In this document: positions 1-64,000 of the stretch, in pieces | Numbering within the stretch: the first letter of the stretch is position 1 | Layout of the letters: every line of letters begins with the position of its first letter | Assembly (NCBI RefSeq): GCF_037042905.1 | Contig: NC_087247.1 | Coordinates: forward strand, 67,394,001 to 67,458,000 | DNA: 64,000 nucleotides | Direction of reading: 5' to 3' | Origin: Lytechinus pictus | Lineage: Eukaryota | Program-made: the position numbers and the translations under genes | Notes under the pieces: generated by a model | The model's input: only the letters and a program-made list of their open reading frames with translations | Database searches by the model: none | Told to the model about the DNA's origin: nothing

Positions 1-135
1 AGATTTGTAGAATAGTCTGGGAATATTCATCTCTGTAAAATTTTATAATATAAAGGTTATTTCCAATTCCATTTAATGAGTCAAACTCGAAACAAATATG
101 GGACCAATCATAACTAAGGGAAGATCCACTTCTAG

Positions 136-971
136 GGGTGTGTTTATGCTTCCATTGCGTAGACAGAATCAGCGTTTTTGAACGTTGATCAGAACTCCAA
201 TCGTAAACGTGGTTCTGGAACTACTGTTTATGCTTAATTTTTCAGAGTCAAAACCGCGATCTGCAGCTGGCTTTGCATCGTAATTTTCGTTGAGCAGGAA
301 AGCGAGGTCATATTGGGCGGGCCTTTTTTCGATTTTTTTTTTCCTGAGTGTTGTTATGGTCTAACAATTTCCAATCTTTTCTAGTAATTGCATGGAGCTA
401 CTTGACATAGCCATAGAATTTCCACCACGGTGAGGATGATAGTAAGACAAAATAAAGTATACAAGTATACATAAAATAATAAGACATCAATTATGGTTTT
501 TGTTGATGCTACTGGGGATTCTGGCTCTGGGATGTCTCCTCATCATAACTCATATTCCAGAGAATTTTTTAATACCTCAGCATTCATCTTGATGACAAAT
601 TAGAGGAATAGTAATAATCACATGCAAATGTACATTTGTCATTATTAGAACCAGGGAGTTGAGAGATAATTCAGTGAAGGTAATTCCGTTAGAACCATGT
701 GACTGTGTTTGCCCGCGGATTTTCATCTCACCGTTGGTATATGTACCAAATGACGTCATTTAAACACGTTTACGATTGTGGTCCTGTTTATACTTTCCAG
801 AAACTCTGATTGTGGCCAGATGACGTTTTGAAACGCACCTTTTTGTATGTTTATGATTGGTGTCCTGAAATGTTGTTTAAATGAAAACAAGCATGGACGC
901 AACAGTGTTTTGGACTAATCACATATGAAAATGCTGATTCTGGCCTGAAAACTGGATGCATAAACATGCCC
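136..971. mobile_element. Non-autonomous TIR element (PIF/Harbinger-like MITE)
   Basis: Imperfect TIRs gggtgtgtttatgcttcca...agaatcagcg and gctgattct...tggatgcataaacatgccc; flanked by TAG and TAA; internal repeats of gtttatgct and aaacgtg motifs. Confidence 0.6.
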
Positions 972-3900
972 TAAGTGTTGGGATTCTCATCAAGACTCTG
1001 ACAAAAATATATTCTCCTGTTCAGGGACATGCAAATTAAAGATACCAAATAACTTAGTTTTTCTCTATAATTATAAACCTAATTTATCATGATTACTTAC
1101 TTTATTGCTGATAAATAGGGTTTCTCTCCATGAATTGAATCTATAAAAAAAAAAATGTAGATATGTACCTACATGCATGTGAAATGCGCACCTCATGGTA
1201 AATTTCAAGTATCCCTACTTATCCAAATACCAAATAAAATGAGTTTACCAAATTGAAAACAAAGTTTATCAAGAAAAACAATTTATGTTGACATGATTTC
1301 TGTAATTGAAAAGCTACTTACAAAAAGGCTTTGTAACAAAAGCCTTTTTTATTTCTCAATAATGGCATTAAATCTAGGATAAATCCTAACTTTCTTGGTC
1401 AAAGGATTTAGAGGCTTTAGGAGGCCTGGCTCATCTCCTATTACACAGCAACAACACCACATCTTGTCTTATCGGAAGATTAAGCAACACTCTTGAACTT
1501 GAAGTGATTATTAAGATGATGAGTGAATCATTTTGACCTTCGTAGGACTCTCATTGACATTATGAATCATCATGCCTTTTCATATACATGTACTACTATA
1601 CTGTTTGAAATCCTAAATGATGTCAACGGTGAAATAATGTGCTTATTGCTGTTGAATTATTTCTTTCCTGTGCGAGTACATTATTTCTTTTCCTCACTAC
1701 AATTTGCTCGTCAATAAACAATGTAATACATTTCTTGATTGAATAGTCTTGTTCTGATTTTCTGCAAATTAATTCTTTCTCAATTCTTTCTTTTTTTGAG
1801 AGGGTGGGTTGAATCAAATAAACAAATTTAATTCCAATTATTTACATTATTCTTAGGTGTTTGTTAATGAGTATATCAAACGGTCCAAGATAATTTAAGT
1901 CATAATATGTGCCCTGTTGTTAAATATGAGAAACGCGTCATAGAATTGTGTGTAATATGCATGTTACATGAATTACAGATATATCTGAATGATTAGCAAA
2001 TTGCTTTTACAATACTTAAATTTTATCCAACAGTCCTGTATTTCATACTTTACAGAAGCAGTTTTTCTACATGAGAATTAAAATAAAATGTAAATTTAAT
2101 GAATCAGAAAATGTTCTAAGATTATAATAAACATAGTCAAGTCAAAGTTAACATACTTATCCATAAATATCAATTGTTTGCTCAGATTGTAAAGTCTGCC
2201 ATATCTTCAGAAATATTTGTCCCATCATAATGAATTTGGTATCAAATAAAAGACCTGTTATAAGGTTTAAATTATTTTTTTTTCAATGTAATTTTCTTCA
2301 AATAATCTGACTTTTGGAGGGCAAAATGTTATACTCCTACTATCTAATTAAATTTCCTTACCAACATATTGTCCAATTTGATTACATGAGGTGTAAATTT
2401 AGATGAATGGAACAGAGATAAGTGATAAGATGGTGGTATGTTGTCATATTTTAAAGGAATAATTACAAAATGAAAAAAACTATTGATGATTTACTACCAC
2501 AGATTGACTTATATTTTTGCCTCAATTTTCTTTCAACAAAAAGTGTACAAGAATGCATTGAATAATTCAGAGGACTGTCAATTATTACCTCAAATGTTTC
2601 CAGATTCAAATTTTCATCAGGATGGTTGATATTGTATCGATCAATGTTTGCCAAGATACGTTCTCATGGGTTGAATTTTCTTCTTTTTTAGCTGATAAAT
2701 TGTGATAATAGATTATGCATTTGAAATGACACCTTTCAAATTATTACATAATGACTCTTTAAAATTCACTGTAATTGGCTTTGGGAATTGTGGATTTCTG
2801 TGTGTCATTTAATTTTGAAAATCATTTTGTATTTTATTGTATGAATTGCATTTAGAAAGAGTTTGAATTTAATGATATTATGCTTCTTGCCATTCACTGT
2901 AGTGTGGGAATCATCTAAACATGAAGTTTATGACACTTATAATTGTGGTTCGACTATTGAGATATAAATATCTAGTTCTTGATTAGACAATAGGAGATTT
3001 CCTGTACATTTATAACAGTGGCATAATTTTCCTTTGTCCAAAGAATTAGGTAGGCTCATGCAATGATTCATTGCCCTGTGAATGCTTTAACAACCAATTA
3101 CATCAGCAAAATTATTGATCTGTGTATTACCAATTCTGCAGCAAATAGTAACCATGGTCTGTAACCATGGCAACATAATAGATGATGGAAATCCATTGCA
3201 AATCACACAAATCCTCATATCTCCAAAAGTGATGAAAAGGAGCAAATTTTTTTTAATGTCATGAATATTTTTGATTATCTGTTTGCACTGCCTGATATGA
3301 TGGATAATGAGATTAGAAAGCGTGTTCATAAATGATTTATTAGACACTTAATACACTTTCCCTTCTATCAATTAGTTTGAATGCACTTTCTGTCAAGGAG
3401 GATTTGTTAGTACATGTTATCTTCATCTTTGATATTCCCTTGATATTTAATGCTCAATCAAGCTACTCTAAAAGAACTGCACTTACTTCAAAAGTCTGAA
3501 GGAAATTGTTTGTGATAACATCTTAATTAGTGCCACTTTTGTCTACCTTCCTGGGAATTTTTAGCACCAAACAGTCAAAATTTAGCTGGGTCATGCTGTC
3601 CGAACAGCAAGGGTTGGTAATTAATTTGTTTCTCCCACTGACCTCAATGAGTTCTCTCTTATTCTGCTTTCAAATCTTTCTTTATTTCCTGTTCTTTTCT
3701 CCTATCCCCTGTTTCTTCTATAGAACATTAAGCTAATAAAACAATAGCATTCTTTGTTCACATCCTACTTCATGCTCTACTTTTTTTCCAGATTACAACT
3801 TAAAATGGCTTATCCAGTGTTTTCTTCCCCCGATAAACAAGCAATCACAATATGTGCATGGTCAATGACTATATTTTTAGGATAATTTAATGAAATATTG

Positions 3901-5317
3901 ATTATTAAAATGCATGTTTAATGCACTTTAACAGTACAAAAATGTGTTAAAGGGGAATCTCACCCTGATGATAAAGGTGTTTTAATAAAAACAGAAAACT
4001 AAAGAATAATATTGGTGAAGATTTGATAAAATCCATCAACTAATTAGAGAGTATGATTTTTTTCCATCCCTCTGTGCCTCGGAATAGTTTACTAGATAGA
4101 TGGCACATAATAAATGCTGTGTATTATTATTTATTATTATGAATAGTTATTTGAATTTAACTTCATATAATGAGCGATGGCTCCGATATAAATTCTATTA
4201 ATTTCCATTCTTTAATTCTTCATGATGACTGGAAATATCTATAAAAAAAAGCAGGTATGAATGGATGTGTCTGATGTAATGAAGTAAAATCATGCTGATT
4301 TTTCTTAGAAAATTGCATTAAATTTTTTTTAAAACATGTAACCAATGCAATGGACGAGCTGGACGCATGTGAAGTCATAAATATTTGTTTTAACTTCCCC
4401 TAAATGCTGAAGCACTATTGGTGGCTATATTTAGGCCGTGGTCTGTTGTCATATCTGACAAACCTTTGAAGTCACTATTATATTTCAATGATATTATTAT
4501 TTTTATGATTACATGTATTGGTGTTGTTGCTTTTTGTTATACAATTAAAATGTCTGAAGTATCCCTTTTTCTGCAGAAAACCCCTAAGTATTAAGATGAT
4601 GTGTGATGGAAGGTAATACAAAGCCCTTTTTATGGAATTATTTTCTTGCAGAGTGAAATGGAGAAGGTGAAGAGTTTCTCACTTTGCTGGCATCATGCAT
4701 AAGTGTTGTCCTTGGATGGTTAATGGGTTAGCAAGTAGCTCAATCCAAATACCAGCCAATAGCAAGTCCCTAGACACCCCTAGCCGCGTGTGAATTTAGC
4801 CCCCTCCTTACCATCAGAGCATGCAAGTGGCTCATTATGGCTGCATTAAAACTTAATTAGTTCACTCACTTAGGGGAGCCATTCACAAGGAAGAGTTGCT
4901 AAGAAAAGGCAACTTTGATGTGGTCACTTAAAATCCTCTATGGTACAACAGTTAATGACTGGAGTGTTGCTTTTAAAAGCAACCATTATTTTGATTGTTA
5001 TTGGTGTTTTTAATGTGATGATGTTACCCATTTACATAAATTTGTCCAAGAGTAAAAGAAGATACAGATACTATGTAGGCCCTATTTGACAAGGGCAACA
5101 AAACAAAATCACTCAGGATTTCTTGTTTCATAAGCTAGCTCTGTATTTAATTATACTGGTCAATATTAATAGTCTCTTGTGAACTGGATTTCAATCTTGA
5201 GATGCAGTGAACTTTTGATGGGCCTCTCTTGTATATCTGGTCAACTATCTTGTTTACAATTGCATCAATATTTGAAACAACAGCAGCCGAAATCTTCCAT
5301 TTGAATAATATTACTAT

Positions 5318-6137
5318 GGGTGCGTTTATGCACCACTTTTCTTTACACATGATTTTTTACCCATGATTCAAATCATGATTCTGCAGATTCATGATTGCAT
5401 TTAGTCAAAAGTGAAAATAAATGTCTTTCAAGTTTCAAATCACAAATATGAAACATGGAAAGAGGGGTGTTTGGAAAGACGTTATTGTAGAATCACAAAC
5501 GAAAAAGGTTGTATAAACGTAGTCGTGATTTGAATCATGATTCTATGACGTCACTGTGTCGGGCAGCTTCCGGCTTGACCCTTACCAAGCACAAGGCGCA
5601 ACGCTCTGCTCACGGTGTATGTACATAATTATGTGCTGTGCATGCATTTCTTGTCACTTGCATTTATTGAAGTTTTGTGTTGGTCATCGCATCGTCCGTT
5701 GCTTTTCATTTTGTTTTTTTTGTCATGGCTTTAACTTCAAATTCTAGTATATGAACTTAACTGGACTGACGATGAACTCAGTTGTTGTTGAGTGAACAGT
5801 GCCGATATGAAATTTGATTTACGGTGAAATTCACTTCCAAATACTATTTTCGTTAAACCGACAAGATGAATAGAAGTAAACAAAATGAGGTATAATAGAC
5901 TAAATCCTGAAAGCAAAAGATTGATTTTTTGAGAGCCGAATCATGCGCAAAAAGTTGACGTATACTTCCTGTGTCAAACTGCGCAATGTGATGCGCACTG
6001 GATCGGCCTGAATCAGAGGAGAAACAGCATTGGAATGTAAGTCGTCTAAACCCTGATTCTGTGGTATTGTGATTCATGTTTGTGTTTTGAATCATAATTC
6101 AAATCATGATTCTGGCTTGAGGTCGCATAAACGAAGC
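5318..6137. mobile_element. Non-autonomous TIR element with termini related to 136-971
   Basis: Termini gggtgcgtttatgc and gcataaacgaagc; repeated palindromic aatcatgatt subterminal motifs; CpG-rich interior. Confidence 0.55.
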
Positions 6138-7347
6138 AACCATAGATTTATGGAAAATTTAGTAGAGACATGGAAATAAGAAAGCTGCTGATCTTTGGAG
6201 ATAGAAAAGTATTTCTTATCAAGAAACAATGGTGCCATATTAAGATATTTTTCAAAGATCATATCTGTATTCTGATTTATGGATCCTGTACTTTTGCAAA
6301 TCATGCTCTGAGCAAAATACATCTCTGACATGGTTATGGTTATATTAACTCTTTGGTTTTAACTAGTTTGTGTGAATGATAAATAATAGAGATATAAGTA
6401 AAATTAAAGGGCACTTGTTAATTGGTTCCTAGGGCATAATTGAAAAGCAATATTTAATCTTGACTCCAATCGTTTCCTGCATTGCTCCAAGAATGTACCA
6501 ACAAAGAGCAAAGGAACACACCTGTGAAGGAACGCTCAGTTATTGTACCTACATGTAGGCATATCTTTTTATAGAGTCATCACATCATAGACAATTTCCT
6601 GAGTTTTGGCAATGTTTATCCAAGAGCTTTAGCAGTCAGGATGTTTTATTCAACTATATTTGATTGGAGGAAAGCAGTTGGTTGTAGAAACACTTGTCAG
6701 GCCCTCCTTTATCACCCTTCATCTTACCCCTATTTCTTGTTGTCTTGCTCCCCAGTGGACTTGGCTGTTACCTCAGTATTCAGTAGGGTTATTGTGTATA
6801 TCCTCTCCATGTCTAACAGTTTGCTCTGAGGGAAATGAGACATAAAGAGCTCCCATCTGCCATACAATCTAGGTTGGACTTCCAATTCCGATAATTTCCT
6901 GCTTTCTGCTAGCTATATTTGGGGAACCATTTCTTCCATATATTTCACCCAATACTAGTTGAATCAGAGAAAGGAATTAAATTGATTGATATTGGAATTG
7001 GAAGTAAATAGAAAATCATTTTTGAATAGTAAAAAAAATCCCCACCTTTTGTCTCTTGCCCTTGTAGGAGAGGTGACCTTGGTATTTCAATGTGTGCATT
7101 TGTCATGGAGGTTTCTTATACATCAATAATTTGTTATGAATCACTTGCAATAATATATTTCCAAGGGATGGTTTTTTCTTAGCATGCTTGGGTATTTTCT
7201 TAGCATGCTTGGGCATTAGCGATTTTCATTTTTTGTAATATACATGTACATTATGTTTTACAGTGGGAAAGTGCTATACTGTACATAATATATTATGTAC
7301 AGTATAATAATAAAGTGCTAATAATATTATAAATATTATAATAATAT

Positions 7348-7513
7348 NNNNNNNNNNNNNNNNNNNNNNNNNNNNNNNNNNNNNNNNNNNNNNNNNNNNN
7401 NNNNNNNNNNNNNNNNNNNNNNNNNNNNNNNNNNNNNNNNNNNNNNNNNNNNNNNNNNNNNNNNNNNNNNNNNNNNNNNNNNNNNNNNNNNNNNNNNNNN
7501 NNNNNNNNNNNNN
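7348..7513. other. Assembly gap (166 N) in AT-rich repeat
   Basis: Run of N. The sequence aaagtgctata(c/g)tgtacataata(t/c)attatgtaca occurs on both sides. Confidence 0.98.
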
Positions 7514-7888
7514 ATACTTTATTATTATAAAGTGCTTTATAATAATAAAGTGCTATAGTGTACATAATACATTATGTACATGTTATTTGTACATAATTAA
7601 TGACCTGCTTTGACAATACCCTTTGAATCAAATTATATTTTCTTATTTTGTCTTGGAGGCCCTCAAAAAATGCCCTCAATGTTTTCTTGCTTTAAAAAAA
7701 AATCCAGCCCTTTTCTTTGAATGTATTATGCACTGGATTTCCCCTTTCCCATTGTATATTTGTAGATATTTAACCATATTTTTCTTAGATTTTCTATTTG
7801 TTGTCTAAAATTAACACATATTGCTCAAATGTCAGTGTCAGTCCTCTAATTGTTGTGTCTTTCATTGTTATGTATGCTTTGTATGCAG

Positions 7889-7944
7889 GAAAATCCAAGG
7901 ATCTGTATTCAATGCCATCATACTCCTCAATATCAAGAGAATCG
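7889..7944 (+). CDS. TCF12: E-protein (TCF3/TCF4/TCF12 family) internal coding exon, xKSKDLYSMPSYSSISRES
   Basis: Acceptor ctttgtatgcag, donor TCG|gtaagt; 56 nt, phase 1->0, which fits the next exon. Resembles TCF4 SKTERGSYSSYGRES and TCF12 GKTSERGSFSLYSRDT (recalled). The symbol stands for the family; an invertebrate gene would be co-orthologous to TCF3/4/12. Confidence 0.75.
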
Positions 7945-10900
7945 GTAAGTGAAGCTGCTTTCCTTCAGTAAACTGAGGCTGAGATGAGGAGAGGGTTGTT
8001 GTTGAGATAGTCATAGACAAGAAGTGTTGGACACTCACTTGGTCAAGTAGCCATGGAGAAGAGATGGGTGGTAGAGAGTAGTAACTCCATTCAGAATCCT
8101 AGTGTAAAAAATAGGGAAAAGAGTAGCACTGAAGGAATTTATGAAAAGCTTAGATATGAGGCAAGGAAATCACTCATGCGCTTGCTTTTAGAATGGAAAG
8201 TAGATACTGAATGTTCTTGCCTAAATTGATTTGCTGTTGTATGGAATGAATGGTCATGTTTAGTGTATGATGATCTCTAAAATATCTGTAAAATCATTTA
8301 GTATCATATATAAAACAATGACAAATTTATTTCAAACTAGTGGATAACTTGTGGATAGCTGAATAGGCTTATTAGGCATACAGAGAAATAATCATGTATA
8401 CTGTTTGCTAGTTAACAATCACTTATTAAGTAAACCACCAGCTAAACGCTAGCTAGTTACTAGCTTGCAGCATGCTGAATTTCTACAGGGGGCTAGAAAG
8501 AAGTTATTAATTTCTTGATTTAAAATGCTATAACAACAAAATTTCCTAATAATAAAAACAATAGAAGAAATTGGAACCCTGTTCATTAGTCCATATTTGA
8601 CAGTGATATAGATCATCAAATTCTACCATTTTTTTTTCTTTTTATGTGACTATAGTTGAAGTTTCGCTTATTGAATCAATGCCTATTCAAATCTCCTTTA
8701 AATGAAAAATATGATATTGCAGAAAGTAATACAGAAGAAAGAGGTGCGAAACAAGGAAATAAAAACAATTTTGAAAGAACAAAAGGGCATCCAAAGTTCA
8801 TCCTAAAAGAGTGCTTATCTAAGGGGTTCATAACATTTCTGGTTTAAGACCCAAGGAAAACAACATGTGTATCACTGGCAAAGTTAAAATGGGATATTTG
8901 ACAGCCGACAGAAATCTTAGTAGGGATGTAGTTGACACGGCAACAGCCCGCGGCCAGCCTCAAGTCAGAGTTAGGGAGGAAAAGAAGGGTGTTGGTAGCT
9001 CCAGCTGTACAGCGGTTGATTAGCTTTGAATTTATTTGCCTGTTTTGGAATGTCACTTCTACCTTAGATGTGAAGTGAGTTGTCAAGACTTGTCTTACTA
9101 GTTCAATCAAAACTAGATCCAACTCTTCATTTCTCTCTCCCATCTCTCTTTTGAACACTAAAATAGGACAAATTGACTAAGAGGACAAATAAAATAATTT
9201 GTAATATATTTGAATGAAATTTCATTTAGTTTGCAATTTACCTGATTTTGTAGTGCAATATGGACAATTTAATTTCTGAGTTATTTAACCACAGATTGTA
9301 GTACACTTGAAATATAATTCAAGATAGTGAGCTTTGAGATGAACAAAATATCACTTTGCCATTTTTAAAAATGTAATGATTTTATGTTACCCAAAATTGA
9401 AAATAAAAAAACTTTCAGGTTTTTGTGACTTAATACTGTAATGACATGCACAATGATTTGTATGTTGTGGTATCCGAGAAAGTCATTAGCTACAGTCTTT
9501 GCGGAATGGTTTATCATGTTGCCATATGGATGTTATGATGGTTGGCCTGCTTTCTGTTTTAGTTCTGTCAGTACTCGGCATTGACACTGCAAGCATAATT
9601 TGACACTATTAATGTATTAAGCAGGCTTAACTGTTACAACCACACAGCTTAAATAATCACAGCTGTATATTGATGAGATACACAGAGTGGATTAGCTCCT
9701 TTTGATGTACATGGGGCAGATGGTTTAGGTACAGGTGTTCTAGAGGGGGATTTCCCATCCAGCTGCCACTGAACTCTCCAAGCTAATTTAACTTGGCATG
9801 TGGTAGGGGGATCCCCAACTAACACATGTGGGCTACCAGCCAGGTCTAGTAGTATCTGTGTGTATACTGACCTTCTGCTATCAACTTGCAGAATTAACAA
9901 TCTTCTCGGGATATGCCGGTTACTATTATCACTAGACTAAGGGATATCAATGTGCATGATTTTTACCAATATTTTTGGAAGATCAATTACTCAGGTGAGA
10001 AAAGGTCTTTGAAAACTGTGTTTTGTGCTCTTCGTTTAATAGTTCATACATGTATACTGTTTTTTTTTTTTTAATCCAGTGTTCTTGTAAGGAGATGCAC
10101 ATTTATACAGCATCTACACATAAGATCAGTTAGCCGCTTTTTTTTTTAGATGAAATATTTAAATTATTGAAACTTAATCTTTTTTTGGTATGTATGTATG
10201 TTTGTTTCGAGAAAAACAAATGAACAAGCATTGAAATGCAGTTGATATGCATGTAGGCCTGGAGTAAAGTTTGAATTTATCTCAAAATTATCAGGTCATT
10301 ATGTCTGTAATCTAAAATACTTTTTCAGGTACGTAATGATGTTCCTATATTGGGGTATTTGAACCCGTCACTAATATAATCTAATATTCCCTGTGTTTTA
10401 TATTGGGTTAAAAAGATATATTATTGGTTGTGATAGCGTCACATTGAAAATCGGATGACAGCTGATATGATTTTTATATGGATGTTGTAACAACTGACCG
10501 GAAGCATCAATATATTTTTTATGTCATACCAACACTAGTACAGCAGGTTTGAGTGAAATTCAATTCAGATATGGAATTATGAAGTTTCTTTTAATGATCT
10601 TTTATGTTTGAGTTGGAAAATTGATCTCTATGAAAACAGACATCTTAGGTACATGTAGTCCTGTTTACCTTGTGTGAATAGATTTCAAGTTGGGTCGGGG
10701 GGGGGGGGGGGGATAGAAAATTGAAATGAAAGAATGGAGAGAGTAAAACAGAGATGATAGGATAAAGCTCAGGAGAAAGGACAGTATGTCCTTCTTTTAA
10801 GGATTTTGGAGTTCACTGAAATTTTAAGTGACCTCATGAATGCAGATGCATGCACCAGCTTTGATTTGACTAACGTTACCCAGATGAGAGCTGGGGTGAG

Positions 10901-13900
10901 AGATGAAACTGTATACATCATGCCGATGAAATCTCACTGAAAAAATCTCTGCTTTCTCTTAAGCAGCGAGCCTAATGCCTGGGTGATGAGCTGATTGTTG
11001 ATAGGAAAATGTAGTGTGTGGAACTAACACCATATTTACTGATATACCCCCCCCCCCTCCAAGTTCCTAATACCCATTATGCAAAGAGCTCTCTACCTCT
11101 CATTTTAGGTTTGGTTGAGAATTCAGTCTTACCATGTCTTAGTCCCTTTTGATTGCCAATTGCATTTATGCGTTAGGGTGGCTTGAGTCCTGTCTGTAGA
11201 GACATGTTTTGGGGGATTGGATTGCCGCAGCGCTCAATCATACGAGTGCACCACCTGGCCAGGTGCGCTTTTTGTTAGCACAGGGACAATTGCTTGGTTG
11301 ACTTTTGACGAGGAGGGCTTTCAGAGGTTTCTCGTCATGCGACCCTAGCTTGGTGAAGAAGAAGTGCAGCTTCATCGTCGCCGATGGTGATTGACTTCGC
11401 TGTAGCTGTGTAGATCTAGAGCTGATGTGAACAAAGTCTTGCTGACATTGCAATACATCACCCTGAATGCCTGTCAGCCTTGCTTCTGGTTACTTCGCTG
11501 GAAAGTAAGGTTGTGCGAAAAAAAAATCGGTCTGATGGCAGATGTAAATAGGTTACAGGACCATTACAACTATCATTCAGGTCAACCCGGTTGTTGGATA
11601 AAGTCTTGTAGAAATTGTTATTTGTTGGAAAGAGGTTTCCTGAATGGGCAAACAGTTCAACTTTGATGAGTCCAGGGCCAATCTAAGATATGGCAGGTTG
11701 ACTGTCCCCGCAGGCTTCCAATACTATCTCTGTCTTCGCTTCACCTTTACACAATTTACATGTAGTTAAACCTCCCACTGTAGTCACCTATACATTATTC
11801 ATAGATTTTTGTCTCCAATTTCAACATCTCACTTAAGTTCTCTTCCCGGAAAGTTAAACTAGTACTTTAATTCTTCTTCCACTTTTCAGAACATTGCAAT
11901 TATCCAGTAAAATATGACTTTGATTGGTTCTTTATTTTTTTCCCTCTGGGCCTATGGTATTTCTTTATCACATTGAGTTTATAATATATTCTTTTGGGGA
12001 TATTGCTTCTAAAAAAGGAAATAAAGAGAAAAGGCTGTGGGATGTAAGGAAAAAAACCATTGAAAAGGGTCAATTTCTTCTAAATGCTCTTGAAGAATCA
12101 TTTCTTAAAGAGTAATTAGAAGAAAAAGCTACTAATAAGTGGAATATACATGTAGAAACTAATGATCTTTTGTTATATTCACAGTCACAAAAATACACAT
12201 TATTTATTAATTAAACCAATATGATCTCTTATACATGTGTGAACATTTATGTAAATGTAAGCGACTAAGCATTCTTTACCAACCCCCACCCCCTGACAGT
12301 CTGATACATGTTCATGTAAGAATATTTCATCTCTCTTTTTAAAAATCAAAGTTCTTATCAATTTGCAGATGATGCCAATACATTAGTTAAACGCAGAAAA
12401 AACAGAGTTATTGTTAAACGAACAAGAAAGCTGGTCAAGCTCATATTGTAATAGAGAAGAGCACGATATGCATGTGAATTTTGGGTGTATTTTAGTAACA
12501 TATGATTTTTTTTTGCTGAACAAAAAGTATGGAGAACAATAAAAACAATGCAACAAAGTTAAATTATTAGTAATGTAGCTTTTAAAACATATATGATATT
12601 ACCTTTCTATCCCATAGACACCATCTGTATGATTTATCAATATTAAACATGAACAATTTGATTTTATCTTTTGAATAAAAATTTAAGAATAAATTGATTG
12701 ATTTCGAGCAACATTTGACAAACTGTAGGATTCCTCTTCACTAGAATGGACAACCACTTAAAATGTATGATTACAGTTCAGATGAAAGCAACTGTGCTCA
12801 ATTGACCATATTGATGTAAAACTAAATCTAGATGTGAAAGAGAGAGTGTATGGTATAGACTGTTTGTTGGAGCACTGCCTTGCAAACACAGCTGGGAAAT
12901 CAACAGCTATTTCTCACGATTAGCAAATCACACATGTTTTATTGATCTATTATTCCTGCACTACTCTCACACAATTTTGCTATTCATTTTCACTTTATTC
13001 AAATTCTTAATAAGCAGACTTACACGTAGATAGTGTGTATTGTTTATGTGTACTGATTATAAACTTATCCATAATTTTTTTATATTCCCCCAATTCTGTG
13101 ATCAATGTCTATTAGTACATGTACATTTCTCATGATAGCAGCAATAGAAAGTGCTGGTGTGAATATTGTTGATGTGTTTTTATTTTTGCAGGAATTCATG
13201 TACACTGTAGAGTGTATAAAACCATCCTGAATGTCATTTAATATCTTTATTTCATTAGTAACATCTGATAAATTATTTATAAAAGAATTTGATCAGTCTT
13301 ATTCACAGGGAAAAAGAAAATCTTTACGTATTGATTTTACAATACTCTAGGCAATTAAAAAAAACAATATTGAAATCTTGATGAACATTGTTTCAAACCA
13401 AATGCAATTTGTAGTTGAATTATTTATCAAGTCACTTTATTCATAGATAGATTTACATTTGAATACCTTGGTATTTGGTAATATAATTCACGGTGTGTGA
13501 GTGTGTGTGTGTATGGAGAAATGCCTAGTGTAAGATTTGAGTGTGCATAATTATGTGTGATTGTAGAGAAAGAACAGCAGCTGGTTAGTTCCCATGGTAA
13601 TACAATATATGTCGTCTCTGTTCTTATTATCACAGGGTTTTGTGTAAGGTGAAATAAATATATAGAAATGCATTGTAACAATCAATGACTATTGTAATAT
13701 TAAACAATTGTCCCAAAAGTTTCTCAAACTAAAATAATTCATTAGATTTGGTTTGCATCTTTTAATGCCTGTCTAAAGCTGCAGTAAAGACTCAGTATTA
13801 AATATGAATGATATTGGTGTATCTTACATTCCAATCTTACAAAAGTGAAGAGACTGAAAAAAATGTTATGTTACATATCTAGTAGCTTAATGTATATCAG

Positions 13901-15134
13901 AAAGTTATGAAAAAATATTTTATTACCTGAAATTTTCTGCCCATTAGATACTTGAGAAATGGTTTTATAAAAAAAAGTTGGGATCCTGACTGAAATGAAT
14001 ATTTACAATTACATAATTCATGTGAAATTACAAAAGACAATCTGCTAAAAAATATTTTTACTTAACATTGTCAACACCATAATATATGATTTCAAGACAA
14101 ACACATATAATATAGTGTAGTAATATAATTTGAATAGTGACCAACTCTTCTGGGGATTAACCAAAACTTGAAAGAGGCTTAAAGTAAAAGAAATTAGAAA
14201 TTTATTTGCTAATATTCCCGTGCAGATAAGAGTTAATTATTGGGTAAAAAAATCCAGATGATTTCATAATCATCTGAATAGTCTAAATCAATGCTTAGTT
14301 TTTTGCCCCCTCCCTTGAGCTTTTGTCGTTTCCTGAGCTATTTATGAAAATCCAAGGCATCAGTTGCATTTCTTGTCTGTTCCCAAAATGTGCTCTTGCC
14401 CAAGACATCAATTACAGTCAAGTAATCTTAACCCATTGGTTTCTGGAACCTGATGATCTCTGTACAAAAAGTATGGGACTTACATATTTCAGTAGTCAAC
14501 GGGTTAAATGTTCTTGACAGGAATTGTGAGGATGGTTTTTATTTGGTTTGTCACAGTATTATATTCTAGAATGGTCCAAGATGGTCAAACAACTCTCATT
14601 TACGGACATGAACCAACACTGATGGTTTCACTTTGGAGCTTGTTTCATTTTTTTATTATTATTCATAGAGGCTGATCGTGCAATGAATTAGTTAAATGGA
14701 TTGAAATGCAAAGTTTAACTACATAATAACTGATTATCAACGTGTGCTTCAGTGTATTAGAAATATGATGCAAAGTGTGATCAAGTGTGAAGGAACGTGA
14801 GATTTCAATTCAGAGATTTGAATGAAGATGCAAATCTGATTATACATCTTTTTACCTGAGTGATCCCTTTTGTGATACTTGGCCTTCAGTCACACACACA
14901 TGTATTCAATTTTGAAAGCTTGTTTGAATTTGTATCTTCTACAGCTTTCTATAGACCAAATTCTTGAGTTTTACCTGGTCTTTATACCACAAGATCCAGG
15001 TAACTTCTGTATTCGTAAGCCTTCCACATACCCCAAGGTGCTATTTTCATTCTCTTTTCATTGTAGACTATTTTTTGTATCCCCTTTCTCTGTCTTTGGA
15101 TTTTGATGATGGTTGGGGTGTACCTGACTTTACT

Positions 15135-15691
15135 GAGCACTTTTAGAAATGTATGTCCACATAGTGGACTAGTACGAGATGACGTCATTTTTTGGCGTTC
15201 CATATGCCTCAGGTCCTCACACATGTCCACTATCAGAATCGAGAACCTGACGTCATTTTGACCGTTCAAGCCCAGCATGAAGATCAACCTTTCCCTTTTA
15301 AAACACAGTTTTCAGTGACTTTTCACAAAATTAATGTAAGTTGTACGATGCATTATGTTTATCATATTTGGAATTGCTTTCTGACCTCCAAAATTTATAT
15401 CGATATATATCCTAACTCGAGTAAAAAGGAATCAAAGCAAGTGAAAGGGCACGTGTGCACAAGTTGCACTTTCGCATCACCCGACCGGGTCGCCAGGCGA
15501 TGGTACGCCAGATCTTCCGGGACGGGCAGCGTGTCATGACCCGCTGGTTATCGCGCTGATTCACGTGGACGTACGTACACGTACAAGTCGAGTGAAATCT
15601 AAAGTATTCGCAATTGTAGTGAACAAGGGTAGACGACGACGTTGACTCAAATGATCAGACGACTGCTACGTCGTTCTCGTTCACTGCTCCT
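15135..15691. mobile_element. Probable non-autonomous transposon fragment
   Basis: CpG-rich block in an AT-rich intron, repeated tgacgtcatttt motif, right end cgtcgttctcgttcactgctccta resembling a TIR end. Boundaries approximate. Confidence 0.4.
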
Positions 15692-18600
15692 AAAACTCTC
15701 CAATATTGGGTTTAGAACAAAAGATTGGTGTTCTTATTGCTCAAGGCTTTCTTTTCATGTGAGAATGAATTTATGAATAAACTGCAGTGTACTTCTGTTC
15801 ATGTAAATGAAATGTTTCTACATTGTCACATTTGGGCCATCTACAAGAAGGTTCGTTTCCCTATTTCAAACATTTCAACTGTCTTTTTACTCAGTGTCTC
15901 CCAAATAAATGGCTCTGGAAAAGAGTATAATGTAATTAGCATTTAAAACACGGATAACCTTAAGGGGTTATGAGGAGTTTACTGTAAAAAAAGAGAGTTG
16001 CTTTTGGCAAGGAAAAAACTTGATGATCCTGAATGTAGATAGTTGTCATATGAAGTATGACAGTTATCATCACAAGCTAGAAGGCAATGTACATTTTCCT
16101 GTTTTGTAAATATTATTCCTACTTTGTAGGTTCAGAAGACCTGCATGGAAGGGCATTTCAAAGTACAGATCTGGGTAAATTGGAGAGCCATAATCTTATC
16201 AACACGCAATCTTTAAGAGCCAAGTCGAAACATTTACATTCGAGATTGCTCTAAAATTTGTCAAGTGAGTGACAATTGCAGAGAAAGAACGATTTTTGTT
16301 TCCTTCTCAAGAAGTTGTAATTAAGTTTGTGGTTAATGGCTCATCATCACGCTCACTTGGCAATGTGGAAACCAAGATGAATAATTCATTCACTTTGTCT
16401 TATTTATCAGGTCAGTCGCCCTAGATCTGTGAGAAAGAGCTTGATATGCTCTTGACATTTCAGTCGTGCTTACTGATTTCACCCCCATTTTTGAGCAGTG
16501 ATTATTTATTAATTTGATTGTTTATATAAGGAAGACCTGAAGGTTTTGTTTACATTTAATTTTTGAAATTTTACCATTATAGTCTCAAACTCTAAAATTG
16601 AGTAATGAGGTAATGAGTCGGACGTAATTTAATGGTCACTATTTATCCTTAGAATAGATACTGAAAACTTTTAGATTAGAAAACTTGAATACTGCATTTA
16701 GATTGAAGGACTTCCACTGGTTAATAATGACTATTTTTAAGCAAATGTATTAAAGGAACATAGACTTAAAGTTAATGAAAATTGGAAAAATGAAGAAAAA
16801 AAAGAAAATAAGAAATCTAGTAGTAGGCAAAAAAGAAAATAAGTTTGTTTGCTGTAATCCAACTGGCCCCAGTTAAATCTAACTTTTATTTTTTCCCTTT
16901 TTTTGCCTTCATCTTTTTTTTTTTACTGGTGAGTAATGATGTGTTAGAAATTGTGAGCAGAGGGCTCTATCGAGTGTTTTGCCAGAACCCTCAATCTCCA
17001 GTTGACGTGTATCCTTCGAATACGTACATTTATGTACTGCTGCTACGATGCAGTTTCGAATTTCGCGCGAAAAGTCACCCCACTGAGAGCAATCCCATAG
17101 CAACGAGATCGCTTTACGTGAAGTGATTTTGAAAACCACTTTTGGGTGATCAAATGGGAATGTTAGCAAACCAAACTGGTTTCCTGAACTGGTTTCCAGT
17201 AAACTAGTTTAAGAAAGGGTAATGAGAACAGGGTCATAGTAAATGTAATCCTTGAAATGTGTCTGATTGATGCATTGTGGGATAGAAGGAAGAACCCTAT
17301 TCTGGGTTTCGTTGGTTGGTGGCTATAAAGATGGCTGTATTGGCGGATATAGATAGAATGAAGGAACTAAAGAAAGGAAAAAAAATGGAGAGTACAAGTA
17401 GGGGTGAAAGAGAGATATAGAGACGAAAATCGGGGGGGGGGGGGTGGTGGCTACATTAAGGATTTTGTCATTCCCTTTAATAAGATATGGAAGGATAGGT
17501 TTAGAATTAGAAGTACAATGAATTAAGGAAATATATGGGATGCTAAAAACAAAAGCAGAACATGAGAAGTGACAGGAGATATTGGCGGTATTAGCAAAAT
17601 TATTTTACCAGCATGAAACAGTATGAAAATACGAAAGATATTTATAAGGAGTGTATTTGCTTGAGACCCTTTTTACATGAAGTGACACTGCAAGAGAGCT
17701 AGACCAAATTACTGTGCTCTGGAATGCAATATTGTGCATTTACATGGCACAGTACTTATGACACAAAGAAATCAGCTTAGGTTCAAGAAAAACATTCATG
17801 AGGGCTCTGGACAATTTTGCCCAAAATGCTCCAAAGAGCATTGGAGAAACTATCAGTGCAGTGTTTAAGCTTATCCAATGTTATATATTAATATGTGAAC
17901 AGTATAGCCCCTGAGAATAACAAAAATCATCATTTTGGTTGCTGAGGTTAGTTCAGTATCCTATATCAGTTTCATTTTTAGGAGCACTATACGAGGGTTG
18001 AAACGTCATTTTACACACACAGAGATGTTGCAATGCTACGTTCTTTATTTTAGATTTGAAGAAAGGTGGTTGAAATTAAGGACATTTTTTTTATTAACAG
18101 TTGCATGATTACGATTTCTTTTCATATTTTTTGTGATGGTTGTATGGTTACTACCCATTTTAGCAGATACAAAATCCTGAATTGACCTGCAGTCATACAT
18201 AATTAGATTGTTTGATCAATATTTCAATGAGAAGTGCGCTGTTATGAACAAGAATGATAAATGAAGGGACAAATAGAGAGAGATGAAATAAAGGCTTCCA
18301 ATTTGTTATTTTTTCAATGAGCAATGTACATGGGAGAAAATTACTGTTTTTTTAAAAAGAAACTTTGCTTTACTATGATTATCATCATGATTAGAAAGTT
18401 CAGTAGAAAATGTGATTTGTATGTCATTTTAATCTGACAGAGTTTGTGTTCTTGAATATTTATTCCTGACAGAAAATGGAAAGAATGTGAATGGGTTATG
18501 ATTTATGAATAGGCGTGTTCTAAATTTGCATTTTTTTTGTGCTTGAAAAGAAAATTAATGAGCTAAATTGCATCTCGTGAATTAAATGTTATGGTACATG

Positions 18601-19007
18601 CAGACCTGCCAACCAGTACGTTTTTGGCGTATTTAGTACGTTTTTGCAAACAAAGTACGGCAGTACGTTTTTTTCTTTGAAAAATACTTTTTTGTAAAAA
18701 TATTTTTTTTACAAAATCGTAATTTATTGAGAAAAATCATCTCTATATGTCTCTATTTCATAAAATTTACACAAATATTGTTATTAGATCAATGTAATTT
18801 CAGGTTTAAAACTAGGGTGAGATAAACACGTTTCAATGTTTTTTTTTTCATCTGCAAGAGCAGTGCGCATTTTAGCTTGCATGCAGCTTGAGCGCCGCGA
18901 TGAGCGAGTGCGCCATGCATTTTATTAAGAAATACACTTTTGGGGGGAAAAATTCAGTTTTTTGATCACCGAATACAATTTTTCATTCCCAGAGGTTGGC
19001 AGGTCTG
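18601..19007 (+). mobile_element. MITE with 14-bp TIR and 6-bp TSD (copy 1)
   Basis: Perfect TIRs CAGACCTGCCAACC and GGTTGGCAGGTCTG; TSD tacatg on both sides; closely similar copy at 26742-27171. Confidence 0.92.
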
Positions 19008-19240
19008 TACATGTAGCAAGCAAATCACTACAACGAGGTATAATAATTTGAATAATAAGGAGCATATGGAGTTAGCATCATGTTCCATACCAATCTCATA
19101 AAAATGACAATCTTTTCCATTGTTAGTTCTTTGTAGATTTATTATTTTTATTCATTGGGGGGGAGGGACTTAACATTATTTTTAATAAGGGTTTTACTTT
19201 CTTGTAACTTGGCGATTTTTTAAGACTTACATTACAAATT

Positions 19241-19715
19241 AGGTGGTTTCAGACCGCCTCGAAGTTCGTCAGTTCCAGGTATTCTCTGATCGGGAAATTT
19301 ACCCCGATCAGAAAATACCAGGTATTTTGGTAATGTGAAAGCAAACTACGCGTAATTTCCCCGAAAGAAAATACCTGCTAAATAGTAGGTACTTGGCGAA
19401 ATTACAAGAACTTTCGCGGGGATTTTTCCAAGGTCGCAGGTATTTTGGCGATGTGAAAGCAAATTACGGGAACTTTTAGCCCAGCGTGTCTTTGGGTGCG
19501 GCGCCGTGGGTGGCTGCTGGGCTAGTAGTTTTGAATCTCGCGCCTTGCCTGCTTATTAGACCATACCGCGCATGCTCCTAACTTCAGGAATTTATCCCGA
19601 AGTGTATGTTTCGGGGCGGTCTGAATGCAGGAATAATTAATGGGTATTTTTTAGCCTAAAAATGTTCTCGTAATTTAACGGGGATTCTTGTGATCGAGGC
19701 GGTTTGAAACCACCT
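19241..19715. mobile_element. PIF/Harbinger-like MITE
   Basis: TIRs aggtggtttcagaccgcctcga and tcgaggcggtttgaaaccacct; 3-bp TSD ATT; internal repeats caggtattttgg..atgtgaaagcaaa. Confidence 0.85.
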
Positions 19716-20227
19716 ATTGAGTCAGTTTAAGAACACCCCCATTAATAATGAAGTGGGATAGTGACAGCACTCTTGGGGGATTTACATTTACCAAAACTTG
19801 TAGGTAATAAAAAAAGTCTGAGCATCAAGCAAGACTTTATAAGTGAAGGGAGAACTAGTAGTTCCGAGGTGATCTGGATGAAGATAGTATATAGTTGGAG
19901 AAAGATGGCATACATCCTACATTAAACAAGTTTTAAATAATTCCAGATCAGCTGTGAATTGTGACCAACTGAATGTTGAATTTATTTTCAATCCCAAGGA
20001 TTGACTTTTAATTGGCAAAAGATTATTAAAAATGTAATCCTTTAAAGAATTAATAGTTGATCCCTAGGATTAGAAATGAATCCAATGTTAAGCTGGTCAC
20101 TGTTCACAGCCAATCATCATTTATGTTAAATCCTTAAAATTTAGGGTATATTCATTCATTATGATATCAGGATATAAGTGAAATGTAATTGTTAGTAAGT
20201 GATTGGTTTGGTTTTCTTTCATTGCAG

Positions 20228-20360
20228 GGCATGGGCCAAATAAACAATGACTTGTCCATAACAAGTCCAAGTGGTTCAGTTTCTCCACATACCAAACCGG
20301 GCTCACCTTATATGTATAACCGCAGGCGGTCTTCACTAATGCCCGATCCTCCTTCTCTAA
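20228..20360 (+). CDS. TCF12: E-protein coding exon GMGQINNDLSITSPSGSVSPHTKPGSPYMYNRRRSSLMPDPPSL
   Basis: Acceptor ttttctttcattgcag, donor A|gtaagt; 133 nt, phase 0->1. Matches the TCF4 segment LSPTKPGSQYYQY...PRRRPLH. Lies within ORF 20189..20575. Confidence 0.9.
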
Positions 20361-20441
20361 GTAAGTATAATCAATATCATATTCTCATGAATAATAATTA
20401 TTTCTTGTTGCAGTCATTCAAATCTATTCAAAATAGAGAGT

Positions 20442-20614
20442 ACAGAAGAGCGTTTCATGAAAGAACTCATAGGACGTTTTATCCAACAAGTTTTGTTTTG
20501 TCCGACAATTACCATAGGAACAATGCTTCTCAGCCATCGAAATCAAGGAAAATTGTCAGATCTGAGTTCATCTGACAACTTGTCAGATGAAAATGTTGAT
20601 GAAATGTCCCCAGG
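20442..20614. mobile_element. Short degenerate palindromic MITE
   Basis: Ends gagcgtttcatgaa and ttgatgaaatgtccccagg; internal inverted ttgtcagat/atctgacaa motifs. Confidence 0.45.
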
Positions 20615-21944
20615 TGTAATTAACTCATACTAGCTTCACAATCGCTAAGCAGGAACTTGTCCAATTTTTCCTGCAGTTAAAGTACTTATAATCGAGGGAA
20701 GATTTATCTTTATTAGTTTGATAGATTAAGCAATCCATTACTCCCCTCTCTTTGTTGCACCTATTCATTCATCATAAATGATCAGTGACCTCTTCAACAG
20801 TTTAGCTACCAGCATATTGCATATTGCACAAACCTTAAATTTGATGTGTAAGTCAAAACTGCCTTCCAATGATGGAGATACATAATTCAGAGCATCTAGG
20901 TCTTTCCCATGAATCTTATTCCTTTGACACTTGCATAAGTCATTATAAAAGATAGTGGGAAACAATCTATACTCTCCACTCCTTTTAAGATACCATTTGA
21001 TTTCATAAACAAGGTGTTGATATTTGATAATACTATAAATGAATGACTATTCTGGAGAAAAAAGAAGAAAACAATTTGAAAGTGAAAAAGAGAGAGAAAG
21101 AACGATAGAGAGAGATTGAAGGGAGAGAGAGAGTGAAAGGGAGAGATAGAGTGCCGACGAGAGAGAATGAGATTTATATTTGAGAGATTTTCAGTAATAG
21201 AGGCCATTTATAAAGAGTGATTGATCCTAAATGCATAGCGTAGGATGAAGATAAAGGAAAAGTACTTGGAACAGGTGCATAGAATAATCAACGGTTTCCC
21301 CCTTCCTGCTACCACACAGTCATTAAGAATGGTGCTATATAGTAGACTGTTCAATATTTTAAATATTCAAGGATGGACACAAAAGCTGAATTCTTCAGGC
21401 TTTGGTGAACTGAAAGACAAATCAATTTTTGCACATCCATGAAAAAAATGTTATATGCTGACATTTCTCCTGTAAACGCGATGAGCTATAAAGCGATAGT
21501 GAAGTGTTGCTTTTTTGAGTAGTTAGATAAGTCAACAAATAACTGACAAATAAAATATCTCCTATGTTTACTGATCTTTCCTGCTTCCAGCCTGCTCCCT
21601 TACCCTATATTCCCTTATAAATTATGTTTAAATATGTGTCAGCCACTGAGTTTTGATTAGATTAAAGTATCCTGAATCTGATAATTCCTATTTTCACTTC
21701 AAGCATTTTTCTTTTAAAAAGGAAGAAAGTACAATGAAAAAGGGCCAACACCATCTTCTATCTGATGAGTTTGCCAAGAATATTGACATTTTTGTCTATA
21801 CTGTAACTGTAGAGGGCACTCTTCAAGAAATGATGAGCTGAAAAACTTCTCATCTTGTCTGCTCAGCCTTTGCAAATGAAATTATTGCTTATTTTGGCCA
21901 GCCAAACTGAGTTTGTTCTTCTTGTTTTGCTTTTCCTTTTTCAG

Positions 21945-21976
21945 CGCACAAGAGAAGGAAAGCTCCCGGAATGTCG
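21945..21976 (+). CDS. TCF12: E-protein small coding exon (T)HKRRKAPGMS, basic NLS half
   Basis: Long polypyrimidine tract plus ttttcag acceptor, donor TCG|gtaagt; 32 nt, phase 1->0. Homologous to TKKVRKVPPGLPSS of TCF4/TCF12. Confidence 0.88.
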
Positions 21977-23180
21977 GTAAGTGCATTTTCCACATGTTTG
22001 GGATCGCTTCCCATGTAATATATGGGTGTAGAAAGTGGTGTGAGATGCATCAATGCGTATATTTAGCACTGTGTGTTTAGTGTTGTTTATAAGACTTGTG
22101 TTGAGCTAAAGAAAGAGTTTTCCAGTGTTGACAGGGTTGCAGTGTAGAGGGCAGTAAATCTTTCATGTTTATATTGTGATTTCCTTATCTGAAAATCATT
22201 GTAAATGCTCCTGGCTCACTGTTAGTTTTTTTGTTGAAGTTTAAAAAATAAATACTGCTGATAGAAAGATAGTTTGGGCCTTTGATCAATTATTGATTGT
22301 TATTCCAAGGAGAAGTTACTTGATATTGGAAATATTTCTTTGCTATATTATGTAGAAATTGATCACACCTTCCTTTATCCATTTGCCATGCATTAAAAAA
22401 AAAACCTTGATTAGTTGGTCAGGAATAATTGATTGTAGCCTGGTCAGGCAGGATGAACGCTTATTGCGATTGAATAGGTGTAGTGTTTAGTCCCAGTGGA
22501 TGAAATGTAGTAGGGTTAGAGATAATGGGATGAGACGAGGTTTGTGGAATGTTAGGATTGTACCCTGATGATGAACTCACTCACACTCCCTCTCTCTCTC
22601 TCTCTCTACACACACTCACTTTCCCACACACCCACCCATACACCCCACACACATTATTTCCTAGCCTAGTTTCAGCCGCTTTGTGTATTCCCCTTTTCAA
22701 AACGAATCATTTTCATTGATTACAGGGAACTGATAGGCAATTCCTGGGTTGAATAGATTTGTAACATGACAAAGTAATTGAGTGTATTCCTTTTTTGTGA
22801 TTTTATTATCAACCATATAATTATTCTGGATTTAAACTTAAATAAATAGATTCACCGTATAAATATATAGATTTTTAGTGCATGATTTTTATAGACTAAA
22901 GGCTGAAGCATATTTTCCATTTAATTCATTATAACATGTAAAATTAGGACTCATTAAAAACTTGTTTTCAAAACTATCTTTACTAAGTATTTGTACATAT
23001 AGCTTTGCACCCTAAATTGATTCTGAGAGAATGATAATCACAACAATTATTTTGATATTGATTCTCAATAACTTTTCTCTCAATGTCACCTAAGCATTAT
23101 AACCATTTGCTAGTTCTAGTACAAATATGGCAGGAAAAGCTTATTACCATGATTACTATTGTTGAATTTTATTGTATATA

Positions 23181-24428
23181 CAGTACCAGTCAAAAGTATG
23201 GGTACACCGGCAAACAGAACTGATTTTTACAATAATTTATAATTTATTCACTTATGCTCCTCAAACAGTGACAATTTAGTATAAAAATAAAGGGTAATTA
23301 TCAGGCTTCAAACTGACTTTATTTTGAAGATGAAAAATCATTTCAGAAAGCACTCAGACATGTCCAAAGACCCCCCCTCTCTCTCTCTCTCTCTCTCTCA
23401 ACCTGTCAATTTAAATCAAATGAGGATTTTTGTCATTTTGTGTTTTTAGGGTTGACTCTGTGCGTTTCATAATATTTTATTGGTTTTTAGTGAAGAATCT
23501 TTCAAAAGAAAGAACATGAGAGTAAACTGAAGGTTATGACATGGCCTTCATTGTCACCCGATCTGTATCCTATTATGGGATGAACTTGACAGAATTGTAA
23601 AGGCAAAGCAGCCAACTTCAGCTGAGCATCTTTGGGAACTCCTCTACAGAGGCCTGGGAGAACATCTCGCCAGACTTCAAGAAACTATTCAACCGAATGC
23701 CATGTGTTTGTCATGCTATTATAAAAGCCAGAGGTGGATTCTTTGAGGAATCAAAGTTTTAAGGAAGGTGTATCCTTGTCAAGAAAGTCAGATAATGCAG
23801 ATACAGAAATAACATTTTTTGTTTACAAGGTACTGTGTTTGTACTCTGTGTCTGGTCTCATTTCGATTTCAATTATCACAATCGTTTTCTCTTTTATTAT
23901 TTTGTATTCACCAAAAAGATATGCTTAACTTCAGGAACATTTTGTATTGTATTATTGAATTATTAAAGATAAAATGTAAGAAGAAAAATGAAAAAACAAA
24001 AGACTTTAAACCTTTGACTGGTAAGTTTTGAAAATATGAAAATGCTCAATTATTTCACCATTAGGATTTCTTAGCTTGCTTCAGAAGTGATGTTTGTTGT
24101 TTACTGATCAATTAATGTTGAAAGATTCTGCACTTAAAACCAATAAAATAGTATGAAACGCACAGAGTCAACCCTAAAAACACAACCTGACAAAAATCCT
24201 CATTTGACTTAAATTGACAGCTTGAGAGAGAGGGGTCTTTGGACACGACCGAGTGCTTTCTGAAATGATTTTACATCTTCAAAATATAGCCAGTTTGAAG
24301 CCTGATATTTACCCTTTAATTTGATACTAAATTGTCACTGTGTTTGAGGAACATAAGTTAATAAATTGTAATTGATTGTAAAAAATCAGTTCTGATTACA
24401 GGTGTACCCAAACTTTTGACTGGTACAG
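23181..24428 (+). mobile_element. Internally deleted Tc1-family transposon with long (~310-325 bp) inverted repeats
   Basis: TA|CAGTACCAGTCAAAAGT left end and acttttgactggtacag right end; inverted repeats at about 23181-23505 and 24118-24428; transposase remnant inside. Confidence 0.92.
23503..23762 (+). pseudogene. Tc1 transposase C-terminal remnant (frameshifted)
   Basis: Reads QKKEHESKLKVMTWPSLSPDLYPI / WDELDRIVKAKQPTSAEHLWELL / EAWENISPDFKKLFNRMPCVCHAIIKARGGFFEESKF*, matching the Tc1 WPxxSPDLNPIExxW ... RMPRxCxAVIxAxGG motifs. Confidence 0.9.
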
Positions 24429-25145
24429 GATGTGTAAAATCTTAACATTCACATGTTTCCATAGACCATATAGTGGAAGTTTGTAGCAGAATTGCATGTA
24501 CATTTTGAAAATGGTGTGGTAGCACTACAGTAAGGTGTTACATTTCCTGTGGTAAAATAATCCAGCTCAAATGCACATTTTTGCAAATAACGTTGTCTCC
24601 TGTCTCTGTTATTTATTTGAGCTACAACATTTTGTGATGTTTGATGTACCGGTATGTGCTGAAACTAGCTAGTGAAATTTATGTTGTTGCCAATATCAAG
24701 CCATTAATGCTTATACTTCCGAGTTTGACTTTTCTTGCGATTGTGTACTAATACAACTAAGGCAACTTATCAATTTGCTTGTATGCTTTGTTCTTACATT
24801 CTACTTAAATACAGTATGGATGTTGAGGAAGAGATAGAGTAGCTAGGAAAGACACAATTTCGACATTAACATTAGGTTTTCACTACTGTGGGGATAGTAT
24901 TAACACAAAGCAATACTAATGTATCCCCTTTTCCATATTTTGTAAGCGCAAAAAGAAAAAAAAAATGACTTTAAAAATTGTTATATGAGGCAAAGATTTA
25001 GATTTTTTGCCAGGGATACGTTTTTGATCGGTTTATTGGTAATAGAACCATCCTGGAACTGTGTGAGGACCGGGAGCTGCCTTGATATTATCCTGATCCC
25101 TGACCAGCCATTATTAATTCCATTCTTACCCAAAATTCAACTATA

Positions 25146-27400
25146 GGGTGATTCCATACGTGTCGTACGGGACATTTAGAGAACATTTGACAGTTTTTTT
25201 ACAAGAAAAACAAAAATATTCCAGTAAATAAAGGTGATCATCAGGTACTACCAGAGTGTTAGAAAAACCAAGACTTAACATGACTTGAATCCACATCCTG
25301 TATAATACAGATTTAAAATAGTAATGTGTCGTACGGACGCAGAAAAAGTGGCTTTTTTAGAAACCTCAAGTTTGTACTCTAAAGTCTGTGAGTTGGACAG
25401 ATAATTTTCATAGAAACTGAACTCAAATTGATATTCAATTACCCAAGAACAAACACATCTATGAAAGAAAGCAAAATAAACATTCATGAATAAATAAAGC
25501 AAATTAAAATTTTCGAGAACATTGTGGCGTACGGGACACTCAAAATGTGTCGTACGGGACATTTCTAAATTGAAGCCAAACTTTCTTACTTTATGTCTCT
25601 TTGACTTCTTCAATCACTTTATTTGGCTGATGATAATGATAATCCTATCAAACTAAAGACATTCATTATGTTAGAAACCGCTATTGGCTGAATATTTCTG
25701 TCGATATATCATAAACAAAATAATGTGTCATACGGGACACTTGTGTGTTGTACAGGCACTTGCGTGTTGTACTGGGCAGCCTGAATAAAACAATGAACTT
25801 TTTATCAATCAGAAGGGGAGCATTGCCCCTAAATTCTTCCTTTTTAATGAAAAGTCTTTTAATAAGTAGTCATTCAGGACAATATAATTAAGTAACCTCA
25901 ATATATACAATCAGGAGCAATATATTATCATTTTTTCCTGATGGGAAATGTACAATGGTTCACAGCATTTTTACGAGCTGGAAAACTTGAGGTTTTGTGT
26001 GAAGTTATGTATTAGTGAATTAATTGATTATTTCCAATACACTATTCAAACAATGAATGAATGAAACTGTTTGTGTAAATTATGGGGCTAAAATGTTATA
26101 ATTTTTCATATAGAATGTATATATACGTGATATAATTATGTTACAACTGTCACCTGTAATTCCACAATATGTTTTTTTTTCTAAAGAAATGCGATTCTAC
26201 TTTTTCAAACCTTTCTGCATTTCATGAAACCATATGGTTTGTCTTATTTTCCAGATTTTTTTTTGAACAACATGGTTTGTCTTATTTTCCAGATTTTGTT
26301 TTACAACTTGAAAAAGTAAGGAGTTTCAATACTGTATAAAAAAAAATTAGTGATCATCATGGGAAGTCCAAATAGATGATTGATAGGTACATTTTTTTTT
26401 TTACATCTTATAATAATTTCACATTAGCATGCAAGAGGAAGTAATCTTCCAGGCTAGGGTGAAACAATTATAAAGGTTTTCTTTTCATGCTCAATGACAA
26501 AGAAATTAACCTGCTCTGACCAGTGAAAATCACCAGTTTAGCTGAAGGGATTCACAAAAGAATACGCCTACATGAAGTCAATTAAAATGGTTAGAATCAC
26601 CTATTTCATGTTCTATGGAATTTAAAAAAAAGTACTTTTTCAGTTCACTTTATGTCAAATCAATTACCTAAATTAAAATAGGCCTACTATTTATAGTTTC
26701 TGAATCCAAATCCTGCAATTAAATGCATTGTGTGTCATACGCAGACCTGCCAACCAGTACGTTTTAGCCGTATTTAGTACGTTTTTGCAACCAAAATACG
26801 GCAGTACGTTTTTTCTTTGAAAAATATGTTGTTTTTTTTAATACTAAATCGTAATTTATTGAGAAAAATAATCTCTATATGTCTCTATTTCATAAAACGT
26901 ATACAAATATGGTTATTAGATCAATGTTATTTCAGGTAACTTGTTTTTTTTTCCAATCATTTTGTTAAAACCAGGGTGACGATATACACATGTTTTAATG
27001 TTTTTTTTTTCATCTGCAAGAGCAGTGCGCATTTTAGCTTGCATGCAGCTTGAGCGCCGCGATGAGCGAGTGCGCCAAGCATTTTATTATGAAATACACT
27101 TTTTTTGGGGAAAAATACAGTGTTTTTTATCACAGAATACAGTTTTTCATTCCCAGAGGTTGGCAGGTCTGCGTACGGGACAACTTTTAATAGGACAATT
27201 ATTGAAAAATGAAGGGCAGTAATTAGATCCTTATGGGATAAATCGATCACCCATGGTCAAAGATAGAGAAACTGATATTGTGAAATTGCATCATCAAAAA
27301 TAAAATTATAGGAAAAACTTTTGCATTTTCATGTGTAGTACGGGACATTGCCAAAAATAGGTTCGGATAAAGCAGGGCTGCCCCCATTATGGATCATGAA
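25146..27400 (+). mobile_element. Probable DNA transposon remnant with dispersed gtgtcgtacgggaca subterminal repeats
   Basis: About nine same-orientation copies of the motif between 25160 and 27350; left end gggtgattcc; right boundary not resolved. Hosts the MITE at 26742. Confidence 0.5.
26742..27171 (+). mobile_element. MITE with 14-bp TIR and 6-bp TSD (copy 2), nested
   Basis: Same TIRs as 18601-19007; TSD catacg/cgtacg; interrupts a gtgtcgtacgggaca motif. Confidence 0.92.
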
Positions 27401-28716
27401 AATGTTGTAGATATTATTTGGAACCATCAATTATACATTATTCCATTGACCCGCAATATTTTCAACCTTCTCGTGCTTTGCCAATAATCGTTTCAGGCAG
27501 TGTTTGTACTTGACTATTTAATTAGCAAAATTATTGAAAATGGAAAATTCCATTGTTTCCCCCCAAAAAAACTACCGGTATTCTTATTTTTTAAATAAAG
27601 GCTCTCCAAACACTTGTTAAACTAATTACAGGATATAAGGATGTGCCAACTTGTTTTACGAAAATCAGATCTCTGTAGCCTTGGGAAAACTATAGCAATT
27701 TAGTTTTTTTTTTGGTTTCAATTACATAGTGTGATATCACAAATGCATATAATGAGGATGTATTATTGAAAACAAGCTTGATGTTGACTGTACTCAACAT
27801 TTCTACTGAAATCATTATAGGGAATCCAACTCATTATATCACGGGTGCTCAGGTGCTGTTTTTTTCCTAATTGGTAACGACAGACCCTGCATAATTAAAT
27901 GTTGGATTACAATTTTCTCTCTATCTATCCCTCTCTCTCTATCCAATTAACTTGCTATGAAGATTTCTTCCGTGCTTTGATCAGAAGCCAATCCTAGCAT
28001 CATGATTGCTTTTGGTTGCTCAGTAAAGAACAATTCAGTTATGCGGTCTGCTGAAATGAGACTTTATAAGTGAGAGAAAAAGTAGGAAAACTTTTCCTTT
28101 GTCTTCTTGTTGCTTTAACATTAATCTCTTATAAAGTACATTCTATACGGTAGATATGTGTTGATTTTGTGCCAGGCATGTTGATGTCTGAAGACGAATT
28201 ATTCATCTGAATATTTGTAAAAGGGGTGATTTTATGTATTTGATTTTCTTTTTTTTTTCCTTTGCTTTTTGACTATCATGTTTGTATATTATTGACATTC
28301 ACATTCCTGATTTGGCAGACTGTTTACATAATGACAGGCAGAGTCATTTCAATATGTACACACTTAAAATAAGCATTTATTGAAGTTAGTCTGCATGAAT
28401 TTGATTTCCACTTGTAATTGTACCAATTCAAAAATCACAGTTGATTTTATAGATAAAAGGTGTGGGTAGTACCAGATTTCAGAATAAAACAAGGCCAACA
28501 AGTAAATTTGAACCTTGGATCATAAATGTGATGGTACTTGTTAGAAGCTGAGGAGGTTGTTGTTATGCAATAACTCTTTAAGAGCAAACCTAGTAATGTT
28601 GTATTACTAATCATCCTCATACTATACCCACCAGCTTCTTTATCAAATCACTTCATCAGGATAGCTGATCCTAGAATAAAAAAGAGTATACGATTTAATA
28701 AAAAAGAAAGGTAGTG

Positions 28717-28851
28717 ATTGGCTTATATCAGACATGAAGTGTAGCTGACTGACCGAGAACAAGATAGAGTTATTATGTATCACTCTATAAACTGGCTTCC
28801 AGACCAATTGGATTGATTGTTGATTATAGTGTGTTCACATATCTTTGGATC
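28717..28851 (+). promoter_or_regulatory. Candidate intronic promoter for the alternative first exon
   Basis: ATTGG (inverted CCAAT) at 28717-28721, AGATAG near 28762, TATAAA at 28786-28791 and ATG at 28852; spacing is typical of a TATA promoter. Confidence 0.45.
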
Positions 28852-28926
28852 ATGTGGTATGGAAATAGTTGCTCAGAGATGGATCAATCAATGTGTATAT
28901 CATTGCAACAGCTTCCTACGATGTCT
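28852..28926 (+). CDS. Candidate alternative first coding exon (E-Alt-like), MWYGNSCSEMDQSMCISLQQLPTMS
   Basis: ATG-initiated 25-codon open frame ending at TCT|gtaagt in phase 0, compatible with the VYSP exon at 39833. Preceded by inverted CCAAT and TATAAA. Same intron as the vertebrate HEBAlt/E2-2Alt exons. Confidence 0.6.
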
Positions 28927-29145
28927 GTAAGTATGAGAGTTGTTATGATTGCTTATATAAATTATTCTCCCTGAGCCAAACTTGTATTAAAATCAAATGT
29001 CATCCAGGTCCAAGCATTTTTTTTTTGAGAGATCAGGTTTGCAATACAATGTAATATCAAATGAAAACTAGTTGTGCATTGCGCGAAATTCCCATTTTAT
29101 ACGCAATGACTGATTTTTGAAAAATTTCTTGACACGTGCACAAAA

Positions 29146-30519
29146 TTAAGAAAGAAAGTAAAGAAAGAGAATAACTAAAGAATGAGCGAAATAAAGAATG
29201 AACAAAAGAAAGAAAGAATAAAAAAAAAGAAATAAAGGTTCTATTTTATTCTCTGGAATAAAAAGGAAAGAAAGAAAGTAATTGAAAAGGCATTAAAGTG
29301 TCAGAAAGTAGAAATAATAAAGAATGAAACGAAAAAACAAAGGAACGTAAAGAGAAAAAAAGAAAAAAATGAAAATAAGAAAGAAAGAAAACAAAGAAAA
29401 AGAAGGAAGAAATAAAAATTAAGGACGTTCCACAATTAAAGTGAAATCCATGTCATTTTCACCAAACTTTGCACATAGATACTTTAGAACCTTAATATTC
29501 GAAATATGCAAAAACATAGGTCCATGCGCTTGATTTTTTGCTATAGAGCTTCAAAGTTCACCTAAATTGGTGTTCTTAAAAATTGCGCATTCAAAAGAAT
29601 TTGGCATTTTTAAACCGCCCAAGATTACTACAATGAGTTTAAACCTTTATTACTCAGTCAAAATACATGAAAAAGTCATCAAATTTCGCAAAAGAGTTAA
29701 TAATTGTATCGTTAGAATGGAGAATCTATTTATAGTGCTATTTGTTTGCAATTTTAAGTTTAACAGCACTGCCAGTTCTTAAAAATGGCGTAAAAGATAA
29801 CAAAATCCCAATCTAAAAAATGTGAAATTTCAGTAACAAACTCTAAACGTACAATAAATGCTGCACTTTATTCAAAATCCATGTCATTTTCACCAAAATT
29901 TGCAGAGTTGTAAAGGAAGGTATACCGAAGAGGTACAAACATTAAAAAATAGGGGTTCATGTGCTTGCTTTTAAACTATCAGCATTTTTATTAGAGCAAA
30001 TGTGCTTTTAAAAACACCAAAAATGCGCCGAATACTTTGTATCTATGTGAAGAAAAAATCAAAACCGCTCTACCATTTATTCAAACTCGGGGTAATATTC
30101 GTGATTCTTGGCAGCACTGCAGAGTAAAGTATTTTGAAATTGTAGATAATTTTTTTTTAATCGTCCATGGAATAATTCCACTTTTTAGCTTCATGAAATA
30201 ACACATCGGATCTGCAGTTAAAGTACAGAAGATGAGAAAAATCAGCTCATACCCGCAGCTAATTAATCACCTGTTCATCCATTGTGACGTCAGCGCGCAG
30301 AGTGTAAACTATGCGCAGATCATAATGCGCACAAACATAACTGTGGAACGTCCTTAAGGGAAAGAAGAAAGAAAGAAAAAATGGAAAATAAAATGAAGAA
30401 ATAAAAAAGGAAGAACAAAAATAAAGATTAAAGAATGAATGTAAGAATGAAAGATAAAGAACAATAAGAAGAAATAAAAAGATTACAAAATATAAATTGA
30501 AGAAAGAAAGAAAAGGGGA

Positions 30520-30563
<44 letters not shown>

Positions 30564-30835
30564 AAAAAAAAAGGAGAAAAGAAAGACAGAAAGTTATAAA
30601 GAATGAAAGAAAATGAGAGGGTTAAATAAAAAAAGGAAGAAAGATGAAGAATAAATGAAAGAAAGCAAAAGAAAAATAAGGAAGAAATGAAAAGAATGAA
30701 TGAATAATGAAAGAAAGACAGATAGACAGAAAGGAATTAGAAACAGAGAAAATAAGGAAAGAAATTCAAAAAAATTATAGAAAAAAGAAACGGGACAATA
30801 TAAAGCGTGAATGAATGAAAGAAAGGATGGAAGGA
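29146..30835 (+). repeat. Long purine-rich (GAAA)n-derived low-complexity tract, split by a transposon
   Basis: Degenerate GAAA/GAAT repeats at 29146-29420 and 30358-30835, with perfect (GAAA)n at about 30518-30565. Confidence 0.9.
29423..30353. mobile_element. Kolobok-like non-autonomous element
   Basis: TTAA|GGACGTTCCACA ... TGTGGAACGTCC|TTAA: perfect 12-bp TIR, TTAA TSD, RR...YY termini. Confidence 0.88.
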
Positions 30836-31350
30836 ATACTCGTTACTACCAGTGGCTGTCGATTTTGAGCAAGAAAGAACGCGGCCATCATTAAAAGTGA
30901 TAACCCTAGCTATTATAAATATTATCCTAAATATCGTAAAAGATAAGAACGTTTTCAAAATACCACTTTACATTCTGTCCTTCATCTTTTAGCGCTTTGG
31001 TATTATATGCGCAAGTTATAAATTTATGCACTTAGCAAGAAAGAAAGAAAGATTTAAAAAAGATAAGAACGTTTTCAGAATACCAATTTTAGATCATGAC
31101 ATAGATAAGAACATATTTGAGATAAGAACGTTTTCAGAATACCGCCCCTGGAAACTAAGAAAAAAAAGGAGCACTGGAAATCCCCATACACCGTAATTCT
31201 AATGCTTATTGAATGTTGCAGAGTTAGGCAGTAAGTTGTGAAAAGTAGCCCATGAAAATGAAAAAAAAAAATCTGATTTTAAGTCAGAATATGGATCATA
31301 TAAAATCATTATTCAAGGCATATTTAATGTCCACTTATTAATCAAGTTAA

Positions 31351-31921
31351 AGGGATCGTTTAACTTTGTGAGCAGCTGATTAAAAAAATTCTCAAACTGA
31401 GTTGAAACGTGCGTATGAGTGCCTGTATTTGTCCTAAAAAACCCTGAAACAGACCACAATATAGGATGAAAAACTCTAATTTAGATACAAGTAGTAATTT
31501 ATTAGCCTGATTTTGAGAACCGTCTAGTAGACGGGTTCAGCTTATGACCAGTTTTCTCCAATTGAAAAAGTCCGTTTGCTATTTTGACTGCCTTCTGTTG
31601 TGTGTATCTCTTATACACACACTATTAGCTGCACTGTACATTCAGAGTATACCTTGTACACACTGTATGTAGGTCATGCTGTGTTCATCTAGAATTAATG
31701 TGTTGTGGTGCACAGATTCCCTGTATACACATAGTCATTGAAACCAACTCCCAATTATTTCAAACTTTGGTTCACATCTCCAAGGTTTTTAAATTGATCC
31801 TGTAAATATAATTCTTTGAAACTTTTGGGATGGTATTTTTACACTATAAGCCTAATGTTTAGCCCATTTTCAGGAACCAAAAGGAGAATTTTTTAAATCA
31901 GAACAAAGTGAAATGATCACT
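31351..31921. mobile_element. Kolobok-like MITE (diverged)
   Basis: TTAA|agggatcgtttaactttgt ... acaaagtgaaatgatcact|TTAA. Confidence 0.7.
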
Positions 31922-32002
31922 TTAACCTGGTGGGTGTTTCATAAAGCTGTTCGTAAAGGGTAGAAGAGTCAATCTCAGTGACTGGTTTATTACTGAGGTC
32001 AA

Positions 32003-32584
32003 AGGAGAATGAAACTCTTGGAGCAAGTTAGCTTTTGTGAAAGCAGAAAAATCAAAGAATAAGATCAACAAAAGTTTGAGTAAAATAGGACTAGCAATAG
32101 AAGAGTTATGAGCATTTGAATGTCGAGATCACTAATGCTATGGAGATCCTCCTATTGGCAACGCAACCAAGATCTATGATATCACAGATGAACAACTCTC
32201 CCCTTTTGGACACTGAAAATATACCCCAAAACATCTCTTTTTGCTCATTCTAATCATGACAAACGATTCATCAATGATATAATGTTGTGAAACCTCTGTA
32301 CTTGTCCTCTCATAAAGAGAACACCTCACCTTGTGATAGATTCTATAAAAGTGAGAATATAAGTGAAATAAGTACTAAAGCAATGAGGGAGTTGTACGTG
32401 TGTGACATCACAGATCTTGGTCGCATTGCCAATGGGAGGATCTACATGGCATTAGTGATCTCAATATTCAAATGCTCATAACTTTCTTATTATTCATTCA
32501 ATCTTCCTCAAACTTTCAACAATATGTTTCTTTGATTTTTCTCTTTGATATGGATTCAGCTGGTTTCAAGGGTTTCATTCTCCT
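32003..32584 (+). mobile_element. Kolobok-like largely palindromic MITE (copy 1)
   Basis: TIRs aggagaatgaaac and gtttcattctcct; flanks TCAA and TTAA; long internal inverted arms; inverted copy at 61261-61844. Confidence 0.92.
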
Positions 32585-35500
32585 TTAAACTGTTCATTGC
32601 ACTTGTACTGGCGCAAACTTAATTGTATTCATTTATATATTGGTGCATACTGTACACATTTTGCAAAGCAGCATAGGATTACCAAGGTCAAGTTACAAAT
32701 AGTTTTATGTAGTATAAAAATTACTAATGTATGTATGTAAAGCATTGCAATAAGAAATATAACAGCTATATACATGATAGAAGGAATTTATGTTCATCAA
32801 AAAAATGAGAAGATCTACCTGCAGGAAATCTAAAAATGCATGGATGAATATAGTTATGAATATAATATATACATTAATTTATCAATGTATCTGATTTATA
32901 CTTTTTATGGGAAGTCCACCTCGAAATGTTTTGCTTGAATAGGAGCAGAAAAATATGTGGGAAAGGATAGTGGAACTGTGTTCCTTTTCAATTCAATTTA
33001 ATTCAGGTTTATTGTTAAAAAAGAAATAATAATTGGCAGCCAAAGACTGAATTGTACATGTTTACACAATGCCAATACATAAAAATGATCAAAATTATTA
33101 AGATTAACAATGAATATTCAAATTAAAAATACATATGTGGAGTTAAAAATGGAGTTAAAAAGGATTGAAAAAATGATAGACAACACAATATTGCACATTT
33201 ATTTCACAAATTGCAAACTTATTTTTTCTCAATTTCTTAGTGAACAAACTTATTTCCAGGTTGATTTTTTATTTTATGTAATTTGTTTCACAGGCTAAAT
33301 TCATTACACATCTGTACATTATCTAAATGTTTTTAAGAAATATCTAAATTTAGTTTGTAAATCTTTGAGCCATTCATATTATATTTTTGCTCTAAATGAA
33401 GTATTAAGTCTCTGAAATATATCAGCATAATACATGCAACTTTGCACCAAATTCAAATAATTCAAGAATGCTTTACTGCAGTAATCTGTTAGAATCTGGC
33501 TGTTTTCTAGTCTGTACTGCTTGCTCTTTACAGACATGTGGGAGTGTTGATACAGTCCCACTACTGATAGATGCTCAACCAGCTGTGTTTGGGTTTTTAC
33601 TTGCTAAAGATGGCCAGAATAGTCTCTTCTTCTTTCTCTCTTTCTCTTCCTCTATCTCTCTCTGGAGGGGTATTCCCCTATGTTTGTGTTTTGATTCTGT
33701 ATCACAACATTGGGGATATGGCACCCATTGACAGTGCACCTGTGACTGGGTCTCACTCCTTACCATCCATGTGTTAGTCCCACCTGCTAGCATTCTATCT
33801 CCTACTGTATCACATGCTATTCCAACCAGTCTGTTCACACATGAAAACTGCAGCCTGAAACTTGATATGAAATTTATAAAGTATCAGTGTCTAGGTAATT
33901 TGATGTTCAGACAGCACTAAAATTATCCTGCTAATGGAATGAGCATTGCTTGGATCTACTCTTTTAAACTATACATTTTTATTTTAGCTCTGACCTACAC
34001 CTGTCAGTTAACTATCTAAGAATTCATTTTTAATGCCCCAAACCCTTTCATAATAGTACACTTTGTCCCAAACACCTTGGCTACACATTTATCACATAGA
34101 TCATAGATTTAGATGTACCAGTTTTGTGTACCCATAAAATTTTAGTGTGTGTCTGAACACAAAGTTACAGACTGTCCTGATTGCTAATGAACAGTATTAG
34201 AATTCCACCTGTTTCATTCGCCTCTCAAACTGCTGCTGGGCTGAAGCAAAAAGTGAACATATTCCATGCTGTTCAAAAAAAAATAGAAGTAGTTTTTTAT
34301 ATATATTTAAAACAAATGTATTTATCTCTTTGATGTAAATTTTCTCCCAGAAATGGTTAACCCAGTATATGTACAAATAAATAGGCCAAAGAAAGGAAAA
34401 TATAAGAAACATCTGTTTCAAACCTATAAAAGGAATTATGCAATTGTGTTTGTAATTATATACATAATAAATAGCAACGCATGATTTATATGGAGTAATC
34501 CATTGTCCATTCTCATTGACATGATGAATGTATATATGAGCCTACTACAGTGAAGTTTAATGTTACCCAAAAAGACAAACACAAGCCAGATGTTAAATTT
34601 CATTTTTGCAGTTGACTGGAGTACAGTGTAGCACTGAAAAAAGGGGGATGGGCTTACGTGTATATTGTCTCTATCTTTGGAAAGAGCCTTCTGTGAGTTT
34701 TCAACTTTAACAAAACAAGAAGAAGAAACAATGGTACTAGCAGATTTTATCTTTTTCCCCCTTTTAACCAATACCCTGTATGTTACAAGACAGTTATACT
34801 TGTAGTTTTTACTATGAGACGGTGGTAGAAATCCACATTATGGTAAAAGTTATACTGGTACCTGCATCTAATTGGGGGGGGGGGGGATAGTTAAAGAGCA
34901 CATTCTTTTCCCATATTTCTGACCATTCACTATCAAATAAAAATTCTAAATCTGTGAAGTGATTTTATGCTTAATTAGATGAGTTCTGTGACATGGACAC
35001 ATTAAGATATGAGCTTTGAAATAAAGAATGCTGTATGAGGGCAGATACTGTCATTAATGTCTTGTATTGATACACATCAAAGTTCTTGAAAATAAGCAGG
35101 GAAGTAATGCCATGAACTATTATGTTACAGATATTGGCCTAAATATTATTGATGCTCAGTTCAAATAGTTGTCAGTAAGATTGTCCAGGCTAGGTAAATT
35201 TTCTTGACCAATGATGAAGAGTTGTTTGTTTGGTCAGACCGCATGTGACATATCAATCTCTATTTAAATCACAGACCAGCTCAACAGATTCACAGGCGAC
35301 TCACTAGATTAGTCCAATAGTTCATTGCCCTTGTACTGGCGCAAACTTAATTGTCTTTCCCCCTCTTCCCGACATGTAGGACCCATTCATTACTGTGAGA
35401 GAGTTGGCACTATGTTCACTATGATTCACTTTGATCTAGTAAACCAGTGAGGTGATTTCAAGGGAATGTAATTAATTGATATATCAGTGATGTCCAGATT

Positions 35501-36622
35501 ACATTACATTAGTAGCTCTCACTTCTTGGCACAAATTTTCTGTATTTAATTATGTAAATCATTCAGAGAAAACAAAAGAGTATTAAATGAGTTTCTTCTT
35601 TTGTGCCAATGTCCTTATTTATGAAGCTAAATCTTGCATTTAGAAATTCCTTTTCTTTCATAAAGGAAAATATTGTCCAGAGCAAATGGATGTTGTAAAC
35701 TTGGATTGATTTGAGTGCTTTGTTAGAAGGTCTTTAGCTTTCATATATAAGTTTAATCTGGCTAAGATGAAGAGAATGATGATTGGAATGTAGATGGATG
35801 CAAAACCTTGCAAGAAGTTATTATTCCAAAGTTATACTTGCAGCATTGCAAATTTGATATACAGAAACAAACAAAATTGTGCATTTTTATATTTGTTTTT
35901 AAGAAGCTTCAACCTATTTACAAGTTTGGCTAATTTCTCAGTGCAGGGTATTAGTATTCTTGATTCACAGTTATGCTTCCTATAAACCTGTGGTTGTTTG
36001 TCAGTACATGTTCCCTATGTATAGCCCCATGTTACTATTCCATTGCTGGAGGCGTGGATGACAGCTTCAACCTTCTCTCATGTTGAGAACCTTTGCCTGC
36101 ACTCTGGCCGCAAGTGTAAAATGCTTGGTGCCAGTCAATTATACCAATTTCTCTTCCCCCCTCCATAACGATCGATTGTGAGAAGCTGGCAAGGGGGAGA
36201 GGAGGATAAGATTCAATTTTGGATGGCCTTTTTGTTGCGGGCGGGCGATTGTTTTGCATGCGTAACGAGATATTAGAAATGGAAGGAGGATCTGCAGATT
36301 TGACAAGTGTCTCTGGTATGGTGCATACCCCCAGGCCGCTCCGAGCTTCGGCTTTTCTCCTACTCACTCAGCCAATTCTTGGGCTTTTTAGAAGATAAAA
36401 TATAGAAGTGACAAATTGCTTGAGGTGCTTGCCAAATTGTTGCCTCATCCACATCAAACCCAAATCAATTAGAGTAAGGGACGGGGGGGGGGGGGGGGGG
36501 GGGGGGCAAGAAAAGGGGCAGTTAGATAACAAGGAGGTAGTGACATAGCTTTAATGGTTAATCATAGAACGTTTAATTTTCATCTTGCCATTTCAAACAA
36601 TGAACAATGAAATACATAAAAT

Positions 36623-37338
36623 ATTCCCTTTCAAACTGGCCTCTTTATTTTTACGTGCGAACTTCACGGGCAAACTTCTCCGGCAGGCATTCCTCACTTC
36701 CCTGGCAAAGAAAAAAAATGTACCCTTTCTTACTGACATTTCTTCCCCGGTGAAAGTTGACGGGTGATTGGCTCGAGTGGAAGTAAGTGCAGACCGGGTG
36801 TCAATGAAAGCGAACGCTTTTTAATTTGAATTTTAATTGTACTCTTTCCTTATTGGTTGCAGATACCTAATTAATTCTATCAGTGAAGTTATGAAGATGT
36901 ATTTTGATATTTTAAGCGTATTTTCAGCATGTAAAATATAAAATAACGCTTTTATAATAAATATTGTTAAAGAAAAAAAAATGTATGTTTGAGTGTGTTT
37001 AACTCTATGTAATGATCGAATCGCACACAAAGCGTGGCCTTCCACATTTAGCCATCAAAATAATAGCTAGCTATTAGTGGAATCTCAGTTCAGCGGATTT
37101 TGGGGAGAAAAAAAAAAGAAGAACTGACGTCGTTAAAGAAGAGAAGTTCTCCGGTTAGCTTTCATACGGGCCGTTTCACTGGTGAACTTCGCTGGGGAAA
37201 CAGTTTCACTGGGGAAGTTCTCTACCTCTCAAGGTGGAGAACTTCGCCAGCAAAGTTCTCCTGTGTACCTTTCATACTGGACACTTTCCTCTTCGCCGGC
37301 GAAGTTCACCAGGGAAAAGCGCAGTACAAAAGGGGTAT
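36623..37338. mobile_element. Harbinger-like MITE (diverged)
   Basis: Ends attccctttcaaactg and cagtacaaaaggggtat; many internal gaacttc/gaagttc and ctttcatac repeats. Confidence 0.6.
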
Positions 37339-37929
37339 TATTAGATCTTATACACCCCTATAAGGTTGATTTATAATTTCCAGCCTCGCGACACAAAATA
37401 TGGTTTGTAACAATGTTTGCAAGGGGGGTGATTCCCCCTCAAAATCATAATGAATTTATAAGTTTAATTTATAAGTTTAATGTTTAAAAGGTATTTATTA
37501 GTACTAAGCTGAAGTTCATTGATGAGCAAAATATAAATGCCATTTATGATGACAGGTAGTTAAATTCAGCATTTACCACCATTTTTTTTATACATCTATG
37601 GTGAGATGATGAATCAATACACTTTATAACTATAAAAGAAAGTCAATTAACATTATAATTTATGGTAAACAAAGAGTTGTAATTTTGGGCAAAATAATGA
37701 GAATTAATTAGTGTGTTTCATTAATTTTCATAAAACAGCTGAGCCCACTTTGTAATCAGAAGAAAAGTAGATGGCAGTAGCAGAAATTGTAAACAGTTCA
37801 CCCCATTGAAAAATCATCAGAAGATCATGAAAAGATAACAGACAGAAAAATGGGAAAGGAATTTTTGACAAATATAAAATACAAATGTAGTATTTAGTTG
37901 TCATGATATTGAGTTTTGCTTAGGCTTAG

Positions 37930-38330
37930 AAGGCGGTGCTGCACCATCCCGAGTTTGATCAATCTCGAGATTTTAGCCCGATCGGCCCTCTTCGCGATTA
38001 ATCTCGATATTCAAGAAACCTCGTCTCCACCATCGCAAGAAGAGCGATTTACTGCTCGAGCGAGGCATCGATGCATTATGGTCTGACGCCGTAAGTAAAT
38101 AATCCAGAGTGCGTCTGTACCTACTAATTAGCGCGATAATTCGTAAAATAGCGCGCCATTTTGCAAATAATCCCAAGTTGACTTGGGATTGCAATCTCGA
38201 GATTAATCCTACGAACTAGCGCGATAATTGCGTCTCCATTGCAAATAATCTCGGGATTGTTCAGATCGGGATAATTTGCCGGATCAGAAATAGCGCGCTA
38301 ATTTGAAAACTCGGGATGTGCAGACGGCCC
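37930..38330. mobile_element. Harbinger-like MITE
   Basis: Ends ggcggtgctgcaccatcccgagttt and aaactcgggatgtgcagacggccc; TAG on both flanks; CpG-rich with tagcgcgataatt repeats. Confidence 0.75.
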
Positions 38331-38454
38331 TAGAGAGTGCTTTCATAAAGCAGAATGAAAATGCATGATTACAATAGAGGAAGACTCTGGCAGTTATCTA
38401 TCTTTTTGTATGTTGCTTAGTGAAAATATAAATGTATATATAGAGACAAATGGT

Positions 38455-38580
38455 CAGATAGATGGATGAATGGATGGATTGATAGATGGATTGATAGATG
38501 GATAGATAGAAAGATCGATAGGTTGGTTGATAGATAGATAAAAAGCCAGATGGATGGATGGATGGATGGACGGATAGATT
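38455..38580 (+). repeat. (GATG/GATA)n compound microsatellite
   Basis: Direct inspection. Confidence 0.9.
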
Positions 38581-39832
38581 TATCTCCCTTTTTTGGTTCC
38601 CTGAAAGAATTCATACATGATGAACTTAATTTCAGAAAAATGTGCTTTCAGTATAAAGATTGTAATAAAACTGGTGATTCAAGAAGTATGTTTCATAAGA
38701 TAGAGATGAAATGCAGGTATAAGAATGGAACACCCTTATATCAAATTTTGAATTAATTTAACTAGTGCCCAATCTATAGGTTTGTAAGAGCCTGGGGCCC
38801 AAATGCAATAAAAAAGATTTTTATTTTATGAGAAGAAGCACGTTCCTGCTCTTTTTTCGAATCTCCATTTTCCATCGTTTTGTCCTTCAGTTCCCTCTCT
38901 CTCTTAACGTCTTTCTGTAAAATCAAGTGAAAAGGAGTCATCTTATTGGCCAACATGTAACAGGGAATGGGTGTAGGTTATAGGCTCAGATTTTTAGAAT
39001 TCTTATGCAGTCATTTGGGGTCGATGGCACCCGCTCCCTGTGCTCAGATTTGTTCTAATTTCTGCAATACAGTAATCAATCAGTTTATTTGATTAGTGGA
39101 AGATGCTGCACGTTTGAAGCGATATGAGAGAGACTGATGTAGCTGTTTGTATTCACGGCACTACTCAACCTATGAAAGTGCACCAATAGTCATTTTTTTA
39201 AACTACAAGTCTTTTTCATTTCATTTTTTTTTTGGTGCCATTCTCATTTTCCTGTGCTTGCACACAGTATCGGCTGCATTTCCCAAATGTTATAAACATG
39301 TACAAAGTTTTAAAGAGTGAAAGGTTTAGCTGTGAGTGCAGATGTCAGAATATAAGTTCAAAGGAAAACAAATGAAGTGAACTGGTGAACTAGAAATAGC
39401 CATTATACTTTATCTATATTTATCTCTATATTATCTTATAGGAGAAATTAAACAATTCCTTTTTTTTGCAATCTTCTTTAAAAATTGGGGAGTGTCGTTC
39501 AGGTTGGAACACAATTTCAAATGATTTCTATGAATTTATGTATACTGAATATGAACATACTATCCTACATATTCAAATTTAAAGAGAATGAAATGTTCTC
39601 CCTTTGAATTTTACCTCTTTAAACTTAATTTGTCTAATTTTATATTTTCTGCACTCTTTATATTGCCTACGTGGAAACAAAATTACTAAGCATAATAATG
39701 ACAAAAATAGATTATGTAAAAAAGCCCCGTTACTATATTCAATTATACTTCTGCTGATTTTAGATTACATTTTAAAACTCTCTTCTTTCTCTTTTCACAA
39801 CCCCCCCCCCTTCTCTCTCTCTTTCCAAGCAG

Positions 39833-39920
39833 GTGTATTCTCCAGGTGCAGAAGACTATCATTCAGACCCTAATTATTCATCGCCTAAACCCCCTGGCAT
39901 GTATCCAGAATATTTCATGG
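39833..39920 (+). CDS. TCF12: E-protein coding exon VYSPGAEDYHSDPNYSSPKPPGMYPEYFM
   Basis: Acceptor ctctctttccaagcag, donor G|gtgagt; 88 nt, phase 0->1. Homologous to TCF4 [23 protein letters not shown]...FFMQ. Confidence 0.92.
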
Positions 39921-41428
39921 GTGAGTACCTTTAACCTTGAATATTATAACCATTTTATTTACATTTAATTTTATTTAAAATAAACATCAATTGTGTAATG
40001 ATGCAGTGCCTCAGCGTTTACAATGTGGTGCTCTCTTATCTTTTTTTTGCTAATTCATTTTTATGAGGAGTTATCTTAAATTGCACATTAAATATGAGAA
40101 AAGAAGAGAAGTTTGGGAGTGAAGTTTTCTCTGACTTTCCTTCTAAGAAGATGCCAATCAAAGCAAACTGTTTTGTAAAATGGAAGAGCATCCTACTATA
40201 AAATCCTGACATATTTGTTAAAGAGAGGAAGAACACACGCCATGAAGATAACAAACCAGCTCATCAAAATACATGTGATAATGATAAAGAAAGAGATGCA
40301 CTAACGGCATGAAAGTGATCTGCTCCTATGTGACAGAGCCGAAACAAAAACCAGCTCCCGGGACAGAGTCGAGGATCAAACGAGGCAGGTGTTTGGAAGA
40401 AATCACCCCGCGGGACAATTTATTCAGACCGGAGAACGAGCACGAAAATGACTACTTGTTGCTGGAGTGCTCGCCATGGGATGAAGTTTCCAATCGATGG
40501 AATTCAGTTCTTGATTTCAACCAATTTTCATGGAGAGAAGGAACTAGGGTAGGGGATGAAGAGGGATGAAGATGTTTAAACGGATGTGGAGTGGATTTTT
40601 ATTGGTTTGTGGGAATTTCTGAGTAATATTTTGATTGACAATGCTGTTAGGCATGAAGTATTATTGACGTATCATATCTCAGGGATTTTTTCTTTCTTTT
40701 CAAGGTCCCTTTTTTCAATCTGGAAAGTGATAATATAAATTTGAAAGTAAAATCGTCTAGGATAGATGATTTAAGACATCTTTTTCTCCAACAATATATT
40801 CCTTTCTTGTTTGATGGTGAATTATAATTGAATAGAGAGGGTATTACAGAAGTGACCTGGGTAAAAGCAGAATATTGTCAAAAGCGTTTTTCAAGCAGCC
40901 TTCTTAGTCAGTGGACCTTTACATTTGTTGATAGATGCAAGTATCTGGTAAATAGATTTTGTTTCCATGGTTATGTATAGTTGACAGATGGTAAGTTACT
41001 TGCCTGGTATGAGATACTGCTGCTGCACTGCCCTTTGAAAGTAACAAATTCAGGATTGAGGGGAATGGGATGTAGTCCTTAGGAACACCAAAACAAGGCT
41101 TTATTGTCTGGAAAGTACATCCATATTTCCATTCTTCTCTCAAGTGACATACAGAGATTTTCAGAAATTATGGAATACTTTTGTAATGAATTTTACAGAT
41201 TTCAACATTTTCTGATTTTAAGTGTAGAGAGGATATATCATAAAGTTTGGGTCCTGGAGAGCAATTAATTGTTTTAAGATTATATGCTTAGTGTTGGCTA
41301 TTTTTCTCTATATTTTTGATGGATTGAAGAGGTTTTTTTTTTGCTTGTGATATCTATGCAATATTCTGGGCAACCTTTAGTTATTTTTTAAATGCCCCTG
41401 TCTTTTTTTCTCTTTTTTGTTGTCCTAG

Positions 41429-41574
41429 AAGGTTCACACTCCCAGGGCCACTCTCACAGTAGTACAAATCCATGGAGCAGCAATGGCATGGCGCCAACGT
41501 CCAATAGCTTCCATTCCTTACATAACTCCAGTTCTTATTCTCAGGCAGGGGAATACCCTACACATGAACCTATG
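41429..41574 (+). CDS. TCF12: E-protein coding exon (E)GSHSQGHSHSSTNPWSSNGMAPTSNSFHSLHNSSSYSQAGEYPTHEPM
   Basis: Acceptor tttttgttgtcctag, donor ATG|gtgagt; 146 nt, phase 1->0. Homologous to TCF4 DGHHSSDPWSSSSGM...SSSY...HPHERL. Confidence 0.92.
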
Positions 41575-43313
41575 GTGAGTGACATTACATAACCCCAAAT
41601 TTGAAGGAGTGTAAGAGAAAAATCAAACAAGCATGACATAATTAAAAAAAAATCAAGGTTTGAAATAAAAAAAGTTTTGACAGTTATATAAAAAGTTATA
41701 TTGCACAACACAGGTTTATGCAAATGAGATAGGTGAAAATGTTGATCACTCACTATTTCTTTTATATTGTTTGAAATATAGAATATTTCAATTTTGGTGG
41801 CAGATTTGGCAGTAAGGAAACTTTTCATCAAATCATGATTGTTACAATAGCATGATTTAATAATGTAAAGAATGAATAAAAAAAAAGAGATATCCTTCTT
41901 TTCTATTTGCAATTTGAATGCTTTTGGGTATGTTCAATGAAGATTTTCCAAATTTGAATAACGTGAATCATAAATCAAAATTGTAATTACAAAACACAGA
42001 ACACAATCTGCGTGCGCTGTTCATGGTTGAAAATATGAAATTGATTATACAATGATTGTCTGTAAATTCCTCTCTCTAAAAAAAAACTAACTTCATTACA
42101 GCTTCCACTGCGAGATCACATTAAACTACTCAACTATGTTCAGTGTCGCATTTTGTTACATTCGCGATGCTGAAGGTTGTAAAATCTAAGTTGATTGTGT
42201 TTCAAAACGTACCTTTTCAGCGATTAAATTTTCCTTTGAATCAAGATCTCAAAGATGTTTACTTTCACAACTGAGAATGGGGTACATAGAACTTTCTCAT
42301 ATATATCTGAGTTCTTTGATTTTTTTTAATCATGATTCATGATTGTTCAAATTTGAAAATGGACATTGAACACACCCTTATACAGGTATTAGATGAGGTT
42401 ACGATGCTCATAGCAGTTCTGAGCATTTTGTGTTTTGTCTTTTATGGAGTGATTATAACCCCCATTGATACAGTGACTCCTTTCAGCTCTCATTAACTTC
42501 TCATTGCTCCCACATCCTGCCCTCAGACAGACAGACAGTCAGTCTAACCAACCGTAGCCTTGTCTTCTCTATAAGTGTTCCCACAATATTCACACCAAGC
42601 ACCTCATACTTGGCTTTGCACTGAACTTCCAGTCTCTAACCCCAGACCTTTTATGCTCCAGCAAAATAATTGACAACATAGTAAACAATAGATGACCTTT
42701 TAGCAGGTTTGCCCATCTACCTAAATGCGTCAGGATCCTAGAATATATCCCTCCCTATCCCAATCCAAAAGTATTCTCAATAAGATTGATTTGATTATAT
42801 CTCATTGAACAACATCTGAAAGGCTATCCTAGAAATTTGTGTGCTTTTTGATGTCTAAGCAGGTTTTTTCAGACAAAGTAATGCAGTATTAATGCATGTG
42901 ATATTCACTTTTTATTCTGCTTAAGTAAAATGTTGCCCAAGTAAAACAGAATACTGGTTTCCAAAGAGATTTGAATTGGGCAGACTCACCTGTACTTTGA
43001 TGAGACTTTGGTAGGCCAAATTTATACTGTATAGTGATTGACTTACATCATTCCAAGTAGTAGGCCTTATAGTAAATATATTGTAAATTGTCAATTTTTA
43101 CAAGTGATTTCCTGTTTTCAGATTCCTTGCTTTTTCAATGTCATTGATGACTGATGACAATACCAATTAATTTCCAATCATAGACTCTTTGATGTTCTGA
43201 AATGTATGAATATACATTTTGAAATATTTATGAAATTTTTTTTGGGACTGGGACTGCAGACTAAATTCCTGTTTGTGCAAATCGTAACCTCTTTGACCTC
43301 CATGAGGTCAAAG

Positions 43314-43520
43314 CTTCCTCCCTCCCCCTCTCTCTCCCTCTCTCCTTCCATCTTCTCTCTCTCTCCTTCCATCTTCTCTCTCTCTCTCCTTTCATCTTCT
43401 CTCCCTCTCTTTCTCTCTTCTCGCTATTTCTGGTACTCCTCTTCCCTTTCTCTAACTCTTTCCAATTCTCTTTATTATTTCTTTCCAGCTCTTCCTCTTT
43501 TTCCTTTTTCTCTCTTTTTG
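43314..43520 (+). repeat. CT-rich polypyrimidine low-complexity tract
   Basis: ctctccttccatcttctctct repeats. Confidence 0.85.
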
Positions 43521-44003
43521 GGCCTTTCAGCTTTTCCACTATGGGATGGTATATAAATTACCATTGGCCATGAGGGAATTGCCAAACTATGAAATTATAA
43601 GTGTTAGCTCTTAGGAAGAGAAACTGTAGCTACAAAGTTTTACAGCATCAACTTGAACCTTATTTCAGCCACAAGAATTGTTTCCTTCTACTTTTTTTAG
43701 ATAAGGATGATTTGATGATGTGCATATGTATCAGTACTACTACATCACTACTTTTTAGAACAATATACAATATTTCAACTCTTTTCATATATTCATTAAG
43801 AATTTTATGATTTAAAAAAGAAATTTTTAGTAACCTAGTTTTCACTCAAAAGCTTAACTTCCAAAACACTTTTGAGGTTTTGGGATAAAATTCAATCTAT
43901 TTACAAGAAGTACTTAAAAACTTAAAGAGTTTGTTTGTTGGAAGGGAGTGTTGCCTCTTGTTAAAGAAATGTTTGAAAGTGCATAAAGGTCTTTACATTT
44001 AAA

Positions 44004-44391
44004 GGCCATCGCACACCTACCTATTAGTCTATGACCTGATTTTGGAATAAAATGTAGTAGAACTTGATGCTAATGATGAGACATTTAATATGTCACTGTG
44101 TAATGTTCTAAATCGTACGAATAGCTATGTTCAAATCTGGGACTGCTATACCCTTATTAGAAAAAAAGCGAATTCAATTTCTAGTCATAATGACATCATA
44201 GCAGTCGTAAGATTGGTTACGATTTGAAACTAATTTGGATTTTATTCTAAAATATAGTCTTGCATTCATCCAAAATTGTTACATTAGTATTCTTACAGTT
44301 AAGTTGAACCTCAAATAAAAAATTTTTTTCTTTCGGATTTTCAGAAAATGCAATTTGTTCCCAAATCAGATCGTGGACCAGTCAGAAGGTC
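44004..44391. mobile_element. Diverged TIR element, right end truncated
   Basis: Left ggccatcgcacacct...tagtctatgacctgattttggaa is inversely matched by ttcccaaatcagatcgtggaccagtcagaaggt. Confidence 0.5.
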
Positions 44392-45737
44392 TCATAGTTA
44401 GAATGATACATATTATTGGTAAAGGGGAAACACAACAGAAAAAGTGTGGCAAAACAGGAAATTTAAACTGCAATAATCAAGATTGACTGGAATTGAAATA
44501 AAACTAAAAAAGAGACCAGTGCTGAAAGAGACACAAAAAGATCCAACTTAAGAGAATGAATCAGTGGTTGAAAAGCAATGTTTTTGGCATGTTAACACTG
44601 GTCAGACATGCTGGGAGGAAGAGTGAAATTTACATAATCAACAAGAGAAGGAAGGTCCTATTGGCAGACCACCAGGCTACCAATTATTAGTAGTTATTCC
44701 ATCAGTGTTACCATTCAAATAGAGTTAGTGCCAATGCTTTACATTCTAAATCAATTATCAAACGTAATAATTTTCAAACTCTTGACAGAGGGCTGGAAAG
44801 TTTCCACTTTCCAACCCCCAGGTATGACATAGGAGAATTACTAAAACGGGGATGAAAATTCATTTATATGCATGTCCCATCTTTAAGATAAGCTATAAAA
44901 TAGCTGCTACCTTGATTTGAGTTTACTTCACTTGTCACCAACAAAATATAGCCAGACCCTGTAGATTTCATCAATTTAAGCATGTAAGAAAAGCTATTTA
45001 TGATATTTATTGGTGATAGAAGTAACAAAAATCAAATGTGTAATCTGTAAGAAAACAAAAACTGTTTTCTCTGTGTACAAACCTATGAAATCACACCGCT
45101 TCTTAAACTGAATGACGTCATAGAGTTAGGCTGGTGAACAGCATATTGAAGCCTATATCCAAAGCTTGATAATTTGAGCTATTCTCAAGCAAAATCTGCT
45201 TGCAAGTGGTGAAAATGCTTAAACCTTTCATTGCTTTGTTTTGTAGTTTAAAAGCTTTTGATTGGTATTTACTTTGTCATTTCACTTTTGAGTTCGGTCG
45301 GGGTCTTTAAAGTCTGTACTTCGTTGGAGTATGGAAATGGCTATGAAGAGTATATAATTACATGAAAATTACAAGTATTATAGTGGTAACTTGTGTTGTA
45401 AACAAAGGAAAAATTATTCCCCTCTCACTCTGTCTTGTTGTTACCCCATTCCATCTCTCCTTCTCTCTGGCTTTGTTTCTCTCTCTCCCTCCTTTCCTCA
45501 AACAACTATCTAGACTTCTCTTCACATTCTCTTGACTTGTATTTTTAAAGTCATCCCATTAATTAGGATTAAACATAATTTTTTAAAAATTGCAAACATT
45601 CACAAAATTCTTAAGACCTTATGAGCTAAAACTATAAGCCTATACAAACCCCCAGCATACAATATGAATAAAACTGAATTAAAGAAATATTTTTTGTAAT
45701 AGATTGAAATGAATATTCTTGCTTTATGTGATTTCAG

Positions 45738-45876
45738 TATCAGAGTAGTAACAGCGGTATGTCATCAGGTCATGACCCTCTTAGTCTTCCTCCAATGACA
45801 ACGTTTAGACCAGGTACCACTAACACTGCCCCATACACCTCATCACCGCCCATTAATGGCACAGAGACAGTCATGT
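45738..45876 (+). CDS. TCF12: E-protein coding exon YQSSNSGMSSGHDPLSLPPMTTFRPGTTNTAPYTSSPPINGTETVM
   Basis: Acceptor gatttcag, donor T|gtaagt; 139 nt, phase 0->1. Contains the E-protein motifs SLPPM(S/T)TF and PPxNGT(D/E). Confidence 0.94.
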
Positions 45877-46483
45877 GTAAGTAACACAATCTACCTTTCA
45901 TTCCTCTTGGAGAACATATATGTGCTTTAAATCTATTTGTAGAGGATCATTTTAAAGTTTTTCCTTCTTTGAGTTATAAACCTTCTTATGTTATGCAAAA
46001 TAGGACATATAGTTTATAAAATTGTTGAATTTTAAAACATATCAGAGCATGAAACTTTACCCTAATGTACAAGAAACACTAAACGAACCCTAAACAAATG
46101 AAAGTTTGAAGATTATAACAACCCCTCCGTAAAAGGTGAATTTTATATAATTTTTGTCCTTCAGAGAGGACCTTTAGATATTGGTCATCTGCTCATGAAC
46201 AAGTATTCATACTTTCATACCAGGTAGAAACTAACAGCCAACAAAATGATGGATAACTTTGTTCAAATTTAGTTATAGGCTACATGCATGTTTTATTTTT
46301 GGTAATATTATCCTTTGCCAGTGTAAAATGTTGATTTAAAGAATATGTTTTCATATAAATAATAATGATTTACTACATTTATAATATTGAAAAAAATTCT
46401 TTCATGTCCTTATTGCAGTAACCTATATTGATTAGAGGGTCTTAATCAACACAATTTTTTATTATTTATCTTTGATTTGACAG

Positions 46484-46566
46484 CAAGTAGTAGAGGGAAT
46501 GGCACAAATAACTCATCAGGTTCCAGCTCACATACAGGAGCTGCACTTGGCAAAGCTCTAGCATCT
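46484..46566 (+). CDS. TCF12: E-protein coding exon (S)SSRGNGTNNSSGSSSHTGAALGKALAS
   Basis: Acceptor tttgatttgacag, donor TCT|gtaagt; 83 nt, phase 1->0. Carries the diagnostic E-protein motif SQTGDALGKALAS, with the intron at the same position as in vertebrates (just before IYSPDH). Confidence 0.95.
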
Positions 46567-46949
46567 GTAAGTAAAAGAATGGCTTCGTTTCTTGGAAGCA
46601 TGTTGAAGGATGAGAATAATGGTTGTTGTGAGGAAAAAAAGAGTAGGATAAAGTTTTAAAAAGTCATAATAAGCATTTTCACATACCCTGCAAATGAGCA
46701 GTGAAAGGTCATTTAAGATAAACCATCAAGGTACTATTCATATTCATGAACATACATATTCATGATTTGATGATTATTCATACATTCCTTTATAGAATTA
46801 TTTTTATCACATCCATTGAATAGCAACAAAGTGTTCATATTCACTAGTATTTGACAGTGGCCCAAATAATAGTCAATGTTCTGAATTCAGATAATACCAT
46901 AAATAAATACCAAACTTGATCACTGACATACTTTTTTTAGTCACCTAAG

Positions 46950-47078
46950 CCCAGGGCTCCGTTTACATAAAAGTTACTATCATGGTATCTTTGCCATCCA
47001 TTGGTAACTTCCATGGTAACAATGATCAACAGCCAATCAGAGTGGATGCAAGTTACCATTGGATGGCAAAGTTACCCT
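46950..47078. repeat. Short palindromic MITE fragment
   Basis: ctttgccatccattggtaactt is nearly inverse-complementary to aagttaccattggatggcaaag. Confidence 0.6.
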
Positions 47079-50000
47079 GATCTTTCTTTCATAGAATTTT
47101 TAATACTACAGAATGCTATGTCCGGAAAGCTTAGGCAACGCCTTAATTTTAAGTGTTATTGCTCATTTTAATGAAAATCTGAGAGGTTATTTGAGAAAAA
47201 GATGATGATGAGCTAACTGTGAACTGGCTTATTGTAGTTTGAGGTTTTATTTTTTTTTGGATTTTTTATGAGCAGTGAAAACTGTTGCTCAATGGTTTAA
47301 TAATGCACACTAACAGTATTAAGGGGGGGGGGGGTGGGCTCTAAAAATAAGTATTTTTTGACAGACAGGCAAGTCACCTATTAACAGCAACATTATATGA
47401 TGTTTACAGAGATGCCATGTTCTGAGTGCTTGACCAATGCCAATTATCATAGTGCACATATGCTGATATGATGCCATTCTTACCTCGGCTCATGTCCAGA
47501 TTTTTTTGATAGAAATGGTTTTATCTAGCTCACTCTTCTGTTTGGAAGAAATATATAAATCTCATCAGCCCAGGGAGGCAGAACAATCCCTTTGACCTTC
47601 CTGATTGGCTAGTGCATACACAAGCAGTTAAGGCACACCATTTAAACCGTTGAAGCCATTCACACCATCTTGCTCTTAACGCTAAAAGCTTGAATTCTCT
47701 GTGCAAGAGAAACTGGATGTTGACTGTAGGTAAAATCTGTCTGCTGCCAACTAGTGGCCAAATCAATCCTAATTGAGGTGGAAGAAAGAGGCCAGTGAAG
47801 CTCAATGCATGCACTCTATTATGGATAATATTTATTTTTTTGAACTAGTTTGGATGGTGGGATATAATCATACAGAGGAATGTATGTTAGCTTTGGAAGG
47901 TTATATCAACATTGATGCTTAAGAAAGGTATTAGAATCTTATACAGAGAGGCCTATATACCATTCTTCCCTTAGCCTTCCAATTTTTCTCACCTTGTTTT
48001 CACACCATCTTTCCATGTCTGTCTTGTTTCCTCTTTTCTCTCACTGTCACAGATCTTCCCATAAGTTGTATAGTGAAAACTTTGGCAGCTCAGTTAATGT
48101 TACGTTTTATTCATATACTTTTGAAAAGATTAAATCATGTAAAAGTGTGTAAGGTAACCGTTAAAATTAAATGGGATTACCATCCCCTTTGTCCGCCAAG
48201 TTCGTGCTCTGAGCTCATCATTTCCAACAACTCGTACTCCCTCTGGAACTATAATGATTGTCTTGGTAAAGTTTGGGAGTACTCTTGGGGCTAGAGGGAT
48301 CCAGGCTAATGGGAGATGGGGTACAAATTTAATCGGTGATGGAAGAACTTAACAAATTTTGCCCATTTTCATTGTATTTTCTTAAACTTTTCTGCAGACT
48401 GTTTTTAAGTGTTTAGTCTCCACAAGTGTACTCTTATTGCTGATTCACTTTTATGCTTATTGAATTCAAAGCTTGCAACATGAAAGAACAAACTAGCGTA
48501 AACTTCTGTTTTATGTTTTAACGTAGGCCTACCAGGCTACCACACTCCTCAATACAAATCTTTTGGTGTGATGAGGGCACTGTATGTAGAATCCATGATA
48601 GAATTAAGAAATTATTATTGTAGTTTGCACTAAGAATATGGGAGAAAACGTCTCATATTTGCGATTGAATCACAGGTCATCATGACAGTAGCCTGGTATG
48701 ATGATTACTTCAATTGAATACCATAAAATGTGAAATTTACCTGACTATATAATTGGCTTCCCCTCGGGGTTTTGTCTAAGTAGATACCATTGCTGAAACA
48801 AGAAATCCCTGGTATTAGCATTGTCCTATATTTGTCATATCACAATATCTCATCAATAACCAGTAAGGGAAAAAACATGATCATCAAGAAATAATAAGTT
48901 GCTAGATTGGCTAATTGAGAAAAATATTCAGAAACTGAAGTTCCATCAGCCCGGCAATTTACTGATTTATGAGCGGTAGCGCCACCAGAATAAACATGGT
49001 AATAATTCTGAAATCCCTTAGAGGATGTGATGTGTACTTTTCTCATATTACTCCCATACATATTTGTCTATCATGTCATACTGGTTTTGTTGTATAGAAA
49101 GAATATGATTACCAATCTGGTGCACAATCTCAACTCATGACAGTAAATTATTATGCAAATTTAGAAGATATGTCTCAATACACCTGTAATAATTGAAATA
49201 CAAACATCTTGAACAAATATCCATAAATATTATAAATGCTTCTTTTACCAAAATCAGAAAGATCTGATTTTAAAGACTACTTTGTACTTGCTCTTCATTC
49301 ATTCGAAAACAGCAACATGTGGAGAAGTTATTATAGTCGGGCCTTATCCCCCCTCCCATCGTTATCCTCTCTTTCCTTCTACTTTTTTTTTTATTTGGTC
49401 ATTAACATCTTACTCCCTGGTTATAATGTAATAGGAATATGGGACACTTTAATTGGAATCTTCCATTACCACCATGGGGGTGCAAAAATCATGCATGCAA
49501 GGGAGTATATTTTGTACTGGCAGTAGGCCCTACATATTTTATGTTCTGTGTGAATCATGGCTATGATAGGACTTAAATATAGTGTTGAGAACTTAAGATG
49601 TAATTCATACTTAAATAATGAAATTCTCTGATTTAAGTGATAAAAATTATAAAATTAAAACTTCTTGTCACCAACTGAATGTTTTTTTCTTAAGAGTTTT
49701 ACTTTTATCTTAAGAGATATACATAAAAAACACATTTTATGTAATGATCTACTCTAAGATTTATACTGTGTTATAATATATTGGAAAAATGATATTAAGA
49801 ATATCCCAATGTTGGCATTTTCCCTTTCTTCTTTTCAACAAAATTTATATTGGACCAAAGGTTAGGTTTAATGTACTATATCATATGGTATTGTTGCTTC
49901 ATTGGAAGATACTATTCAGTTGATATGTTGTGGTGTGCAGCTTTAAGATAGAGTTAGTAGACTGAGAGTTTAGAACGAATCATGATATGTCCCTTTAAAA

Positions 50001-50287
50001 TGTATAGACTGTGTAGTCCCATACATATTGGTTTGTCGTGGCTGTGAAATGTCAAGGCGTCAGGCCTTGTCAGCTGACAATCCAGTGACTGATAAGTAGC
50101 AGCCAAGAATTTGACAGAATGCTGGTAAACCATGGCATTCCAACAGGAGATTCCCTCCATTTGGGATTCATATGGTTTGTAGACTTACTAAATGATTCAT
50201 CCTATGCAAGCACTTGTTATGGTTCTTGAATTAATCAAGGAATAGGCCTACCATTCATAAAGAGAAAGCTGAAGATCAAGATGCATA

Positions 50288-51420
50288 TTTGTCTCGCCTG
50301 CATAGCAGAACAAGACTAAAGGCGCCGCTTTTCCGACGGTGATGGCGTCGTCTTCAACATTGAAATTTTAACCAAGGTTAAGTTTTTAAAATGTCATCAT
50401 AACTTTATATGGACCTGGCTCATGAAACTTGGACATAAGGGTAATCAAGTATTACTGAACATCTTGCCTGAGTTTCAGGTCACTTGACCAAGGTCAAAGG
50501 TTATTTAAGGTCAATGAACTTAAACCATGTTGGGGGAATCAATATCGAAATCTTAACCAAGGTTAAGTTTTTGAAATGTTGTCATAACTTTGAAAGTATA
50601 TGGACCTAGTTCATAAAACTTAGGCATAAGGGTAATAGTGTATCACTGAAGATCCTGCATGAGTTTCAGGTCACATGAATGAGGTCAAAGTTCACTAAGG
50701 GTCAAAAATCTTTGGCCACATTGGGGTTATTTGAGGAATTTTCATCATAACTTTAAAAGTTTATGGATCTAGTTCATGAAACTTGGACATAAGAGCAGCC
50801 ATGTATCCCTGAATATCATCTGCAAGTTTTAGGGTCACATGATCAAGGTGAAATGTCACTTACGGTCAATGAACTTTGGCCATGTTTGGGTTATTTAAGG
50901 AATTATCATAACTTTGAAATTGTATGGATCGAGTTCATGAAACTTGCACATGAGAGCAATCAAGTTTCAGGTAACATGACCAGGGTCAAAGGTCATTTTG
51001 GGCCATCAAACTTTGGCAATGTTGGGGGTACTTGTGGAACTGTCATAACTTTTAAAGTTTATGGATCTAGTTCATGAAACTTGGACATAAGAGCAGACAA
51101 GATCAAAGGTCATTTAAAGGTCAATGAACTCTGGCCATGTTGGGAGTATGTGTTGAATTGGCATCATAACTTATGAAGTTTATGGATCTAGCTCATGAAA
51201 CATCGATATAAGGGTAATCAAGTATGAATGATTGTTTTGTGCATGTCTTAGGTCACATGATCATGGTCAAAGGTCATTTTGGGTCAATGGACATAATATT
51301 TTATTATCATATTAGTGTTTTCTTCTGTGAATAATTATTCATTAGCTGTTTTCAAAGGCAGCACTGCTGCTATATCGAATTGCATAATGCAGGAGAGACT
51401 GCCAGAGGCGTTCCACTTGT
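50288..51420 (+). mobile_element. Helentron-associated-like (HINE/DINE-type) element with internal tandem array
   Basis: Subterminal inverted repeat gtctcgcctgc / gcaggagagac; T-rich insertion site; about six degenerate units with cataacttt...tatggatctagttcatgaaacttggacataag...ggtcacatgaccaaggtcaaaggtca. The classification is inferred from structure. Confidence 0.7.
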
Positions 51421-52976
51421 AATTTAATTACATCACAACTACTCAACTCCAGTTTTAACTGTAAAAAGATAATATAGTTTTGACAGTTTAATTGCATTAT
51501 CTCCCCGTCCCATTTCATATGTCTTTTAGGGTATTAATCCTTCTTTGGGGGGGGGGGTACATTGTTGTAGCTGGTTAATGATACTGTTCATGAAATATTT
51601 GAGAATTTAAGGACATACCATAATATGACAAGAATATTTTAAGAAGAAGCAGAGTATATTTTATTTGTTAGGATATTAACATGGTTTGTCCCTACGGACA
51701 GTGTCTTTTGAAAGGAAGTATGATGGAGACTGTTAGTCCCACTTTGTCTCTCTGATCACTTTATAGTCTCGTAATCAGGAAAGCGTTCAAGGACAGACCT
51801 TACCAGCAAGAGGAAGGCTCCAGTTTGTTCTTTTTATGCTCAATTTACTTCCATGACATTTTTACCTTCCTTTCAGAATCAAGATTAAAGATAACCATCA
51901 ACTCTAATCTCATTTCTTCTTTTTCTTCAGGAAAGCCTAATTCTGTGTCATAATTCGCTTGTTAATTGCAATTATGTTTTCCTAATAACTTGTAACAGTT
52001 GTCCCAGCAGAGAGGTGAAACATTCATATAGATATTAAAACTCTATTGGCAGCGTCTTAAAGATATAATTAATTTTAATTTTTGGTGATAAATTGATCTG
52101 GTTCATTGCCAATTCGAACATATCGTTGAAGTGAAATACAGAAGAAGATGGAAATATACAGCTCAAGATTAGTCAATTAGAATCTTCCTAGACATTAAAA
52201 AAATTATGAACACTGATTTTTATCAGTGTTCATATTCAGTTACGGTGTTATGGATATGTTTCCTCATGTGAATCATAAGTGGATAAGAGTAAGAAAAATA
52301 TCAATTTGTAGCAAAAATGTTTTATTTCCTTAAGCTTATAAAATAATCTTTTAAAGAAGAAATATTTTATTTTGTTGTCAGTCATTAATTACATCATGTC
52401 CTGGTGAGGATGTTTTGAGGAAGTAAGGTGATATAATGGTGTATCTAATTTCTACCCTTAGGATTGCAATTTCCTTTTTACTTTTCTTTGAAACAATGTG
52501 ATTTGTTGAAATCTATATTACCAGTTCGAATTTCCAGTGGTCACTGGTCAGACACATCATTAAAGAGATTGGGTAACTTTGAAGAGATATAAAAAAATCT
52601 GAGTTGTGGGCTTTACATGCTGTCAGTGCATACAATAACATTTCAAGAGAAAACTCTGAAAATGATCATTTCATAAGTATCATTACATGCTCAGCAATAA
52701 TGAAATAAGAATGATTATTTTTATCTCCATAGCCTACAGTGTTGACTAAGTTACATATACACTTTTAACTGTAGTCATCATCACAGCAATTGAGTGGCTG
52801 ATTCATTTAAAAATCTCAGGTGATTCCTGTCCGACTTAAAGGTTTTGAAATTAAGATTACCGATTTAGCTTCAAGAGAAATAATATTCTAGTTATTGCAA
52901 AAGTTGGGAGTGAAAATAATAATGATAGGGGTCTGTTTCAAGCCGTCTTTGCTAAGCCATGGGTCAGGGTTTTCAC

Positions 52977-53447
52977 CGGGAGGGGGCACTCAGTTTATGC
53001 GTGGTGGGTATGTGCCGTGGAGGGGACCCCCATTTTTACACTAAAATTTCTTTTCCAAAGTATAGCATTTCATTCTTATCGAGAAAAAATAAGAAAGAAA
53101 TCCGTTCCAAAGTTTCGCAATTTTTTCGTTACGCCGTTCCGGCCCATTGATGTGCTATAATGAGCTGCAATTTTGGTGAAAAGCGGCTGCAGAGTGCTGT
53201 CCGACCATCACCTCTGCGCGAGCGCACCCAGTGCTAGCTAGCTGCATGCATGTATGCCCGTTCCATAGGGATGCATACGCACTCCCACGTAGGCGACCTG
53301 TTCCAAGGACCCCCATTTTCACTAACATTTGTAGTTACGAAGGCCGTTCCGAGCACCCTCCTTTTTACCATAGGCCCGCTCCAAAGCCCCCCTTTTTTTT
53401 ATGGCACATACCTTCCACTTTTTCGGTCGAGTACCCCCCCCCCCCCT
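52977..53447. mobile_element. GC-rich non-autonomous TIR element
   Basis: Ends gggggcactc...ggtatgtgcc and ggcacatacc...gagtaccccc; internal ggacccccattttt and ccgttcc repeats. Confidence 0.7.
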
Positions 53448-54055
53448 TGGGGGGTTTTCATTGCAGTACATAGGCCTACAACTTTGAAGTGTGTAAAAAG
53501 TATTCCATGATCACTGAGCCTAGCTGAAGATCTGAAAAAAGAAGTCCCCAGTCTTTATACCGATTGCATTTGATTGCACTGTTTCTGTAATGCAACCCTA
53601 ATTTGGTTAAGTAGTGCATCCCTTGTGAACCTTGTATGTATGAGTTTCATTAGTCTGAGGTCAGTATAAATAAAGTTGCTGAAACTTTTTTGTTTTTTTC
53701 CAGTGCAGTCTACAACCCTTTGTTCACTGGCATTTTTTTTTCTTAAACCCTGTACTATAGGTGGTGCAATATGACAAGTGGGCTAACCCACCTATTATGC
53801 GGGACTATCTCGCCCTGCAAAATAACGGTTAGCCAGGAAATTGCACTATTAAAGTCCGGGCTTCAGAGTTATTAGCCAAGCTAAAGTGGCGTATAGAAGG
53901 GGGCTTTGGGGGTGCAACTTTTTTTTAATAAACTTTGCCCAATACGCCGTATTTGACCCCCTCAAATTATTTTGGCTCATTCCGCCACCGCGATGCTCCA
54001 TGTATGCCCTCTGTCCAACTTAGCCAGAGCTGTTGTCCAATCAGAGATAAACACT

Positions 54056-54191
54056 CCAGGGTCCTGTACCACAAAGGTTAGCAATTGATCGTACGCTTGA
54101 TTTTTATGATTGATTGTACATTGTAGTCAATGTAATCAGTTGTAGAAAAATGTTCTACGATCATTGCTAAGCTTTGTGTTACGGGACCTAG
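54056..54191. mobile_element. Short palindromic MITE
   Basis: ggtcctgtaccacaaaggttagcaattgatcgta pairs with tacgatcattgctaagctttgtgttacgggacc. Confidence 0.75.
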
Positions 54192-55786
54192 ATGGCTACC
54201 ACTAGTCCGGGATCACTGAATTTTATGTGAAAACAACAATATATTTCCTTTGCTGGGGTTAGGCAGCAAATTTGGCCGGTGTGAATAGGAAAATTTTTAT
54301 TTTGGGGTTAAGGAAAGTCCGGGGTTAAAAAAAAGTCATGAGAAAAGTCTGTATGGTACAAACCTAGAATAGAAGATTCTCCAGTATATTTTGTTTGAAG
54401 ATAGTAGCTGGATATTTGTATTCAAATTGTTAATCAGCAATGAAATTTGGATTGCATAGATATATGGTATAACTTGTGTGAATGAGGTCCTTGAAGTCAG
54501 TCACCACTCAGCCATAGAACTAAAACCCATCAAAGCCTTACTCAAGATTCAAACCTAAATTAGCAATCACAGTAAATTTCCTGTGTTGACATGGTTCTCA
54601 CTCTGAACTTCTTAACATTCCTTGCTCAACATACAGACCTCTCTCATGCAGCAGAATCGGCAAGACTGTAAAACAGTGAGAGTGAAAAGTAATGTTCTCA
54701 AGAAAGATGAAGAAAAAACATGTTTTGGCCCTTATGATATGATTGAATTTACTGACAGGAAATTGTTCTCCCACAAGCTTTCAGCCTGTTATCATTTTTT
54801 TTTAAATTCTTCCCAAAAGATTGTCGGACCTTACTTTATATTTTCAATTCTCAACATGCTCCTGAGTGATTTGTTTGAATCATGAAACATAAACATTTGT
54901 TTGAATATGATTTCTTTTAAAAAAAGGATAGGCCTATACTTTTTACAATTCTAAGTTGCTATTTTGTGTTAATCTTATTTCTGAGTGAAAAAAAATGCAT
55001 TGATGTGGTATGAACTCACCCCAAAGAAAGGGAAATAAATATTCAAGCAAGATTCTTGTGAGATCTCATCACATCTCCAGATGTTGTTTGTGTATTTGAT
55101 TACCAAGGCCAGAGCTATACTAAATAACATCCCAAAGCTGTTAGAAATGAATATCAGATAAACAGAATAAAATCAGAACCATTGATTTCAAATCACATCC
55201 AAGCTACAAGTCGTATGACTGAATCTCTTTCACCTCGCCCCAATATCTCAACAACAAGAAATGAAATGAGGAATAAGTCAATATTCTTTCTGGTAAAAAC
55301 AAGAGTTGTAACCACTAGACCATGATGCCCCCACATTCAATTGCTTTGCTGCAGCAAAACTTAATGTATATTGTGAAATTGAAATATTCATTACAAGTAT
55401 TTAATTGAGCATATTTGGTTCAAAATCGACGGAAAATCAAAGGAAAAAGAACGTTTTATTTTTTGGGAAACAGGGTATCATGCTGTAATTCACACATGTG
55501 TAGATTGGATGATATATCATCATCTTATGACATATTTTCAAAAAAGTTACCCAAATTTATGATTGTGACAGATAACTTTTTAGAAGTCAAGTGATATGAC
55601 AATATTAAAACTCAGTTTCATTCTAAATTTGTAAAAATAAATAGGTCTATGTATGTTTATTCTCTCACTTGTGTTACTATGACTAACAATGCTTGTGAAT
55701 TTTACATTTCATGAAGAGCTAAAATTTATTCTTGAAAAAGAAAATTTCAATAACCCTGGGGTTTATTTTACTTTGATATGTATTAA

Positions 55787-56376
55787 AGGTCAAGTCCACC
55801 CCAGAAGAATGTTGATTTGGATTTATAGAAAAAATCAAATTACCATAACACTGAAAATTTCATCAAAATCGGATGTAGAGTAAGAAAGTTATGACATTTT
55901 AAAGTTTTGCTTATTTTTCACGAAACAGTTAAATGCACAACTCAATGATATGCAAATGAGAGAGTCAGTAATGTCACCAACTCTTTCTTTCTTTTGTTTT
56001 TTATTGTTTGAATTATACTTAAAATTTTACAAATTTGACAATAGTGACCAATGTGACCGAACCATAAAGTGATAAAACAGTGATAATTCCACATATTCAT
56101 GGAAGAATAAAACTTTATTTTAAATTTTAATGAGGAGAAACTTAAAATATGGCATATTTTGTATAATAAAATACAAAAGAAATAGTGAGTGGATGATGTC
56201 AACAGTTCCCTCATTTGCATACCTAACCGGATGTGCATATAACTTTTTTTTGTGAAATTTTAAAATGTCATAACTTTCTTATTTTTGATCCGATTTTGAT
56301 GAAATTTTCAGTGTTATTCTTGTTGGATTTTTCTCTTTTTATTCAAACATACTGTTTGTTGGGGTGGACTTGTCTT
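55787..56376. mobile_element. Kolobok-like MITE
   Basis: TTAA|aggtcaagtccacccca ... tggggtggacttgtctt|TTAA; long internal inverted arms (cactgaaaatttcatcaaaatcggat / atccgattttgatgaaattttcagtg). Confidence 0.9.
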
Positions 56377-57093
56377 TTAATAATTAAATCTTTTCAGGAA
56401 GCTAATTATATTGATCATGATAAACAAACTCATGGCCTCTTCATTGATTGAGAGTAATTAGACTTCATAAAATGTACTGGTTTAGTTGCCCATTTAATAT
56501 GAATGACATCTTGTACTTCATATATGCTTTAACCTCCTAAAAAGATGAAATGGCATGGCCATTTAAATACTATTCTGGAATAAAGGTATGTGCATGATTT
56601 CCCTCCACTATTAAACATGTATAAGCCTGAAGATAAGGGTGTAATAATCACCTTCCCAATATAAAACTTTCCCAACTTTTAACCTGACGAAGAAAAAAAG
56701 TAGAGGTTTGGTCAAAGTGAAAGCTATCAAATTAAGGAATTGAAAGGGGAGGAAGCGGGAAATACGGATAATGATTGAAATAAAAATAGAGTGAAAATAT
56801 TTAGAGAAAACAAAGTGTTGTTCTCAAAGCACAGAAGTCATAATTCATCTATGGGCTCTTGAGGAGAGTCAGAGATTGCTCAACTTCCTGAGGGGAATTT
56901 CACTTCAATAATTTCATTAGTGGAATGACTAGGCTTCGTGTCTTTGTTTTAATGCCCTTTGACCGCTAAAACCTCCATAAAAACAGTTCAGAATTTTATG
57001 TGAGATTACAAAAAAATATGGCATATGACATAGGTACCTGTAAGAAAAAAAATGGAAAGGATGGGGGGGGGCATGTAGGTCTATCTGTTCAAT

Positions 57094-57749
57094 GGGTGAT
57101 TTCAAGTACGGTGTTCAGTGTTGGTGTTGGTGTTGAGAGCGTAAAAAGGCCGCTGAACCGAGCTCCAACACCGAGCTGGGTTCAGAGGAATGATACCGAT
57201 TGTGTTATTGATAGCACATGACGTCACGCCTCTGCGCTGCGCTGCTAAATCATCTCAACTTCACGCGATAAGTCTCGACGACGAAAATGAAATCGGAGAG
57301 AAATGCATTAAATTCTCATCGTACAGAATACCAATGTTTTAATTAATTCAAGAATTCGAAAGAGTGAACATTATTCTTCATCAAAATATATACAGCTCAA
57401 ATGATTTGTACTCATCTTAACTGTAAAAGCTAATTTTACGGGGATGTTTCATCGTGTTCGCCTCCTGTTCACGAGCTTGAGATTGCCAACACCAACACCA
57501 ACACCGAACTTGAAATCATGATTTGGTGTTGGTGAATGGGGAAATTGCGCGTAGATCGTCAACACCAGCCGCAGTGCGGGGTTCAGCAGACGACATTCAA
57601 CACCAGCATTCAACACGAACTGCCGGAAATACGTCATATTTTCCGAGGTCAATCCCAACACCAGCCTGATTTCAAGTACGGTGTTGTAGCTGGTGTTGGT
57701 GTTGTCACAACACCAACACCAGATTTCAACACCGTACTTGAAATCACCC
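57094..57749. mobile_element. PIF/Harbinger-like MITE, intact
   Basis: Perfect 22-bp TIR GGGTGATTTCAAGTACGGTGTT; 3-bp TSD AAT; internal (GGTGTT)n repeats and internal TIR-like copies near 57501 and 57668. Confidence 0.92.
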
Positions 57750-59202
57750 AATGATGTATTTGCTGATAGGCATACTCTAGCCACTTCATATCTGCCATCT
57801 TGACCTTTTTGTGATGCCTGTTTGGGATAAAAGGAGTTAGATTTGTTTGTTTTTTCTATTCAGTATTTTATGTTTTCTAGCATGAATACTTTTTTTACCA
57901 TTGGAATCAATTTTTTTACTTTTTCAGATGCCCATTTTTGTGCAATAAGGTTTTATTAACACCATTCCTATTGAATATGATTGATAATTTCTAAATAAGG
58001 GGTATGAAGAAACCTCTCATGTCTCACTCAGTTATCAATGTGCTTGTCATGATTAAATGATGCACTGAAGACTATTGGCATTATTTAATTAAATCTAGTT
58101 AATGGTAATATCAGGTCTATGTAGCTGCTTCAGTCAGTGTGAGGAGTAGAACATCTTCAGGCCATCGAAGCGTAACGTGATGAGAGTGAAATGTACTTTG
58201 TGAGACAGAGAAGGAGAGTGATGGCCTGACTCTACCCGTTTTTGTCGTCGATGGTTGCGTAATTGGATTTAAATTACTGAATTGTTTTACCAGAGCTGTT
58301 TATTAAATAAATAATGAAGGGTTACCCGCCGGGAGAGCAGTGATGCCATTAATCATTCGGGATCACAAATTGAAAATGAATGTTCTTTAGAGACTATGAA
58401 GGGAAGCGATAGGCATATATGTTTAAACAGAGTTAGAATACATTATTACATTCAGATGTTCAATGGTTTTCAAAACATATCATATAAAATTTTATAAAAC
58501 AAAATCTTTACACTCCATTAAAAAAATTAACATTTCTGTTTTCAAGTAGACCTAGAGATATATGACTTGTCTTTATATCATTAAAGTTAAAATGCATTTT
58601 GTAGATATTATACATTTTCTATCTTTCTGTAGATCATGTCATTTGGCCCTTGTATCAATAAGCAATACAATGTATTCAAGAGAAATAGAAGAAAAATATA
58701 AATGCAAAAAGTTTTTAAAAAGGTAGCAGTAAAATGACACATGTAAAACCTATCATGGTACGTAAAGCGTGGTGTGTTGCATGATTCAATTAGTTGACGA
58801 TAGTTGCTCTGCCCGGTCAGGCGGAGTCTCCCTGCCGCTACTATAGCTAGATGCGTTGCACTGTTTTTGTCGTTGGTTTTGACATAGCCTAGTCGTTTGT
58901 CCCCTTCACGACAAATTAACACGGCGTGTCTTCAATTTCAAGTTTTATCGCTACTCAATATCATCTGTCATCCCTAGAGAGTTGTAAAATCAATAATGCA
59001 TTGCCTGAGATAGATAAATATTATGGGTAGATATACCATGCTGCTCACTTTATACTATCTTGTACTCTTCTTAGCTCACCTGATAGATAATATTTGGAAA
59101 CAGTGTGCCTTTAAGAAAATCATTTTGATATCAAAATCAGGTTTTATGGATTTTGTGTCCCCCTACTTGAAAATGGACTCGGACTATTCTCATTCTTCCG
59201 AC

Positions 59203-59618
59203 AGAAATTACTGCACGTACAGAGTAAAACCCGTAATCAGGGGTGTCTTTGTTTGCGCAGAGAGAAACTACCTCACGTGCAATAGTAAAAAACCCTGATC
59301 AGGGGTATCTTCGTTCGTGGAAAGAGAACTACCGCATGTGCAATAGTAAAAACTCCTGATCAGTAGTTTCTCACTGCTCTTGCTGAGAGAAACTACTGTA
59401 CATGCAGAGTAAAACCACTGATCAGTAGTTAATCGTTGCTCGTGCAAAGAAAGACTACTGCATGTGCAGAGTAAAACCCCTGATCAGTAGTTTCTTTTTG
59501 CTCGTGCAAAGAAAGACCACTGCACATGGAGAGTAAAACCCCTGATCAGTAGTTTCTCATTGCTCGCGTATAGAGAAACTACTGCATGTGCAGAGTAAAA
59601 CCCCTGATCAGGGGTTTT
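59203..59618. repeat. ~62-bp minisatellite (about 6.5 units) with internal inverted repeats
   Basis: agtaaaa...tgatcag recurs at 59223, 59284, 59345, 59408, 59470, 59532 and 59594. Confidence 0.9.
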
Positions 59619-61260
59619 GGGTATTTTGGAACAATTCGCCTTCCATAGGCTACTTTACACCTTAGAGTTTTCTCTCAGATCAGGTACATAAACATGCTTA
59701 TTAAACGCAAACACCCTGATCAAGCAAACACTCAAGCCACTCTGACAGAGCTTCAAAAACCCAAGCAAATGCTTAAATGCAACACACAAGCCAAATGTTC
59801 GCATTATGCATACGCTTTTTAGCATTAGCTTAATCGTCCTTAGCGATTGCTAACAGGCAATTAGCAATCACTAGTTTGCTTGAGCTTAGTAGCAAAAGCA
59901 TTTGTTCACACATTTTTGTGCATCTGACCCATTGTGTTAGACAAGCAAGAATTTATTGTTGGTTTCTATTAGCCAATATTGTACTCTTTGCCTGTCAGTT
60001 TCAGGTGTCAGCTACTTGGATGATCCCAGCAGAACTGCCCCTTGTTTCATTAAACCCTTTGTCATTGTTGTACTTTAGAAAAATAGTAAGGCTTGTCTGA
60101 TGTCTTCATCTTGAATAGCCAATGTTCTTTTACTTACTAAGCTATTTCAATTTTGATTTTATGTACATCGTGATAAAAAAAAAATTAAATGACCATGAAT
60201 TTAGGGTTTCTAAAAAAAATGTGAATTTGGGCTGAAATAAATCCTTGCATGGTGCTTCAAGAAGACTGATCATGCCTAGGCTAGGTGGTAGCTGAGTGAG
60301 TCGCTAGGGAGTACAGAAAGGAAGTTCAGAGTTGCCACTTCCTGACCTCAGGCTAAAATACTCCCTGTACTCCTTTTATTTTTTACCTTCTTCTCGGAAT
60401 CTATGTACTTTATTCTCTTCATAGGTGGAAAACACTTCTATTTGGAATCAATAGTTGTTCATTACCTAAATAAAGTAATTAACTTTTTTATTTGAAACAA
60501 AAGTATTGGTGTATTTTAAAAAGATAGAACATAACAAAGGGCTCATTTTAGGCCTATACAATTTTATTTCAATTTAAATATTAATATTTACATTAAATTA
60601 ATTTACAATTTGTGATTGATATTCTGCAGTTATTTGCCTATCATAACTGTTTTAAAATAGTCCTATTTTATTCACTTCTCTGCCTTTCAAAAATATACAG
60701 TGCAAAAACCATTTGAATAATAAGGCTATAAATGAAAAAAATTGTAACATGATTACTGTGATAGGCTTGTTATTTATCTTGTAGATATAAATATCATGAA
60801 GTAGTGGCCTACATATGAGAATAACAATATTATACTTGTTTTTTTCATTGATTTTTAATACCTTTCAGTGCCAACTCAGTATGTAGGCCTATACCTGCTT
60901 TGAGAGAATTTAGTTTTGACATTTCATGAATCATACACTTATTAGCAGCTACTGTGTAATGTGACATACATCCATTTCATAGTCAGCACTTAAAATCCAC
61001 CAAAGTGCACCTTACCATAAATTAATGGAAATACATTAATGTGAATGAATAGAGTAAAATTAAACAAGCAAAATGGTTAAAATCTAAAAAAAACAGATGA
61101 AATATACTTAAGTTTTACCATTGAATAAGAATGTGCGCAAAAGAATGGTGCCATACAAACGAAAGCCCATCCATTTTTTTCTGTTTGATTATGTTATGAA
61201 AGAACATTATGAAATTAAACTATGGTTAGGCTCCTGATGTTTAGGCCTATATTATGTTAA

Positions 61261-61844
61261 AGGAGAATGAAACCCTTGAAACCAGCTGAATGCATATCAA
61301 AGAGAAAAATCAAAGAAACATATTGTTGAAAGTTTGAGGAAGATTGAATTAATAAATAAAAAAGTTATGAGCATTTGAATATTGAGATCACTAGTGCCAT
61401 GTAGATCCTCCCATCGGCAATGCGACCAAGATCTGTGATATCACACACGTACAACTCCCTCATTAATTTAGTACTTATTTCACGTATATTCTCACTTTTA
61501 TAGAGTCTATCACAAGGTGAGGTGTTCTCTTTATGATATGACAAGTACAGAGGTTTCACAACATTATATCATTGATGAATCGTTTGTCATATGATTAGAA
61601 TGAGCAAAAATAAATGTTTTGGGGTATATTTTCAGTGTCCAAATGGGAGAGTTGTACGTGTGTGACATCACAGATCTTGGTCGCATTGCCAATGGGAGGA
61701 TCTCCATAGCATTAGTGATCTCGACATTCAAATGCTCATAACTCTTTTATTGCTAGTCCTATTTTACTCAAAGTTTTGTTGATCTTATTCTTTGATTTTT
61801 CTGCTTTCACAAAAGCTAACTTGCTCCAAGAGTTTCATTCTCCT
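61261..61844 (-). mobile_element. Kolobok-like MITE (copy 2, inverted relative to 32003-32584)
   Basis: TTAA|aggagaatgaaac ... gtttcattctcct|TTAA; close match to the reverse complement of copy 1. Confidence 0.93.
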
Positions 61845-63201
61845 TTAATTGATATGATGCATGTGTGATATTGAGATAGATTCTTGCTGCACACCCTGAA
61901 TTTGAAAACAACATGATTTTTTTTCAAAAGAAAAAGAATATAGTTACAACCCAGAATTTTCATGGAATGATATTTAAACAAAGTTTGCATTTGTAGACTA
62001 GGTTAGAAAAAAATGGAGAGGGGAGAGTGCTGTAGTGAACAGCTGAGCTATATCATTTCTCAGGCCATTACATAATCATGATATCCCCACCCTCTCTTCC
62101 TCTTTCTCCCTCCCTCTGATAACACACAGTCCTGTATCTTTTTCCAAGAAGCTCCTTGCTTTTTCCAATTCAGCAATAAATGCACATGGACACTTCTCCC
62201 ACTACACCATACTGTGTTGTGGTAGTGGTGCTATCCATTGAATTTATTTAACTTTTAAGCTGTTGTCCAGAAGATGTTCTAGTGAGTGGTAATAGCAGAG
62301 CTGGATTGCCCCATCTAATCTGGTGGTGGAAGTTTTTGGTAGCAGGCGCTAGTTTGGGCTTGCTGTGAGCGTGAGAGCAGGAGAAAGCGCTGGGAAACTG
62401 GAAGTGATGTGTAACTGGTGGAAGCATTTACTGCTGTGCGATGCGATAAGGTTGTAGACAGTGGATCAGAGAGCACATGGGCATAGTGAAGGGTGTCAGC
62501 GCTTCACTTCTTCTACAACTTTACAAGGTTCTTCTGGAATACCTGTGCTACCAATTTTAGTGGAATTTGGTTGGATATACAGCAAAGAGAAGTTAATAAA
62601 GTTTGATGGAGTTGTTCAGCTTGGATGTACATTTAGAGAACACCAGATGCACATGGTTGATAATGTAACATTTGCTTGGAGTTTGAGGTGTCTACCAACT
62701 TGCATGATCAGCATCTCATAACAATTAAATAACTTGGAGTTGGTGTGCTCTTCTTGGAATGGAGATTATCTGTGGATCAGCCTGATAAATTAAAAAAAGT
62801 GTATATTAGGAGCATCCCTTGAATTAGTAAAATGAAAATAATCTTTCAAAGTTGTAGGAATTTGCAGAAATTTGTTTTGTGAAGTTTGCTCAATTAGAAA
62901 TCTTCAATATTCTTATGTTGGACCCCATCAGAAATAAAGGTCGTATTCAAATCCAGTGAGACTGCAGTCACATCAAATTAACAAATTAAATTGATTGATA
63001 ATTTACTCTCCTTTAGCTCTTATTTTTTATGAAGAAAAGTGAGTTTAAAAAAAATTACAGTAAACTGAATTTGTGATTCTCTCTGCAAGCAAGTGCCCAA
63101 ACTCTTTCCTGATCCTGTAATTAATACAAAGGAGTAAATTTGGAGCAATTTGGGAATAAATATTTTGTTTTGATAGACAAACCATCTTGATTGAGATCAA
63201 G

Positions 63202-63333
63202 ATGTATAGTCAAGCAGCCCACACTATGCAGGCGGAGTCTGGCTACCCTGTACCGGTAGCTGTGACTGTAGCATCATATCATCAGCAGCCGTCCATGTTT
63301 ATACCCAACTATGCACATGCTAGATATCCATGG
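63202..63333 (+). CDS. Candidate alternative first coding exon, MYSQAAHTMQAESGYPVPVAVTVASYHQQPSMFIPNYAHARYPW
   Basis: aagATG start, 44 open codons more GC-rich than the flanks, donor TGG|gtaagc in phase 0, which fits the expected next (IYSPDH-type) exon beyond the window. Confidence 0.6.
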
Positions 63334-64000
63334 GTAAGCAACCTTCAACCCTCCCGCTGGCCACCCGCCGCCCAACCATGTCTGTTTGTCTGGTCTTGGT
63401 TCATAGCTTGCTAGAACTTATTATATCCATTCATCTTGAAATATTATCTATCATGTTTAATTGATGTTTGTCTTGTAAATGCAAGAGGAATCTCTAGATC
63501 TTTCCTACCATATTATTATGCTACCTGAAAAATGCATATTAATATCTTAAAAGTTTGGTATATCTTTGTTAACTCATGCAATGTTTAATTCCAAGTTCAA
63601 ATCTTGTGTTGCAGTTTTTATTGGGAGTAATATTTAATTCCAGCAAATAACTCCTTTTATATTTAATATGGCCATTTTATTAGTCTGCTTCCATAATTAT
63701 CTATAAGTCTTTTTACTTACTTTTACTTTATGTCCACAATGCTGTAGTGTTACATGAGTGCCTTATTTAAAATTTAATAATGAAGGCTTTCAATCATGTC
63801 TGTACAGATCAATCCTGATTCCAGGCATGTGAAAGTACAAATTTAAAGGCAGTTTTTTCCTATTTCAGGATTTCTACCAAAGAGGAAGGTCATCTTCCAT
63901 GGATAGGAAGGTTAGAAAGGTTATGCTAATTGACAGTGTGAAGAGGGGGTGGGTGGGGTTTGCATGGATCATGAAGATGGGAATAGGGGTGGGGGTAAAG

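Follow-up and report, generated by a model that had tools for sequence, protein, structure and literature searches.

The window analysed is a stretch of 64,000 nucleotides of the Lytechinus pictus genome (contig NC_087247.1, positions 67,394,001 to 67,458,000). Searches with tblastn using the E-proteins of Lytechinus and Diadema located it inside the sea-urchin E-protein gene, on the + strand. This gene is the single class I bHLH E-protein gene of sea urchins and the orthologue of TCF12/HEB, TCF4/E2-2 and TCF3/E2A, and it contains the HLH domain and the conserved exons of this class, all of them on one strand and in order. The exons were collinear on the + strand between C3:67385372 and 67504534, covering at least about 119 kb, with the bHLH exon at C3:67500259-67500501 and the PF00010 domain present in the orthologues. 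The orthologous genes measure 121 kb in L. variegatus and 153 kb in D. antillarum.

The tblastn exon map of the window comprised, all on the + strand, canonical exons at 7885-7944 and 20228-20362 and a canonical micro-exon of 32 nt (..HKRRKAPGMS, 21945-21976) whose donor, TCG/GTAAGT, forms the 5' edge of an intron of 17.9 kb. On the 3' side of this intron were found the VYSPG..EYFM exon (39830/39833-39920, encoding VYSPGAEDYHSDPNYSSPKPPGMYPEYFM plus the G of the next codon), which acts as the shared acceptor exon, and the exons at 41429-41574 (..EGSHSQGH..THEPM, also shared and served to check the spliced frame), 45738-45875 (shared) and 46483-46569 (..GKALAS). The VYSPG exon is preceded by a tandem acceptor of the NAGNAG type (AAG/CAG/GTG, 39828-39835), and the L. 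variegatus RefSeq isoforms use both acceptors with either first exon, the junctions reading ..GMSQVYSPG or ..GMSVYSPG in one case and ..TMSQVYSPG or ..TMSVYSPG in the other. An assembly gap of 166 N was present at 7348-7513, in an intron located further 5' in the gene. According to this map, the exon studied here (28852-28926) lies inside the 17.9-kb intron directly before the VYSPG exon, in agreement with the location that had been proposed from the sequence alone.

The region of the candidate start exon extends from 28717 to 28932, and the elements that the sequence-only reading had described in it (an inverted CCAAT, a TATA box, an ATG, 25 open codons and a phase-0 GTAAGT) were all recovered at the positions it gave. 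The most 5' of them is the ATTGG, or inverted CCAAT, at 28717-28721 (+ strand), a putative promoter element situated 65 nt 5' of the candidate TATA box TATAAA (28786-28791, + strand), which is likewise a putative promoter element and lies 61 nt 5' of the ATG. The coding part of the alternative first coding exon (28852-28926, + strand) consists of this ATG (28852-28854, + strand) and 24 further codons, encodes MWYGNSCSEMDQSMCISLQQLPTMS and ends at a codon boundary, where the phase-0 splice donor TCT/GTAAGT follows (28927-28932, + strand); the junction at this donor is implied by RefSeq isoforms. Reading of the sequence from 28500 to 29200 revealed an in-frame stop codon (TAG at 28765) 5' of the ATG, and the ATG at 28852, which carries an A at -3, is the first one 3' of the TATA box at 28786. 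A palindrome, CCAATTGG (28804-28811, with no strand assigned), which follows the TATA box and precedes the ATG, would be inside the leader or at its 5' end. An AG at 28828-28829, 22 nt 5' of the ATG, is preceded by a T-rich stretch. Neither GCM nor Ets motifs were found 5' of the exon, and the few GATA and E-box matches there were uninformative. The segment 28500-29072 occurs once in the 812-Mb genome.

The micro-exon and the alternative exon share their 3' ends (21971-21982 and 28921-28932, respectively), both reading ..ATGTC(G/T)/GTAAGT and, at protein level, ..MS. The likeness goes no further than this. An origin of the alternative exon as a duplicate of the micro-exon was considered and rejected, their nucleotide similarity being at chance level (13% of shuffles and 22% of intron windows match as well).

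Several repeats were found in the intron. A transposon of about 2 kb occupies 25141-26741 and 27172-27574 and is interrupted by another repeat at 26742-27171. The genome has more than 40 copies of this transposon with 90-95% identity; on C5 (39.67-39.71 Mb) and C154, some of them are arranged in tandem and recur about every 3.9 kb. An inverted pair of copies (23183-23505 and 24118-24426) of about 320 nt, 86% identical, is separated by about 600 nt. On the other side of the exon, 146 nt 3' of the donor, there is a dispersed repeat of about 125 nt (29073-29200; at least 40 copies, 79-91% identity), and AAGA microsatellites are present at 29148-29418 and 30377-30733. The insertion of the dispersed repeat may be species-specific, since the match between the window and a contig of the sister species ends exactly at 29067.

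Proteins carrying the exon were identified through the downstream part of the gene. When 1.84 billion representative proteins were searched without a profile, the exon at 45732-45881 retrieved a full-length E-protein of Diadema; with this protein, a word-indexed search yielded an L. variegatus cluster of 14 members, the N-termini of which were compared. Two of them, the RefSeq "transcription factor 12-like" isoforms X10 (XP_041458145.1, 672 aa) and X11 (XP_041458147.1, 671 aa), here P0126 and P0129, begin with MWYGNSCSEMDQSMCISLQQLPTMS(Q)VYSPGAEDY, and their residues 1-25 are identical to the translation of the window exon 28852-28926. The acceptor at 39833 gives X11, and that at 39830, 3 nt further 5', adds a Gln and gives X10. 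When the segments 28852-28926, 39833/39830-39920, 41429-41574 and 45738-45875 were spliced in silico, residues 1-149/150 of X11 and X10 were obtained with 0 mismatches. Because the N-termini of both isoforms are reproduced exactly by this splice, the exon is, on the strength of that identity, an already annotated alternative first coding exon of the congener L. variegatus and not a new one. The proposal, made from the letters of the window, of an Alt-type first coding exon of 25 codons spliced to 39833 was in this way borne out by X11 and, through 39830, by X10. In P0129, the AD1 motif LSDLLDFSAMF and KRRKAP are both absent, and RLDDAI (RMEERLDDAINVL, the AD2/LH helix) is present at residue 261 and the HLH domain (PF00010) at 471-523.

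RefSeq XP models are computational. The donor at 28927 is, however, common to two annotated introns, with acceptors at 39830 and 39833, a situation hard to reach by a pure ab initio 5' extension and which, considering how such pipelines work, suggests read support. The L. pictus models XP_063953692.1 and XP_054750390.1 (P0127 and P0134) have the internal Met of MYPEYFM as their first residue and leave the exon out, although it is intact in this species, and this absence would also argue against an automatic ab initio extension. As both models start at that internal Met, the E-protein gene of L. pictus looks poorly annotated. The second of them (160 aa, "transcription factor 4-like") reads past the donor of the GKALAS exon into the intron, giving VSKRMASFLGSMLKDENNGCCEEKKSRIKF and then a stop codon; the read-through part is identical to window 46570-46656, and the model either derives from a retained intron or is truncated. 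Another urchin sequence, P0001 (UniParc UPI000222B6B1, 194 aa), has the AD1 exon (..LSDLLDFSAMF..NYKQ) joined directly to the EGSHSQGH exon and skips all the exons between them, the VYSPG exon included. Either this is an old, erroneous model or another urchin has an isoform in which these exons are skipped.

No Alt-type isoform was present among the isoforms examined in the Diadema annotation. The protein searches gave no Alt isoforms of S. purpuratus or other echinoderms, their matches being the Lytechinus and Diadema clusters and the 194-aa fragment P0001. Likewise, no protein sharing words with the stop-to-stop ORF 28768-28971 was found among the proteins of 37-119 aa of a 15-billion-protein collection, a size range that makes this search blind to full-length isoforms.

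The frequency at which such a set of motifs could appear by chance was also estimated. TATAAA, CCAAT and ATTGG each occur about 1-1.5 times per kb in the local DNA, which has 31-35% GC, and within the 17.9-kb intron the density is 1.5 per kb for TATAAA and about 1 per kb for ATTGG; at this last density, the ATTGG at 28717 alone is weak evidence. Units made of an ATG, 20-60 codons and a phase-0 GTAAGT number 3 on the + strand of the 64-kb window, one of which belongs to a real canonical exon (7885-7944) and forms its 3' part, and there is 1 donor of this type on the - strand. A TATAAA located 40-90 nt 5' with a CCAAT or ATTGG further 5' was found for 12 of 1539 ATGs (0.8%). From these two quantities, therefore, about 0.03-0.04 full constellations are expected per window, a figure to be read knowing that the motif set was picked after the sequence had been seen. 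The constellation of CCAAT, TATA, ATG and donor exceeds chance, for a motif set chosen post hoc. The + strand of the intron contains 5 GTAAGT, and only that at 28927 stands, in phase 0, at the end of a frame opened by an ATG, so the description of this donor as the best one in the non-repeat DNA of the intron was a fair one.

Sequencing reads from runs X1, X3, X22 and X23 were aligned to positions 27580-29140. None of the sequencing runs containing 28690-29060 was labelled as RNA. Run X1, from the same species, gave a contig of 221 nt that corresponds to 28807-29025 with 100% identity and passes unspliced through the donor, the rest of the 1.5 kb being bare; this contig could be DNA, pre-mRNA or a product primed internally at the A-rich tract found from 29148 onwards. 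The 5' end of the contig (28807) is located 21 nt 3' of the first T of the TATA box. The usual spacing between a TATA box and the start of transcription is about 30 nt, and the position of this end neither supports nor refutes a TATA-directed start. Run X3, from the sister species, gave a single contig of 2149 nt, colinear with 27580-29067, unspliced and genomic-like. The raw rRNA-depleted RNA runs X22 and X23 contributed 0 and 1 reads, counts that had no positive control. Neither a joint nor a loose end was seen at 28926 in X1, X3, X22 or X23, the RNA runs among them having these 0-1 reads.

The contig of the sister species, presumably L. variegatus, is about 3-4% different from the intron in the window. 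It retains the ATTGG, the TATAAA, the ATG, the open frame and the donor, with a 1-nt insertion after 28722. The only difference in the 180 nt of 28771-28950 is a C>T change at 28872, which is synonymous (Cys). Local conservation was nevertheless rejected as evidence of constraint, because the segment 27817-28034 is as clean as 28771-28950 and a single change in 180 nt is consequently not significant.

In our view, the region probably contains a real alternative 5' coding exon that is transcribed from an intronic start, spliced to 39830/39833 and gives rise to an E-protein lacking AD1 and able to dimerise and to bind DNA. Transcription would begin within the intron just 3' of the TATAAA at 28786 and the CCAAT-type boxes, near 28815-28825 according to the sequence-only reading, producing a transcript with 28852-28926 as its first coding exon. 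The donor at 28927 would then be joined to the tandem acceptor 39830/39833, bypassing all the canonical exons further 5', and translation from the ATG at 28852 would yield a protein of about 671-672 residues with a private N-terminus of 25 residues. The predicted product would be devoid of AD1 and of the KRRK micro-exon and would retain the AD2/LH helix (RMEERLDDAINVL) and the bHLH. Since these two parts are kept, dimerisation and binding to E-boxes would still be possible, and the recruitment of co-activators would be altered, as in the vertebrate HEBAlt and E2-2Alt. We infer that the exon is used in L. pictus too, with a biology like that of SpE-Alt, the alternative form of S. purpuratus.

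Two other explanations of the same exon were weighed against an intronic start. The exon could be coding but internal, a non-coding exon located further 5' being spliced to the AG at 28828-28829 (ttgattgttgattatag/TGTG), in which case the CCAAT and TATA motifs would be irrelevant. The AG and the T-rich stretch 22 nt 5' of the ATG speak for such an acceptor, and the density of TATAAA and CCAAT-type motifs in this DNA is in keeping with their having no role. Nevertheless, the many G and A that break up the tract before the AG make it a poor polypyrimidine tract, and the X1 contig starts at 28807 and continues across the AG, although X1 may not be RNA. Moreover, vertebrates use the Alt exon as a first exon, under a promoter of its own (PMC9385190). 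For these reasons we regard an internal exon as rather unlikely.

The remaining explanation is that the ORF is a product of chance followed by a good but unused donor, that the RefSeq isoforms are a computational completion, and that short transcripts are translated from the Met of MYPEYFM. The lack of spliced contigs from runs X1, X3, X22 and X23 and of fragment proteins in the 37-119 aa range, the start of the L. pictus models P0127 and P0134 at that Met, and the occurrence of ATG-ORF-GTAAGT units elsewhere in the window (3 on the + strand in all and 1 on the - strand) are compatible with it, as are the non-significant local conservation and a peptide unlike any known Alt domain. But an ab initio extension would not normally generate two annotated introns (X10 and X11) on the donor at 28927, nor would it be expected to leave the same intact sequence unused in the L. 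pictus models. In addition, the promoter-like constellation is rare, and S. purpuratus reportedly has an Alt form arising from the homologous position. A chance ORF was therefore judged unlikely, and the alternative first exon with its intronic start is retained as the preferred explanation.

A further internal start may exist in the same gene. The segment 63202-63339 is a candidate second intronic ATG exon that would also lead to an N-terminally shortened E-protein. The intron that contains it (46570 to about 73160) follows the GKALAS exon; this is not the vertebrate Alt position, and owing to this location a start there would remove far more of the protein. In Diadema antillarum, XP_071490210.1 (P0136, 501 aa) has a private N-terminus of 80 residues followed immediately by SRMEERLDDAINVL (AD2). 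This internal-start form has a position comparable to that of the 63202 exon, and "MYS" is present in both N-termini; the resemblance between the 63202 exon and the P0136 N-terminus was, however, at chance level (p = 0.33) and was rejected.

The reading of raw DNA alone recovered an annotated alternative first exon exactly. The concept of an Alt-type form was already familiar from the literature on sea urchins and vertebrates, and the residual value of this result is the annotation gap, together with the fact that position, and not peptide, is what the exon has in common with the vertebrate Alt exons. The gap consists in the public E-protein models of L. pictus starting at an internal Met and omitting an intact exon. 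If the alternative exon is used as proposed, the urchin gene would, with the start at 63202, encode three nested N-termini.

The Alt exon of vertebrate Tcf12, which encodes 23 aa, is located between exons 8 and 9, and HEBAlt lacks AD1 and contains AD2 and bHLH (PMC9385190). In the sequences retrieved here, the short vertebrate isoforms read MYCAYPVPGMGSNSLMYYYNGKT/VYAPS in TCF12 and MYCAYTIPGMGGNSLMYYYNGKA/VYAPS in TCF4, and canonical mouse TCF12 reads ..KVRKVPPGLPSS/VYAPS. HEBAlt (TCF12), E2-2Alt/TCF4-A and the Lytechinus exon thus occupy the same intron, before the VY[AS]P exon, with the same phase 0. This equivalence upholds the earlier identification of the exon as the positional Alt exon, the vertebrate one lying directly before VYAPS (PMC9385190). 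The private N-termini are similar in length (23 aa in vertebrates and 25 aa in Lytechinus), and the vertebrate Alt forms and the Lytechinus product have in common the loss of AD1 and of the K(V/R)RK exon, of the NLS type, and the conservation of AD2 and bHLH.

The resemblance does not extend to the peptide. The local alignment of the Lytechinus peptide with the vertebrate Alt domain scored 18, shuffled sequences scoring 17.4 +/- 3.8, and 42% of the shuffles were at least as good, so that the little similarity noted from the sequence alone was confirmed. The vertebrate Alt domain (MYCAY..NSLMYYYNGK) has five Tyr and a YYY motif, which regulates the activity of HEBAlt and constitutes the regulatory core of the domain (PMC9385190), whereas the Lytechinus peptide has one Tyr and YYY is absent. 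A scan of the whole 17.9-kb intron gave no ATG exon more Alt-like (MY..YYY) than this one. Among the features of Alt forms, then, the exon position, the short in-frame N-terminus and an AD1-less product with AD2 and bHLH were found in Lytechinus, and the YYY domain was not; to judge by sequence, the Lytechinus isoform is Alt-type by its architecture and not by its domain.

The papers citing Schrankel et al. 2016 (Dev Biol 416:149-161) did not give the sequence of SpE-Alt. This protein is said to have been described by those authors as an alternative product, in S. purpuratus, of the only E-protein gene of echinoids; its start is reportedly homologous to the vertebrate Alt start, and its expression is said to occur in differentiating pigment (immune) cells. 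The exon 28852-28926 is likely the orthologue of the SpE-Alt exon. A Lytechinus isoform with the position of the vertebrate Alt forms, an unrelated peptide of 25 residues and no YYY has implications for the extent to which the results on the vertebrate YYY phospho-switch apply to the sea-urchin immune-cell model. Since the position matches and the peptide is unrelated, what echinoids and vertebrates have conserved appears to be the architecture, that is, a separately controlled form without AD1, and not the Alt domain. It is tentatively possible, although we think it less probable than the contrary, that the internal promoter has stayed where it was, in the intron directly before the VY[AS]P exon, since the common ancestor of echinoderms and vertebrates while the peptide was fully replaced; the alternative is an independent origin in echinoids. 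If the peptide was indeed replaced, the conserved element between HEBAlt, E2-2Alt and the urchin form would be an AD1-less E-protein under separate control and not an Alt domain with a YYY switch.

What the first reader, a model, noticed from the sequence alone, without database searches (positions are those of the whole stretch)
63202..63339. Candidate second Alt-type first exon with an MY...YPVP motif, in an unexpected intron
Seen: an ATG-initiated 44-codon frame (MYSQAAHTMQAESGYPVPVAVTVASYHQQPSMFIPNYAHARYPW) ends at a strong phase-0 donor (TGG|gtaagc), 16.6 kb into the intron after the GKALAS exon, which is also phase 0. Known: the vertebrate HEBAlt Alt domain begins MYCAYPVPG and its exon splices to the VYAPS exon, four introns earlier. 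Inference: this exon could start a very short E-protein isoform lacking AD1, the bipartite NLS, LPPM and GKALAS motifs while keeping the downstream region and bHLH. The shared MY and YPVP may reflect homology (a relocated or duplicated Alt exon) or chance. The nearby acceptor ttttgttttgatag (63176) is out of frame from 46566 (ACA AAC CAT CTT GAT TGA), so it would suit a 5'UTR splice or a poison event rather than a coding cassette.
Basis: partly seen in the sequence, partly recalled or inferred. Interest (0 to 1): 0.8.

Follow-up and report, generated by a model that had tools for sequence, protein, structure and literature searches.

The report
Internal start exon in E-protein gene
Deep inside an invertebrate E-protein (TCF12/E2A-like) gene lies a transcribed extra 5' exon, spliced at the predicted donor, that would give a much shortened transcription factor; its likeness to the vertebrate "Alt" domain is no better than chance.

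Summary
ATG 63202, a 44-codon open frame and the phase-0 donor TGG|gtaagc at 63333/63334 are all there. They lie 16.6 kb into the intron between the GKALAS exon and the IYS exon of an E-protein gene.

RNA-like contigs from three public runs (two species) cover window ~62398/62430 to 63333 without a break. Each stops exactly at the donor and then carries exactly 30 foreign letters. That is the k-1 signature of a path merging into an exon shared with another transcript. So the donor is used, and the exon is at least 936 nt long. The acceptor-like AGs at 63176, 63195 and 63201 are not used. The unit therefore behaves as an alternative first exon, not a cassette.

The next canonical exon (IYS, 9.8 kb downstream, outside the window) has a phase-0 acceptor, so the frame runs on to AD2 and the bHLH.

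- **Coding status:** moderately supported. Codon usage matches the gene's exons (p about 0.015) and the sister species has no indels in the ORF. Against it, the leader carries 13 upstream ATGs.
- **Homology to the HEBAlt Alt domain:** not supported. There is no YYY motif, the peptide is 44 aa rather than 23 aa, the splice target differs, and the similarity is no better than shuffles (p=0.12).
- **Database matches:** none.

The scan also noted this stretch in an overlapping window (s1-320155). Verdict: a new variant of a known kind.

The parts
62300..62499 (+). GC- and CpG-rich block where the RNA contigs begin; putative internal promoter / start-site region (inferred, not mapped)
   Evidence: GC is 0.49-0.54 with 5 CpG here, against about 0.3-0.4 and 0-1 CpG in neighbouring 100-nt bins. 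Contigs start at window 62398 (X1), 62430 (X15) and 62428 (X5).
62398..63201 (+). 5' leader of the exon (minimum extent). It holds 13 upstream ATGs with short uORFs of 1-27 codons, the last ending at 63076.
   Evidence: Contigs are colinear with the genome over L001 799/831/829-1734. The leader's 31-mers are held by RNA-like runs of organism A (2 studies) and organism B (3 studies).
63163..63201 (+). Acceptor-like sites not used in the observed transcripts: ttttgttttgatag| ending at 63176 (out of frame from GKALAS), and AGs at 63194-95 and 63200-01 (in frame)
   Evidence: Sequence. Contigs of 3 runs pass through without a break or branch.
63202..63333 (+). 44-codon ATG-initiated ORF (A at -3), open to the donor in phase 0
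   Evidence: Codon-usage LLR is +14.2 bits in frame against -19.1 and -5.2 in the other frames, with 1.5% of the null windows reaching it. The sister-species contig has no indel here, whereas all its 37 gap letters lie in the leader.
63334..63339 (+). Splice donor gtaagc, used
   Evidence: Coverage of X1, X15 and X5 ends exactly at L001 1734 = window 63333. Each contig then carries 30 letters unlike the intron. Depth in the following intron is zero in X1 and X15.
46486..46566 (+). Canonical GKALAS exon (context). It ends in phase 0, the same phase as the new exon.

Best explanation
An internal promoter in the 26.6-kb intron between the GKALAS and IYS exons of the animal's E-protein gene drives a long alternative first exon (at least window 62398-63333). 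Its donor at 63333|63334 is spliced to an exon shared with the canonical mRNA. That exon is most probably the IYS exon 9,838 nt downstream (G000:C3:67467172-67467250), whose acceptor is phase 0. The mRNA encodes an N-terminally truncated E protein. It would begin with a unique 44-residue peptide if ATG 63202 is used, followed by the IYS/PSNPSTPVGSP region, AD2 (MEERLDDAINVLQKHA) and the bHLH. It lacks AD1, the KRRK nuclear-localisation exon, LPPM and GKALAS. By analogy with NLS-less, AD1-less TCF4-A/HEBAlt forms, it should dimerise and bind E-boxes, enter the nucleus with partner bHLH proteins, and activate more weakly. Shown here: the exon, its transcription in two species, donor use, phase compatibility and coding-like composition. 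Inferred: the identity of the downstream exon, the start site, translation and function.
For:: contigs X1 (966 nt, depth 9.7), X15 (934 nt, depth 16) and X5 (995 nt, depth 75, sister species) align to L001 799/831/829-1734. All end at 1734 (= window 63333) with exactly 30 unaligned letters. Thirty is k-1 for 31-mer graphs, which marks a merge into a shared exon. X1 and X15 have no cover of the flanking intron. X1 and X15 start without any foreign tail, so they look like tips rather than junctions; the leader is present in RNA-like runs of 2 studies (organism A) and 3 studies (organism B); the IYS exon acceptor is cag|ATT in phase 0, and GKALAS and the new exon both end in phase 0; the ORF has the codon usage and GC (0.49) of the gene's exons; 1.5% of null windows reach its score, and the other two frames score negative; none of the 10 indels between the species falls in the ORF; the downstream bHLH exon is of E2A/TCF4 type (PDB E=2e-29); the exon is single-copy, not a repeat. 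Function analogy: PMC3137626 (NLS-less TCF4 isoforms are imported by piggy-back, and all keep AD2); PMC3346973 and PMC9399370 (HEBAlt comes from a start inside the gene, lacks AD1 and has lower activity).
Against: The 30 letters after the donor were not printed, so the joined exon is inferred and not read. The runs are only guessed to be RNA. The leader has 13 uATGs, a density no lower than random expectation, which argues against efficient translation from 63202. A total-RNA run of the same species showed no read on the exon in the 6% sampled (X19). The organism B contig has 40 unaligned letters at its 5' end, so an upstream exon is not excluded. The peptide has no homologue in 5.8 billion or 1.84 billion proteins, or in JGI metagenome contigs. 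In the sister species the ORF is not clearly better conserved than the leader (word share 0.29 against 0.13, not significant).
Confidence: 0.62

Rival explanations
1. The transcript is real, but the 44-codon frame is not translated. The exon would then be a long uORF-laden 5'UTR or regulatory RNA from an intronic promoter or enhancer. Any protein would start at a downstream Met (for example in the AD2 exon, RMEERLDD), or the RNA would act only in cis.
For: There are 13 uATGs in at least 804 nt of leader, with no depletion against expectation. No protein homologue turned up anywhere. Conservation of the ORF against the leader in the sister species is not significantly different. The GC-rich block continues about 50 nt past the donor into the intron.
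Against: The frame is open for 44 codons to a donor in the right phase. The ATG has A at -3. The last uORF ends 126 nt upstream, which allows re-initiation. Codon usage is exon-like in this frame only. There are no indels in the ORF between the species.
Confidence: 0.25
2. The exon is a relocated or duplicated homologue of the vertebrate/sea-urchin Alt exon (true Alt-domain homology).
For: It is tyrosine-rich (5 Y) and first-exon-like.
Against: There is no YYY motif, which PMC9385190 treats as the functional core. The peptide is 44 aa against 23 aa (PMC3346973). It lies four introns downstream of the VYAPS-type exon that Alt joins. YPVP occurs by chance 3 more times in the six-frame translation of the 124 kb read here. 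A separate short ATG exon sits in the positionally homologous intron (28852-28926).
Confidence: 0.05
3. The 3' part is a cassette or poison exon of the canonical mRNA, spliced in through the AG at 63176 (which gives a stop) or the AGs at 63195/63201 (in frame: GKALAS-(IK)MYSQ...).
For: These AGs exist, and 63176 has a good pyrimidine tract. An exon of 132 or 138 nt would keep the frame.
Against: Contigs from three runs and two species run colinear through all three AGs with no break or branch, for 800 nt further upstream.
Confidence: 0.05
4. Artefact: genomic DNA or chimeric assembly in the public contigs, so there is no real exon.
For: The run type is only guessed ('RNA?').
Against: Three independent runs from three studies and two species share the same sharp end at a consensus GT donor, each with a 30-nt foreign tail. 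The neighbouring intron has no cover, and the run sizes (about 100-160 Mb of contigs) are far below the 812-Mb genome.
Confidence: 0.03

Closest known systems
HEBAlt / E2-2Alt (TCF12 and TCF4 'Alt' forms; TCF4-A)
   Same: Transcription starts inside the E-protein gene at a dedicated first exon that supplies a short unique N-terminus. The product lacks AD1 and keeps AD2 and the bHLH (PMC3346973, PMC9399370).
   Different: The Alt exon encodes 23 aa with a YYY motif and joins exon 9 (VYAPS). Here the peptide is 44 aa with no YY. The exon lies four introns further 3' and must join the IYS exon or a later one, so the product is far shorter. Sequence similarity is not above chance.
Multiple alternative 5' exons of human TCF4 (21 initial exons, 18 N-termini; Sepp et al. 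2011, PMC3137626)
   Same: Many internal promoters, each 5' exon spliced to the next internal exon. Short isoforms (A, H, I) lack AD1 and the NLS and reach the nucleus by piggy-back on partners.
   Different: In TCF4 the most 3' initial exons (10a-c) lie in front of exon 10. None is described downstream of the GKALAS-type exon. The present one would also remove the whole region between the NLS and GKALAS.
Sea urchin SpE-Alt (Schrankel et al. 2016, Dev Biol 416:149)
   Same: An invertebrate single-copy E-protein gene with a second, Alt-type start form (known to me only from the title and from memory).
   Different: This could not be compared. The paper is not held, and no text giving the exon's place or sequence was found.

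Membership tests
Alt domain of HEBAlt/E2-2Alt | Encoded by a dedicated exon at its own start site inside the E-protein gene | tested here: inconclusive
   Contigs are colinear for at least 804 nt upstream of the ATG, and X1 and X15 show no upstream junction. The start site is not mapped, and X5 has a 40-letter unaligned 5' tail.
Alt domain of HEBAlt/E2-2Alt | 23-residue domain (PMC3346973) | tested here: not met
   44 residues.
Alt domain of HEBAlt/E2-2Alt | Triple-tyrosine YYY motif in the last third (PMC9385190) | tested here: not met
   The five tyrosines are all isolated, with no YY.
Alt domain of HEBAlt/E2-2Alt | Exon splices to exon 9, the VYAPS exon (PMC3346973) | tested here: not met
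   The VYSPG exon is at 39833, which is 23 kb upstream of the candidate. The next exon downstream is IYS.
Alt domain of HEBAlt/E2-2Alt | Sequence similarity above chance | tested here: not met
   Local score 25 against shuffles 19.7 +/- 4.0, p=0.12. The Alt sequence came from memory, so the test is approximate.
Alternative 5' exon of an E-protein (class I bHLH) gene | Lies within an E-protein gene on the coding strand | tested here: met
   GKALAS, IYS, AD2 and bHLH exons lie on the + strand around it. The bHLH exon hits Pfam HLH (4e-12) and PDB E2A/TCF4 (2e-29).
Alternative 5' exon of an E-protein (class I bHLH) gene | Transcribed, and its donor is spliced | tested here: met
   Three runs and two species end at 63333 with foreign tails, and the intron beyond is not covered.
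Alternative 5' exon of an E-protein (class I bHLH) gene | Joined to the next internal exon in frame | tested here: inconclusive
   The phases match (0/0), and the 30-letter tail indicates a shared exon. The tail letters were not shown.
Alternative 5' exon of an E-protein (class I bHLH) gene | Protein isoform exists | not testable with these tools
   No proteomic or ribosome data. Codon-usage support only.

The most novel reading that the evidence does not exclude
The single invertebrate E-protein gene has a third, ultra-short form, made of a translated lineage-specific 44-residue N-terminus plus AD2 plus bHLH. It is driven by a promoter further 3' than any described in TCF4, TCF12 or TCF3, and it acts as a partner-dependent, weakly activating modulator of E-protein dosage in particular tissues.
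Probability: 0.35. Interest if true: 0.55.

Novelty: new variant of a known kind. Interest (0 to 1): 0.42.

Why it matters
E proteins are the obligate partners of tissue-specific bHLH factors. In vertebrates, alternative promoters tune their activity (HEBAlt in early T cells, many TCF4 isoforms in brain). A further internal promoter in an invertebrate single-copy gene would yield a form stripped to AD2 plus bHLH. That would show that multiplying promoters is a recurrent way of regulating this family, and it would give a natural minimal E protein to test. It also corrects an attractive but unsupported homology claim: the likeness to the Alt domain is chance-level.

Tried and rejected
1. **Canonical-exon idea.** My first idea was that MYS... 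is the canonical exon after GKALAS (compare vertebrate GKALAS|IYSPDH), spliced through the in-frame AG at 63195 or 63201. I rejected it. The true IYS exon lies at extended coordinate 73172, and the contigs run through those AGs.
2. **Protein searches.** The 44-aa peptide, the 84-aa open frame and the 1.84-billion representative library all gave no hit.
3. **Contig recovery.** I tried to recover the RNA contig through an ORF in the leader with the look-up of encoding contigs. It is not on record.
4. **JGI metagenome contigs.** No relative was found.
5. **AD2-exon search.** This found only two genomic ORF calls of relatives (87% and 79% identical) in ENA assemblies.
6. **Duplication test.** I tested whether the peptide is a diverged copy of the VYSPG, IYS, AWQQ, WSSNG, LPPM or GKALAS exons. 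None scored above shuffles.
7. **Other scans.** Pfam, Rfam and the repeat scan found nothing. Own-genome searches show the exon is single-copy.
8. **Literature.** The Schrankel 2016 paper is not held. Citing papers give no exon detail.

Full report
**Observation.** The window is G000:C3:67394001-67458000, + strand. At 63202 an ATG (context atcaagATGt, A at -3) opens 44 codons: MYSQAAHTMQAESGYPVPVAVTVASYHQQPSMFIPNYAHARYPW. They end at TGG|gtaagc, 63333|63334. The GKALAS exon ends GCA TCT|gtaagt at 46566 in phase 0, 16,636 nt upstream.

**Gene context.** I read 60 kb beyond the window and placed these + strand exons:

| Exon | Position | Boundary notes |
|---|---|---|
| KRRKAPGMS (NLS) | ends 21976 | phase 0 |
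| VYSPGAEDYHSDPNYSSPKPPGMYPEYFM | 39833 | phase-0 acceptor |
| WSSNG | 41428-41574 | |
| LPPM | 45747 | |
| GKALAS | 46486-46566 | ends phase 0 |
| IYSADHPNSTYPSNPSTPVGSPPPHSG | extended 73172-73250 | acceptor cag\|ATT, phase 0 |
| AWQQ | 80231-80301 | |
| AD2 (QTRMEERLDDAINVLQKHA...) | 86259-86468 | |
| bHLH | 106256-106489 | |

- The bHLH exon hits Pfam HLH (4e-12) and PDB E2A/TCF4 chains (2e-29). The gene is therefore an E-protein gene.
- The candidate lies in the 26.6-kb GKALAS-to-IYS intron, four introns after the intron that corresponds to the HEBAlt intron.
That overturned my first idea that MYS... was itself the canonical exon after GKALAS.

**RNA evidence (the one read-laying run; L001 x = window x + 61599).**
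- Contigs of three runs match the stretch: X1 (organism A, 966 nt, depth 9.7), X15 (organism A, another study, 934 nt, depth 16) and X5 (organism B, a close relative, 995 nt, depth 75).
- They align colinear to L001 799-1734, 831-1734 and 829-1734.
- All three alignments end at 1734, which is window 63333, the last exon base. Each record then has exactly 30 letters that do not fit the intron.
- The bin depths agree with cover stopping at 1734. X1 and X15 have zero depth over the next 1.2 kb of intron and over the 450 nt upstream of the contigs.
- The runs are only guessed to be RNA. But a sharp stop at a consensus GT with a foreign tail, no intron cover, and about 100-160 Mb of contigs for an 812-Mb genome are the behaviour of transcripts.
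- On the minus strand the boundary would read AC, not AG, so the transcript is on the + strand.
- Thirty letters is k-1 for 31-mer graphs. A contig stops 30 letters past a junction when its path merges into sequence also reached from another upstream context. The downstream exon is thus shared with a second transcript in the same samples, as expected if the donor joins an exon also used by the canonical mRNA.
- The next such exon is IYS, and the phases fit (0/0).
- I could not see the 30 letters. This step is inference.

**First exon or cassette?**
- The contigs pass through 63176, 63195 and 63201 without a break and continue at least 800 nt upstream.
- X1 and X15 begin (62398, 62430) without a foreign tail, as tips do. 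They begin in the only GC- and CpG-rich block of the neighbourhood (62300-62499: GC 0.49-0.54, 5 CpG).
- The leader's words are held by RNA-like runs of two studies in organism A and three in organism B.
- This fits an internal promoter and a first exon of at least 936 nt.
- Open points: X5 has 40 unaligned letters at its 5' end. No start site is mapped. A total-RNA run (X19) gave no read on the exon in the 6% of it that was read.

**Is the frame coding?**

For:
- The frame is open 44 codons to a donor of the right phase.
- Codon-usage log-likelihood was trained on 402 codons of the gene's other exons against local introns. It is +14.2 bits in frame and -19.1 and -5.2 in the other frames.
- Only 1.5% of stop-free intronic 44-codon windows reach that score, and no window of the leader exceeds -1.9.
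- GC is 0.49, like the exons (0.43-0.58).
- All 10 indels (37 letters) between the two species lie in the leader, and none in the ORF. About 1.9 would be expected, P(0) about 0.15.

Against:
- The leader has 13 uATGs (about 17 expected at random), so there is no sign of selection for scanning. All of these uORFs end by 63076, which leaves room for re-initiation.
- The ORF's 31-mer share in organism B (2 of 7) is not significantly above the leader's (0.13).
- The GC-rich block runs about 50 nt into the intron.
- I put translation of the peptide at roughly even odds. The truncated reading frame downstream does not depend on it.

**Homology to Alt.**
- PMC3346973 defines the Alt exon as encoding 23 aa, with its own start just upstream and a splice to exon 9. 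PMC9385190 shows that a YYY motif in its last third is the functional core.
- The candidate has 44 aa and no YY, and it lies downstream of the VYAPS-type exon.
- Local alignment to the remembered HEBAlt sequence rests on YPVP alone. It scores 25 against 19.7 +/- 4.0 for shuffles (p=0.12).
- YPVP occurs three more times in six-frame translation of the 124 kb read here.
- Alignments to the gene's own S/P/Y-rich exons are also at chance level, so an origin by exon duplication is not supported either.
- No homologue exists in the protein collections, JGI metagenome contigs or Pfam.
- The exon is single-copy in the genome.

**Mechanism proposed.**
- An internal promoter yields an mRNA whose protein keeps the IYS region, AD2 and the bHLH. 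It lacks AD1, the NLS exon and everything up to GKALAS.
- In human TCF4, isoforms without the NLS are carried into the nucleus by partner bHLH proteins, and isoforms without AD1 activate less. All studied isoforms keep AD2 (PMC3137626).
- HEBAlt behaves as a hypomorph (PMC9399370).
- The new form should behave likewise, only more so.
- In TCF4 the most 3' initial exons lie in front of exon 10. A start behind the GKALAS-type exon is not described there.
- The sea-urchin SpE-Alt paper is not held, so that comparison is open.

**Verdict.** The 'extra start exon giving a very short E protein' reading is largely supported by transcript contigs from two species. The 'Alt-type / MY...YPVP homology' reading is not supported. 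This is a new variant of a known kind and is moderately interesting.

Noticed in passing
window 28852-28926: In the intron that corresponds by position to the HEBAlt intron (between the KRRKAPGMS and VYSPG exons) lies a 25-codon ATG frame, MWYGNSCSEMDQSMCISLQQLPTMS. It ends at a strong phase-0 donor TCT|gtaagt and, like the canonical upstream exon (...PGMS), ends in MS. It could be the positional Alt homologue. I had no RNA check left, and it shows no significant similarity to the candidate (p=0.13).
   Followed up: partly
window 61600-61941 (L001 1-342): A high-copy repeat. Summed contig depth is about 10^5 in RNA-like runs, and about 1,400x in raw total-RNA reads on both strands. Many internal joints and strand switches make it look like a SINE or MITE family that is abundantly transcribed. 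It lies about 450 nt upstream of the new exon's first covered base.
   Followed up: no
window 63634-64366 (L001 2035-2767): Organism B's run X5 has low-depth (about 5.7) colinear contigs in the intron just after the new exon, against depth 75 on the exon. This may be pre-mRNA or another weak transcript. Organism A's runs show nothing there.
   Followed up: no
window 64906-65000 (L001 3307-3401): Total-RNA reads of X19 pile up here with the first mate on the - strand. All of them carry the same two differences (A>T, T>G at L001 3370-71), so they probably come from another copy of a repeat.
   Followed up: no
P0001, P0002 (ENA metagenome assemblies): Two ORF calls in ENA 'metagenome' assemblies are genomic read-throughs of the E-protein AD2 exon of related animals (87% and 79% identical). 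Host or eukaryote contigs of relatives therefore sit in those assemblies. The DNA was not retrievable.
   Followed up: partly
window 7348-7513: Run of 166 N (a gap or masked stretch), left untouched.
   Followed up: no
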